A stretch of DNA of 64,000 nucleotides from an uncultured Hyphomicrobiales bacterium (GTDB lineage Bacteria > Bacteroidota > Ignavibacteria > Kapaibacteriales > UBA2268): NCBI GenBank assembly GCA_964645005.1, contig CAZXYS010000005.1, positions 56,698 to 120,697 on the forward strand, in the 5' to 3' direction. Each line of letters opens with the position of its first letter. Within the stretch, counting starts at the first letter, position 1. The notes under the pieces were generated by a model. That model saw only the letters and a list, made by a program, of their open reading frames with translations. It was not told the DNA's origin and ran no database searches. The position numbers and the translations under genes are program-made. Shown piece after piece: positions 1 to 64,000 of the stretch.

Positions 1-1356
1 TCCGGCATCGGGTTGCACACAGGCAACGAGTGCACCATTACCTTCGTGCCGGCGCCTGCAAACTACGGCTATAAATTCGTCCGCACCGATCTCGACAGCG
101 ATCCCGAGATCGATGCTGTTGTGGACAATGTTATCGACTTGTCCCGCGGCACTACTATCGCTAAAAACAGCGTACAGGTACAGACAGTCGAGCATGTGCT
201 GGCGTCGCTTGTCGGGCTTAGAATCGACAACTGCCGCATTGAACTCTCGGCATCCGAGCCGCCCGTTTTCGACGGCAGCAGCAAGGAATATGTCGAAGCG
301 CTGCAGCAGGCAGGCATTGAAGAACTTGAAGAGCCACGCGAATATTTCGTGGTCGAGGAAACCGTCCGCTACACAAACGAAGAAAAAGGTGTTGATATAG
401 TCGCGCTGCCCACAGATGATTACCGTATAACAGTAATGATCGATTATTACAACCCCGCGCTGGGAAGCCAGCATACGGGTCTTTTTGATCTGGACAAGGA
501 ATTTGTATCGGAATTCGCTCCGGCGCGCACATTCTGCTTCCTTACTGAAGTTGAATCACTCTGGAAGGAAGGGCTAATCAAGGGCGGCAATTTGGAAAAT
601 GCAATCGTTATCGTGGATAAAGATATTGGCGACGGCGAGCTTGAAGATATGAAGGATATGTTCAAAATTGACAGCGCACCAGTACGCGGCGACAACGGCA
701 TTCTCAATAACACCGATCTTCGATTTAAAAATGAACCGGCTCGACATAAGCTCCTTGACATGCTCGGCGATCTTTCATTGATTGGAGTGCCTATCAAAGC
801 TCAAATTCTTGCTGCACGACCTGGTCATGCCAGTAATATCGAATTTGCACGAAAGATCAGAAATCTTTACATGAAACAAAAGGAGAAGGAAAGATACCTG
901 GCAGACAAGCCAAAGCCAATCGAAATGGATATTCAAAAGGTGCTCGAGATTCTGCCTCACCGCTATCCGTTTTTGCTGGTGGACAGAGTCCTAGAGTGCG
1001 ATGTCGAGAATAAGAAAATCCTCGCTTACAAAAATCTTACGATGAACGAGGAATTCTTCCAAGGTCACTTCCCCGAAAAGCCTGTCATGCCAGGGGTTCT
1101 AATCCTCGAATCGCTTGCGCAGGCAGGCGGTTTACTTTTATCCCAATTGATCGATCCGGAAGATACACGAATAGCTTTTTTTATGGCAATTAAAAACGCG
1201 AAATTCAGAAAGCCTGTAGTTCCCGGCGACCGGCTTGTTTTAGAGATAGAAGTCACCGGCAAGCGCTTCAATACTTACTCGTTCACAGCGAAAGCTTTTG
1301 TTGACGGTCAGGTCGCCGCCGAATCAGAATTTCAGGCAGCATTGGTGGAAAAATAA
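1..1356 (+). CDS. lpxC/fabZ: Bifunctional UDP-3-O-acyl-N-acetylglucosamine deacetylase / 3-hydroxyacyl-ACP dehydratase (LpxC-FabZ fusion); 5' end outside window
   Basis: Frame is open from nt 1 (SGIGLHTGNE...), so the listed start at 13 is not the real start. LpxC motifs HKLLDMLGDL and ARPGHASN in the N-terminal part. FabZ hot-dog motifs LPHRYPFLLVDRV and GHFPEKPVMPGVL in the C-terminal ~150 aa. Confidence 0.9.
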   Translation, partial: SGIGLHTGNECTITFVPAPANYGYKFVRTDLDSDPEIDAVVDNVIDLSRGTTIAKNSVQVQTVEHVLASLVGLRIDNCRIELSASEPPVFDGSSKEYVEALQQAGIEELEEPREYFVVEETVRYTNEEKGVDIVALPTDDYRITVMIDYYNPALGSQHTGLFDLDKEFVSEFAPARTFCFLTEVESLWKEGLIKGGNLENAIVIVDKDIGDGELEDMKDMFKIDSAPVRGDNGILNNTDLRFKNEPARHKLLDMLGDLSLIGVPIKAQILAARPGHASNIEFARKIRNLYMKQKEKERYLADKPKPIEMDIQKVLEILPHRYPFLLVDRVLECDVENKKILAYKNLTMNEEFFQGHFPEKPVMPGVLILESLAQAGGLLLSQLIDPEDTRIAFFMAIKNAKFRKPVVPGDRLVLEIEVTGKRFNTYSFTAKAFVDGQVAAESEFQAALVEK

Positions 1357-1357
1357 T

Positions 1358-2137
1358 ATGAAAGAAATACAGATTCATCCTAAGGCTCAGGTTTCGGAAA
1401 AAGCAAAAATCAGTGCGGGCGTAGAAATCGGTCCCTACGCTGTTATTGAAGATAATGTGGAAATAGACAAAAATTCGAAGATCAGATCTCATGCAGTTCT
1501 TGCCAATGGTTCACGCATTGGCGAAAATTGCATCATTTTCTCCCATGCTGTCATCGGAACTGAACCTCAGGATCTTAAATATTCCGGCGAGGAAACACTC
1601 GCTATCATTGGCAATAACACCGTCATACGAGAGTTTGCCACTGTAAACAGGGGTACAAAAGCCACCGGATACACCTCTGTCGGCGGCGACTGCCTGATAA
1701 TGACCTATTGCCACATCGCTCATGACTGCCATCTGGCAAATAACATAATTATGTCCAATACCACCCAGCTTGGGGGGCATGTCACCATTGAAGAATGGGT
1801 GAATATCGGCGGTGTTGTAAAGATACATCAATTTTCCAATATAGGCGCTTATTCATTTCTCGGAGCGGATTGTAAGATAGTTAAGGATGTCCCGCCATAC
1901 ACGTTGATTGGCAGGGAACCGCCGCGCGTAGAAGGAATAAACAAAATCGGACTGCGCCGCAGAGGCTTCACCCGCGAGCAGCTCGAGGATATCGAACAAT
2001 TCTACAACATGGTGCTTTATTCCGGTATGAACAATGCGGACGGCATAGCTAAATACAGGGAAACTTATGAAGTCAGCGACGTTATCCAAAGATGTATTGA
2101 TTTTATAAATAATTCCGAGCGGGGAATTTACAGATAA
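1358..2137 (+). CDS. lpxA: Acyl-ACP--UDP-N-acetylglucosamine O-acyltransferase
   Basis: Left-handed beta-helix hexapeptide repeats (IHPKAQVSEKAKISAGVEIGPYAVIEDNVEI...) and C-terminal GLRRRGF motif. ATG at 1358 lies 2 nt after the lpxC/fabZ stop; the listed 1298 start is an out-of-context upstream extension. Confidence 0.9.
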   Translation: MKEIQIHPKAQVSEKAKISAGVEIGPYAVIEDNVEIDKNSKIRSHAVLANGSRIGENCIIFSHAVIGTEPQDLKYSGEETLAIIGNNTVIREFATVNRGTKATGYTSVGGDCLIMTYCHIAHDCHLANNIIMSNTTQLGGHVTIEEWVNIGGVVKIHQFSNIGAYSFLGADCKIVKDVPPYTLIGREPPRVEGINKIGLRRRGFTREQLEDIEQFYNMVLYSGMNNADGIAKYRETYEVSDVIQRCIDFINNSERGIYR

Positions 2138-2268
2138 TATTTTATCGGGTGTGCCCCTTTTCTTTTATTTAGTGCGGCGCATGTGATTAGATGTAAATAA
2201 TACTTAAGCGTTATTCATATTTATTTAAACAAGAAAAAACTATAATCCGTATATAAATCATTTTTACA

Positions 2269-3069
2269 ATGAGAATAGCCCTGGTCATAATTGTTTTCTT
2301 TGTCTCAGTATGTAAATCGTGGTCATTGGAAGAAAATTTACTTTTCAAACCTCTGGCGGCAAATGTCTTCGAGCCGCGAATAGGCGCTATCTATGGAGGT
2401 CAGGACAAAAAGCTGCGGCTGGACATAGGCTATTCTCACGACCTGAAAGAATTCAGTCCGAGTAAAAGCACAAAACTAAGAATCGGTGCCGATTTTTTCA
2501 CATACACAAGGCTCAGATCCGCAGGCAGCTTTAAATTTCCCGTCGAAACAAGCGACTACTTCTTCGGCTTGAACACTACTGCTCGCTCAATAGTAAAGGA
2601 TAATGAATTTTTACTTCGCTTCCGCCTGGCGCATATATCCTCACATCTGGTTGACGGTATGGCAAAAGACAGTATATTTACACGTAACCCCTTCACCTAC
2701 AGCAGAGAATTTATTGACCTCGTAAGTGCTCTCAAGATGCAAGATTTACGTTATTATACGGGAATAACATATAATTTCTCGCTTTTACCCGATGATGCCG
2801 AAACCATTTTTTACTATCTTGGATTCGACTACAGGAAGGAACTTTCAGATATATTTGACTTTGTTGGCGGCGGCGACATCAAGATTTTCTCGATGAAACC
2901 TGAAAATATGAAAAGTCTTTCCGCACAGGCAGGAATAAAATTCAAAACCTGGGACACCGCCGGAATTCTGCTTTCACTCTACTATTACGATGGTAAAAGC
3001 ATTCACGGAATGTTCTACCGCGAAAAAGATTCTTATTTTGGAGTAGGATTTCAGCTAATTTATTATTAA
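2269..3069 (+). CDS. Hypothetical secreted protein, outer-membrane beta-barrel-like (possibly DUF1207-type)
   Basis: N-terminal signal peptide (MRIALVIIVFFVSVCKSWS), alternating aromatic/hydrophilic strands and an aromatic C-terminus (GFQLIYY). Family assignment is from memory of the FEPRIG-type motif only. Confidence 0.55.
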   Translation: MRIALVIIVFFVSVCKSWSLEENLLFKPLAANVFEPRIGAIYGGQDKKLRLDIGYSHDLKEFSPSKSTKLRIGADFFTYTRLRSAGSFKFPVETSDYFFGLNTTARSIVKDNEFLLRFRLAHISSHLVDGMAKDSIFTRNPFTYSREFIDLVSALKMQDLRYYTGITYNFSLLPDDAETIFYYLGFDYRKELSDIFDFVGGGDIKIFSMKPENMKSLSAQAGIKFKTWDTAGILLSLYYYDGKSIHGMFYREKDSYFGVGFQLIYY

Positions 3070-3178
3070 ATTGAAATTACTGGAAAAAATGTCTGTCGTT
3101 ATTAACAATGATTGTTTTTAACTCAGATTTTTTATAGATTAGTTAAATTAAATTTTATGCATTAAGTGGGAGAATAAA

Positions 3179-3643
3179 ATGGCGAAAAGTCTTAACAAAA
3201 TTCAATTGATAGGTAATCTTGGTAAAGATCCGGAAATTAAATCAATACCAAGCGGTGCTCAACTTTGCAGAGTAAGTTTAGCCACTACTGATAGATATAA
3301 AGATCGAAACGGTGAGTGGCAGGAAAATACTGACTGGCATACGGTTGTTTTTTGGGAAAGGTTAGCAGAAATCGCTGCGGAATATCTTAAAAAAGGAAGT
3401 AGAGTCTATGTCGAAGGTAATGTAAAATACAGATCCTTTGAAGGACAGGACGGAAATACTGTTAAACTTACTGAAATCAGGGCTTCAAACATGATCATGC
3501 TTGACAGCAAAGGCAGCACCCCTGGCGGCGGCGGCTACGTCAACGACAGCGGTCCGCAGGAGCAGGACTACAATCAGCCCGATCCCGAAGAACATCTTGG
3601 CGGAAGTGATCTCGGCAGTCAGGACGATGACGTGCCATTTTAA
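3179..3643 (+). CDS. ssb: Single-stranded DNA-binding protein
   Basis: OB-fold N-terminus (LNKIQLIGNLGKDPE...TDWH), Gly/Pro/Gln-rich linker and the acidic tail DDDVPF. SD-like GGGAGA upstream. Confidence 0.95.
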   Translation: MAKSLNKIQLIGNLGKDPEIKSIPSGAQLCRVSLATTDRYKDRNGEWQENTDWHTVVFWERLAEIAAEYLKKGSRVYVEGNVKYRSFEGQDGNTVKLTEIRASNMIMLDSKGSTPGGGGYVNDSGPQEQDYNQPDPEEHLGGSDLGSQDDDVPF

Positions 3644-3814
3644 CTACGGCTTATGGAAAATTTGAAAAACTTTAATAAAACTAAGCATTAAAATCTATGG
3701 ATTTAATGTTAGTCTCTATTAGTATAGTGACTGTCATTGCAAAGAGCGCAGCGACGAAGCAATTTCAGTCAATTATTACATGAATATTCAAAACAAAGAC
3801 AGGTAAGCAGCTTA

Positions 3815-4543
3815 ATGTCTTTCTTATTATTATTTGATATAGACGGAACAATACTGAAGTTCGAATACGGACGATCGCGGATTATCTTTAAGCAAATGCT
3901 AAAAGAAATATTCGACATAGATGTTCATACCGATCATAAGCACATGATGGATTTTTCCGGGAAAACAGATATCAACATACTTATGAATATTGCACATGCT
4001 TACAGCTTAGATTTTGAAGAAGTCAAAGCCAATCTGCCCCAGATCTGGAAAAAAATGGCAGCTATGTTCAAAAAATACTGCAATGAAAAGTATATAGAAT
4101 TAATGCCCGGCATAAAAAATTTGATCGAGAAAATTGAAAATGAAAACGGCATCCAGCTCGGTTTGCTAACGGGGAATTTTAAGGAAAATGCATATCTGAA
4201 GCTTCAGGCACATAAATTACACGGATTTTTCCCGTTCGGCGCTTTTGGGTCGGATCATGAAGACCGCAACCTGCTGCCGCCAATAGCTTTAAAAAGAGCA
4301 AATATTTTCGCCGGACAGGAGGTTTATTCCGCAGATAATACTCTGATAATAGGCGATTCTAAAAAAGATATTGAATGCGCTAAAACTAATAGCATACCGG
4401 TTCTGGCAGTTGGAACCGGATATGAACCCATCGAAGAACTCGAAGCTATGGAACCCGAATTTATAGTCGATGATCTTACTGATTTAGAATATTTTATGAA
4501 AATAATCGACAAATTATCGAACAGGATTGTATCCGATAATTAA
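3815..4543 (+). CDS. HAD-superfamily hydrolase (phosphoglycolate phosphatase-like)
   Basis: Motif I LFDIDGTIL directly after the ATG at 3815; motif IV GDSKKDIECAK. The listed 3737 start runs through an intergenic repeat element (QRAQRRSNF) and is unlikely to be real. Confidence 0.75.
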   Translation: MSFLLLFDIDGTILKFEYGRSRIIFKQMLKEIFDIDVHTDHKHMMDFSGKTDINILMNIAHAYSLDFEEVKANLPQIWKKMAAMFKKYCNEKYIELMPGIKNLIEKIENENGIQLGLLTGNFKENAYLKLQAHKLHGFFPFGAFGSDHEDRNLLPPIALKRANIFAGQEVYSADNTLIIGDSKKDIECAKTNSIPVLAVGTGYEPIEELEAMEPEFIVDDLTDLEYFMKIIDKLSNRIVSDN

Positions 4544-4558
4544 CTCATTATAAATTGT

Positions 4559-5233
4559 ATGAAAAAAATAATAATTGCTATAGATGGACCCGCCGGCTCG
4601 GGTAAAACAACTACCGCCAGATATGTTGCAAAAAAATTAGGTTATCTCTACATCGACACAGGCGCTATGTACCGCGCAGTTACCCTCGCATGGCTGCGTG
4701 AAAATAAGGATATGACCGACGAAGTACTCATCGGCATTATGAATCGCTATCCGATCGAACTAAAGCAGAGCGAATCGGGCCAGCTAACCATCCTCGACGG
4801 CGAAGATGTTAGCGAGGAAATACGTACGCCCGAGGTAACGAAATTTGTCAGTCCGGTCAGCGCTATGCCTGTTGTCCGCGAGAAAATGGTAGAGCAGCAA
4901 CGTCGGATAGGCATGAAAGGCGGCGCAGTTCTGGATGGGCGCGATATCGGCACTGTCGTTTTCCCGAATGCCGAACTTAAAATATACTTGATAGCTTCTG
5001 TTGACACCCGCGCGGAACGCCGAATGATAGAATTAAACGAAAAAGGCTCGCACTATTCCATCGATGAAATTCGAAAGCAGATCATCGATCGTGATAATTA
5101 TGACAGCAGCCGCGAACACAGCCCTCTTCGTAAAGCTGACGACGCGATCGAGATAAATACATCAAATCTCACCATCGAAGGACAAACCGAGAGAGTGTTA
5201 GAGTTAGCACAAAATATTATTTTGCAAAACTAA
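4559..5233 (+). CDS. cmk: Cytidylate kinase
   Basis: IAIDGPAGSGKTT P-loop, YIDTGAMYRA, GRDIGTVVFP. Confidence 0.93.
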   Translation: MKKIIIAIDGPAGSGKTTTARYVAKKLGYLYIDTGAMYRAVTLAWLRENKDMTDEVLIGIMNRYPIELKQSESGQLTILDGEDVSEEIRTPEVTKFVSPVSAMPVVREKMVEQQRRIGMKGGAVLDGRDIGTVVFPNAELKIYLIASVDTRAERRMIELNEKGSHYSIDEIRKQIIDRDNYDSSREHSPLRKADDAIEINTSNLTIEGQTERVLELAQNIILQN

Positions 5234-5342
5234 ATTATTTTTTATATTACGGAAAATATCATTGGATTTTACTGTAAATTATACATTTAATCCAATGGAT
5301 AATCGTTATAATTTATGGATTTTAAAATAACGGGAAAAACAA

Positions 5343-6239
5343 ATGAAAATAAATATAGATGACAGCGCAGGATTTTGCTGGGGAGTTGTAAGAACAATAG
5401 ATATGGCTGAGGAAGAGCTTCAGAAGGACAAAGCGGAAAATGTTTACGTCCTTGGACAGATCATCCACAATCCCCGCGAAACCGAACGACTTGAGAATAA
5501 AGGACTAAAGATCATCTCACACGACGACTTAGACAGCATTTCGGATGAAAATGCAAAAGTAATAGTCCGCGCGCACGGCGAACCGCCATCTACTTACCAA
5601 AAAGCAGAAGAGAATGGTCTGAATCTTGTCGATGCTACCTGCCCATTGGTAACCTCTCTCCAAAAGCGGATTAAAAAGTACCATGACAAAGGATTCCAGA
5701 TTGTAATTTACGGCAAGAGAGAACATCCCGAGATAGTGGGTATCAGAGGCTTCGTCAACGAAGATTGCATTGTGATTCGTACTAAAGAAGAAGCCATTGA
5801 AAGAGTGGACTTCACTAAAAAGACTGCCGTATTCTCGCAGACTACTATGCATCGCGAGGCTTATAAGGAAATTAAGGATTTCCTTGGAGAGCGTATTTCC
5901 GAAGTCATTGACGGCGGCGATCTGAAAGACCACTATCAGGCTAAAAATTCCATCTGCAAAGCCGTTGCCGACCGCTACGGACACCTGGAAGAATTCTCAA
6001 AGCAGAATGATGCGGTTCTTTTCATAGCCGGACGTTCCTCATCAAACGGCAAGGCGCTGTACAAGGTATGCCGCGCAGTAAACGAGTGTACTTACTTCAT
6101 CGAGGACTCCGAAGAAATCGATTATAGCTGGTTCGACGGCGTCGAATCATTGGGGGTCACCGGTGCCACAAGTACGCCGCAGTGGTACCTGAAGCAGGTC
6201 GCCAAAGAGATAGAGAAAAATATGGAACCGGTGGCATAA
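5343..6239 (+). CDS. ispH: 4-hydroxy-3-methylbut-2-enyl diphosphate reductase
   Basis: Cys ligand motifs GFCWGV, ATCPLV and NSICKAV, plus SSSNG near the C-terminus. Length typical of IspH/LytB. Confidence 0.92.
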   Translation: MKINIDDSAGFCWGVVRTIDMAEEELQKDKAENVYVLGQIIHNPRETERLENKGLKIISHDDLDSISDENAKVIVRAHGEPPSTYQKAEENGLNLVDATCPLVTSLQKRIKKYHDKGFQIVIYGKREHPEIVGIRGFVNEDCIVIRTKEEAIERVDFTKKTAVFSQTTMHREAYKEIKDFLGERISEVIDGGDLKDHYQAKNSICKAVADRYGHLEEFSKQNDAVLFIAGRSSSNGKALYKVCRAVNECTYFIEDSEEIDYSWFDGVESLGVTGATSTPQWYLKQVAKEIEKNMEPVA

Positions 6240-6501
6240 CGATAAATACAAAACCAATAATTTTGCTGGAGCAGTACAAATTGTGCTCCTGCAGTATTTA
6301 AATAATCCTCCCCCTATCATTGCTAAAATCCGATTCAGCAATGAATTTTTCCATAAAAATGCACTTTTCCCAATATCATCAATTAACTTTGAAAACCTTG
6401 AATTAATAGCCGTTAGCCATTTACAGTTAGCCGTTAACCTATCTATTAAAACCAGTAATCTTGCATAAATATTTAATCAACCAAAAATCCTATAGTCAAT
6501 G

Positions 6502-6942
6502 TCACACCATCCTGTGAATCACATGTTTCACCACGCCCTGCACGCGGAAAGCCATATAATATTCAATCTCTATCGGCAGGAAATTCCGGTTGGCTGAATA
6601 GAGGTATACCCTGCCGTCGATCTCGCGGTATTTCTTAACGGTCATCTCGCCGTTCAGGGCGGCGATGACGATTTTGCCGTCGCGGGGCTTTTCGTTGGCA
6701 TCTACGACTAAGATGTCGCCGTCAAAAATATTTTCATCTATCATACTTTCCCCGTTAACACGCACCAGATACGTGTCGCCAGGCTTTGGCGCGAGGTATT
6801 TATTCAGGTCGAGGATAAGCTGTTCATTTTGGTCAGGGGATAAACCCGCCGGGATAGCCGCCGGCAGCATAGGCGCTTCGAAATCGTAATGATTCTTCAG
6901 TTCAACTATTTTATTTACCACAAGCTTTTTCATCTTTACCAT
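6502..6942 (-). CDS. UmuD-like S24 peptidase (LexA C-terminal domain only, no HTH), catalytic dyad intact
   Basis: Aligns residue for residue with UmuD: IPAG/LSP cleavage-site-like Ala-Gly, LDLNKYL, VNGESMIDENIFDGDILVVD (Ser nucleophile, codon AGT), EMTVKKY (Lys). Confidence 0.8.
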   Translation of the reverse strand: MVKMKKLVVNKIVELKNHYDFEAPMLPAAIPAGLSPDQNEQLILDLNKYLAPKPGDTYLVRVNGESMIDENIFDGDILVVDANEKPRDGKIVIAALNGEMTVKKYREIDGRVYLYSANRNFLPIEIEYYMAFRVQGVVKHVIHRMV

Positions 6943-6997
6943 ACGTTTTTTAATGAGAATCTTAACAGGGGACGAATCTGATGTTATAATTTCGCCG

Positions 6998-7057
6998 CAG
7001 TTCGACTCCGCTTACTGTGACACTTGTTTTTCTCATCCCGAGCGAAGTCGGAGGATA
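6998..7057 (+). repeat. Composite ~60-nt dispersed intergenic repeat (copy 1 of 2)
   Basis: cagttcgactccgcttactgtgaca...tctcatcccgagcgaagtcggaggata matches 49922-49981 in the same orientation. Shared elements are the core ttcgactccgct and a second module tcatc..gagc.aa.tcg.ag. Confidence 0.7.
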
Positions 7058-7118
7058 GACAAAAACAACTCCTGATCCAATCCCAGCGCTATTATTATCA
7101 ACAATTTTTATGCCGGAA

Positions 7119-7544
7119 TTAAAGCGAATGTATGATCTTCGTTACCACGCCCACCGGTTTAAGGTCCATATACGGATCAATTTTCAGCGGCAGGAACTGC
7201 CCATTCTGCGATTCGAGAAACTTATCGCCGTCAATTTCCCTATAGACTTTCACCGTCAGTGAGCCATCCATCGAGATTACGACAACATTGCCATCCTTCG
7301 GCGGCAGCGAAGTATCCACGATAAGGATATCCCCGTCGTCAATGTCGGCACCCTTCATTCTTGCGCCGTTTACCCGCGCGAAGAAAGTCGCCGCCGGATG
7401 ATCCACCAGAAATTCATTCAGGTCGATATCCGTTTCGATGTCGTCATCTACGGGAATCGGCTTGCCTGCCGAGACAGACATAGTGAACAAGGGCAGCTTA
7501 TGCCCTTCGTGAGGCTGGAATCCGAAAATTTGTGTTATTTCCAT
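7119..7544 (-). CDS. UmuD-like S24 peptidase paralogue with nucleophile Ser replaced by Arg
   Basis: SAG/KPIP cleavage-site-like motif, IDLNEFL, VNGARMKGADIDDGDILIVD (Arg62, codon AGA at 7359-7361, where the paralogue has Ser AGT), SLTVKVY (Lys retained). Confidence 0.75.
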   Translation of the reverse strand: MEITQIFGFQPHEGHKLPLFTMSVSAGKPIPVDDDIETDIDLNEFLVDHPAATFFARVNGARMKGADIDDGDILIVDTSLPPKDGNVVVISMDGSLTVKVYREIDGDKFLESQNGQFLPLKIDPYMDLKPVGVVTKIIHSL

Positions 7545-7603
7545 GGTTATCCCCTTTATGCTTAAAATTCTGTATGTTTCTTATGAGAGCGACCTAAAAC
7601 ATC

Positions 7604-7624
7604 ATTCTTAGCGCAGCTAAGAAT
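7604..7624. repeat. Perfect 9-bp hairpin attcttagc-gca-gctaagaat (member of the short cat..agcg.ag...ga.. hairpin family)
   Basis: Arms are exact reverse complements. Related imperfect versions at 3734-3764, 7033-7057 and 49954-49981. Confidence 0.7.
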
Positions 7625-7705
7625 CCAGCGTAATTAGATTCCTGCATTCGCAGTAATAACATTCATGCTATTCATGACGCCCCAGCGTCATTCATCAAAA
7701 TAAAT

Positions 7706-7726
7706 AAAAAAACCTGCTATAGCAGG
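7706..7726 (-). terminator. Putative rho-independent terminator (minus strand)
   Basis: Perfect 14-nt palindrome cctgctatagcagg (7713-7726) preceded on the plus strand by A7, which reads as hairpin plus T7 on the minus strand. Confidence 0.45.
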
Positions 7727-7763
7727 GCAGGTATCGCATCTTTACTAAAAAGATTAAAATACC

Positions 7764-7793
7764 AAATGCAGTTTAGCCCCCCCTGCATTTTTT
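7764..7793 (+). terminator. Putative rho-independent terminator (plus strand)
   Basis: aaatgcag / ctgcattt 8-bp stem with a C-rich loop, running into a T6 tract. Confidence 0.5.
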
Positions 7794-7892
7794 AAAGATA
7801 TAATTTTTCCTGATATTTTGCAAATTTAGTTTTAAGTTGAATATTGCAAAATTTAAAAAGTACATAAATGAATAAGAAAAAGGCAAGGTTTA

Positions 7893-8615
7893 ATGAATTA
7901 TGACGCGGAAATATACACCGACGGCGCCTGTCTGGGAAATCCAGGACCGGGCGGTTACGGCGCTGTCATCATGGAAAATGACAATCGCGTAGAACTATCC
8001 GGCGGCTTCAGGAAAACGACAAATAACAGGATGGAATTACTCGCGGTGATAGCGGCGCTCAAGTATTTCGCCGGTAGAAAAGGGCTCAGGCTGAAGATAC
8101 ACAGCGATTCCAAGCTGATAATAAATGCTTTCAACCAGCATTGGATAAAAGCATGGAAAAGGCGGGGCTGGAAGAAAGCTGACGGCGATACCGTGCTCAA
8201 CAAAGACCTCTGGCAGGAACTCGCTAAGCTCGAAGAGCAGCATTATGTCACATTCGAATGGGTGAAGGGACACGCGGGCATCGAGGAAAACGAACGCTGC
8301 GACGAACTTTCCAAAGCCGCAGCAATTCAGGACGAACTGCTTCCCGATCCCGCTTACGACGGCGGCAAAGGCAAGAGCATTATCCGGTTCGCCGAAGAAG
8401 AGGCCGCCGAAGCGCTGAAAACCACTACTCTGGCGAGTGAAATACTATCCGGCAAATACCAGGATATATCATTTGCAGTAAAAGAAGACAACAACAGCGA
8501 CAAATGGCTTGAGATAAGCGACAAAAACCCCGCTGCAGCCTCTGCTATAAAGCTTTCCGCAGCAGATGTTGATGAGATATTAGAACTGCTGGGAAGAATG
8601 AAAGACAAATTATAA
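7893..8615 (+). CDS. rnhA: Ribonuclease HI with ~90-aa C-terminal extension
   Basis: IYTDGACLGNPGPGGYG, NNRMEL, HSDS, WVKGHAGIEENERCDELS cover the DEDD active-site motifs. Residues ~151-240 have no resemblance I recognise. Confidence 0.9.
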   Translation: MNYDAEIYTDGACLGNPGPGGYGAVIMENDNRVELSGGFRKTTNNRMELLAVIAALKYFAGRKGLRLKIHSDSKLIINAFNQHWIKAWKRRGWKKADGDTVLNKDLWQELAKLEEQHYVTFEWVKGHAGIEENERCDELSKAAAIQDELLPDPAYDGGKGKSIIRFAEEEAAEALKTTTLASEILSGKYQDISFAVKEDNNSDKWLEISDKNPAAASAIKLSAADVDEILELLGRMKDKL

Positions 8616-8673
8616 GAAAATCTTATTCGTTTTAATAATCTCAAAAGATGATGTAGAATAAATTATCTTTTTT

Positions 8674-17541: not shown

Positions 17542-18972
17542 TTATCTAATTTTGATTAGTGAACCGTCAATAACTTTTTTATGATGTGAGATTATATCAA
17601 AATAATAAATCCCACTTGATATGCCTTCCAATTTAAGTGGAATGATTAATTCCGGGGTTTTCTTCTCTTTTTCGATTTTCATAACATCAATCCCCATTTC
17701 ATTATAGATTTTTATTTTAATTTTTCCGGTGATAGATGATATAAAATGAAGTTCTGTAGTTCCCGTATTCGGATTTGGAGCTGTAAAAGCATTAGTTTCA
17801 ATATTTTGACGATTTATTATGTTAAAATCATCTTGAAAGACGGAAGATTTCTGCACTATTCCACTACAAAGAATGAAACAATCAGGATTTGCATCGCATT
17901 CATCATACCACTTTCCTCCAATTTTTGTTTCGACTTTTTCACCATTTTCATTGCATATTTTATATTCACTCCAGCAACATCCTTCCTCTTCACATGGAAT
18001 AACATGCGGTTGATTGCCAGGTTCGTTTTTCCAGCAATTATCGGTTAAGACTCTATAATCATAATAACATTCTCCATTTTCTTCAGGTTTAGGATGCTGT
18101 TCATCATCATGAAGGACATCCTTTTCAATAAAAGAATAAATATCATTCATCGTATATGAAGCGCAATCATCGCACTCAGGAGATGTGGTAAAATCATTAA
18201 TTTTGTAATCCTTATATTCTTTCGGAATAATTTGGTGTTCATCATTTACAAGTGTACAGTGTTGAGTTCTAATCTGGTAGTGATACTCAACATGACAACT
18301 TGTAGTCCCGCAGGGTATTGTTACTGTTTCGGTATATTCCTCAGGTTCCCAGTCCCCATAAAAGCAGTCCGCATCGCAAGGATTTTTTGTAACTGGATAT
18401 TGATCACACTCAGGTGCACATTCGGGCTGTGGGCAGTCAGGAAAGAAATCCCGTGGCTCAGGGTCTAAAAATGATCCTTTTTGATAATTTGGTGGATCTT
18501 CATAGAAAGTAACATCCATTAATTTTTTGCAGCATCTTTTTTCATAATCACATAAAATTCCATCCTCGTAGCATTCAGCATCTATGTATATATAGATGAA
18601 CGATTTATAATCATCATCAGGATACCTTCCCGTACTTATTAATTTATTATAAAAAGTTGTTGGGTCGGCTTGAGATTCTTGTGAGACTATTTCATGATAT
18701 AAAATTGATAAGACAATATGTATACAATTAAAACAGTCATCACCTCCATTATATTGGACATCATAGATTTGAACTTCAAATTCGTTTTCGTCATCTCCAG
18801 CCCATCTTGTTTGATATGTTATTTTCCAGCAACAATTCTCATCACAGGGAAAATCAGGATGGTTCAAATCATTAATTATATAGTCCGCACAGATTGTTCT
18901 TTGGTATTTCTGTCCCCAGTCAGTTTGATCTTCAGTTGGGCAAGGCTCGAAGGTGTCTGCAGCTAAAGGCAT
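17542..18972 (-). CDS. Cysteine-rich (30 Cys) protein with T9SS C-terminal sorting domain; signal peptide encoded out of frame upstream
   Basis: C-terminal APNPNTGTTELHF...IKIYNEMG...SGIYYFDII...LIKIR. The passenger carries recurring Cys clusters (CDENCCWK, CEEEGCCWSEY, CPQPECAPEC). The ORF as listed starts MPLAADTFEPC with no signal peptide. Confidence 0.7.
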   Translation of the reverse strand: MPLAADTFEPCPTEDQTDWGQKYQRTICADYIINDLNHPDFPCDENCCWKITYQTRWAGDDENEFEVQIYDVQYNGGDDCFNCIHIVLSILYHEIVSQESQADPTTFYNKLISTGRYPDDDYKSFIYIYIDAECYEDGILCDYEKRCCKKLMDVTFYEDPPNYQKGSFLDPEPRDFFPDCPQPECAPECDQYPVTKNPCDADCFYGDWEPEEYTETVTIPCGTTSCHVEYHYQIRTQHCTLVNDEHQIIPKEYKDYKINDFTTSPECDDCASYTMNDIYSFIEKDVLHDDEQHPKPEENGECYYDYRVLTDNCWKNEPGNQPHVIPCEEEGCCWSEYKICNENGEKVETKIGGKWYDECDANPDCFILCSGIVQKSSVFQDDFNIINRQNIETNAFTAPNPNTGTTELHFISSITGKIKIKIYNEMGIDVMKIEKEKKTPELIIPLKLEGISSGIYYFDIISHHKKVIDGSLIKIR

Positions 18973-18975
18973 TAC

Positions 18976-19000
18976 GAATAGAATAGAATAGAATAGAATA
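18976..19000. repeat. Pentanucleotide microsatellite (GAATA)5
   Basis: Five perfect tandem units read directly from the sequence, lying between an upstream ATG (19010, minus strand) and the ATG of the 17542-18972 ORF. Confidence 0.95.
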
Positions 19001-19336
19001 AGCTTTTCATGGTATCCCCCATGTTAATGTGATACATAAGTTTTTATTAAGTTAATTGCTATATCCCGCTCTAACCGATTATTTATTTGATATTTTGTAA
19101 AAAATAAATGAATCGGAAACACAGTAATACAACCTATTCAAATTTAATCAAAGAAACTATTAATAATTTAAATATAAATTTCCAAAAAGTCAAGCATATT
19201 AAATATATTTATTAATATTTTCTTTGAAATTTTTTAATTATACTTTTATTTTTTTAATAAATATGGATTTAATCGTTTTTTTATTTATATTTTAAGATTA
19301 AGGATATTCGCAAAAAACTAAAAATATATTCCAAAA

Positions 19337-20692
19337 ATGGCTGAAAACGACGAAATAAAAAAACAGGATCTTAATGAGATAATCCCCGAAGCGGGCAGTC
19401 TCTCGCAAAATCAGGAAGAATACATTCGGGCGCTGGAAATGTCCGTGCAGATGCTGCAGCGCGAAGTCGAGCACCTGCGCTCGCAAGCTCAATCCGCCGA
19501 TGAAGGAAAGCAGCCATCGCAGAAGCGTCCTTCCGGCATCGACGTGGACTATTCCGACTGCTCGAGTGAGCGCGAAGTCCACCTCAAATACCATAAAAAA
19601 CTCGCCGAAAATTTCGACATCCTCGAAAGCGACATATATTTCGTCACCTCGACGAAAGCCCTTCAACCCATTTCCGGCTCCGACACTTCGACCACGCTGG
19701 AACCAATTGTGAAAAACTTCGTCGAGGAAGGCATCATCGACTGGACTCTTGAAAACGGCAATGCGCGCGTCATACCCAATCTCGGCGATGAACTCGGCGA
19801 AACGCCTACATATTTCCTGCTTATCCCTTTGAAATTGCGGGGCGGCGCTCTGGGCGTTTTTATGGCAAGGACATCCCGACAGCCGAATGAATTTACGGAT
19901 GAAGATATTCAATATCTGACTTCATCAGCTTCGAGGACTGCGATAGCGCTGGATAACATACGTAGTTCCAACGAGATAGCAAAGATGAACAAACGGCTGG
20001 CATCACTAAACGAGCAAATGCTTGAATCAACAAAAATGGCTTCCATCGGCGAGCTAACCGCTGCCATCGCCGGCGAACTGGAAACACCCGTCAAGATGAT
20101 AGCAGGGCATCTTGACCTGCTCGAATCCGGCTTGGGCGACCAGAAGCGCAGACTGCAAATAATCCGTGAGCAGCTCGAGAAGATCACCAATATAACCTCG
20201 GGACTGGCAAATCTGGCTAAAACTTCAGGCAGAGAAGCCCAGCCCGCGGAAATAAATATCTGCTCGATGATAAACGAGGCTCTGCTGTTTTCCGGCTATC
20301 AGCTGCAGAGGGACGGCATCAGCATCGACAAGGAATTCGAGGATGAATCTCTGACTATCAAAGGCTCCCGCTCGCGCATAGAGCAGGCGCTGCTGAATTT
20401 GCTATTGCAGATAAGAGATCTGTCGCCGGAAGCAGACAAGATAACTATCGGCGTTTACAAGACCGGCAAGGATAAAGTATCCCTGCTCGTCAAGGATAAC
20501 GGTCCGGGCATGGACAATGACGAACTCAACAATATTCTCTCATCCGGCGAGCTCGATGACGAAGAAAAATCGAAGACTTCAGCCTTTATGACGGTGAAAA
20601 ATATCATTGAAGAGCATTCCGGAAGCATCGAAATTTTCTCTGAGGTCGGCAGAGGAACTACGTATAAAATTTTGTTACCTGTTTATAGATGA
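19337..20692 (+). CDS. GAF-domain histidine-kinase-like protein lacking the canonical phospho-acceptor His
   Basis: GAF-like core (LIPLKLRGGALGVFMA...), DHp-like MASIGELTAAIAGELETPV (Gly246, GGC at 20072-20074, where AHE is expected), and an HATPase_c domain with NLLLQI, DNGPGM and GRGTTYKILLP. Confidence 0.75.
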   Translation: MAENDEIKKQDLNEIIPEAGSLSQNQEEYIRALEMSVQMLQREVEHLRSQAQSADEGKQPSQKRPSGIDVDYSDCSSEREVHLKYHKKLAENFDILESDIYFVTSTKALQPISGSDTSTTLEPIVKNFVEEGIIDWTLENGNARVIPNLGDELGETPTYFLLIPLKLRGGALGVFMARTSRQPNEFTDEDIQYLTSSASRTAIALDNIRSSNEIAKMNKRLASLNEQMLESTKMASIGELTAAIAGELETPVKMIAGHLDLLESGLGDQKRRLQIIREQLEKITNITSGLANLAKTSGREAQPAEINICSMINEALLFSGYQLQRDGISIDKEFEDESLTIKGSRSRIEQALLNLLLQIRDLSPEADKITIGVYKTGKDKVSLLVKDNGPGMDNDELNNILSSGELDDEEKSKTSAFMTVKNIIEEHSGSIEIFSEVGRGTTYKILLPVYR

Positions 20693-20723
20693 TTAGTTTT
20701 TATATATTTGCAAATATGAATTC

Positions 20724-22355
20724 ATGATTATTGCAAAAAAAATATTGAGAAAAGTTACATTTATCGGTATACTGCCGCTTATGTTGGTAATACTAAGCGG
20801 CAGTCTGACTGCTCTCAATGATGTAAAAAGGGTGGACATACAAAAGCCCGGCAGAATAATATTCTACTGCTCGGACACCCCGCAGGAATTTTCAACGAAA
20901 CTATCTGAAGATAAAAAGAAGATCACTATAATTTTAAAAAATGCGGCTATCACGGATACTCTGCGGGACATTCCAGGCAAACATCAGGTCAGCAGCATTC
21001 GAATTGAACCGGAAAAAAACAATCTGCAAATACGCATATATTTGAACTCGAAGAAGGGCTACACTGCAATTCCCCTGCACTATTCAAGGGCATTACAGGT
21101 TGAAGTCTTCAACTGGGATAATCTTTCCCCTGCCGAAGACAGCTACAGAAGCGGTCTGCTCGCCCTCGAAGACGGTCTGACCGATCCCGCTTCAAAATAC
21201 CTGAAAAAAGCCGCCCGCGCAGGTCATGGAAATGCCGCAGCAGTCCTAGGTGTCAATGAACTGAGGAATGGCAAACTCAATTCCGCCCTCGACCACCTCT
21301 ACATCGCAGCAAAAGACAAAACAGACATATACGACGCTTACGGCGCTCTGTCGCAAATTTTCGAAGAATACGGATTCCTCGATAAAGCAGGGTTCTTCGC
21401 CGAGGCATTCAAAGTGAAGACCGGACTTAACTACATCAACCGGCAGCAAATACCCGAGCCGCCGACTGAACTCGACAAGCTGGAATCCGAATCCCTGGTG
21501 AAAATCCTCGACGATCCTGCAATGAATGATTCCACCCTGCTGATGAAACCCGGCGAGGTGAAAGATACTACCGGCAAGAAAGATGGGCGCTTTTCCAATA
21601 TCTTCGGCGAGCAGGCAGATACCGCCGCCGCCGAAGATGAATATGATGAGAATAAGCCATCGTCTTATGTTCCCTCATGGTTTACGGATATATTACTTTA
21701 TGCGGTGATTTTCATCGTATTAATAGCTGTTATCATTGGCGGGGCTTACTACCGATGGCGCAAAGCAAAACTGAAGAAGACTACCGACACCTTCACCGAC
21801 GAACTCAGCAAATCTATGAAACAGGAAAGCGGGCAGCCCCAAAAACAGCCCGAGCAAACCTCGAAAGATACCGGCAGCAAAGGACAACTCATTGATAAAT
21901 CAACGGATAGCGAAGAAAAAAAACAGGAAAAACCACCCCAAAAAGAAACCGATAGCGAAAAACATCGTCAAATTAGTAAAGGGAAAACAGATCAGGATAA
22001 GCTTCTTGAGATTTTATCAAGGGTGAAAGAGTTCAAAGAGACAGATCAGGGTAAGGAACAAGAACAAAACCCACAGCAAGAGCAAAGTTCAAAGGCAGAG
22101 CAAATAAATCCGAAGCTCGAATTGGCGATGCACTTGAAAAACGAACAACAGAAGATCAAATCGGGGGAAATCGAATCGCCCGACGAAACGGAACTGACCT
22201 CGGACATGAACAAATTAAGCGAGGCAGCACAAAAGCTCGGGATAATCAAAGAAAAAGTTGAATCAAATAAAAATCTGGAGAAACCCGGTACCGACAAAAG
22301 CACTATTTCTAAACTCCGGAAAAAATTTTCTGACAAAGACTCAAAGGATAAATAG
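20724..22355 (+). CDS. Membrane-anchored protein: AMIN-like domain, Sel1/TPR-like segment, one TM helix and a Lys/Glu/Gln-rich tail
   Basis: KRVDIQKPGRIIFYCS...KKITIILKNA...LQIRIYL resembles AMIN. KKAARAGHGNAAAVLG is Sel1-like. TM helix ILLYAVIFIVLIAVIIGGAYY. The C-terminal ~190 aa are low complexity. Confidence 0.5.
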   Translation: MIIAKKILRKVTFIGILPLMLVILSGSLTALNDVKRVDIQKPGRIIFYCSDTPQEFSTKLSEDKKKITIILKNAAITDTLRDIPGKHQVSSIRIEPEKNNLQIRIYLNSKKGYTAIPLHYSRALQVEVFNWDNLSPAEDSYRSGLLALEDGLTDPASKYLKKAARAGHGNAAAVLGVNELRNGKLNSALDHLYIAAKDKTDIYDAYGALSQIFEEYGFLDKAGFFAEAFKVKTGLNYINRQQIPEPPTELDKLESESLVKILDDPAMNDSTLLMKPGEVKDTTGKKDGRFSNIFGEQADTAAAEDEYDENKPSSYVPSWFTDILLYAVIFIVLIAVIIGGAYYRWRKAKLKKTTDTFTDELSKSMKQESGQPQKQPEQTSKDTGSKGQLIDKSTDSEEKKQEKPPQKETDSEKHRQISKGKTDQDKLLEILSRVKEFKETDQGKEQEQNPQQEQSSKAEQINPKLELAMHLKNEQQKIKSGEIESPDETELTSDMNKLSEAAQKLGIIKEKVESNKNLEKPGTDKSTISKLRKKFSDKDSKDK

Positions 22356-22408
22356 CAAACAATCGTTTAACGTATTGGTTAATAATATGAATTTCAGGCA
22401 AAACATAT

Positions 22409-22930
22409 ATGAAAATTAGTTATAGAATAATATTATCAAATTTTATAAATAAATTTCCAAGTGGAAAACTTTTGGTTTTTCCTTTGGTTTTCTTTCTTTT
22501 GATAGGTATAAATTCAGCTCAACCAATAAATTACGATCGTTATGACTATTTCAACCACAATTTTAACTTACTGACTTTAGAATTTCAGCAGACAGATGGC
22601 ACAAAATTTGCTGAAAATAGCAATAGCGGTATGGCTAACTCCCAGGCGGAAGCTGATACCAGCTCGAAAAACAGTATCGATAAGCTATACTACAACGGGC
22701 AGTCGCACGTTTTGGAGTTAGAACTTGAAGAAAATGTATCGAGAATAGAAATTAAAATCTATAACCTTATTGGCAAAGATGTTAAAACTGCGTACGAAGG
22801 GAAGCCTAAGCCAAAAGGAAGTGAATATCATCTCGAAACATCGGAACTTCCGCGGGGAGTTTACATCTGTACCGTTTTAGGAAAAGATTTTCTGTTAACA
22901 AGGAAGTTTATCGTCAAGAGTCAGGAATGA
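22409..22930 (+). CDS. Small secreted protein consisting mostly of a T9SS C-terminal sorting domain
   Basis: Signal/anchor segment, then IEIKIYNLIGKDV...RGVYICTVLGKDFLLTRKFIVK. Confidence 0.6.
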   Translation: MKISYRIILSNFINKFPSGKLLVFPLVFFLLIGINSAQPINYDRYDYFNHNFNLLTLEFQQTDGTKFAENSNSGMANSQAEADTSSKNSIDKLYYNGQSHVLELELEENVSRIEIKIYNLIGKDVKTAYEGKPKPKGSEYHLETSELPRGVYICTVLGKDFLLTRKFIVKSQE

Positions 22931-24042
22931 ATTTAATAAAAGACCAAACATCCGCGAAAATATTCATTGGAAAACGTTTTCCGAGAACAAGAAAAAAATT
23001 CGGAAGCATTGTCATTATTATAATGCTGTTCCTGCTATTTCTCGCCACAGTTCCATTCAAAATATATCCTCAATCCTACGGCGGCGGCTATTCGGAAGCA
23101 TACCTGCTGCGAGACGTAGGCGCCCGCCCAATTGCTATGAGCGGCGCTTACACAGCAGTTGTCAACGAGCCGTCAGCGATTTTCTACAATCCTGCCGGGC
23201 TCGGCTTTCTTGTCGATACGCCGATGGTGATGACCTCCTACTCATTCCTGGAATTTGGCAGGACGCACTCCGCCCTTGCATGGGGACAGTCGATATTGAA
23301 AAATCTCGGCGTTGGCGTCGGGATCAACAGCTTCACATCCGGCTCATTCGAAGGGCGCGATATAATGGGCAATCCACTCGGCACTATGACTGACTGGTCA
23401 TACTCCATTGTTGGCGGCGCATCTTACAGGATAGAATACGCCAGCATGGGCATCGCCGCAAAATATCTTACGAACAATCTTACCGGCTCTGACATTCAGG
23501 CAAACGGCTATTCTGTTGATATGGGCATGAAATTCAACATTGTCGATCTATTCTCTTTCGGCGTAGCAATGCAGAATGTTTCCGGCAAGATGTTCTGGAA
23601 CACAAAAAATGAGGATAGGGAGAATATACCATATACCATTCGCAGCGGCGTCGCTATGGAATTCGGGCTCAACAATGAAGAATACACCACACGAACAAAT
23701 ATAACCGGCGAACGGGAGCAGGTTGTCGTTCCGGCGACAAGATATGTCCTCGTAAGCATGGACTTTATGATGACGCAGTACGAGATAGCGCCAAAGCTTG
23801 TATTAGGCGCGGAAGCCATCATTCACGAGATGTTCGGGCTTCGCGGCGGCATAGCGCTATACGGCGAAAAGCTGGGCAAGCCGCAGCCCCTGCCTATGAA
23901 CATCTGGGGCGGCGGCGTAACCATCCGCCCGGAACTCGAAGGACTTCCCTTCCAGACTCACATCGATTACAGCATTTCTTCGGATTACATTTCCACCAGC
24001 GGAATTTCGCATAATCTATCACTTATGCTATATTTTGATTGA
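22927..24042 (+). CDS. PorV/PorQ-family-like outer-membrane beta-barrel
   Basis: GARPIAMSGAYTAVVNEPSAIFYNPAGLGF N-terminal signature, beta-strand-rich sequence, aromatic C-terminus (LMLYFD). Start overlaps the upstream stop (ATGA). Confidence 0.55.
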   Translation: MNLIKDQTSAKIFIGKRFPRTRKKFGSIVIIIMLFLLFLATVPFKIYPQSYGGGYSEAYLLRDVGARPIAMSGAYTAVVNEPSAIFYNPAGLGFLVDTPMVMTSYSFLEFGRTHSALAWGQSILKNLGVGVGINSFTSGSFEGRDIMGNPLGTMTDWSYSIVGGASYRIEYASMGIAAKYLTNNLTGSDIQANGYSVDMGMKFNIVDLFSFGVAMQNVSGKMFWNTKNEDRENIPYTIRSGVAMEFGLNNEEYTTRTNITGEREQVVVPATRYVLVSMDFMMTQYEIAPKLVLGAEAIIHEMFGLRGGIALYGEKLGKPQPLPMNIWGGGVTIRPELEGLPFQTHIDYSISSDYISTSGISHNLSLMLYFD

Positions 24043-24355
24043 GCAAAAAAAACTCGCCAAATCTCTTTCTAAGATATCCATAAGTATGTATAAAAACCAT
24101 TCCGGCGAATCTCTTTAGATCACGTTTCAGCGGAGCAGGAATCTAAAATTCCCCTGATTGAGGCGGGGTGGAATCTTCATTCGTAATTCATCATTCGTAA
24201 TTCGTAATTGAATCCCCCCCCCTCCGGTACTTTTACTTACAAAGTTGGACTTTGCCTTTAAAAAACTTACTCATGCCGAAAAAAAATTCCGCAACTTTTT
24301 TCTTACTTATGTGTTATTTTTTATAGGAAAAGAGAAAATCCTAAATTTCCAGAGT

Positions 24356-24391
24356 AAAAATAAGGAAAGATGCTCCTAATTCCTTATTTTT
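24356..24391. terminator. Bidirectional hairpin terminator candidate
   Basis: ataaggaa (24360-24367) / ttccttat (24380-24387) flanked by A5 and T5. Lies between the convergent 22927-24042 (+) and 24491-25882 (-) genes. Confidence 0.5.
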
Positions 24392-24490
24392 GTAAAAACT
24401 AAAAAATTATTTTTCACCAGAAAAGGAGCACCTTTCCAATAACAGAAAATAAGAAAAAAAATGAAGAAATCACAGAAATAAAAACTAATT

Positions 24491-25882
24491 TTAATGCAGG
24501 TGAATTAACAAAAGGGTGCATACTCGGCTGGCTGCGTCCGGGGAATACTCATACCAGTAATAATTGCCCTGAATTTTTGAAGCAGACATTTTCAATGATC
24601 CCTTCTCAGACGAAAAAACTGCTGATAAGATTAGTATATCAGTATTTATATTATTGATCTCATCCCATATCCTGTCTGCCGGTGTACCAGCAACAATTCG
24701 GCTGGCACCTAAAGCAGGATCATTCCACCAATCATTAAAATTATGGTTCATATCCGTAATTGTTGATGGTGATTTTGTGTTGCCAAAAGAGGGATGCTGT
24801 CCAATTGATGGTATCCCGTCTCCACTTAGCTTTACATGAGCATAAAATTCATGCATATAGATAAATAACAGAGACTTAAATCTATGGACTTCTAATGAAC
24901 CTATATCCGAAGATTTTTTAATATTATCAGTATTAATACCTCTAAATATAAATTCTTTGAAACTAAGAAAGTCCTCATAAATTGATATTAATTGGTTCTT
25001 TGAAGCAGGTTTTTGCAAATTCAATCCGTCGAAATTAACAAATTTAATTTCATCTGGCGGTGTAGTAATCTTTTTCAAATCAAATAATCCTAACTTTGCA
25101 CCAACAATACCATTTTTAATACTAACATCGGAAGAATTATTTAAAGGTGCAGAAGTCCAACCACGAGTAGCTTTTTTTATTTTGGTAAAAGATAAGTAAG
25201 AATCATAATATGAAGAAATATATACATCAAAATCTCTATAGTTTGGTGAACTTGGCTCATTATACAATTCATTTAATTGTTTGCCATAGGAAGTATACAA
25301 CGATGCTTTATGAATTGCTTTCAAAATAGGAATATTCGCCAAGAATATATCTTCATCGCCAATATCCTTGAATATTACCGGATTATTTGCCAACCCGGCA
25401 TAAGGTGATAAAAACGGATATTTTGTAGATAGAGGGTCTCTACTTAACCAGCGCCCTACCCGGGGATCATAGAAGCGAGCGCCATAATCATAGCTATTTC
25501 CGGTTCCTGTATTTTGTCCGCTTATCATACTCTTATTTTCCTTCACCTCGTTATCCATTTCCATGCCGTTGAAGCCGCAACGGTGGCTGCTGCTCTGCCA
25601 GTGGCGACCGGGCTGCAGCATGCCGAACGGATAATAATCGTTTACCGCAAGGACATCCGCCTTGAAGCCGTTATAAGCCTGCGCGTCCGGCTGCTTGATG
25701 TCGCTTATCAGCAGCCGCACATTGCCGAGATGGTCTTTTATCTCGTAGCTCTTTTCTCCTATTACACGATTGAATGTCGTCGGTCGTGTAATGAAGTCCT
25801 CGGAATAGGCGAGGTCTTCGGCGGGGGTGATAGGGGTTCCTCTGTTATAACAACCAACGGAACAGTAAAACCCCAACTCCAT
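24491..25882 (-). CDS. Rhs/YD-repeat C-terminal fragment: RHS-associated core plus ~290-aa unknown C-terminal (toxin-like) domain; N-terminal shell absent
   Basis: YEIKDHLGNVRLLISD, NDYYPFGM, FNGMEMDNE, YDYGARFYDPRVGRWLSRDPL...SPYAGLANNPVIF is the RHS core signature. An in-frame TAA sits immediately upstream of the ATG. Confidence 0.8.
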   Translation of the reverse strand: MELGFYCSVGCYNRGTPITPAEDLAYSEDFITRPTTFNRVIGEKSYEIKDHLGNVRLLISDIKQPDAQAYNGFKADVLAVNDYYPFGMLQPGRHWQSSSHRCGFNGMEMDNEVKENKSMISGQNTGTGNSYDYGARFYDPRVGRWLSRDPLSTKYPFLSPYAGLANNPVIFKDIGDEDIFLANIPILKAIHKASLYTSYGKQLNELYNEPSSPNYRDFDVYISSYYDSYLSFTKIKKATRGWTSAPLNNSSDVSIKNGIVGAKLGLFDLKKITTPPDEIKFVNFDGLNLQKPASKNQLISIYEDFLSFKEFIFRGINTDNIKKSSDIGSLEVHRFKSLLFIYMHEFYAHVKLSGDGIPSIGQHPSFGNTKSPSTITDMNHNFNDWWNDPALGASRIVAGTPADRIWDEINNINTDILILSAVFSSEKGSLKMSASKIQGNYYWYEYSPDAASRVCTLLLIHLH

Positions 25883-26002
25883 TTACGCACGGTCAACCTG
25901 CGCAGCCTGTAACCCTAACCCTTAGCCGTTAACCTCTCTCCAAAATCGACCAACTCAACTATCAACCACCTCTCAAAAATATATCCCCCCAGACAAACGA
26001 GC

Positions 26003-28114
26003 CTACTGATGCTGCACCATCTTATCGCGCGAGATCTTTATCTCGTTGAGGAAATACTCCTGCGCGTTGAAGAGCTTTTCGCCGTCCTGGGGCGTTAAGC
26101 GCTCGTAGTCGCCGTCCGAGCGCAGGCGCCAGGACTTGGTGTTGTCCTGCCAGTACAGGTTCAGGATTTCCCACAGGCGGTTACGGACGCGCTGGTCATA
26201 AACGGGGAATGTCAACTCGACCCGCTTGTGCAAGTTGCGCGACATCCAGTCCGCGCTCGAGAGGAAAAACTCATCGTCCCCTCCATTCTTGAAGTAAAAT
26301 ATCCGGCTGTGCTCGAGGAACCTGCCCAGAACGCTCCGCACCTCGATATTATCGCTTACGCCGGGGATGCCCGGTCGCAGGCAGCAAATGCCGCGCACAA
26401 GCAGCATGATTTTCACGCCCTTTTGCGAAGCTTTGTAAAGTTCAGGAATAAGGCGCCTGTGCACGAGAGAATTCATCTTCGCAAAAATCAGTCCCGGATT
26501 TTCAGGTGTATGATTTTCGGCTTCCCTCCTTATCTTATCGACGAGTCCCTGGTACAGCCCGACCGGCGCCACGATCAAATGTTTGTAGTCCTTGTAATGG
26601 GAATAACCCGTCAGATAGTTGAACAGGTGCATCGCATCATAGCCGAAATCCTTCCTGCTCGTGAAGAAGCCGATGTCTGTGTAGAGCCGCGCCGTCACTT
26701 GGTTATAGTTCCCGGTAGCCATGTGCAGGTATGTGCGCATCTCGTCGTATTCCTTGCGCACGACCATGCATATCTTGCAGTGGGTCTTCAATCCGAGGAT
26801 GCCGTAAATGACATGCACGCCCGTCTGCTCGAGCTCTTTCGCCCAAATGATATTGTTCTCCTCATCGAAGCGGGCTTTCAGCTCGACGAAAGCCGTTACA
26901 TCCTTACCATTCTCCGCTGCCTGCTTCAATGCCGCTACCACAGGCGAATTCAGTCCGGTCCGGTAAAGCGTGATCTTAATAGCAAGAACATCCGGATCAT
27001 CCGCAGCTTCCCTTATGAAGCGCAGCGTACTGTTCGTAAACGAATCGAACGGATGATGCATCATCAGGTCATTATTCCTGATTACGTCAAAAACATTGGA
27101 ACTCGATTGCAATTCCGGCAGTACACGTGTGGCAAACGGTTTATCGCGGAGATGCCTTATTTCAATTTTTGCCAATTCGGCAAAGTCGGGCATCCCCAAA
27201 GGTCTGTTATGGATATACAGGTCAATATCATCCACATCGAGTGAGCTTTGCAGCATCTTTACGAGATAATCCGGCATTTTCGAGCTAACCTCCAACCGGA
27301 CTGCCGCCGTGCCCCAGCGGCGCTGCTTTATGTGCTCGGCGATCTCGAACATCAGGTCTTCCGCTTCGTCTTCCGCGATTTCCTGGTCGCAGTCGCGTGT
27401 AACTCGGAAAGTGTTCGAATCCTCAATTTCCAGTCCCGGAAAAAGAGTATCCGCAAAAGCCTTGATAACCTGCTCCAGAAGGACAAAATGATGCCCGTTC
27501 TTTCTCGGCAGCTTTACAAAACGCGATAATTTTATAGGAAGCTGAAGGAAGGCGATTTTATTCGTTTCACCTTCTTCTTCCTGATCTCTAAGAACAAATG
27601 CAACATTCAAGCGTCGATTTATAATCCTCGGGAAGGGATGCGCCGGATCGAGACTCAGCGGTGTCAGCACCGGCAGCACCAATTTATCGAAATAATCTTT
27701 GAGGTATTCCTTATCTTTTTTGGTAAGATTTTCGTAATGGTGAATAATAATTTTTTCTTTTTCCAGCGCAGGTAGTATGTCTTTGTATAAGATTTCCTGC
27801 TGCCTTTTATAAAGCGGCGTCAGTCGCTTTCTTATTTCCACTAATTGTTCCGACGGGGTCATTCCGTCATAAGACAGCTCTACGACGCCGGCTGAGATCT
27901 GTCTTTTCAAACCGGCTACCCTGACCATGAAGAATTCATCGAGATTGGAACTGAATATGGAAACAAACTTCAATCTCTCCAACAAAGGATGCGATTTATC
28001 TTCCGCCTCTATCAACACTCGCTTATTGAATTCTATAAAGCTGAGTTCCCTGTTGAAATAGAATTCCGGCGAGCGCAGGTCTTTTGTTTCGTTATTTACA
28101 ATATCCGGTTCCAT
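26003..28114 (-). CDS. ppk1: Polyphosphate kinase 1
   Basis: FYFNRELSFIEFNKRVLIEA N-terminus, ~700 aa, two PLD-like C-terminal domains (HCKICMVVRKE..., LEHSRIFYF). Confidence 0.95.
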   Translation of the reverse strand: MEPDIVNNETKDLRSPEFYFNRELSFIEFNKRVLIEAEDKSHPLLERLKFVSIFSSNLDEFFMVRVAGLKRQISAGVVELSYDGMTPSEQLVEIRKRLTPLYKRQQEILYKDILPALEKEKIIIHHYENLTKKDKEYLKDYFDKLVLPVLTPLSLDPAHPFPRIINRRLNVAFVLRDQEEEGETNKIAFLQLPIKLSRFVKLPRKNGHHFVLLEQVIKAFADTLFPGLEIEDSNTFRVTRDCDQEIAEDEAEDLMFEIAEHIKQRRWGTAAVRLEVSSKMPDYLVKMLQSSLDVDDIDLYIHNRPLGMPDFAELAKIEIRHLRDKPFATRVLPELQSSSNVFDVIRNNDLMMHHPFDSFTNSTLRFIREAADDPDVLAIKITLYRTGLNSPVVAALKQAAENGKDVTAFVELKARFDEENNIIWAKELEQTGVHVIYGILGLKTHCKICMVVRKEYDEMRTYLHMATGNYNQVTARLYTDIGFFTSRKDFGYDAMHLFNYLTGYSHYKDYKHLIVAPVGLYQGLVDKIRREAENHTPENPGLIFAKMNSLVHRRLIPELYKASQKGVKIMLLVRGICCLRPGIPGVSDNIEVRSVLGRFLEHSRIFYFKNGGDDEFFLSSADWMSRNLHKRVELTFPVYDQRVRNRLWEILNLYWQDNTKSWRLRSDGDYERLTPQDGEKLFNAQEYFLNEIKISRDKMVQHQ

Positions 28115-28423
28115 GTTTTCCTTTTTATCTTTTTAATTTTATATATAAGTAAATGTTTTGAATATTACAAATAAATTTTATCATTTTTTGTGCCAGAATA
28201 AAATATCATTTTGACACTGTCCGGCAATAAGATATAATTTGTATGTGCAAAGCCGTAAGCAATGTTCTGGCTGTTAAACTTATTTATTAAATTTCAACGA
28301 AATAAATTAAAAAAATTGCCTGCCATTTATTAAATTTGTTGTTCATGAATTTTCGGATTGAGATAATATTGAAAATTAATTTTTTACTCGATCCGTTGAA
28401 ATTTAAGTTCTAAGGCATGTGAC

Positions 28424-28807
28424 ATGAAAGAGATATCTTTAGCAAAATTAACCATAGAAAACGCAGAGTTTTACGCTTATCATGGCGTACGCAGCGAAGA
28501 GAAAAAACTGGGGGGTAAATATCAGGTTGATCTCGATCTGTATTATGATTCCGTATCGGCAGCAATAAATGACAATATATCATACGCAGTAAATTATGAA
28601 GAAGCAGTTTTCTGCATCGCTGAAGTTATCAATAATGAGAGCTACAACCTGATAGAAACTATAGCTTCCGAAATCCTGAACGGCGTTATGGAAAAATTCA
28701 AATCACTTAAAAAAGCTACGGTCAGGGTCAGGAAATTAAATGTACCAATGAGACGTGTTGTTGATCATATTGAAATTGAACAATCAATAAAAAGAAAAGA
28801 TGTTTAG
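28424..28807 (+). CDS. folB: Dihydroneopterin aldolase
   Basis: FYAYHGVRSEEKKLGGKYQVDLDL, ~125 aa, overlaps folK by 8 nt. Confidence 0.85.
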   Translation: MKEISLAKLTIENAEFYAYHGVRSEEKKLGGKYQVDLDLYYDSVSAAINDNISYAVNYEEAVFCIAEVINNESYNLIETIASEILNGVMEKFKSLKKATVRVRKLNVPMRRVVDHIEIEQSIKRKDV

Positions 28808-29324
28808 AGAAAACAAAGCATATAACGAAAATAAAGGTACTTTTGTATTGTTATCACTTGGGTCCAACCTTGATCAGCGTCGTATAATTATCGACCGCGC
28901 CATAGAAAGATTGACCGAAATGGGAGTTATTTATCAGCCTAAGGTATCTTCTTATTACAAAACCGAACCGGTAGGTCATAAGGAACAACCTGATTTTATA
29001 AACATAGCTGCTTCCGGCTACACCGATTATCCTTTAAACGTACTCATCAATGAAATTAAGGACCTCGAAGAAAAGCTTGGCAGAGTTAAACGCAAACGCT
29101 GGCACGAAAGAGAAATAGACATTGATATTATCCTTTACGGTAATAAAAAAGTAAACTCCGACGATCTGCAGGTTCCCCACCCTAGAATGCATAAACGCAG
29201 ATTCGTTCTCCTTCCCGCTGCGGAAATAGCAGGCGAGCGTATTCACCCTGATTTTAGAATGACCATTAACGAACTGCTCGGTGCGTGCAGGGATGATTCA
29301 GAAGTGGAGATAATGAAAAATTAA
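28800..29324 (+). CDS. folK: 2-amino-4-hydroxy-6-hydroxymethyldihydropteridine diphosphokinase
   Basis: LSLGSNL, RWHEREIDIDIILYG, VPHPRMHKRRFVLLPAAEI. Confidence 0.9.
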   Translation: MFRENKAYNENKGTFVLLSLGSNLDQRRIIIDRAIERLTEMGVIYQPKVSSYYKTEPVGHKEQPDFINIAASGYTDYPLNVLINEIKDLEEKLGRVKRKRWHEREIDIDIILYGNKKVNSDDLQVPHPRMHKRRFVLLPAAEIAGERIHPDFRMTINELLGACRDDSEVEIMKN

Positions 29325-29374
29325 TCCAAAAAAGGCATTTTTGCCAACGCCTTAAAGAAAAAAGAAAAATAAAT

Positions 29375-30070
29375 TTATTTGTAGAAAATAATGAATTCAC
29401 CCTTAAATTTTGTCGTCTCAAGAGAATCCGAGGGCTCAAAGTCTGCCTCCAATATCCCCTTGATATAATCCCTTATAACATTGGAATCACTTGCCTCATC
29501 ATAAAATTCGGAAAAAGTCTTTATTAGTTTAACATGTATTCGGGCGTCAAGTTCACTGAATGTTTTCTCTTGCTTAGTTTCCGTATTTCTGACAGTTATT
29601 GACGACCAGCGCCCTTTATCCTGCTCACTGTCCAGAAAATGATCCGACGGATGCTTAGGAAACGGATTATTGTCCAAAACTACCGAATCCATAATTATTT
29701 CAAAAGAATATACCCGGTCTCTTCTATGTTCATATACAAACTCCGGCGACTTATTCACAAGCTTTATGTGAATCCATGCAACAGTGTTCGTACCGGAAGT
29801 ATCAAGCATTACATCTTTTGTATAATGAGTATAATTCCATTTTTCATCCACGGTATCCTGGTAATTACCAGATACGTCATAAACGTAGTACTCTTTAAAA
29901 TGATATGCAACAGAATCAGCAGTAAATTTATTAACAATGGATGGTTTTATACCATCCGGATTCCGCTCTTTCAATGATTTCGAATATTGATCCAAACCTA
30001 ATGAATCTTCGCATGAATTCAATAAAGCAAAGATCATTAACGAAGTTAAGATAATTAGTATATATCTCAT
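29375..30070 (-). CDS. Lipoprotein, unknown function (last gene of the ECF sigma operon)
   Basis: Signal peptide with lipobox LLNSC. 14-nt gap to the upstream gene on the same strand. Confidence 0.55.
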   Translation of the reverse strand: MRYILIILTSLMIFALLNSCEDSLGLDQYSKSLKERNPDGIKPSIVNKFTADSVAYHFKEYYVYDVSGNYQDTVDEKWNYTHYTKDVMLDTSGTNTVAWIHIKLVNKSPEFVYEHRRDRVYSFEIIMDSVVLDNNPFPKHPSDHFLDSEQDKGRWSSITVRNTETKQEKTFSELDARIHVKLIKTFSEFYDEASDSNVIRDYIKGILEADFEPSDSLETTKFKGEFIIFYK

Positions 30071-30084
30071 ATTATACCTTTTAA

Positions 30085-31350
30085 TTAGTCCAAATGTCCC
30101 ATATAATAGGTAATACCGTAGTGAACTCCTAATTTTTCAGTACTGAACCAATTGTTTTGGTGCATATATCTATAATGAGTATATTCACCGCCAAGCAAAA
30201 AAGAAACCTTATTTGTAGCTATTATTTTAGCCCCAATGAAACCTCTGCCAACTACGCCTCCTACATTTCCGCCCCCGGTTATTTGTCCTACCGGTTTTAG
30301 CCATTCGATATTGAACAAATTCGGGGTCCATCTAACACCTAAACTCAGAGTCCAGAAATTAGGCTGCTGCTTGTATTCCCAGATATTTCCGAATTTATCC
30401 TTACCGGTGAACTCCTGATAAAAGTTCTCCCTGCGGTATTCCATCGGTATTACAGAAAACGCATCCGATATATGAATAACACCCCCCACCGCTACATTAT
30501 TGAAAGCTTGATAATTCCGTGGTGCTATCTCCGGTTCAGGGAAAGACCAAGGCTGAATGCCTCGCAGTTCAATAGACCAGTTAACTCCCGGATCAGTATC
30601 AATTGTCGGATCATCCGTATCCGGGATTAGTTCAATGGCTCTAACAGGCTTTTCAACTTTAGCCATTAGCGGAACTTCCGGTAAAGTTGAAATCCGGGAT
30701 GTTTTTAGCGATTGCATTGTTACGTGTTGATTTAGCGAAGAAGCCAGCTCATCAGATGTTCGACTGATTTCATCAAGCTTTGCATCCCTTCCGGATGATT
30801 CCGTAGATTTCTCTTTTAAATATACATACTTTACTTCCCTCACTGTATCTCTGATCACAGCCTGTTTATTTTCTCGGCTTGATACAAAAGGTACATCACC
30901 GCCGGCTCGCTTTTGATTATCCGAGCCATCTCGGTCTTTCGCTGTCATTGATTGAGAGGCTTTCTGCAGCCCCTCCGATTGAAACTCCTCAGTTCCGGGT
31001 TTTAGCAGCATAAACATCACAAATGCAGTCAGAGCCGCTGTCATCAGAGATGATAAAATTCCGCCCTTATTTTTACTTAAAAAATTGAATAATCCTTTCT
31101 TACCTGCAGCACCACCTGTAACGGCTGCACTCTCAGGAATGAATCCCAATTTTGAATACAGCTTAACGGTAGACATTGGATCAGGCATGAATGCAGTTGA
31201 ATCCGACTTAACAGCAGATTTTATAGCAACCTGATGTTTCAACTCGCTTCGAAGCTCTTCACTTGAAGACATCGACAGAAACAACTCTTCTTCCTGTGTG
31301 CTGTCGAGCGAGCCGTCAAGAAACTCTAATATTTGATCTTTATTCTCCAT
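30085..31350 (-). CDS. Putative anti-sigma factor (single TM) with a large extracytoplasmic domain
   Basis: Lies 51 nt downstream of the ECF sigma gene. N-terminal LEFLDGSLDSTQEEELF anti-sigma-like helix, TM helix ILSSLMTAALTAFVMFMLL, beta-rich C-terminus ending GITYYMGHLD. Confidence 0.5.
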   Translation of the reverse strand: MENKDQILEFLDGSLDSTQEEELFLSMSSSEELRSELKHQVAIKSAVKSDSTAFMPDPMSTVKLYSKLGFIPESAAVTGGAAGKKGLFNFLSKNKGGILSSLMTAALTAFVMFMLLKPGTEEFQSEGLQKASQSMTAKDRDGSDNQKRAGGDVPFVSSRENKQAVIRDTVREVKYVYLKEKSTESSGRDAKLDEISRTSDELASSLNQHVTMQSLKTSRISTLPEVPLMAKVEKPVRAIELIPDTDDPTIDTDPGVNWSIELRGIQPWSFPEPEIAPRNYQAFNNVAVGGVIHISDAFSVIPMEYRRENFYQEFTGKDKFGNIWEYKQQPNFWTLSLGVRWTPNLFNIEWLKPVGQITGGGNVGGVVGRGFIGAKIIATNKVSFLLGGEYTHYRYMHQNNWFSTEKLGVHYGITYYMGHLD

Positions 31351-31401
31351 CTTTAACTCTTGATAATATTCTAAAAATTATTTCCATTCTTATTAATCAA
31401 T

Positions 31402-31965
31402 TTATCCGTAAACATCATTCAAATACGATGAAAGCACTTTACGAATTTGTTGTTTGGCACGAAAATACCTGGATTTTGCATTTGCAAGTGAAATATTGCA
31501 AATTTCCGCTATATCTCCGTAAGATACATCATTATATTCCCTCAAAATAAATACTTCTCTATATTTGAAATCAATAATGTCCAGAGCCATGTTTATCAAT
31601 TCCAGAAGTTCCTTCCTCTCATATTTCCCATTCGGTTCTTCAAAGAAACTAATATTTTCTATTGGAACAGTCTGCCTGGTAACTCTTTTAGCATTGAGAC
31701 ATAAATTCCTTGCTATCTTTATAAGAAAACCGGGAACATTCGTAGCTTTATGGCTTAATTTAACATTTTTAAAAAATCTTAAAAAAGTATCCTGGAAAAT
31801 ATCCTGCGCCTTTTCCTGATCGCCCAGTACCTTCAGACAATAAGCATGGACCATTCCCGAATATCTGCGATATAACTCATTAAATGCCCTTTCGCTTTCA
31901 GACTTATTACCCGAAAGCATTTCAATAAGTTTATTGTCAGAATATGAAGAGTACTTATTGCCCAT
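31402..31965 (-). CDS. ECF-type RNA polymerase sigma-70 family factor
   Basis: Region 2 (AFNELYRRYSGMVHAYCLKVLGDQEKAQDIFQDTFLRFF) and region 4 HTH (SYGDIAEICNISLANAKSRYFRAKQQIRK). Confidence 0.85.
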   Translation of the reverse strand: MGNKYSSYSDNKLIEMLSGNKSESERAFNELYRRYSGMVHAYCLKVLGDQEKAQDIFQDTFLRFFKNVKLSHKATNVPGFLIKIARNLCLNAKRVTRQTVPIENISFFEEPNGKYERKELLELINMALDIIDFKYREVFILREYNDVSYGDIAEICNISLANAKSRYFRAKQQIRKVLSSYLNDVYG

Positions 31966-32145
31966 TAAAAAATTTCTGTTTATATTTAACTTATTCTATT
32001 AAATTAACACTTCAAAACCAAAAAGGTTGCGAAAAAAAATATTTTTTTTACAATTTTTTTGCAACCATTTCTTATCTAAAGTGTTAATTATAAGTATAAA
32101 CGTCAAACCCGGCTTTATTTCGGGATGAATCATAACTGAAACAGG

Positions 32146-34380
32146 GTGATTAAGATGTTAAAAGCATTAAAACTATTGACTATACTGTCTTTATTAATTT
32201 TCATCGGAGAGCAGAAGGCTGAAGCATCTCTGACTTCTCCGCAACTTTACAATGTAGAAATCGACAGAGATACGCTTATCCTTGATTTTGAATATCCTTC
32301 AAACGATATAATCAGTGGTTATAAATTATACATTGCAGACGGAGAAACAAACAACCTCGAAGAGTTTGAACTATTGCGGATCATAGAGCACAATCCTTTT
32401 AAAATAAAAAGATTTAAACGAGTTAGTTATTCTATTGTTATTGACGATAGACCAACTCCAGGTAAACACACATTTTATCTAACCGCTTACCATATTCCCA
32501 ATGAAAGTGATCCTTCTGACTTTGTGACTACTAACATTAAAAATACTTTCAACATTACATTTGAAACAACACCTCAAAAAAACGGATTCATAGGCGAACC
32601 ATACATTTATAAGGCTAAGGCAGTAAGTTCCGATTTTGATCCTATAAATTATAAAATCGTTGCAGCTCCGAAAGGCAGTTCGATTGATTCAAAAACAGGC
32701 GAATTTATCTGGGTCCCCGAGAAATTGGGGATATATGCCATTACAATTAGAGCATACCTAGAAAATGATTCTACTATATACAAGGACCAGAGCTGGAATG
32801 TTCAGATTAAAGAATGCAGAGTTGGCGGCAATATAGATGCATTAGTTACCGATGAGCAAGGTAATTCGGTTGAAATTGGCTTAGGAACCTTACTCATAAA
32901 AAACGATACCATTGAAAAATACGATGAATACAGATTTAGTGACGGACAACTTTTAATTGAAAATATTGACAAGGGAAAATACTATTTATTGGTTGAGGGA
33001 GAGAGTTTTGAAGCTGAATATTACAAAGACGCTTATCATCTTGCCAATGCAACTCCTATTAATGTTGATTGCGGAAAAACCATTGAAATAAAAATTGAAG
33101 TTAAAAAGAAAAACCTCCTCAAAGATTATAAAATACAAGGTCACATAACCGATAAAAAGGATAACCCTGTAAACTGGGCTTCCATTACCTTCTATGGTAG
33201 AAATTTGAAGACAAATGATCCGAGCATTTCACGTGTAATAACCAATGAAGATGGCTTCTATAGCATTGAACTGCCAAATGATAAAAAGTACGTCGTTCGC
33301 GCGGCACCGCCCTCGGACACCTCTTTCACTGCAAACAAAGAGCTTGCTGCAATATACTACGAAGATGAAACTGACTACACGGAAGCTGTCAGATTCATAC
33401 CCGGTAAAGATAATAATACTTTCGATTTCGCTTTGCCCGAAAAAGATAAAATTGACAATTCCATCTCAGGGCAAATATCTGATAAAAACAATAATCCCTT
33501 GCCAAACGTGAATATCGTTGCCTATCCCGTTAAAACGGATAATATCTACCGTGACGGACTTTTTCAAGGTTTGACAACAGTTTCGGACAAAAATGGTAAC
33601 TTCACATTTACTTCACTTATCCCCGGAGAATATGTCCTTTTGGGTGCACCAAATTCCAACAGAATACTGACAGGATACTATTCGCTTAATGAATTTTACT
33701 CTCATTGGAACTCAGCCGCAAAAATTGATTTGAACTATCAGCATATTGAAAATCTCCATATAGAATTACTCGAGCTTCCCCTGCCCCCTGCCGGTAAAGC
33801 TGCACTCAAGGGAACTGTTATCGGTGATAAAATGCGAACAAAAAAAATAAAGGATAAACCATTATCAAGCAATATTATTCCCGGAGCCATTGTTTATTTG
33901 AAAGATATTAATGACCAGCACCGGATACTTTTCAGCACTTTAACTGATCATAACGGTAAATATACCATCAATAATATCAAACAGGGCAATTATAGACTAA
34001 CATTTGAAAAAGTTGGATACAAACCGGTCCATAAAGATATAATCTTATCTCAAGATACAAGTTTTGCCAATGCCAATATGGAATTATTGGCAGACCCAAC
34101 CTTTAATATGGAATTAAGTAAGAATTTTAGTTCAAACAGTTCCGTAATATATCCAAACCCAGCAAACGGAACTATTAACATTCGACTTAACAGAGTCTAT
34201 GATAAAATTAAATTATCACTGACTAATTTAATCGGTCAGGAAATATTTTCCGAAGTTTACTATAACAACAATTCAAACAATGACATAAAAATAGACATCG
34301 ATTCAATATCGCAAGGTATATATGTTCTTAATCTGGATTTTGGAAAAACAAAGGAAACTCATACACTGATCATAAATTGA
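32146..34380 (+). CDS. Large secreted protein with a cadherin/He_PIG-like Ig domain, several carboxypeptidase-regulatory-like domains and a T9SS C-terminal sorting domain
   Basis: Signal peptide (ATG at 32155 is an alternative start). GEPYIYKAKAVSS...IDSKTGEFIWVP. Repeated G.ITD..G.P...A.I modules (GHITDKKDNPVNWASITFYG, GQISDKNNNPLPNVNIVAY). C-terminal VIYPNPANGTINIRL...QGIYVLNLDFG...LIIN. Confidence 0.7.
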   Translation: MIKMLKALKLLTILSLLIFIGEQKAEASLTSPQLYNVEIDRDTLILDFEYPSNDIISGYKLYIADGETNNLEEFELLRIIEHNPFKIKRFKRVSYSIVIDDRPTPGKHTFYLTAYHIPNESDPSDFVTTNIKNTFNITFETTPQKNGFIGEPYIYKAKAVSSDFDPINYKIVAAPKGSSIDSKTGEFIWVPEKLGIYAITIRAYLENDSTIYKDQSWNVQIKECRVGGNIDALVTDEQGNSVEIGLGTLLIKNDTIEKYDEYRFSDGQLLIENIDKGKYYLLVEGESFEAEYYKDAYHLANATPINVDCGKTIEIKIEVKKKNLLKDYKIQGHITDKKDNPVNWASITFYGRNLKTNDPSISRVITNEDGFYSIELPNDKKYVVRAAPPSDTSFTANKELAAIYYEDETDYTEAVRFIPGKDNNTFDFALPEKDKIDNSISGQISDKNNNPLPNVNIVAYPVKTDNIYRDGLFQGLTTVSDKNGNFTFTSLIPGEYVLLGAPNSNRILTGYYSLNEFYSHWNSAAKIDLNYQHIENLHIELLELPLPPAGKAALKGTVIGDKMRTKKIKDKPLSSNIIPGAIVYLKDINDQHRILFSTLTDHNGKYTINNIKQGNYRLTFEKVGYKPVHKDIILSQDTSFANANMELLADPTFNMELSKNFSSNSSVIYPNPANGTINIRLNRVYDKIKLSLTNLIGQEIFSEVYYNNNSNNDIKIDIDSISQGIYVLNLDFGKTKETHTLIIN

Positions 34381-34616
34381 CCATAAATGAATCAACAATA
34401 CTAAAAGCCTATTATGAAAATAATTTAATATTTTAAATATTTAATTCATTTTTTTATATTTAATTTTTACTATTAGTAATTAAATATAAGTTCCATACAA
34501 ACGTAAACAAAATTACTACTTTTAATGTAATTTTTTTAACATTGATCTGTTAGTTAATAGTGACAGTAAAAAAATGAAAAAAGTTTTTTAAAATTAATAA
34601 TAAGCGGAGTTTTTTG

Positions 34617-37600
34617 ATGAATAGGTTTATAATTTCTTTGATAGCGTTCTTCTTTTTAGGGATTTTAAGCAGTCAGGTATTTGCACAAAACATGACACCC
34701 GAAGAAGTTCGCAAAAAGCAAATACGCGATCACCTCCTGTTCAATTCTGCGCAGGGACGCGAATTCTGGATAGCTATACCTCCAAATGAAGTAGCCAGCT
34801 ATCCCACTCAGGTACTTGAAATATTTGTTACAGCCTCAGTACAAACACAAGCTACCATAAAATCTCCCACGATGGGAGTTAATATTACTAAAAACGTAAA
34901 ACCACTGTCTATAACAACTTTTTCAAGTGAAACAGGTGAAACTACTTTCCAATGGGAAATAAGGAGAAGTGAAAAAGTAACGGACAAAGGACTGCAAATT
35001 ACTTCACCTCAGCCATTATCAGTTTACGTTTTGAATGCAAAAAGTGCTACCTCCGAAGGCTATCTTGCTCTGCCAAGATCTGCCTGGGGCACCGAATATA
35101 TTCACTGCTCTTATTACGACCATAACGAAATAAGAAAGTGGAAAACCGGTTTTATTATAATCGCTGCAGAGAAAAATACAAGAGTAAGGATTACTCTCAG
35201 AGGACGCGGCGCTGCCGGTACTTTAGGCGGTCATAATTTAGGTGATATTATTACGGAAAACTTAGATGCAGGGCAAACCTTCATGGTGCAGGGTAATGGT
35301 GAAACCAGAGGCTTTTTCGATATGACCGGTTCAAAGGTTGTAGCAGATAAACCTATCGGCTTTATCTCAACTCACGAAAGGACTCATATCCCATCCTATG
35401 ATATCTGGAATGGCAGGGACCATCTTGCAGAGATGATGCCCCCGGTACATGCATGGGGCAAGGAGTATATTACCATTGAATACAAAAGAGACAGTGGTCA
35501 GGGAGATTTTTTCCGAGTTGTTGCTGCTGAAGATAACACTAGGTTTATTTGCAAATACTATTCAATTCAAAATGGTGAACAACTGGGAACCTGGGAAGGT
35601 CAGATGAAAAATGCAGGCGATTTCCAGGAATATCTCCAGGAACACGTTCAAGCAGGCAACAAATTAAAATCAATCAGAGGCGCATCAATATTCACAGCCG
35701 ATAAACCAATACTGGTAATGCAGTATTCTTATTCTGCATACTGGGACGGTAATGACATTTTTGATCCATTTATGATACTTGTAGTACCTGTGGAACAATA
35801 TATTCCTACTACAGTCTTCCAGACTCCATCCAGTAAAGCATTTCAAGATAATTGGTTTAATATTATAGCCAAACATGATCCTAAGGATTCAAAATTTGAG
35901 GATCTGAAATCAATAAAAGTTGATGGTAAAAAAGTTTCGACACTTGAACCTTCATTTGTTTTGAATAAGATACCAACAAAAGATCTGTATTGGGCTAAAC
36001 TAAGAATGGATCCTGGCGCCCATAAAGTATCAGGAGATACTGAATTTGGCGGCTACATCTATGGTTTCAGTACATTTGATTCTTACGGCTGGCCTGCGGC
36101 TATGGCTATTAACAAGCTGGACGAACTTGATACCCTTGAACCGGAGTTGTACCCGGAAGGTGTTTGCGGTGATTATACAATAAGAGCTACCGAATTCCGC
36201 AACGGCGAAGAAGGCGACGATCCAAGACAGGTTGATCAGGGTATCTCTCAGATTAAACTGCTCGATGGCAGCTATAACTACGAACTCGATCCCAATGATT
36301 TCGAACCATGGCCCGTTAATTATGACCATACATTTTATCTGAACCTGATCGACCCGTTTAAATCCGGCTTAGCAATATATGCAGTTACCGACAGAGCTGG
36401 AAACGTTAATATCGATACCCTGAGTTACGAACCCGACAGCCTTAAGCTCGATCCGGAAACAGTGGCTTTCGGCGAAGTAAGGCTCAGAACCACAAAAGAA
36501 GAAATTGCGGTTCTCGAAAATGTATCAGACAGTACTATCAAAATCCTGAAAATAGCCCTGCAAACAGCTAAATTCTACGAAATCACCGATGGTGCAGTAC
36601 CGCCGGAAATGGAATTGGCTCCGGGAGATACGCATCAGATCAGAATAGAATACTCACCAACAAGAGAATCTTTACGTGAGGATGATCTGGATATCGATTC
36701 ACTTCTCGTAACAACAGAGTGTTTGGAATACAAATGGGAGATCAACGGTCGAGGCGTCATCCCAAGAATATATGTTGCCGACTGGGACGCACTAACAATC
36801 CCCGTTGGTGAAACAAAATGTATAACGGAAGAAAAAGATGGACTCAGGATACGCAACACAGGTACGGCAACACTTGAGATATACGGCATAGAAGATATAG
36901 ATCTTGCTCCCTTCTCAATGCCCGAGACAATCCCTGAGTTCACGTTTACTATCCCCCCCGGTGAAGAAGTATACTTAAAAGAAATATGCTTTGAAGCTGT
37001 CGATACTCTTGATCACTACAAGGATGTGGTATTCAAGAGCAATACCGATACCGTACCGCATAATAACTATAAAGATACCTCTCACTGGCACGGAGCAGGA
37101 ATGCAGCCCGGTCCGGTCATTACCAGTGTTAACTGGAAAGAGCGCAGAGTGCTTACAGTTAACGATTCTGCTGTCTACATGACCAATGTCGGCGACACCA
37201 AAGTATTGGTTAACAGTTTCAAACTGGACGATGAAAACGACAACAGTATGGAAATTCTCTACAACCAAATTACTCCCAAAGAAACAAACATAGAACTCTA
37301 TCCCCTTACCGAAAACAACAGCGGGAAAACTACAAAGATTACTATTCCGGTAAGATTTGTCCCACAGGATGAGCAGGATTACGAAAACTTCGTAATTCCT
37401 GTATTCGGTGATGAAACGGTCGAAACCGGCACTGTCAGAGGCAGACTCGAAGGAATCGGAATCCTGCCTAAGATTGACACACTGGGATATGAATTCGCCG
37501 AGATCAGATACATACAAGGCGAACAAAACATTTCGCCTGAAACAGGACAGGTCAAGATCAGGTCTACAAGCCAATCGGCTGACTTGTATATAGAATCTAT

Positions 37601-38918
37601 TGAGTGGGAAGATCCCAATCAGCAGGAATTCGAATTCACCCGTACACCTCCGAGCGACACCGTTATAACCCGCGGCGATTCCCTCGTGCTGGACGTGATA
37701 TTCCATCCATCACAGCCGCAGGCAACAGTCGTTGAAAGAGTCGAAGTTGTATCAGACGCCGAGACAGGACCGGATAGAGACCCCAGAATAACCCACTATC
37801 CCGAAGTTATCGGCCATTCCTTCCAGGTTGGCTGGAGCGTTAATGAACTTGACTTCGGTCCCGTACTGCTTTGCGATCCCGAAGAGGACCACTTTACCAT
37901 CTTCAACAATAGCCAAAATCAAGATATCATCGATGTCAAAATCAATAAGTTTGCCGGTGATGTTACATTATTTGAAATAACAAACATTCCCGACAGAATA
38001 TCTGCTAATGATGAAGGTAATGTTGGAGTCAGGTATTCTCCCGAATACCCGCGGGCAAGCGAGATGCAGGTTGAAGTTGAAGTGACCTTCGAAAATTCAA
38101 ATGTCACCGAAAAAGATACGACATTAGTAAAAGGCGAAGGTTACAAAGTACCGGTTACATTAAAGCTGCCTGAATTGGATAAGAATGCAGCAGGTATCCC
38201 GGTAGAAATACCAATCACCATCGTAAATAATAAAGCAAACGAATCAAAGATAACCGAATTTGAGATCGATGTGCTTTATGAAACCGACTGGATGACCTGG
38301 CTGCCTGCAGGCGATACAGATAATGAAATCGCTCAGGGAGAAGCACTGGTACCTAACAGTTGGAATGTCACAGGAGTGGAAACAAGAGATCCTGTTACCG
38401 GCATGGCACGGCTGAGAATCACCGCTGCCGGCACTATGCCCGTAAAAGGCGGTGAGAATGTTCTCGTCAGACCAAGATTCCTGTTATTGCTTACGGAATC
38501 GCTGACAACATTCCATCCTGAGATAAGCCTGACTAAATTGGAAAACTCAGGATTCGGCGACAGGACTATATGTATCATACCGGATACAACACGCGGAGAA
38601 GTAACTATCAACTCCTGCGTCATAGACTTAAGACATATAGAATATACCGGAGATGACTACCTGCTCGAAAGCATCAGTCCGAATCCGGTAACTGACGAAG
38701 GCTTCACTCTCAAATACGGAGTTGGTCTTGAAGGTAGAACTAAGATTGAACTACATAACTCCAAGGGCGTACTTGTAGACATATTGGTCGACGCAGTAAC
38801 CGATCCCGGTTACTACGAACAGCAGGTAAAAACAAGCGATCTGCCTGCAGGAGTATATTTCCTAAAAATGCAGAGCGGACCATTTACCAAGATGCGCAGA
38901 ATAGTGATAACGAAGTAA
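34617..38918 (+). CDS. Very large (about 1430 aa) adhesin-like T9SS cargo protein with an IgGFc-binding-like N-terminal domain and multiple Ig-like (choice-of-anchor-D-like) modules
   Basis: Signal peptide; GREFWIAIPPNE motif near the N-terminus; repeated FGEV/FGPV...N.S...I modules; C-terminal SISPNPVTDEGFTLKY...AGVYFLKMQSG...IVITK. ATG at 34617 preferred over TTG at 34614. Confidence 0.7.
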   Translation: MNRFIISLIAFFFLGILSSQVFAQNMTPEEVRKKQIRDHLLFNSAQGREFWIAIPPNEVASYPTQVLEIFVTASVQTQATIKSPTMGVNITKNVKPLSITTFSSETGETTFQWEIRRSEKVTDKGLQITSPQPLSVYVLNAKSATSEGYLALPRSAWGTEYIHCSYYDHNEIRKWKTGFIIIAAEKNTRVRITLRGRGAAGTLGGHNLGDIITENLDAGQTFMVQGNGETRGFFDMTGSKVVADKPIGFISTHERTHIPSYDIWNGRDHLAEMMPPVHAWGKEYITIEYKRDSGQGDFFRVVAAEDNTRFICKYYSIQNGEQLGTWEGQMKNAGDFQEYLQEHVQAGNKLKSIRGASIFTADKPILVMQYSYSAYWDGNDIFDPFMILVVPVEQYIPTTVFQTPSSKAFQDNWFNIIAKHDPKDSKFEDLKSIKVDGKKVSTLEPSFVLNKIPTKDLYWAKLRMDPGAHKVSGDTEFGGYIYGFSTFDSYGWPAAMAINKLDELDTLEPELYPEGVCGDYTIRATEFRNGEEGDDPRQVDQGISQIKLLDGSYNYELDPNDFEPWPVNYDHTFYLNLIDPFKSGLAIYAVTDRAGNVNIDTLSYEPDSLKLDPETVAFGEVRLRTTKEEIAVLENVSDSTIKILKIALQTAKFYEITDGAVPPEMELAPGDTHQIRIEYSPTRESLREDDLDIDSLLVTTECLEYKWEINGRGVIPRIYVADWDALTIPVGETKCITEEKDGLRIRNTGTATLEIYGIEDIDLAPFSMPETIPEFTFTIPPGEEVYLKEICFEAVDTLDHYKDVVFKSNTDTVPHNNYKDTSHWHGAGMQPGPVITSVNWKERRVLTVNDSAVYMTNVGDTKVLVNSFKLDDENDNSMEILYNQITPKETNIELYPLTENNSGKTTKITIPVRFVPQDEQDYENFVIPVFGDETVETGTVRGRLEGIGILPKIDTLGYEFAEIRYIQGEQNISPETGQVKIRSTSQSADLYIESIEWEDPNQQEFEFTRTPPSDTVITRGDSLVLDVIFHPSQPQATVVERVEVVSDAETGPDRDPRITHYPEVIGHSFQVGWSVNELDFGPVLLCDPEEDHFTIFNNSQNQDIIDVKINKFAGDVTLFEITNIPDRISANDEGNVGVRYSPEYPRASEMQVEVEVTFENSNVTEKDTTLVKGEGYKVPVTLKLPELDKNAAGIPVEIPITIVNNKANESKITEFEIDVLYETDWMTWLPAGDTDNEIAQGEALVPNSWNVTGVETRDPVTGMARLRITAAGTMPVKGGENVLVRPRFLLLLTESLTTFHPEISLTKLENSGFGDRTICIIPDTTRGEVTINSCVIDLRHIEYTGDDYLLESISPNPVTDEGFTLKYGVGLEGRTKIELHNSKGVLVDILVDAVTDPGYYEQQVKTSDLPAGVYFLKMQSGPFTKMRRIVITK

Positions 38919-38944
38919 TTTAATCGCATAAAGTTAGATTATAT

Positions 38945-38976
38945 GGGCATCTCTTCTCAGGGATGCCCTTTTTTTA
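38945..38976 (+). terminator. Rho-independent terminator
   Basis: gggcatc (38945-38951) / gatgccc (38962-38968) followed by T7. Confidence 0.8.
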
Positions 38977-39128
38977 TCATAATGATACTTTTCATATTTT
39001 AGTACGTATTTATTAGTAAGAAGAATATTTTTTAAAGAAATTCGGAGATAATTAAAATTTTACTTGTTATTGATAAAGAAATTTGTAAAATTCAAAATGA
39101 AATAAGTTATAATTAATAAAATTCTCCT

Positions 39129-39578
39129 ATGAAGAGATTATATTATTCAATAAAAGACATAACCGAAATCGTTAACGAAGAGAAGCACATTCTTCGGTAT
39201 TGGGAAAAAGAATTTGAACATCTTAACCCAAGAAAAAACAGAGGGGGCAACAGAATCTATTCCTCAAGAGATCTCAAAATAATAAAAGCTATAAAAAAGC
39301 TGTTAAGAGAAGAAAATTTATCTTTAAAAGGCGCAAAAGACAGATTAAATGAATTAATGGATAAGGCAGATGGATTAGACGGTTACCTTCCGGATGATAC
39401 CGGTGTTGTAACAGAAACTAAAGCATCTTATCATAACGATCAACTATTTTCTGATGAAAAAGAAGAAATTCAAACAACCTTGAAGAGCGATTCCGGTAAA
39501 GTTGTTTTAAAAGAGTCTGACGCACGTGAAATTTTAAACTTATTATTGGAGATAAGAAAAATTTTGAAAGAATCGTAG
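39129..39578 (+). CDS. MerR-family transcriptional regulator
   Basis: YSIKDITEIVNEEKHILRYWEKEFEHLNPRKNRGGNRIYSSRDL is a MerR-type winged HTH. Confidence 0.8.
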   Translation: MKRLYYSIKDITEIVNEEKHILRYWEKEFEHLNPRKNRGGNRIYSSRDLKIIKAIKKLLREENLSLKGAKDRLNELMDKADGLDGYLPDDTGVVTETKASYHNDQLFSDEKEEIQTTLKSDSGKVVLKESDAREILNLLLEIRKILKES

Positions 39579-39811
39579 AGAAATAAGTGATAATCGTGTT
39601 AAATTATATTCAACTAAGAAACATTTATTAAAATTACAAACCAAATAATAATCATTTTTATGAACAAACTTTTGATTAGTAACATAAAATTCATTAGATT
39701 TATAAATTCTTTTAACCATAATTTTGCAATTGATAGAAAATAAGTATACATATAGGTTTATTTTAGATGAAATCAATACTTCAAGTAACAATATTTTCTC
39801 GAGGTAAAAAT

Positions 39812-40789
39812 ATGAAACGTTTTTTGTGGCTCATGATAGGATTATCTGCAGCAATTATACTTCAACCACTGAACATCTTCGCTCAGAATGATGAATACAA
39901 AATGCGTACAGTCGGTCATCACGACGATGATGTATTGGGCGTATTCGTAAACGAGGATGATACTCAGGTAGCTACCTGCAGTCTGGACGAGACAATTAAA
40001 ATATGGACGCTGCCGGATGGAAATCTTTACAGGACATTTAAAGGACACCTCGGACAGGTTAACAATATTTCTTTTTCCGGTAACGACAAATGGCTTGCCA
40101 GCGGTTCAAGTGATCAAACAGTTAGAATTTGGAACGTTGAAACAGGCGAACAAATGGCTGTCCTTAAAGGACACACTGATCAGGTTATCGGAGTCTACTT
40201 CAGCCAGGACGACAGCAGTACATTCGTTGCCAGCACAAGCTTTGACAAGACCGTCAAACTATGGGACTACCGCTTGGGTCAGGAAATTAAAACTCTCAGA
40301 GATCACACCAAACCTACCAATAATATTGCTTACAGTTACGATGGCAAATACCTGGCTTCATGCAGCGATGACAAAACTATCAAGATCTGGTCGACCGACT
40401 TGACAACCAAAGAACCGCTGATGACTCTTCTCGGACATGAAGCCCCCGTATTGACCGTCCTCTACAGCTTCGACAGCGAATACCTTATTTCATCTGACCA
40501 GGCTGGTTATATAAAAGTCTGGAAAATGCCTGAGGGTAAGCTCTTAAGAACTATAAAAGCGCACGATGATCTTATCCAGGATTGTTCCTTTGCCGGAGAT
40601 AACAGAACTATCGTTAGCGCTAGCCTTGATAAGAAAGTTAAATTATGGGACATTTTAACTGGTGAAAATAAAATGAATTTTGACGCCGGCAAGGAAATCT
40701 GGTCGGTTGACCTGGTTGTTGATGTAAGCATAATAATTCTTGGTTGTGCCGACGGCACTGTTCGTTATCTTGAAAAGGCGGAAAATTAA
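39812..40789 (+). CDS. Periplasmic/secreted WD40-repeat beta-propeller protein
   Basis: Signal peptide MKRFLWLMIGLSAAIILQPLNIFAQ from ATG 39812. Seven GH...D.T[IV][KR][IL]W repeats (e.g. GHLGQVNNISF...SSDQTVRIWN). Confidence 0.85.
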   Translation: MKRFLWLMIGLSAAIILQPLNIFAQNDEYKMRTVGHHDDDVLGVFVNEDDTQVATCSLDETIKIWTLPDGNLYRTFKGHLGQVNNISFSGNDKWLASGSSDQTVRIWNVETGEQMAVLKGHTDQVIGVYFSQDDSSTFVASTSFDKTVKLWDYRLGQEIKTLRDHTKPTNNIAYSYDGKYLASCSDDKTIKIWSTDLTTKEPLMTLLGHEAPVLTVLYSFDSEYLISSDQAGYIKVWKMPEGKLLRTIKAHDDLIQDCSFAGDNRTIVSASLDKKVKLWDILTGENKMNFDAGKEIWSVDLVVDVSIIILGCADGTVRYLEKAEN

Positions 40790-40807
40790 AAATCGGAGGT
40801 ATATATA

Positions 40808-41536
40808 ATGATCATCAAAAACAAAAAAAATGTATTTATTCCAATAATGATATTTGCCCTTATTTTAGGGACAGCTTCTTTGAAAGCTCAGTTGGTAGAA
40901 CCTGTCGTTTCACTAACCGGCAGCGTTTTTAATCAGATCACAAAGGAACCTGAAACTGTGTTCCTTATCGTTAAAAATGAAGAAGGTAAGAAAATTTCGG
41001 CTGCAAGAAGTAATTCAACTGAAAATGGCTACTACTATATTACCGGTTTAAAACCTGGCCATACCTACTACATTGAATTGAAGCAAAAGAATTTTATGAA
41101 TGAAAGACATAAAATCGAGATTGCTGATACCCGCAAGTACGAAGAAATATCAAAGGACTTTCTCGTTAAGCCATTGAAACAAGGAGCGGAAATAAAATTG
41201 CAAGTACCTCCTTTTGAACTAAATAAATCAAAACTCCGCTATGGTGCGGAATTTCTATTGAAAGACCTGGCTAATACTCTGAAATATAATCATGACGTTA
41301 AATTCAAAATAAAATGCTACCCCGACAGCCCCGGAAATGAGGGTGAAAATCTGAGATTGACCACTGATCGGGCAAAATCTCTTAAAGAGTTTTTTGTGCA
41401 AAAAGGAATTGATGCCTCCCGCATAACTGTAAAGGGTTCCGCTGTCGTCGACCCGCAAAATCCGCCCCCGAAAGAAAAGCAGGCTAAAGGCAAGCGTTAC
41501 ATCGGTACTTCCTATATTATCATTCAGGATTTTTGA
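40808..41536 (+). CDS. OmpA_C-like domain protein with an N-terminal carboxypeptidase-regulatory-like domain
   Basis: Signal peptide; GSVFNQITKEP...GYYYITGLKPGHTYYIE; C-terminal FELNKSKL...LRLTTDRAKSLKEFFVQKGIDASRI (OmpA-like peptidoglycan-binding region, divergent). Confidence 0.6.
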   Translation: MIIKNKKNVFIPIMIFALILGTASLKAQLVEPVVSLTGSVFNQITKEPETVFLIVKNEEGKKISAARSNSTENGYYYITGLKPGHTYYIELKQKNFMNERHKIEIADTRKYEEISKDFLVKPLKQGAEIKLQVPPFELNKSKLRYGAEFLLKDLANTLKYNHDVKFKIKCYPDSPGNEGENLRLTTDRAKSLKEFFVQKGIDASRITVKGSAVVDPQNPPPKEKQAKGKRYIGTSYIIIQDF

Positions 41537-41561
41537 AAATCTTTAATTAATAAAACTATAG

Positions 41562-41603
41562 GGCTGCTTGGATTTATTAAATTCATGCAGCCATTTTTAT
41601 TTT
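41562..41603 (+). terminator. Possible rho-independent terminator
   Basis: ggctgc / gcagcc stem with a long loop, followed by atttttatttt. Confidence 0.4.
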
Positions 41604-41699
41604 AGCCAATAACAAAAGTTGTTGGGATTTTACAGTATAAATTTTTATTTTAATCCTTTGTAATTTGTAAAATTAGATAACAGGGACTTATTTTTAAAA

Positions 41700-42563
41700 A
41701 TGGAAGCTGCGTCAGGATACCTGATTTCCATTAAAGGATTGCATAAATATTATAATGGCACTCATATCCTTCAGGGAATCGACCTCAACGTTAATTCAGG
41801 TGAACTAATCTCCATCATAGGAAGATCGGGCTGCGGGAAAACTACACTCCTGAGATGTCTCAATTGCCTGGAAATACTTGATTCCGGCTCTATCCACATT
41901 GCCGGAATCACTCTTAACAGATCTCCCAGACCACAGCAAAAGCACTCGAAGATCGTAAAAAAAGCAAAAGAAATTGGCAAGTCCAAGGACAGCTTTATAG
42001 AAAGCAAAGGTATAGAAGAGCAAGTCCTCGATGAAGACTTTCAAAGAAAAGCTCATGCAATAAGATTGAGAGTGGGCATGCTTTTTCAGGACCTGAACCT
42101 CTTCCCCCATTTAACTGTCCTGGACAATATCATTATCGGTCCAACAGTGGTTAAGAAAGAAGATAAGGATCAGGCGACCCTTAGAGCTATTCAATTACTT
42201 GAGAAAGTTGGAATGGAAGAATACAGCAAGAGATATCCGTCGGAGCTTTCCGGTGGTCAGGCACAACGTGTAGCTATTGCAAGGGCACTGGCAATGTCGC
42301 CCCAGGTCATGCTGTATGATGAACCAACTTCCGCACTCGATCCCGAGCTCGTAGAGGAAGTCCTCCAGGTTATGCGCAATCTGCACAAAGAAGGAATGAC
42401 CCAGATAATAGTTACCCATGCTATGGGATTTGCCCGTAATGCATCCGACAGGGTTATATACATGGAAAACGGAGAAATCGTTGAGATCAGTCCTCCGGAA
42501 GAGATATTTACTAATCCAAAAGATGACAGAACACGTCAATATTTGAGTATAATATCCGAATAA
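41700..42563 (+). CDS. Amino-acid ABC transporter ATP-binding protein (GlnQ-like) with an internal insertion
   Basis: Walker A GRSGCGKTT, Q-loop GMLFQ, signature LSGGQAQRVAIARAL, Walker B MLYDEPTSALD, H-loop THAMGFA. Confidence 0.9.
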   Translation: MEAASGYLISIKGLHKYYNGTHILQGIDLNVNSGELISIIGRSGCGKTTLLRCLNCLEILDSGSIHIAGITLNRSPRPQQKHSKIVKKAKEIGKSKDSFIESKGIEEQVLDEDFQRKAHAIRLRVGMLFQDLNLFPHLTVLDNIIIGPTVVKKEDKDQATLRAIQLLEKVGMEEYSKRYPSELSGGQAQRVAIARALAMSPQVMLYDEPTSALDPELVEEVLQVMRNLHKEGMTQIIVTHAMGFARNASDRVIYMENGEIVEISPPEEIFTNPKDDRTRQYLSIISE

Positions 42564-42567
42564 GACT

Positions 42568-44112
42568 ATGAAAATAAAAAGATACCTCAATATTTATTTG
42601 TCACTTATTACAGCCTTTTTTTTATTGTCTACACTGGGTTTATTTTCTCGGGAAAAAGATAAAGAAGAAAAAGAAGTCCTTCGCTGGGCTGCTGACGCTG
42701 AGAGCGGAGCTCCTTATGTATTTGCGGATCCGAAAATCCCCTCCCGGCTTATCGGCTTCGAAGTCGACATTATCAATGAAGTCTGCGACAAACTGGGCAT
42801 GAAAGGCAAACATGTCCAGAACCAGTGGGATGGGCTCATTCCCGGATTGAAGCGAGGCGATTATGATATCGTCATCAACGGTATCGAAATTACCAGCGAC
42901 AGAAAAAAGGTTGTCAATTTCTCCCTCCCCTATTACTTAACCTATCAACAGCTCGTTATTCGTAGTGGTCAGAAAGGCATCCAGACAATGTCCGATCTCG
43001 TTGGCAAAAAAGTCGGCACCCTTAAGGCTTCCCTTGCAGAAAGAATGCTCCGAGCCGAAGGCGGCATTAATGTCAGAACATACGACAGCGAGCAAAACTC
43101 ATATCAGGACCTTAAAAACGGCAGACTCGATGCCGTACTTATAGATGAACCCGTAGCAAAATATTACGCCGGCTGGAATCCCGAACTCGAACTGGTCGGG
43201 CAGCCCATCGGCGAAGTTTCTTACGGGATAGTCGTTCCAAAAGAAGACACGCTGCTGCTTAAGAGAATAAACGAAGCACTCAGGGAAATAGCGCAAAGCG
43301 GCAGACTGCGCGAAATCCTCGAACAGTGGAATATGTGGAACCACATGATGGCATCATACCTTGATGACCAAACAGAATCAAACGTAGCCCCTAAAAAATA
43401 TCATCGCTTTCTTGAATCTCAGGGCAAAGAAACCACCCTGAAAATGCTTATTAACAGGTACATAAATTTTATGCCTGACGTGGGTACTGCCGCTATGGTT
43501 ACCTTGTCATTATCGATATTAGCAATGGTATTGGCTGTTGTGCTCGGGTTAACCATTGCCCTTCTAAGAGTTTACGCCCCAAAACCAATTTCGATGCTCG
43601 CTGTTTTGTTTATCGAATTTATTCGCGGCACGCCGCTATTGATACAACTATTCTTCATATTCTATGCTCTGCCTTCCATTGGAGTCAATTTAAATCCGTT
43701 CATTGCCGGAGTATTAGGACTTGGCATCAATTACGCCGCCTATGAAGCCGAAGTCTATCGCGCAGGGCTTTTCTCTGTTCCGCGCGGGCAAATGGAAGCC
43801 GCCATATCCCTGGGAATGAGACGCAGAGATGCCCTTCGCCATATCATCATACCTCAGGCAATAAGGCTTGTCATTCCCCCTACAACTAATGACTTCATTT
43901 CACTATTGAAGGATTCTTCGCTTGTTGCAGTTATCACATTGGTAGAACTGACAAAATTATACTTCAACCTCGCCTCCACTTATTATGACTATATTGGCAC
44001 CGGTTTGATCATTGCAGCCGTATATTTATTGCTGGGATTGCCATTCGTACAAATGTCAAAACATGTAGAAAAGAAATTTTCTCTCGATAAAAAGATAGAA
44101 GGCAAAAGATAA
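42568..44112 (+). CDS. Fused amino-acid ABC transporter substrate-binding protein and permease
   Basis: The N-terminal ~260 aa are family-3 SBP-like (LRWAADAESGAPYVF..., DAVLIDEPVAKYY). The C-terminal half is a permease with the EAA motif (MEAAISLGMRRRDALRHIIIPQA). Confidence 0.85.
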   Translation: MKIKRYLNIYLSLITAFFLLSTLGLFSREKDKEEKEVLRWAADAESGAPYVFADPKIPSRLIGFEVDIINEVCDKLGMKGKHVQNQWDGLIPGLKRGDYDIVINGIEITSDRKKVVNFSLPYYLTYQQLVIRSGQKGIQTMSDLVGKKVGTLKASLAERMLRAEGGINVRTYDSEQNSYQDLKNGRLDAVLIDEPVAKYYAGWNPELELVGQPIGEVSYGIVVPKEDTLLLKRINEALREIAQSGRLREILEQWNMWNHMMASYLDDQTESNVAPKKYHRFLESQGKETTLKMLINRYINFMPDVGTAAMVTLSLSILAMVLAVVLGLTIALLRVYAPKPISMLAVLFIEFIRGTPLLIQLFFIFYALPSIGVNLNPFIAGVLGLGINYAAYEAEVYRAGLFSVPRGQMEAAISLGMRRRDALRHIIIPQAIRLVIPPTTNDFISLLKDSSLVAVITLVELTKLYFNLASTYYDYIGTGLIIAAVYLLLGLPFVQMSKHVEKKFSLDKKIEGKR

Positions 44113-44182
44113 TTGCCTTAATTACGTTTAATAACAAGATATTTAAAATTTTTCAAAGGTCACTAATTTTTTGAGGATTGAT

Positions 44183-45592
44183 ATGAGATTAGCGATAATT
44201 TTGGGGATAGCAATACTTTTTAACACCGGACTTGTGCTCTCCCAATCTAAGGAAGAAGACGATCAGCCCAGACGAATTCGCCGCTTACAAAGCAGAGACG
44301 TCGAAGAAGGCAGGACAACCAGACCCATTAAACGACCACCTCTGAAAACAAGAACTTATGAAAGCTTTGATGAAGCCTTGAAAGATGCCGAAAGCCTTAA
44401 AAGACTTCTTCTTAGATCAAAAAACATTACTGACATACCTGCAGCAATTTCTCAGTTCAAAAAACTGGAATATCTGGACTTATCATATAATAACATATCC
44501 TCGCTGCCCCAGCAAATTTCGGAGCTTTCCAATCTGAAAACACTGAAAATATCGAATAATCAATTTACCGAAGCTCCGGCTATACTGGAATCTCTAACAT
44601 CTCTCCAGGTGATGGATCTATCCAAAAACCAAATTACTGAATTTAAGGCAGATCTATCTAAATTGGAAAAACTCCAGGTACTTTATCTATCTGAAAATGG
44701 GCTTCAAACCGTGCCAGAAAATTTTGAGGATTTCACAAGCCTATCTCACCTATATCTTGGAAGTAATGCTTTCACAACAATACCAGAGCCCGTTTTTGAA
44801 ATTGAATCTCTTAAGAATCTCGATCTTGGAGGCAACCAACTCGAAACCCTCCCTGAAGAAATCGAAGAATTCGATAATATAGAAACTCTTCTCTTGGGTA
44901 GAAATAAATTAACAAAGTTACCTGAAAAAATCGGTAAATTAAACTCGCTAAAGCTGCTTGATCTTCAGTATAACAAACTGGATACTATCCCAAAGGGATT
45001 CACAGAACTCGCAAATCTCAAAATATTACGTTTAAGCAATAATAAAATCACCTATCTTCCTAATAAATTAGATAAACTGAAAAATCTCCAAATCCTTGAT
45101 TTTTCTAACAATGAAGCTGACACGATACCATCGGGCTTTGTAAATATTAAATCTCTTCAAAATTTAGATCTCTCGGATAACAAAATGGTTATTTTTCCTG
45201 AGGGCATTGAAGAGCTTGTAAATCTCGAAAAGTTGAATTTAAAAAATAATCTATTTGAAGAGTTCCCAAAAGATATTTTGAAATTGGAAAATCTCAAATT
45301 CCTCGATTTGAGTAATAATCAGATTGATTCTATCCCATCGGATATCAACAAATTGAAATCCCTTGTCCATCTGAAAATGTCCGGAAATAAAATATCATCC
45401 GTACCCGAACAAATAGCCGAACTCGAAAACTGCAGAGCACTTATGTTAGCTCACAATCAATTAACCACCCTCCCTGAAAAAATAAAGAATTTATCTAATT
45501 TGAGAACAGTTAACCTCAGAGATAATCGTATACCCGACGAAGAAAAAGAAAAATTGAGAGAATTATTAACCGGCGCAAGAATATCATTTTAA
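44183..45592 (+). CDS. Leucine-rich-repeat (LRR) protein, secreted
   Basis: Signal peptide from ATG 44183, then about 16 consecutive 23-aa LxxLxxLxLxxNxLxxLP repeats. Confidence 0.85.
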   Translation: MRLAIILGIAILFNTGLVLSQSKEEDDQPRRIRRLQSRDVEEGRTTRPIKRPPLKTRTYESFDEALKDAESLKRLLLRSKNITDIPAAISQFKKLEYLDLSYNNISSLPQQISELSNLKTLKISNNQFTEAPAILESLTSLQVMDLSKNQITEFKADLSKLEKLQVLYLSENGLQTVPENFEDFTSLSHLYLGSNAFTTIPEPVFEIESLKNLDLGGNQLETLPEEIEEFDNIETLLLGRNKLTKLPEKIGKLNSLKLLDLQYNKLDTIPKGFTELANLKILRLSNNKITYLPNKLDKLKNLQILDFSNNEADTIPSGFVNIKSLQNLDLSDNKMVIFPEGIEELVNLEKLNLKNNLFEEFPKDILKLENLKFLDLSNNQIDSIPSDINKLKSLVHLKMSGNKISSVPEQIAELENCRALMLAHNQLTTLPEKIKNLSNLRTVNLRDNRIPDEEKEKLRELLTGARISF

Positions 45593-45728
45593 TTTAAATA
45601 TCACTGAATATTTATCTTAATGTTTCGTCACGAATCATGTAATATTTAGTTGTGTAAAATTTGTGTTTTTGACATAGCTAAATATATTGTTATATTTGTA
45701 TTCTATTATTTTTTAGAACTAATTTATT

Positions 45729-46655
45729 ATGGAAACTATGTTCAATGACAATAGATTGGGTAAGGTAGAAAAAGGACTGGATGTAATTAACTGCGCTTGC
45801 GAGGTGGAAGCGATGGAAACTGGAAGGAAAAATAAGGACGAACTCAATGCATTTATCAGCCGTAGAGTGGACATCTCATCAGATCTTATGATCATTGATA
45901 TTGTACCCGACGGATGGGAACTACCCGATTTCACTCCTGGACAGTACGCTACCATCGGACTCCCAAAATCAGCAAAATCCTTCCGTCAGAACAAGATGAG
46001 CATGCTGCCGGTAATAAATGACGAGAATAAAAAAATGGTAAAGCGCCCCTATTCAATAGCTTCAGGCTCAAAAAACAAACACAGCCTGGAAATATATCTC
46101 AAGCTTGTGGAAGACGGCACCCTGACACCAAAATTATGGAATCTAAAAGCCGGCGATCGCGTTTGGCTTTCACCGCGTATAAAAGGAAAATTTACACTTG
46201 ATGACGTACCTGTAGAAAAGAACATACTCCTCGCAGCGCGCGGCACCGGCGTTGCTCCATACATCAGCATGCTCCGAACTATTACGCTCAGATATGAAGC
46301 CAGAAATATAGCTGTCATTCACAGTGCTCGACATTCTTACGACCTTGCCTACCGTTCCGAATTAGAAACCCTCGAAAAAGAATGCGACAATTTCTCTTAT
46401 ATACCTGTACTAAGCAAGCCCAACCAGGAACCCCTAAAATGGCATGGTCATTCCGGCTACGTACAGAAATTATGGACTGAAAGAGTAGTCCATGAAAAAT
46501 GGAATTCGGAAATCACTCCGAAAAACACACATATTTTCCTGTGTGGAAATCCAAAGATGATAAATGACATGACAGAAGTCCTCGAAGCTGAAGGCTTCGT
46601 CAAACATAAAAACTGGAAGAAGCCAGGGAGCATCCATCTGGAGAAATACTGGTAA
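45729..46655 (+). CDS. Ferredoxin--NADP(+) reductase-like flavoprotein
   Basis: FAD-binding RPYSIAS; NAD(P)-binding ARGTGVAPYISML; C-terminal LEKYW. Confidence 0.8.
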   Translation: METMFNDNRLGKVEKGLDVINCACEVEAMETGRKNKDELNAFISRRVDISSDLMIIDIVPDGWELPDFTPGQYATIGLPKSAKSFRQNKMSMLPVINDENKKMVKRPYSIASGSKNKHSLEIYLKLVEDGTLTPKLWNLKAGDRVWLSPRIKGKFTLDDVPVEKNILLAARGTGVAPYISMLRTITLRYEARNIAVIHSARHSYDLAYRSELETLEKECDNFSYIPVLSKPNQEPLKWHGHSGYVQKLWTERVVHEKWNSEITPKNTHIFLCGNPKMINDMTEVLEAEGFVKHKNWKKPGSIHLEKYW

Positions 46656-46767
46656 GCCATTTGGCAAAAGGTAACAGGCTGCTGGTCACAGGCTGAAGAA
46701 GAGAAAATTAATCCCGGTTTTTGCATTAACATCTATCAAAATAAATACCTTAATTCTAAGAAAATAA

Positions 46768-46828
46768 CCACCCCTTCTTTTCCCCTCCTTAGTAAAGAGG
46801 GAGTGAAGCCGAAGGCTTTACGGGGTGG
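46768..46828. repeat. Nested-hairpin intergenic element
   Basis: Outer stem ccacccc / ggggtgg encloses two small hairpins (ccctc/gaggg and aagcc/ggctt). Shares the ttcccctcc motif with the hairpin at 17446-17479. Confidence 0.6.
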
Positions 46829-47316
46829 CTCTTCTATTTCTTGAACTGTTTCAAGTTAATTGTTGTGATGGATTCTATTGAAATATGCGGGTTTATTATA
46901 AAATCTGATAAATAAATGAAGATTGGCGAATGAAGAAATAACGGAATAGGGTTTGCTAATTAGTTTATTAACAGTTATTTGACAATCACCAATCTTCTGG
47001 TTTTCATATTTGTCGGCGTTTGAAGCATCAAGATATATGTGCCGGACAAAATTCATCTGTATTCATATTTATAATAAGCTTTTTATTACATGACACATGA
47101 GATTGTAAAAGGTCTCAGAATTTTTTAATTATCCAAAAATTTGAATATACCTTTTGAATTAAATGGATTATTTATGGTATGAAAATAATAAAAGAAGTTT
47201 TTATTAAAATTAAATGAAAATAAAATTATTTATTTATTAAAATTTCTTGACTTTATATTAATTTTTGTGTAACTTTGAAAAGTGTTTATTATGAATAAAA
47301 ATTATGATAAAGGATC

Positions 47317-48405
47317 ATGAAGCACATTTCTTCAATATTACTGGCAATTTTAATTGTGGCTTTCCCACTTAAAAGCCAAACAGTTGAGGAAAACCTGAAA
47401 GTTATCATCAATGTGAAAGATGAGATGAAGCATCCCGTGGCACACACTGATTTCAAGATTAAAAATATTGCCAGTGAAAAAGAATATGATGCTTCGACAA
47501 ATGAAGAAGGTGTTCATGAGGTCGAGCTAAAAAAAGGAGATATGCATCAGGTGACTTTCAGTGAGAAAAATCAGGAAATCTCCTATAGTTTCAGAGTGCC
47601 GAACAAAAACAGACTTGAATCTTACAGTCTGGTCTGCAGACTTCCGGTCAATATAAGCGGCAAAGAAGCGGCTGAATTTGATTTAAATGGAAAAAAACCG
47701 CAGGAAAAAGAGATATCAGTGATATTACAGAATCAAGAAGGGAAATTGCTGAAAGAACACGATTTTAAATTATTCGGGGATGACAGTACGCTTATAGATA
47801 ATTTGAGAACTGATCCGCATGGCAGAACTGAAATAAAACTCATGGAAGCTCAGAGATATTTTGTTACGACACGAGTATATGGCGAAGAATACATGGATGA
47901 TTTCATTATCGATCCTGATGCTGATATTTATACATATCGTTTGCTCCTTCCTTTCTCAAGGCAGCATCATCCGGATGATCCCTGGAATAAGGCAATGGAA
48001 AATGTTTCTTACGGGAAAAAGATGCCCTCAGATTCCCCTATGAAAACGGGAGGAAAATATAAACGCTCTTTCGTCCTGAGGGATGTGCATTTTGCATCAG
48101 GTAGTTATGAGATTACACCGAAATCATATCCGTCTCTCGATCGCTTTGCGGAGAAAATGATCGCAAATCCGGATATGATAGTAGAAATAGCAGGACACAC
48201 AGACAGGGTAGGTACAAACGAAAACAATATGGTGCTCTCACAAAACAGAGCTGAAGCGATTGTGAATTATCTCGTTGACAAGGGAGTTGAAAGACATCGC
48301 ATGACTCCTGTTGGATACGGCGAAGAACAACCGATAGCAACTAACGAAACTGCGGCGGGACGCGCTAAGAACAGAAGAAGCGAAGTCAGAGTAATCGATG
48401 AATAA
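47317..48405 (+). CDS. OmpA-family protein (N-terminal beta-sandwich repeats plus OmpA_C peptidoglycan-binding domain)
   Basis: Signal peptide. C-terminal GHTDRVGTNENNMVLSQNRAEAIVNYLVDKGV...GYGEEQPIATNETAAGRAKNRRSEVRV. Confidence 0.82.
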   Translation: MKHISSILLAILIVAFPLKSQTVEENLKVIINVKDEMKHPVAHTDFKIKNIASEKEYDASTNEEGVHEVELKKGDMHQVTFSEKNQEISYSFRVPNKNRLESYSLVCRLPVNISGKEAAEFDLNGKKPQEKEISVILQNQEGKLLKEHDFKLFGDDSTLIDNLRTDPHGRTEIKLMEAQRYFVTTRVYGEEYMDDFIIDPDADIYTYRLLLPFSRQHHPDDPWNKAMENVSYGKKMPSDSPMKTGGKYKRSFVLRDVHFASGSYEITPKSYPSLDRFAEKMIANPDMIVEIAGHTDRVGTNENNMVLSQNRAEAIVNYLVDKGVERHRMTPVGYGEEQPIATNETAAGRAKNRRSEVRVIDE

Positions 48406-48482
48406 TTTTCTATTACCAGCTTAGGGGGGGATTGATTACGTTTATCGTAATTCAATTGAAGCCGGTTCGACTCCGGCAGACA

Positions 48483-48513
48483 GCGCCGAAAATTTTCGGC
48501 GCTTCTTTTTTTT
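48483..48513 (+). terminator. Rho-independent terminator
   Basis: gcgccgaaa (48483-48491) / tttcggcgc (48494-48502) followed by ttcTTTTTTTT. Confidence 0.8.
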
Positions 48514-48604
48514 ATCATGCTAAACAAATTTTTAATTCTCGATGAATATTCATATTTTTGTGTCGAATTTACCAAAATGACTATTAAAAAATCTGATCCG
48601 GAGA

Positions 48605-49864
48605 ATGTACAAAAAATTTTACTACCTGTTAGCGTTAACTTTGATTTTACTTATAGTTTTCGCTATTCTTGATAAAGCTGCCATAAATACATCAACTCCC
48701 CCGGAAATTATTGAAACTACTACGAAAAAAGAAGAAATCAAGCCGGAGCCGGATGAATTTGGTTTGATCGATGAGGATTATGAAAAGAAAACCGGTAAGG
48801 TCGAGCACAATCAGTTCCTTTCGGATATTTTACAGAAATATAATATTGAATATCAAACAATAGACAAATTAGTAAAAAAGTGTGATTCGGTATTTGACAT
48901 TAAATCCATACGTGCCGGGAACAGGTATGTTGCTTATATGAACGATGATTCGGTATCAAAAACCGACTATTTTGTTTACGAAATAACGCCAATATCTTAT
49001 GTAATCTTTGATTTCAGGGATACCATAAATATAATAAGAGGCGAAAAGGAAGTAGATGTCAGAATAAAAAAAGCCAGTGGTGTTATTAATACTTCCCTCT
49101 GGGTGGATATGACAGAACAGGGACAAGACCCGTATCTTGCAGTTATGTTATCAGAAGTTTATGCCTGGACGGTGGACTTTTTCGGAATTCAAAAGGGTGA
49201 CTGCTACAAAGTAATTTACGAAGAAAAATATGTTGATGATGAAAAGGTTGGCTTCGGAAGAATCCTGGCGGCGTATTTTGGTCACTATGACAAAGATCTA
49301 TATGCTTTCCACTTTGACAAGGAAAACGGTGAATACTTTGATGAAAATGGTAAAAGCCTGAAGAGAAAATTTCTCAAGTCGCCGTTGAGCTATAGCCGTA
49401 TTAGTTCCGGCTTTTCGAACAGCAGGCTTCATCCTATCCTCAAGGTGCGCAGACCTCATCACGGTGTGGATTACGCAGCACCGAGAGGCACTCCGGTACA
49501 TACAGTAGCCGACGGTACCGTTGTATATGCCGGATACAGCGGCGGCGCTGGCAGAATGGTCAAAATCAGGCATAACGGCACTTCATTTTTAACAAAATAT
49601 TTACATCTTAGCAGATTTGCAAAGGGTATTCGAAGCGGTGCCCGTGTAAACCAAGGACAGACGATAGGCTATGTCGGCAGCACGGGACTTTCCACAGGAC
49701 CTCATTTGGATTTCAGAGTATATCGCAGCGGCAGCCCGATAAATCCCCTTAAACTTGATCCGCCGCCACTTGAACCCGTCAAAGCAAAATATAAGGAAGA
49801 ATACGAGGCTCATGTCGGAAAATGGCGTGCAAAGCTGGATAGTATAAATATACCCGCAGTGTAG
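48605..49864 (+). CDS. M23-family metallopeptidase (LytM/NlpD-like)
   Basis: N-terminal membrane anchor; HHGVDYAAPRGTPV and GSTGLSTGPHLDF zinc-ligand motifs. Confidence 0.87.
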   Translation: MYKKFYYLLALTLILLIVFAILDKAAINTSTPPEIIETTTKKEEIKPEPDEFGLIDEDYEKKTGKVEHNQFLSDILQKYNIEYQTIDKLVKKCDSVFDIKSIRAGNRYVAYMNDDSVSKTDYFVYEITPISYVIFDFRDTINIIRGEKEVDVRIKKASGVINTSLWVDMTEQGQDPYLAVMLSEVYAWTVDFFGIQKGDCYKVIYEEKYVDDEKVGFGRILAAYFGHYDKDLYAFHFDKENGEYFDENGKSLKRKFLKSPLSYSRISSGFSNSRLHPILKVRRPHHGVDYAAPRGTPVHTVADGTVVYAGYSGGAGRMVKIRHNGTSFLTKYLHLSRFAKGIRSGARVNQGQTIGYVGSTGLSTGPHLDFRVYRSGSPINPLKLDPPPLEPVKAKYKEEYEAHVGKWRAKLDSINIPAV

Positions 49865-49921
49865 GAATAATATTGCGAATAACACAGATGAAGCTGTCTC
49901 TTAAGCAGGAATATCAGATCA

Positions 49922-49981
49922 CACTTCGACTCCGCTCAGTGCGAGACGCCTCTGTCATCATGAGCAAATTCGAAGTTTGAC
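49922..49981 (+). repeat. Composite ~60-nt dispersed intergenic repeat (copy 2 of 2)
   Basis: cacttcgactccgctcagtgcgagac...gtcatcatgagcaaattcgaagtttgac; see 6998-7057. Confidence 0.7.
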
Positions 49982-50138
49982 TGCTTTTTATTATTTATCG
50001 GACAGCCTAATCTGAAGCATAATCCATTAATATTTATGTATTTACAGCGTTAACCATTATTCTTTAATAGTTAACTTTTTCCAAAATGAACGAATTCTAT
50101 AAAAGTAAAATCCTTTTAAAATAATTCAGTAGAAATAT

Positions 50139-51125
50139 ATGTTAGAGTACAGACAGGATCCTTTAACCAAAGAATGGGTAATAATTTCGACAGAACGCGG
50201 CACTCGACCGAGCGATTTTACATTCCCCGATGAACCGAAGACCGATCCGGCGAAATGTCCCTTCTGTCCGGGAAATGAAGATATGACGCCGGATACAATC
50301 CTATCAAAAGAAAAAAATGGTAAATGGCAGCTCAGGGTAGTTCCCAACAAATTTGCGGTAGTGAAGCCCGAAAATGATGTCGGCAGGATTGTCGAAGGCT
50401 TGAACAGGAAAATTCCCGGCTATGGCTTCCATGAAGTCGTCATCGAGACACGGGATCACAGCCGACATCCCGCGCTGATGACAGTAGCCGAAGTTACGGA
50501 CATCGTCGAAGTTTACCACAAACGCTACAACCAATTGCTGAAAGAACCGGGGATAGAGCTGGTGACGGTTTTCAGGAATCACGGCAGGTCTGCGGGGACA
50601 TCTCTGGTGCATCCCCACTCGCAGATAGTAGCCACGCCTATTATTCCTTACTACCTAAGGCATAAAATCCTGCAAACAATGAACTATTACGATGACACGG
50701 GACACTGCATTTTCTGCGACCTCATCCGGCAGGAAAGGGAATTGAAGGAACGTATAATCTATGAGAATGACGAATTCGTGGTATTTGCATCATTTGCGGC
50801 GAAGCGACCTTATGAGTTACTCATTATCCCGAAGCGCCACAAAGCCAGCTTCGGCAAGACCAACCGGCAGGAAAGGCAGTCACTTGGCAGAGTCCTGCGC
50901 GACACTCTTAAGAGAATGTATCTCGCTCTGAAAAATCCCGATTATAATCTCATCATCCATTCAGCGCCATACCAAGAAGACCCGGCAGACTATTATCACT
51001 GGCGGATAAGGGTGGTGCCCCGTTTATCCAAGGAAGCAGGTTTTGAGATGGGATCAGGTATTTTCGTTAATACTACAAGTCCCGAGCAGAGTGCTGAGGA
51101 CCTAAGAAGAGTAGAGATAGATTGA
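50139..51125 (+). CDS. galT: Galactose-1-phosphate uridylyltransferase-family (HIT superfamily) nucleotidyltransferase
   Basis: Zinc motif CPFCPGNE and active-site HPHSQI. Could equally be an ADP-glucose-phosphorylase-type member of the family. Confidence 0.8.
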   Translation: MLEYRQDPLTKEWVIISTERGTRPSDFTFPDEPKTDPAKCPFCPGNEDMTPDTILSKEKNGKWQLRVVPNKFAVVKPENDVGRIVEGLNRKIPGYGFHEVVIETRDHSRHPALMTVAEVTDIVEVYHKRYNQLLKEPGIELVTVFRNHGRSAGTSLVHPHSQIVATPIIPYYLRHKILQTMNYYDDTGHCIFCDLIRQERELKERIIYENDEFVVFASFAAKRPYELLIIPKRHKASFGKTNRQERQSLGRVLRDTLKRMYLALKNPDYNLIIHSAPYQEDPADYYHWRIRVVPRLSKEAGFEMGSGIFVNTTSPEQSAEDLRRVEID

Positions 51126-51128
51126 TTT

Positions 51129-51914
51129 TTACCGCGGCACTCGCCACGAAACACCAAAATTAAAGAAACTATCCGCCGCAGCGCCGCTTATGCCAACACC
51201 GGCGGAAGCATCAAGCTGCAGATTATCCAGCAATAGAAATGTGATTCCTGCATCGAACTTATGCTGCGGAAAATGCTGCGAGGGCAGATCGCCGTAAAAT
51301 TCTACGAATGCGCCTGCCATGTCAAATACGGAAAATCCGGCAGCCACAGAGTAGAAACCGGTAAACTCGTCGAAATCGTCATTCACTGCACCGCCGAGAT
51401 TATAGCCTAAAGATAGAAATTCAGTTATGGTATTCGATGCGGCAAATCGGAAATCCACTATGGAATAATCGGGACGGAATTCCTCTGCGCCGGAATATGG
51501 CAGCTTGAAATGGAAAAGGAAAGCAGTTTCTGGCATCAGCCCTTCTTCTTCGGATATTTCCGCTTTCAATCCAAAGAAAAACGGAGCCATACCTTCGATT
51601 ATCTCTTCTTTTCTATCTTCGGTGAATTCGGTGATATTCCTGGTATATTCCCCGCCGAGACGAAGCTCGAAACCATCGAGAATTCCATAGCGGAAAAGCG
51701 TCGCAGCTATAGCAAAATTCTTAAATTCAACATCGTTGGCTTTATCTGTTTCCTTAACAAAGCCTGTTTCAATCTGTAGATGATTCTTTGGCACTACCGA
51801 TGATGATTCGGTCTGGTCTGGTCGGTCGGTGACGAGGTCGGGCGGCTCGGTCGACTTTTGGGCGAAAACTGAGTAGGAAATAAAAATGAGTAATATTAAT
51901 GTATGTTTGTGCAT
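51129..51914 (-). CDS. Outer-membrane transporter-like beta-barrel (MetA-pathway/phenol-degradation-like family)
   Basis: Signal peptide, DRPDQTESSSVVPKNHLQIETGF N-terminal signature, beta-strand pattern. Convergent with galT, 3-nt gap. Confidence 0.6.
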   Translation of the reverse strand: MHKHTLILLIFISYSVFAQKSTEPPDLVTDRPDQTESSSVVPKNHLQIETGFVKETDKANDVEFKNFAIAATLFRYGILDGFELRLGGEYTRNITEFTEDRKEEIIEGMAPFFFGLKAEISEEEGLMPETAFLFHFKLPYSGAEEFRPDYSIVDFRFAASNTITEFLSLGYNLGGAVNDDFDEFTGFYSVAAGFSVFDMAGAFVEFYGDLPSQHFPQHKFDAGITFLLLDNLQLDASAGVGISGAAADSFFNFGVSWRVPR

Positions 51915-51952
51915 GAAGCTAAACTCCTTATGAATTATAATTTTAAATATTA

Positions 51953-53251
51953 TTAGCAGTCAGGAATAATCTTAGAATTATTTAAAAACTTATTCTTATA
52001 TTTAAAATCCTGCGAAGTATCTACATCGACAAGATCATTTTTAATTAAATGTGCATTTATTAAAGTTCTGTTTTTCAAATATAAATAGCAATACAAGTTA
52101 TTCTGTTCATCATATTTTTGATTATCATATTTCAAGAATACTTTTTCCCCTCTTACTTTTTTCTCTAAAAAGTTAATAGCTTCTTCTCTGATGTTTTCTT
52201 TCGTCTTAACGCCGATTAATTTTATTGGTAAGCCGTTGTTTAAAATTAACTTATCAGGAGAAATTATGTCTTTTACTGTATAATATTCTTCTCTTTGATA
52301 ATTTTTATCATCAATTTTAGAGCCAAACTTCAAAGATTTAGGATCTATTTTATTATTGAATTTCTTTGGATCATTGAACTTATATGGTAATGAATTTATT
52401 CGAGAATTAAAATCAAATCTTTTATTTCCTTGTTCATTAAATTCAAACTCAGCAGCGCTAAATATTGAGTTCGAGTTAATATCAAGTTTTTCCTTGATAA
52501 ATTTCAAATAATCAGGGTTAATCTCATAGCCTATTGAGTTCCTATCAAGATTTTTAGCAGCTAAAGATGTAGTGCCGCTGCCGAGAAACGGATCGAGAAC
52601 CGTATCGCCGGCAAAAGAAAACATCTTGATAAGTCGTGCCGGCAACTCTTCAGGGAACATAGCTAGATGATCTTCCTGCTTTACACCGCTAAAATTCCAA
52701 TGACCTGAAAAATACTCATTCCATTCATCCTTGGTCATTTTTGATTTTTCTTTGATCTCATGGCTTACTTTTGGAGGTTTGCCCGGCTTTTTGAATAATA
52801 ATATAAATTCATAATCTATTTTTAATATTCCATTTCTCGGATAAGGAAAAGAACCCATAACCGCAGCGCCTCCGGTCGTATTCGATGTTGTAACTTTTTG
52901 CCAAATTATTGCTCCCATGTAATCAAAACCTATTGTCTCGCAAAATTTGATAATCTCTGTTCGGATAGGTATCACTTTATAGCGCCCATAATATACGGCT
53001 CTGGCAAATTGGTCTCCTATATTGATGCATAACCTGCAGCTATCTTGCAATACCCTGTGGCATTCTTGCCAGACCAGATTCAAATTATTTATGTAACTTT
53101 CATAGCTTTCGTTATATCCAATCTGGTTGGACTGTCCATAATCTTTTAATTGCCAATATGGCGGTGATGTAATAATTAGATGAACGGACTTATCTCCGAC
53201 CTCATCCATACATCTGCTGTCGCCTGTAATTATTATGTGCTTCGTATTCAT
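51953..53251 (-). CDS. Orphan beta-class N4/N6 DNA methyltransferase fused to a degenerate SNase (thermonuclease)-like C-terminal domain
   Basis: Motif IV IITSPPYW lies N-terminal to the AdoMet motif VLDPFLGSGTT (beta-class order). The C-terminal ~110 aa follow the SNase fold pattern (VKDIISPDKL.., IKLIGVKTKE, AINFLEKKVRGEKVFL, NLYCYLYL, NAHLIKNDLVDV). Confidence 0.8.
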   Translation of the reverse strand: MNTKHIIITGDSRCMDEVGDKSVHLIITSPPYWQLKDYGQSNQIGYNESYESYINNLNLVWQECHRVLQDSCRLCINIGDQFARAVYYGRYKVIPIRTEIIKFCETIGFDYMGAIIWQKVTTSNTTGGAAVMGSFPYPRNGILKIDYEFILLFKKPGKPPKVSHEIKEKSKMTKDEWNEYFSGHWNFSGVKQEDHLAMFPEELPARLIKMFSFAGDTVLDPFLGSGTTSLAAKNLDRNSIGYEINPDYLKFIKEKLDINSNSIFSAAEFEFNEQGNKRFDFNSRINSLPYKFNDPKKFNNKIDPKSLKFGSKIDDKNYQREEYYTVKDIISPDKLILNNGLPIKLIGVKTKENIREEAINFLEKKVRGEKVFLKYDNQKYDEQNNLYCYLYLKNRTLINAHLIKNDLVDVDTSQDFKYKNKFLNNSKIIPDC

Positions 53252-53413
53252 GTTATATTCACATTTTTTATTTAATAATCAGCTAATAATAGAATGAATA
53301 TTTTAATTAATCAATATACCAATATCGCAAAATTTTTCCGAAAAACCGAACCTAATATAAAAATCCCACCTCGCTATAAAGATGGGATTTGCAGGTAATT
53401 ATATTCCCAGGAA

Positions 53414-54868
53414 TTATATTACCGGAAGTTCTTCCGGTGCGTTAGTAAGATATTTGCCGCCGTTTTTAGTGACGAAGATGTCGTCTTCCACCCTGATGCC
53501 AAATTTGCCCGGTAGATAAACGCCTGGTTCTATTGCCAGAACGCATTCGTCGGGTATTATCTGATCTGATTTTCTGAAAGTGATTATCGGTTTTTCGTGG
53601 GTTATGATACCTAAGCCGTGACCTAGAGAATGTTGGAAGTTGTCGCCGAAACCGGCTTTTTTGACTATGTCGCGTGCGACAGCGTCGAGGTGTTTGCCGT
53701 TCATTCCCGGACGCACCTGCGAGCAAGCTGCTTTCTGTGCCTGTCTCAGCATCTTGTAAATATCTTTCTGCTCTTTTGTGGCTTTGCCTATTACGAAAGT
53801 CCGGGTTATGTCCGAGCGGAAGCCATTAACCACGCAGCCAAAATCGAGCAGGATGATCTCATTTTTCTTTATTTTCTTATCGCTCGGTTGACCGTGTACC
53901 AAGGCGGCACGCGGACCGCTAACGGCTATAATGGGGAAGGCATCGCCCTCTGAGCCGTGCAGCCTGCTCTGATGAGCTATCTCGGTAGCTAATTCTTTTT
54001 CCGTCATTCCCGGCTGAATGAAATCGAGGATCTTGTTGTAAACATCTTCAGCCATTTTGCAGGCTTTTTTGATGTTTTCAAGCTCTTCAGGCGCTTTCGG
54101 GCGTGTAAATCGCTCAATCTCGTCAGGCGAGGGTTTGAACTTCACCGGACGGATCCTGTTTCTGATCTCAACTGCTTCACCGTATGGTAATGAATCCGCT
54201 TCAAAAGCAAGAGAATTTACATTTTTGAATACTTTATTTTTCTTTGCTGTTTCCCAAACATCTCGGGTTATGTGAATATGCAGATTAGGCAGTGGATAAA
54301 GCTCAGTCTTAACCTGCTCTTCGTATCTGTCATCCGTAAAGAAATGTATTGAATCCTTAAGGATAATAACAATAGCAGATGACCCTGAAAAATTAGTTAT
54401 ATACCTGATATTCGCAATATTGGTAATGACTAATCCATCAACTCTAATGTCCTCAAGTGTAAAACGTAATTGTTCTAACCTCCGCTCTGCCATCTTGGGA
54501 TAACCTTTTTTTGATGTAGTAATATCTTCCTTTTTGGTGGCAGCTTTACTTTCCGGAGCTGTTGTCTTTTTAGCAGTGGATTTTGTTGCTGTTGTCTGCT
54601 TTTTAGTTTCGGGCTGTTTTTTAGCAGTGCTCTGCTTTTTGCTGGCGGGCTGTTTTTTAGCAGTGCTCTGCTTTTTTGCCGGTGACTGCTTTTTTGTGGC
54701 AGTTTGTTTTTGGGTGGTAGACTTCTTTTTTGCAGCAGATTGCTTCTTTGAGGCTGCCGTTTTTTTGGCAGAAGCCGATTTAACAGCAGGTTTCTTTGAT
54801 GCTGTAGTCTTTTTTCCCTTTGTGGTTTTGTTTGATTTGGTTGTTGCTTTTGCCATATTGATCCGCAA
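53414..54868 (-). CDS. pepP: M24B Xaa-Pro aminopeptidase with a ~115-aa Lys/Ala/Thr-rich histone-H1-like N-terminal extension
   Basis: C-terminal pita-bread domain (DFGCVVNGFRSDITRT, HSLGHGLG, EPGVY, VEDD). N-terminal AKKTAASKKQSAAKKKSTTQKQTATKKQSPAKKQSTAKKQPASKKQSTAKKQPETKKQ. Alternative start at 54856. Confidence 0.85.
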   Translation of the reverse strand: MRINMAKATTKSNKTTKGKKTTASKKPAVKSASAKKTAASKKQSAAKKKSTTQKQTATKKQSPAKKQSTAKKQPASKKQSTAKKQPETKKQTTATKSTAKKTTAPESKAATKKEDITTSKKGYPKMAERRLEQLRFTLEDIRVDGLVITNIANIRYITNFSGSSAIVIILKDSIHFFTDDRYEEQVKTELYPLPNLHIHITRDVWETAKKNKVFKNVNSLAFEADSLPYGEAVEIRNRIRPVKFKPSPDEIERFTRPKAPEELENIKKACKMAEDVYNKILDFIQPGMTEKELATEIAHQSRLHGSEGDAFPIIAVSGPRAALVHGQPSDKKIKKNEIILLDFGCVVNGFRSDITRTFVIGKATKEQKDIYKMLRQAQKAACSQVRPGMNGKHLDAVARDIVKKAGFGDNFQHSLGHGLGIITHEKPIITFRKSDQIIPDECVLAIEPGVYLPGKFGIRVEDDIFVTKNGGKYLTNAPEELPVI

Positions 54869-54871
54869 AAA

Positions 54872-56341
54872 TTATTTAACAAAATAATTAGGTGATTCCT
54901 TGGTTATTTTTACATCGTGTGGATGCGACTCTTTGTAAGAAGCAGATGTGATCTGCATGAATCGAGCATTGCTTTTCATCTCGGGAATAGTCCGACAGCC
55001 GCAATATCCCATAGATGCACGCAACCCTCCGATTATCTGGAAAATAGAATCCCGGACACGCCCCTTGAACGGAACCCGTCCTTCAATACCTTCGGGAACG
55101 AGTTTGGAAATATCGCTTTCCATATCCTGGAAGTATCTATCGGAAGATCCTTCAGTCATAGCGCCCAGCGAGCCCATGCCGCGATAGATCTTGTAAGCTC
55201 TGCCTTCGTAGATTATTTTTTCTCCGGGGCTTTCCTCGTGACCGGCGAATATACTGCCAATCATAACCGTATCGGCGCCTGCAGCAATAGCTTTAGCTAC
55301 GTCGCCGGTTTGCTTTATACCGCCGTCGGCTATAACCGGAATATCACGTGTTGCGGCAATTGAAGCAACGTTCATTATCGCGCTCAATTGCGGTACGCCA
55401 ATTCCGGCAATTATCCGTGTTGTGCAGATCGATCCGGGACCAATACCAACCTTGAGTCCGTCCGCGCCCGCTTCTATGAGAGCTTCGGCAGCTTCGGAAG
55501 TAGCGATATTGCCCGCTATTACAGGCATATCAGGATAATTTTCCTTGATCGACTTCAATGTTCTTATAGCGCCTTTCGTGTGCCCGTGCGCAGTATCAAG
55601 GAAAATAGCATCCACAGCCATACTTTTGAGGGCTTCTACCCTTGCTATTGTATCCGGCGTTACCCCGACAGCCGCGCCTACTCTCAGGCGACCGTGCTCG
55701 TCCTTGCAGGCGTTGGGATGCTTTTTCTTCTTCTGGACGTCTTTGAAAGTTATCAATCCCTTGAGAATGTAGTCATTATCGACTACTGGCAGCTTTTCAA
55801 TCCTGTATTTCTGCAGCAATTCCTCTGCATCTGCCAAGGTTGTTCCCTGAGGTACAGTGATGAGATTTTCACTGGTCATATTGTTTTTTATTGTATCCTC
55901 GGGATGGGGATTAAATCTGAGATCGCGGTTGGTAATTATTCCGATCAGTTTTTGATTTTCATCAACAATGGGGATACCGGAAATATGAAATTTTTCCATT
56001 AAATTAAGCGCATCCCGGACAGTCTTGTCAGAGGTAAGCGTTATGGGATCCTGAATCATACCGCTTTCAGAACGCTTCACGCGGTCGACATGCTCTGCCT
56101 GTCTCTTAATGGTTAAATTTTTATGAATTACACCAAGACCGCCTTCGCGCGCTATAGCCATCGCCATGTTGGCTTCGGTAACGGTATCCATTGCGGCGCT
56201 GAGCACGGGGATATTTAATTTTATGTTTTGGGTTAGCAGTGTGGTCGTATCGGCTTCTTTTGGTAAAATCTCGGAATAGTTTGGAATTAGCAGCACATCG
56301 TCGTAAGTTATACCGGCGGATATTATTTTATTTTCAACCAT
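54872..56341 (-). CDS. guaB: Inosine-5'-monophosphate dehydrogenase
   Basis: TIM barrel with a CBS pair insert; active-site [11 protein letters not shown]; [12 protein letters not shown]. Confidence 0.96.
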
Positions 56342-56493
56342 ATTAAAACCGTATTTTGTCTTAGTTAAATAATTGGAAATAGTAACGAAATTAAAATAGA
56401 ATTATTCTTTTTTACAAAATTAAATAAAAAATCAATACCAAACACAGGTTCAGTATTGATTTTTAAAATTGTGTTAATTTATATTAACAAAAC

Positions 56494-64000: not shown

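What the first reader, a model, noticed from the sequence alone, without database searches (positions are those of the whole stretch)
18970..19010. (GAATA)5 tract separates a signal-peptide start from the Cys-rich T9SS cargo ORF: candidate slipped-strand phase switch, OFF in this sequence
Seen:
- Five perfect GAATA units lie at 18976-19000 (TATTC on the coding strand).
- On the minus strand an ATG at 19010 opens MKSLFYSILFYS and stops at TAA (18974-18972).
- The long ORF starts at the overlapping ATG (TAATG, 18972). Its product begins MPLAADTFEPC with no signal peptide, yet it ends in a T9SS sorting domain.
- The two ATGs are 38 nt apart, which is out of frame. Losing one unit (33 nt) or gaining two (48 nt) fuses them in frame. 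The 4-unit form would read MKSLFYSILFVMPLAADTFEPC..., a plausible Sec signal with an AxA-like site.

Established: T9SS cargo needs Sec export first, and short tandem repeats in 5' coding regions are the classical mechanism of contingency-locus phase variation.

Inference: repeat-number change toggles surface display of this protein. One alternative is termination-reinitiation at TAATG, yielding a cytoplasmic product, which is hard to reconcile with the sorting domain. The other is an assembly or consensus artefact.
Basis: partly seen in the sequence, partly recalled or inferred. Interest (0 to 1): 0.7.

Follow-up and report, generated by a model that had tools for sequence, protein, structure and literature searches.

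The report
Repeat-driven on/off switch in a secreted protein gene
A five-copy TATTC repeat knocks the export signal of a cysteine-rich surface-protein gene out of frame, and distant relatives in uncultured Kapabacteria-like bacteria carry other short repeats at the same spot (one pair caught ON versus OFF), so this is most likely a slipped-strand on/off switch of the kind known from Neisseria, here in environmental bacteria.

Summary
(TATTC)5 on the coding (minus) strand (18976-19000) lies between an ATG with a ribosome-binding site (19010) and an intact 476-aa, 30-Cys ORF with a T9SS sorting domain. The two are 38 nt apart, so they are out of frame. Alleles with 4, 7 or 10 units would fuse them.

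The protein belongs to an unnamed family (134 representatives) that is always followed by a BNR beta-propeller T9SS cargo gene. I read the DNA of twelve family genes and one tandem paralogue. Ten of these thirteen carry a short repeat at the signal-peptide/mature junction, of five kinds: TATTC, TTATTGC, CTTGCTT, poly-C (three genes) and TA. Six are out of frame.

The closest homologue (about 35% identity) was found in two strains that are 99.2% identical. Their only indel in 7.4 kb is one TTATTGC unit, which gives OFF (4.4 units) versus ON (5.4 units, full signal peptide).

For the window's own gene only the 5-unit OFF allele was seen: the window and two sequencing runs, all one strain. Switching at this locus is therefore inferred, not shown.

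The mechanism matches Neisseria opa (CTCTT in the leader peptide). The gene family, the secretion route and the lineage are new.

The parts
19165..19193 (-). Promoter-like site TTGACT-17 nt-TAAATT, about 155 nt upstream of the start codon (weak evidence)
   Evidence: It matches 9 of 12 consensus positions, but such matches are not enriched over shuffles in this AT-rich region.
19015..19020 (-). Shine-Dalgarno-like GGGGGA, 4 nt upstream of the ATG at 19010
   Evidence: A GGAG-type motif lies 4-9 nt before the signal-peptide ATG in 10 of 11 family loci. There is none before the ATG at 18972.
18972..19010 (-). Truncated signal-peptide reading frame, MKSLFYSILFYS plus stop (ATG 19010-19008, TAA 18974-18972). 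This is the true translation start of the gene.
   Evidence: Homologues have a signal peptide here.
18976..19000 (-). (TATTC)5 short repeat ((GAATA)5 on the + strand), the proposed slippage tract. It encodes YSILF in every frame. ON at 4, 7 or 10 units; OFF at 5.
17542..18972 (-). Intact 476-aa ORF for the mature cysteine-rich protein (30 Cys). It lacks a signal peptide in the present frame.
   Evidence: All 21 invariant Cys columns of the family alignment are present. The AlphaFold2 model has mean pLDDT 84.8.
17569..17778 (-). T9SS type A C-terminal sorting domain (aa 399-468)
   Evidence: PF18962 27.3 bits (cut-off 27); TIGR04183 25.8 bits (cut-off 23).
15925..17328 (-). Conserved downstream partner: a 467-aa BNR/Sortilin-like beta-propeller T9SS cargo with its own signal peptide (MKKIFLLIIFFFLNFSLLFS)
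   Evidence: The same gene order is seen in L003, L085, L087, L089, L092, L093 and L095.
22927..24042 (+). Context: a PorV/PorQ-family outer-membrane T9SS component, 4 kb away
   Evidence: NF033709 90.7 bits (cut-off 90).

Best explanation
The gene at 19010..17542 (minus strand) encodes a Sec-exported, T9SS-sorted, disulfide-rich surface or secreted protein.

Its signal-peptide coding region contains a perfect (TATTC)5 tract. Slipped-strand mispairing during replication adds or removes 5-nt units.
- With 4, 7 or 10 units, the ATG at 19010 reads through into the mature protein. The 4-unit form gives MKSLFYSILFVMPLAA|DTFEPC..., a canonical n-h-c signal with P at -5 and L-A-A before the predicted cleavage site.
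- With 5 units, as sequenced, translation from the ribosome-binding-site-equipped ATG stops after 12 codons. No exportable protein is made, so the gene is OFF.

Because 5 and 3 are coprime, the tract encodes the same hydrophobic pentapeptide (YSILF) in every frame. Unit changes therefore alter only the downstream frame and the length of the h-region. This is the logic of Neisseria opa.

What is shown:
- the anatomy of the locus;
- the homology of the fused frame to homologues' signal peptides;
- the recurrence of short repeats at this junction in the family;
- a natural ON/OFF pair, differing by one unit, in the nearest homologue.

What is inferred:
- that this particular tract switches at an appreciable rate;
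- that switching is adaptive, for example bet-hedging against phage or predators that recognise the surface protein.
For: 1. Anatomy and the allele table are confirmed.
2. The Shine-Dalgarno-like motif lies before the ATG at 19010 and not before the ATG at 18972. This pattern is shared by 10 of 11 family starts.
3. An exhaustive phmmer search found a family of 134 representatives. The query's first residues align 10-30 residues inside the homologues, which means the homologues have N-terminal signal peptides that this ORF lacks.
4. The closest homologue was found in two states. L003 has (TTATTGC)4.4, and its ATG frame stops inside the tract (OFF). L093 has 5.4 units and gives a 479-aa protein with the signal peptide MKRYNFIAYCLLLIAYCLIFVPSLKA (ON). 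The two loci are 99.2% identical over 7.4 kb, and the only indel is one repeat unit.
5. Other members, 25-42% identical to one another, carry repeats at the same junction:
   - (TTCTTGC)5.7, ON, in two tandem paralogues (L087/L099 and L100);
   - (CTTGCTT) of at least 4.3 units at a contig end (L085);
   - poly-C11, OFF (L089-L091, three assemblies);
   - poly-C12, OFF (L092);
   - poly-C11, OFF (L094, from the same sample as the window);
   - (TA)7.5, OFF (L096/L097).
6. Enrichment. In 51.7 kb of family loci, 9 of 10 short repeats lie in the signal-peptide zone of 80 nt or less, and none lies in the partner genes. The background is 8 per 310 kb in related genomes.
7. The tract meets published phase-variation cut-offs: pentanucleotide at least 5, units of 6-9 nt at least 3, poly-G/C at least 9 (PMC5953494).
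8. T9SS context: a sorting domain on the protein, a PorV/PorQ-family gene 4 kb away, and at least five other cargo genes with sorting domains in the window.
Against: - Only the 5-unit allele is seen for this locus. The window and Logan contigs from SRR7048228 and SRR7048220 are the same strain, with 1 SNP in 6.3 kb.
- No ON allele of this protein exists among about 15 billion catalogued proteins; its cluster has one member.
- No orthologue closer than about 35% identity was found, so conservation of this particular tract cannot be assessed.
- Five units is the minimum of the accepted range, so the switching rate may be low.
- My sample of family loci was biased towards proteins called without a signal peptide. 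Three of those turned out to be plain mis-called starts with no repeat (L084, L086, L095).
- Signal-peptide quality was judged by rule and by homology, not with SignalP.
- Poly-C lengths in long-read assemblies (L092) can be miscalled.
Confidence: 0.72

Rival explanations
1. Fixed frameshift. The gene was inactivated once by a +1-unit slip and is now a young pseudogene. The repeat is not an evolved switch.
For: Only the OFF allele is observed in the three assemblies. There is no ON allele in the protein collection. Five units is a short tract.
Against: - The 1.43-kb ORF downstream is fully open and keeps all invariant cysteines and the sorting domain.
- The tract is perfect.
- Independent repeats of five kinds sit at the same junction in relatives, and one is polymorphic ON/OFF. 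This is not expected from random decay.
Confidence: 0.15
2. The 5-unit form is expressed anyway. This would happen by termination-reinitiation at TAATG, or by ribosomal or transcriptional slippage on the repeat.
For: The stop and start codons overlap (TAATG). Transcriptional slippage is known on long homopolymers (my own knowledge) and could make the poly-C members leaky.
Against: - Reinitiation would give a protein without a signal peptide but with 30 cysteines and a T9SS sorting domain. Sorting requires prior Sec export (established knowledge of T9SS).
- There is no Shine-Dalgarno motif before the ATG at 18972.
- Pentanucleotide tracts are not known slippery sites for RNA polymerase or ribosomes.
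- Rfam finds no regulatory RNA in the window.
Confidence: 0.08
3. Assembly or consensus artefact. The true sequence has 4 or 7 units.
For: Repeats can be mis-assembled. One family contig (L085) ends inside its repeat.
Against: - The tract is 25 nt, shorter than typical assembly k-mers.
- It is reproduced identically in the window and in contigs assembled separately from two runs.
- The 7-nt difference between L003 and L093 cannot be a base-calling error.
Confidence: 0.03

Closest known systems
Neisseria opa genes (CTCTT pentanucleotide coding repeat in the leader peptide)
   Same: - A pentanucleotide, pyrimidine-rich repeat lies inside the signal-peptide coding region.
- It encodes hydrophobic residues in all frames.
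- Unit gain or loss moves the mature protein in or out of frame while transcription continues (PMC6803597).
- It is a multi-copy family with several independently switching loci per genome. Here, OY762428.1 carries at least two family genes, one JGI contig carries two in tandem, and the window's sample carries two.
   Different: - There is no sequence or fold relationship. Opa is an 8-stranded outer-membrane barrel. This is a roughly 480-aa, 30-Cys soluble-domain protein with a T9SS sorting domain.
- The tract is short: 5 units here, against 5-24 for opa-type CTTCT tracts in PMC5953494.
- The family uses several unit types rather than one.
- The hosts are uncultured Kapabacteria/Ignavibacteria-like bacteria, not mucosal pathogens.
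- Switching has not been measured.
Contingency loci of Haemophilus, Campylobacter and Helicobacter (tetranucleotide repeats and poly-G/C tracts in 5' coding regions)
   Same: - The switch is translational and driven by a short repeat.
- The poly-C11/12 tracts in family members P0034, P0017 and P0046 match the poly-G/C class and exceed the cut-off of 9.
   Different: Those loci are mostly LOS/capsule transferases, restriction-modification genes or adhesins of host-adapted bacteria. Here the target is one uncharacterised T9SS cargo family, and the tract is tied to the signal-peptide/mature junction.
T9SS type A cargo proteins of Bacteroidota (Por_Secre_tail, TIGR04183)
   Same: A C-terminal sorting domain, a need for an N-terminal Sec signal, and a PorV/PorQ-family gene nearby.
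   Different: Ten papers in the held library contain both 'phase-variable' and 'T9SS', but none has either term in its title or abstract, and I did not open them. No top hit among papers on phase variation and simple sequence repeats mentions type IX secretion. Known Bacteroides surface variation uses invertible promoters (my own knowledge).

Membership tests
Short-repeat (SSR) translational phase-variable gene (contingency locus) | Perfect short tandem repeat at or above the accepted length cut-off | tested here: met
   (TATTC)5 with 100% matches. The cut-off for pentanucleotides is 5 units (PMC5953494), so this tract sits exactly at the minimum.
Short-repeat (SSR) translational phase-variable gene (contingency locus) | The repeat lies within the 5' coding region, its unit is not a multiple of 3, and unit changes toggle an otherwise intact ORF | tested here: met
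   Allele reconstruction: ON at 1, 4, 7 and 10 units, OFF otherwise. The downstream ORF of 476 aa is intact.
Short-repeat (SSR) translational phase-variable gene (contingency locus) | Repeat-number polymorphism among cells or strains at this locus | tested here: not met
   All three available assemblies carry 5 units, but they are the same strain, so the test is weak.
Short-repeat (SSR) translational phase-variable gene (contingency locus) | Repeat-number polymorphism with an ON/OFF consequence in homologous loci | tested here: met
   L003 (4.4 units, OFF) versus L093 (5.4 units, ON). This is the only indel in 7.4 kb at 99.2% identity.
Short-repeat (SSR) translational phase-variable gene (contingency locus) | Repeats enriched at this position relative to the genomic background | tested here: met
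   9 of 10 repeats in 51.7 kb of family loci lie in the signal-peptide zone. The background is 8 per 310 kb, and the only such repeat in the 64-kb window is the finding itself. Locus sampling was biased towards genes called without a signal peptide.
Short-repeat (SSR) translational phase-variable gene (contingency locus) | High-frequency, reversible switching of expression | not testable with these tools
   This needs culture, reporter or deep-read data.
T9SS type A cargo | C-terminal Por_Secre_tail / TIGR04183 domain | tested here: met
   PF18962 27.3 bits against 27, and TIGR04183 25.8 against 23, at aa 399-468. The scores are marginal, but the domain is conserved across the family (PNP motif and Ig-like strands). 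NCBI names member P0018 a T9SS type A sorting domain protein.
T9SS type A cargo | N-terminal Sec signal peptide | tested here: inconclusive
   It is absent in the sequenced frame. It is present only in the reconstructed 4-, 7- and 10-unit alleles: K at position 2, a hydrophobic core of 12 or more residues, and P-L-A-A before D. It aligns with homologues' signal peptides. SignalP was not available.
T9SS type A cargo | T9SS machinery in the same genome | tested here: met
   A PorV/PorQ-family protein at 22927-24042 scores 90.7 bits against a cut-off of 90. There are several other sorting-domain cargo genes in the window. Core components (SprA, GldK-N) were not searched.
Neisseria Opa protein family | Homology to the Opa 8-stranded outer-membrane barrel | tested here: not met
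   Pfam and NCBIfam match only the T9SS tail. Foldseek against the PDB matches only Ig-like domains, with TM-score (normalised to the query) of 0.18 or less. The likeness to Opa is in mechanism only.

The most novel reading that the evidence does not exclude
Uncultured Kapabacteria/Ignavibacteria-like bacteria may carry an opa-like, multi-copy family of cysteine-rich T9SS surface proteins, each paired with a beta-propeller partner. In this reading the signal-peptide/mature junction has repeatedly and independently acquired hypermutable tracts (penta-, hepta- and dinucleotide repeats and poly-C). Each cell would then display a stochastic subset of the family. That would be combinatorial surface phase variation in free-living environmental bacteria, presumably driven by phage or predator pressure rather than by a host immune system.
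Probability: 0.5. Interest if true: 0.8.

Novelty: new member of a known kind. Interest (0 to 1): 0.7.

Why it matters
Repeat-driven phase variation is textbook biology for host-adapted pathogens. It is hardly documented in uncultured environmental lineages, and I found no paper in the held library centred on phase variation of T9SS cargo.

- Bet-hedging by contingency loci extends to the Kapabacteria/Ignavibacteria group.
- An uncharacterised, disulfide-rich surface protein and its beta-propeller partner are marked as being under strong fluctuating selection. They are candidate phage receptors or adhesins.
- There is a practical annotation problem. Gene callers report these genes as cargo without a signal peptide, or start them at internal codons, so 'OFF' alleles are mis-annotated in metagenome catalogues.

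The hypothesis can be tested directly from existing reads.

Tried and rejected
- A word-indexed homology search with the ORF found only itself. The same search with the family alignment returned two proteins, and with P0034 only itself. These searches were uninformative. Only the exhaustive phmmer search revealed the family.
- A DNA pattern search for the locus with a variable-length tract found nothing in GTDB genomes or in JGI metagenomes.
- Protein-guided locus searches with the window protein and with P0034 in GTDB genomes found nothing.
- A Markov-simulation test of pentanucleotide runs timed out. I replaced it with empirical background counts.
- Rfam and tRNA scans of the window found nothing.
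- The Foldseek search of the AlphaFold2 model matched only Ig-like domains, so it gave no functional lead for the cysteine-rich core.
- Three family members called without a signal peptide (P0014, P0026, P0005) were simply mis-called starts, with an in-frame signal peptide and no repeat.
- The longer cluster-mate of P0011 (P0136) is only an upstream start call, not a repeat variant.
- Sample accessions could not be linked to any paper, so the habitat is unknown.
Full report
**1. The observation**

Reading the minus strand of 18700-19400 shows ...catGGGGGAtaccATGAAAAGCT(TATTC)5GTAATGCCTTTAGCTGCAGAC....
- Tandem Repeats Finder reports GAATA x5.0 with 100% matches at 18976-19000.
- The ATG at 19010 translates to MKSLFYSILFYS and then a stop.
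- The stop TAA (18974-18972) overlaps the ATG (18972) of a 476-aa ORF, 18972..17542, that begins MPLAADTFEPC.
- Rebuilding alleles with 1-10 units shows a fused ORF at n = 1, 4, 7 and 10. The sequenced n = 5 gives a 12-aa peptide, and n = 3, 6 and 9 give peptides of 22-32 aa.
- The tract is the only pentanucleotide run of 3 or more copies in the 64-kb window.

**2. What the gene is**

Pfam and NCBIfam find only a T9SS type A sorting domain at aa 399-468, just above threshold. The mature part has 30 cysteines.

An exhaustive phmmer scan of 1.84 billion cluster representatives found 134 relatives, 43 of them below 1e-10. Full-length members are 465-515 aa long. They share 21 invariant cysteine columns and the C-terminal PNP...G sorting domain.

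In these alignments the window protein's residues 5-10 match residues 15-41 of the homologues. The homologues therefore have an N-terminal extension, a signal peptide, that this ORF lacks.

NCBI names one member (P0018) 'T9SS type A sorting domain-containing protein [Candidatus Kapaibacterium sp.]'.

An AlphaFold2 model built with the family alignment is confident (mean pLDDT 84.8). Its core has no Foldseek match in the PDB; only the Ig-like tail matches, with TM-score (normalised to the query) of 0.18 or less. The biochemical function is unknown.

In every locus where the downstream sequence is available, the gene is followed by a BNR/Sortilin-like beta-propeller T9SS cargo. In the window this is 17328..15925.

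The window also encodes a PorV/PorQ-family T9SS protein at 22927-24042 and several other sorting-domain cargo genes.

The polyphosphate kinase in the window is at most 69% identical to those of Ignavibacteria and Kapabacteria MAGs. The source is therefore an uncultured member of that group without a close reference genome.

**3. Which ATG is the real start**

A GGAG-type motif lies 4-9 nt upstream of the signal-peptide ATG in 10 of 11 family loci. In the window it is GGGGGA at 19020-19015. The ATG at 18972 is preceded only by the repeat.

The fused 4-unit reading MKSLFYSILFVMPLAA|DTFEPCPTE lines up with the closest homologue's MKRYNFIAYCLLLIAYCLIFVPSLKA|DYDPCPE. The match includes the F-V encoded just after the tract.

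So the frame that starts at 19010 is the ancestral, functional one, and the 5-unit allele is one slip away from it.

**4. Comparative evidence for switching**

I retrieved DNA for eleven other family genes. I chose mostly those whose called protein lacked a signal peptide, which is a biased sample.

| Gene / locus | Tract at the junction | State |
|---|---|---|
| P0002 / L003 | (TTATTGC)4.4 | OFF: the ATG frame stops in the tract and the gene caller used an internal TTG |
| P0135 / L093 (orthologue of P0002, Kapabacteria chromosome OY762428.1) | (TTATTGC)5.4 | ON: complete signal peptide |
| P0010 / L087, L088, L099 | (TTCTTGC)5.7 | ON: signal peptide ...ILASCFLLLASCFLAI |
| Tandem paralogue / L100 (59% identical to P0010, same contig) | (TTCTTGC)5.7, with an identical 5' region | ON |
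| P0019 / L085 | (CTTGCTT), at least 4.3 units | Contig ends in the tract; the frame is open |
| P0034 / L089-L091 | poly-C11 | OFF: signal peptide in another frame, same in three assemblies |
| P0017 / L092 | poly-C12 | OFF; same 5.46-Mb chromosome as P0135 |
| P0046 / L094 | poly-C11 | OFF; from SRR7048228, the window's own sample |
| P0052 / L096, L097 | (TA)7.5 | OFF |
| P0014 / L084, P0026 / L086, P0005 / L095 | none | In-frame signal peptide; only the start was mis-called |

Further points:
- L003 and L093 are 99.2% identical over 7.4 kb, with 51 substitutions. Their only indel is one TTATTGC unit. I had predicted that adding one unit would restore the frame before I saw the second assembly.
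- P0019 is only 42% identical to P0010, yet both carry the same heptanucleotide unit.
- The repeat-bearing members are 25-42% identical to each other. The tracts are therefore either anciently maintained or repeatedly acquired.
- Under uniform criteria, 9 of the 10 short repeats in 51.7 kb of family loci lie in the signal-peptide zone of 80 nt or less, and none lies in the partner genes. Related genomes show 8 per 310 kb.
- All coding-repeat units are T-rich and free of stop codons, and they encode hydrophobic residues in every frame: TATTC gives YSILF, TTATTGC gives LLLIAYC, CTTGCTT gives LASCFLL, and TA gives YI. This is what a signal-peptide h-region tolerates.
- The poly-C tracts sit on the conserved PPP motif just before the first cysteine.

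**5. What is not shown**

For the window's own locus I saw only five units. The two Logan contigs (L001, L002) are the same strain as the window, with 1 SNP in 6.3 kb.

No ON allele of this protein exists in the 15-billion-protein collection. No orthologue closer than about 35% identity was found.

Five units is the lower bound of published cut-offs (PMC5953494).

Switching at this tract is therefore inferred from its anatomy and from family behaviour.

**6. Mechanism and rivals**

The best explanation, at about 0.72 confidence, is slipped-strand change in TATTC number that toggles translation of an exportable protein, with the sequenced allele OFF.

The rivals are:
- a fixed frameshift or young pseudogene (about 0.15). 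Against it stand the intact ORF, the perfect tract and the family pattern;
- expression of the 5-unit form by reinitiation at TAATG or by slippage (about 0.08). Against it stand the lack of a ribosome-binding site and the uselessness of a cytoplasmic, 30-Cys protein with a sorting domain;
- an assembly artefact (about 0.03). Against it stands the identical 25-nt tract in separately assembled runs.

**7. Comparison with known systems**

The closest analogue is Neisseria opa. There, CTCTT pentanucleotide repeats in the leader-peptide coding region shift the mature protein in and out of frame, and several loci per genome switch independently (PMC6803597; PMC5953494). The likeness is in mechanism only, because there is no homology to Opa.

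The poly-C members resemble the poly-G/C contingency loci of Campylobacter, Helicobacter and Neisseria.

Literature searches gave the following:
- Ten papers contain both 'phase-variable' and 'T9SS', none with either term in its title or abstract. I did not open them, so I cannot say that none describes phase variation of T9SS cargo.
- None of the top papers on phase variation and simple sequence repeats mentions type IX secretion.
- A search combining contingency loci, metagenome, homopolymeric tract and Bacteroidota found nothing relevant.
- A search combining Kapabacteria and type IX secretion found nothing relevant.

**8. Verdict**

This is a new member of a known kind of switch, in a new protein family, secretion route and lineage. 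The comparative survey adds a family-wide pattern: five kinds of repeat at one junction, and one natural ON/OFF pair.

The decisive test is simple and uses existing data: count tract lengths in the raw reads.

Noticed in passing
L099 401-1915 and L100 401-1909 (JGI contig Ga0209381_1003111, 3573-5887 and 6592-8900): Two tandem copies of the cysteine-rich gene are only 59% identical overall, yet they share an identical upstream region, signal peptide and (TTCTTGC)5.7 tract. This looks like a common 5' cassette kept uniform by gene conversion, as in opa families.
   Followed up: partly
L094 1525-1535 (Logan SRR7048228_43763): A second family member (P0046, 27% identical to the window protein) comes from the same sequencing run as the window's strain. 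It has a poly-C11 that puts its signal peptide (MKKSNYLLAALAAFMCLVFVNSSHA...) out of frame. It is also recorded from NCBI on a 66-kb contig, so it may belong to the same MAG. If so, the organism would have at least two switchable copies, both OFF.
   Followed up: partly
window 15925-17328 (-), and the gene after the cysteine-rich gene in L003, L085, L087, L089, L092, L093 and L095: The cysteine-rich cargo is always followed by a BNR/Sortilin-like beta-propeller T9SS cargo that has its own signal peptide and no repeat. This is a conserved two-gene module of unknown function. Whether OFF alleles affect the partner by polarity is unknown.
   Followed up: partly
window 15468-15627: A nearly perfect 42-bp tandem repeat (3.8 copies, 99% matches) lies just downstream of the BNR gene. 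The overlapping 119-aa minus-strand ORF reads (SKLKHAVASDCKII)n and matches no family. Its nature is unknown.
   Followed up: partly
window 24179-24222: (ATTCGTA)4.4 is immediately followed by poly-C9, in the 450-nt gap between the 3' ends of the PorV/PorQ-like gene and the Rhs-core gene. No convincing ORF starts nearby, so no switch target is evident.
   Followed up: partly
window 24491-25882 (-): A 463-aa ORF has an RHS repeat-associated core motif (TIGR03696, aa 83-173) and a C-terminal region of about 290 aa that matches no family. It has no long N-terminal RHS/YD repeat region. It looks like an orphan Rhs toxin tip.
   Followed up: no
L012 3132-3166, L013 3414-3453, L015 3189-3228: In related Kapabacteria-like MAGs, the non-coding DNA just downstream of ppk carries hepta- or octanucleotide arrays (AGTCGTC x5, TTTAGTTC x5, GGTTATTA x5) embedded in degenerate copies. 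The window has a degenerate version after its own ppk gene (about 25890-26000). Their purpose is unknown.
   Followed up: partly
model m4fab6b7c1204 (window 17542-18972): The confident AlphaFold2 model of the cysteine-rich core (aa 20-370, pLDDT mostly above 85) has no Foldseek match in the PDB. It may be a fold with no solved representative.
   Followed up: partly
L084, L086, L095 and L003 gene starts: Gene callers often mis-place the start of family members. They use an internal ATG or TTG, which drops the signal peptide. Catalogue proteins of this family therefore look like cargo without a signal peptide even when the gene is intact.
   Followed up: yes
window 54595-54676: A 36-bp repeat (2.3 copies, 91% matches) lies in the 5' part of the Xaa-Pro peptidase-like gene (53414-54868, minus strand).
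   Followed up: no
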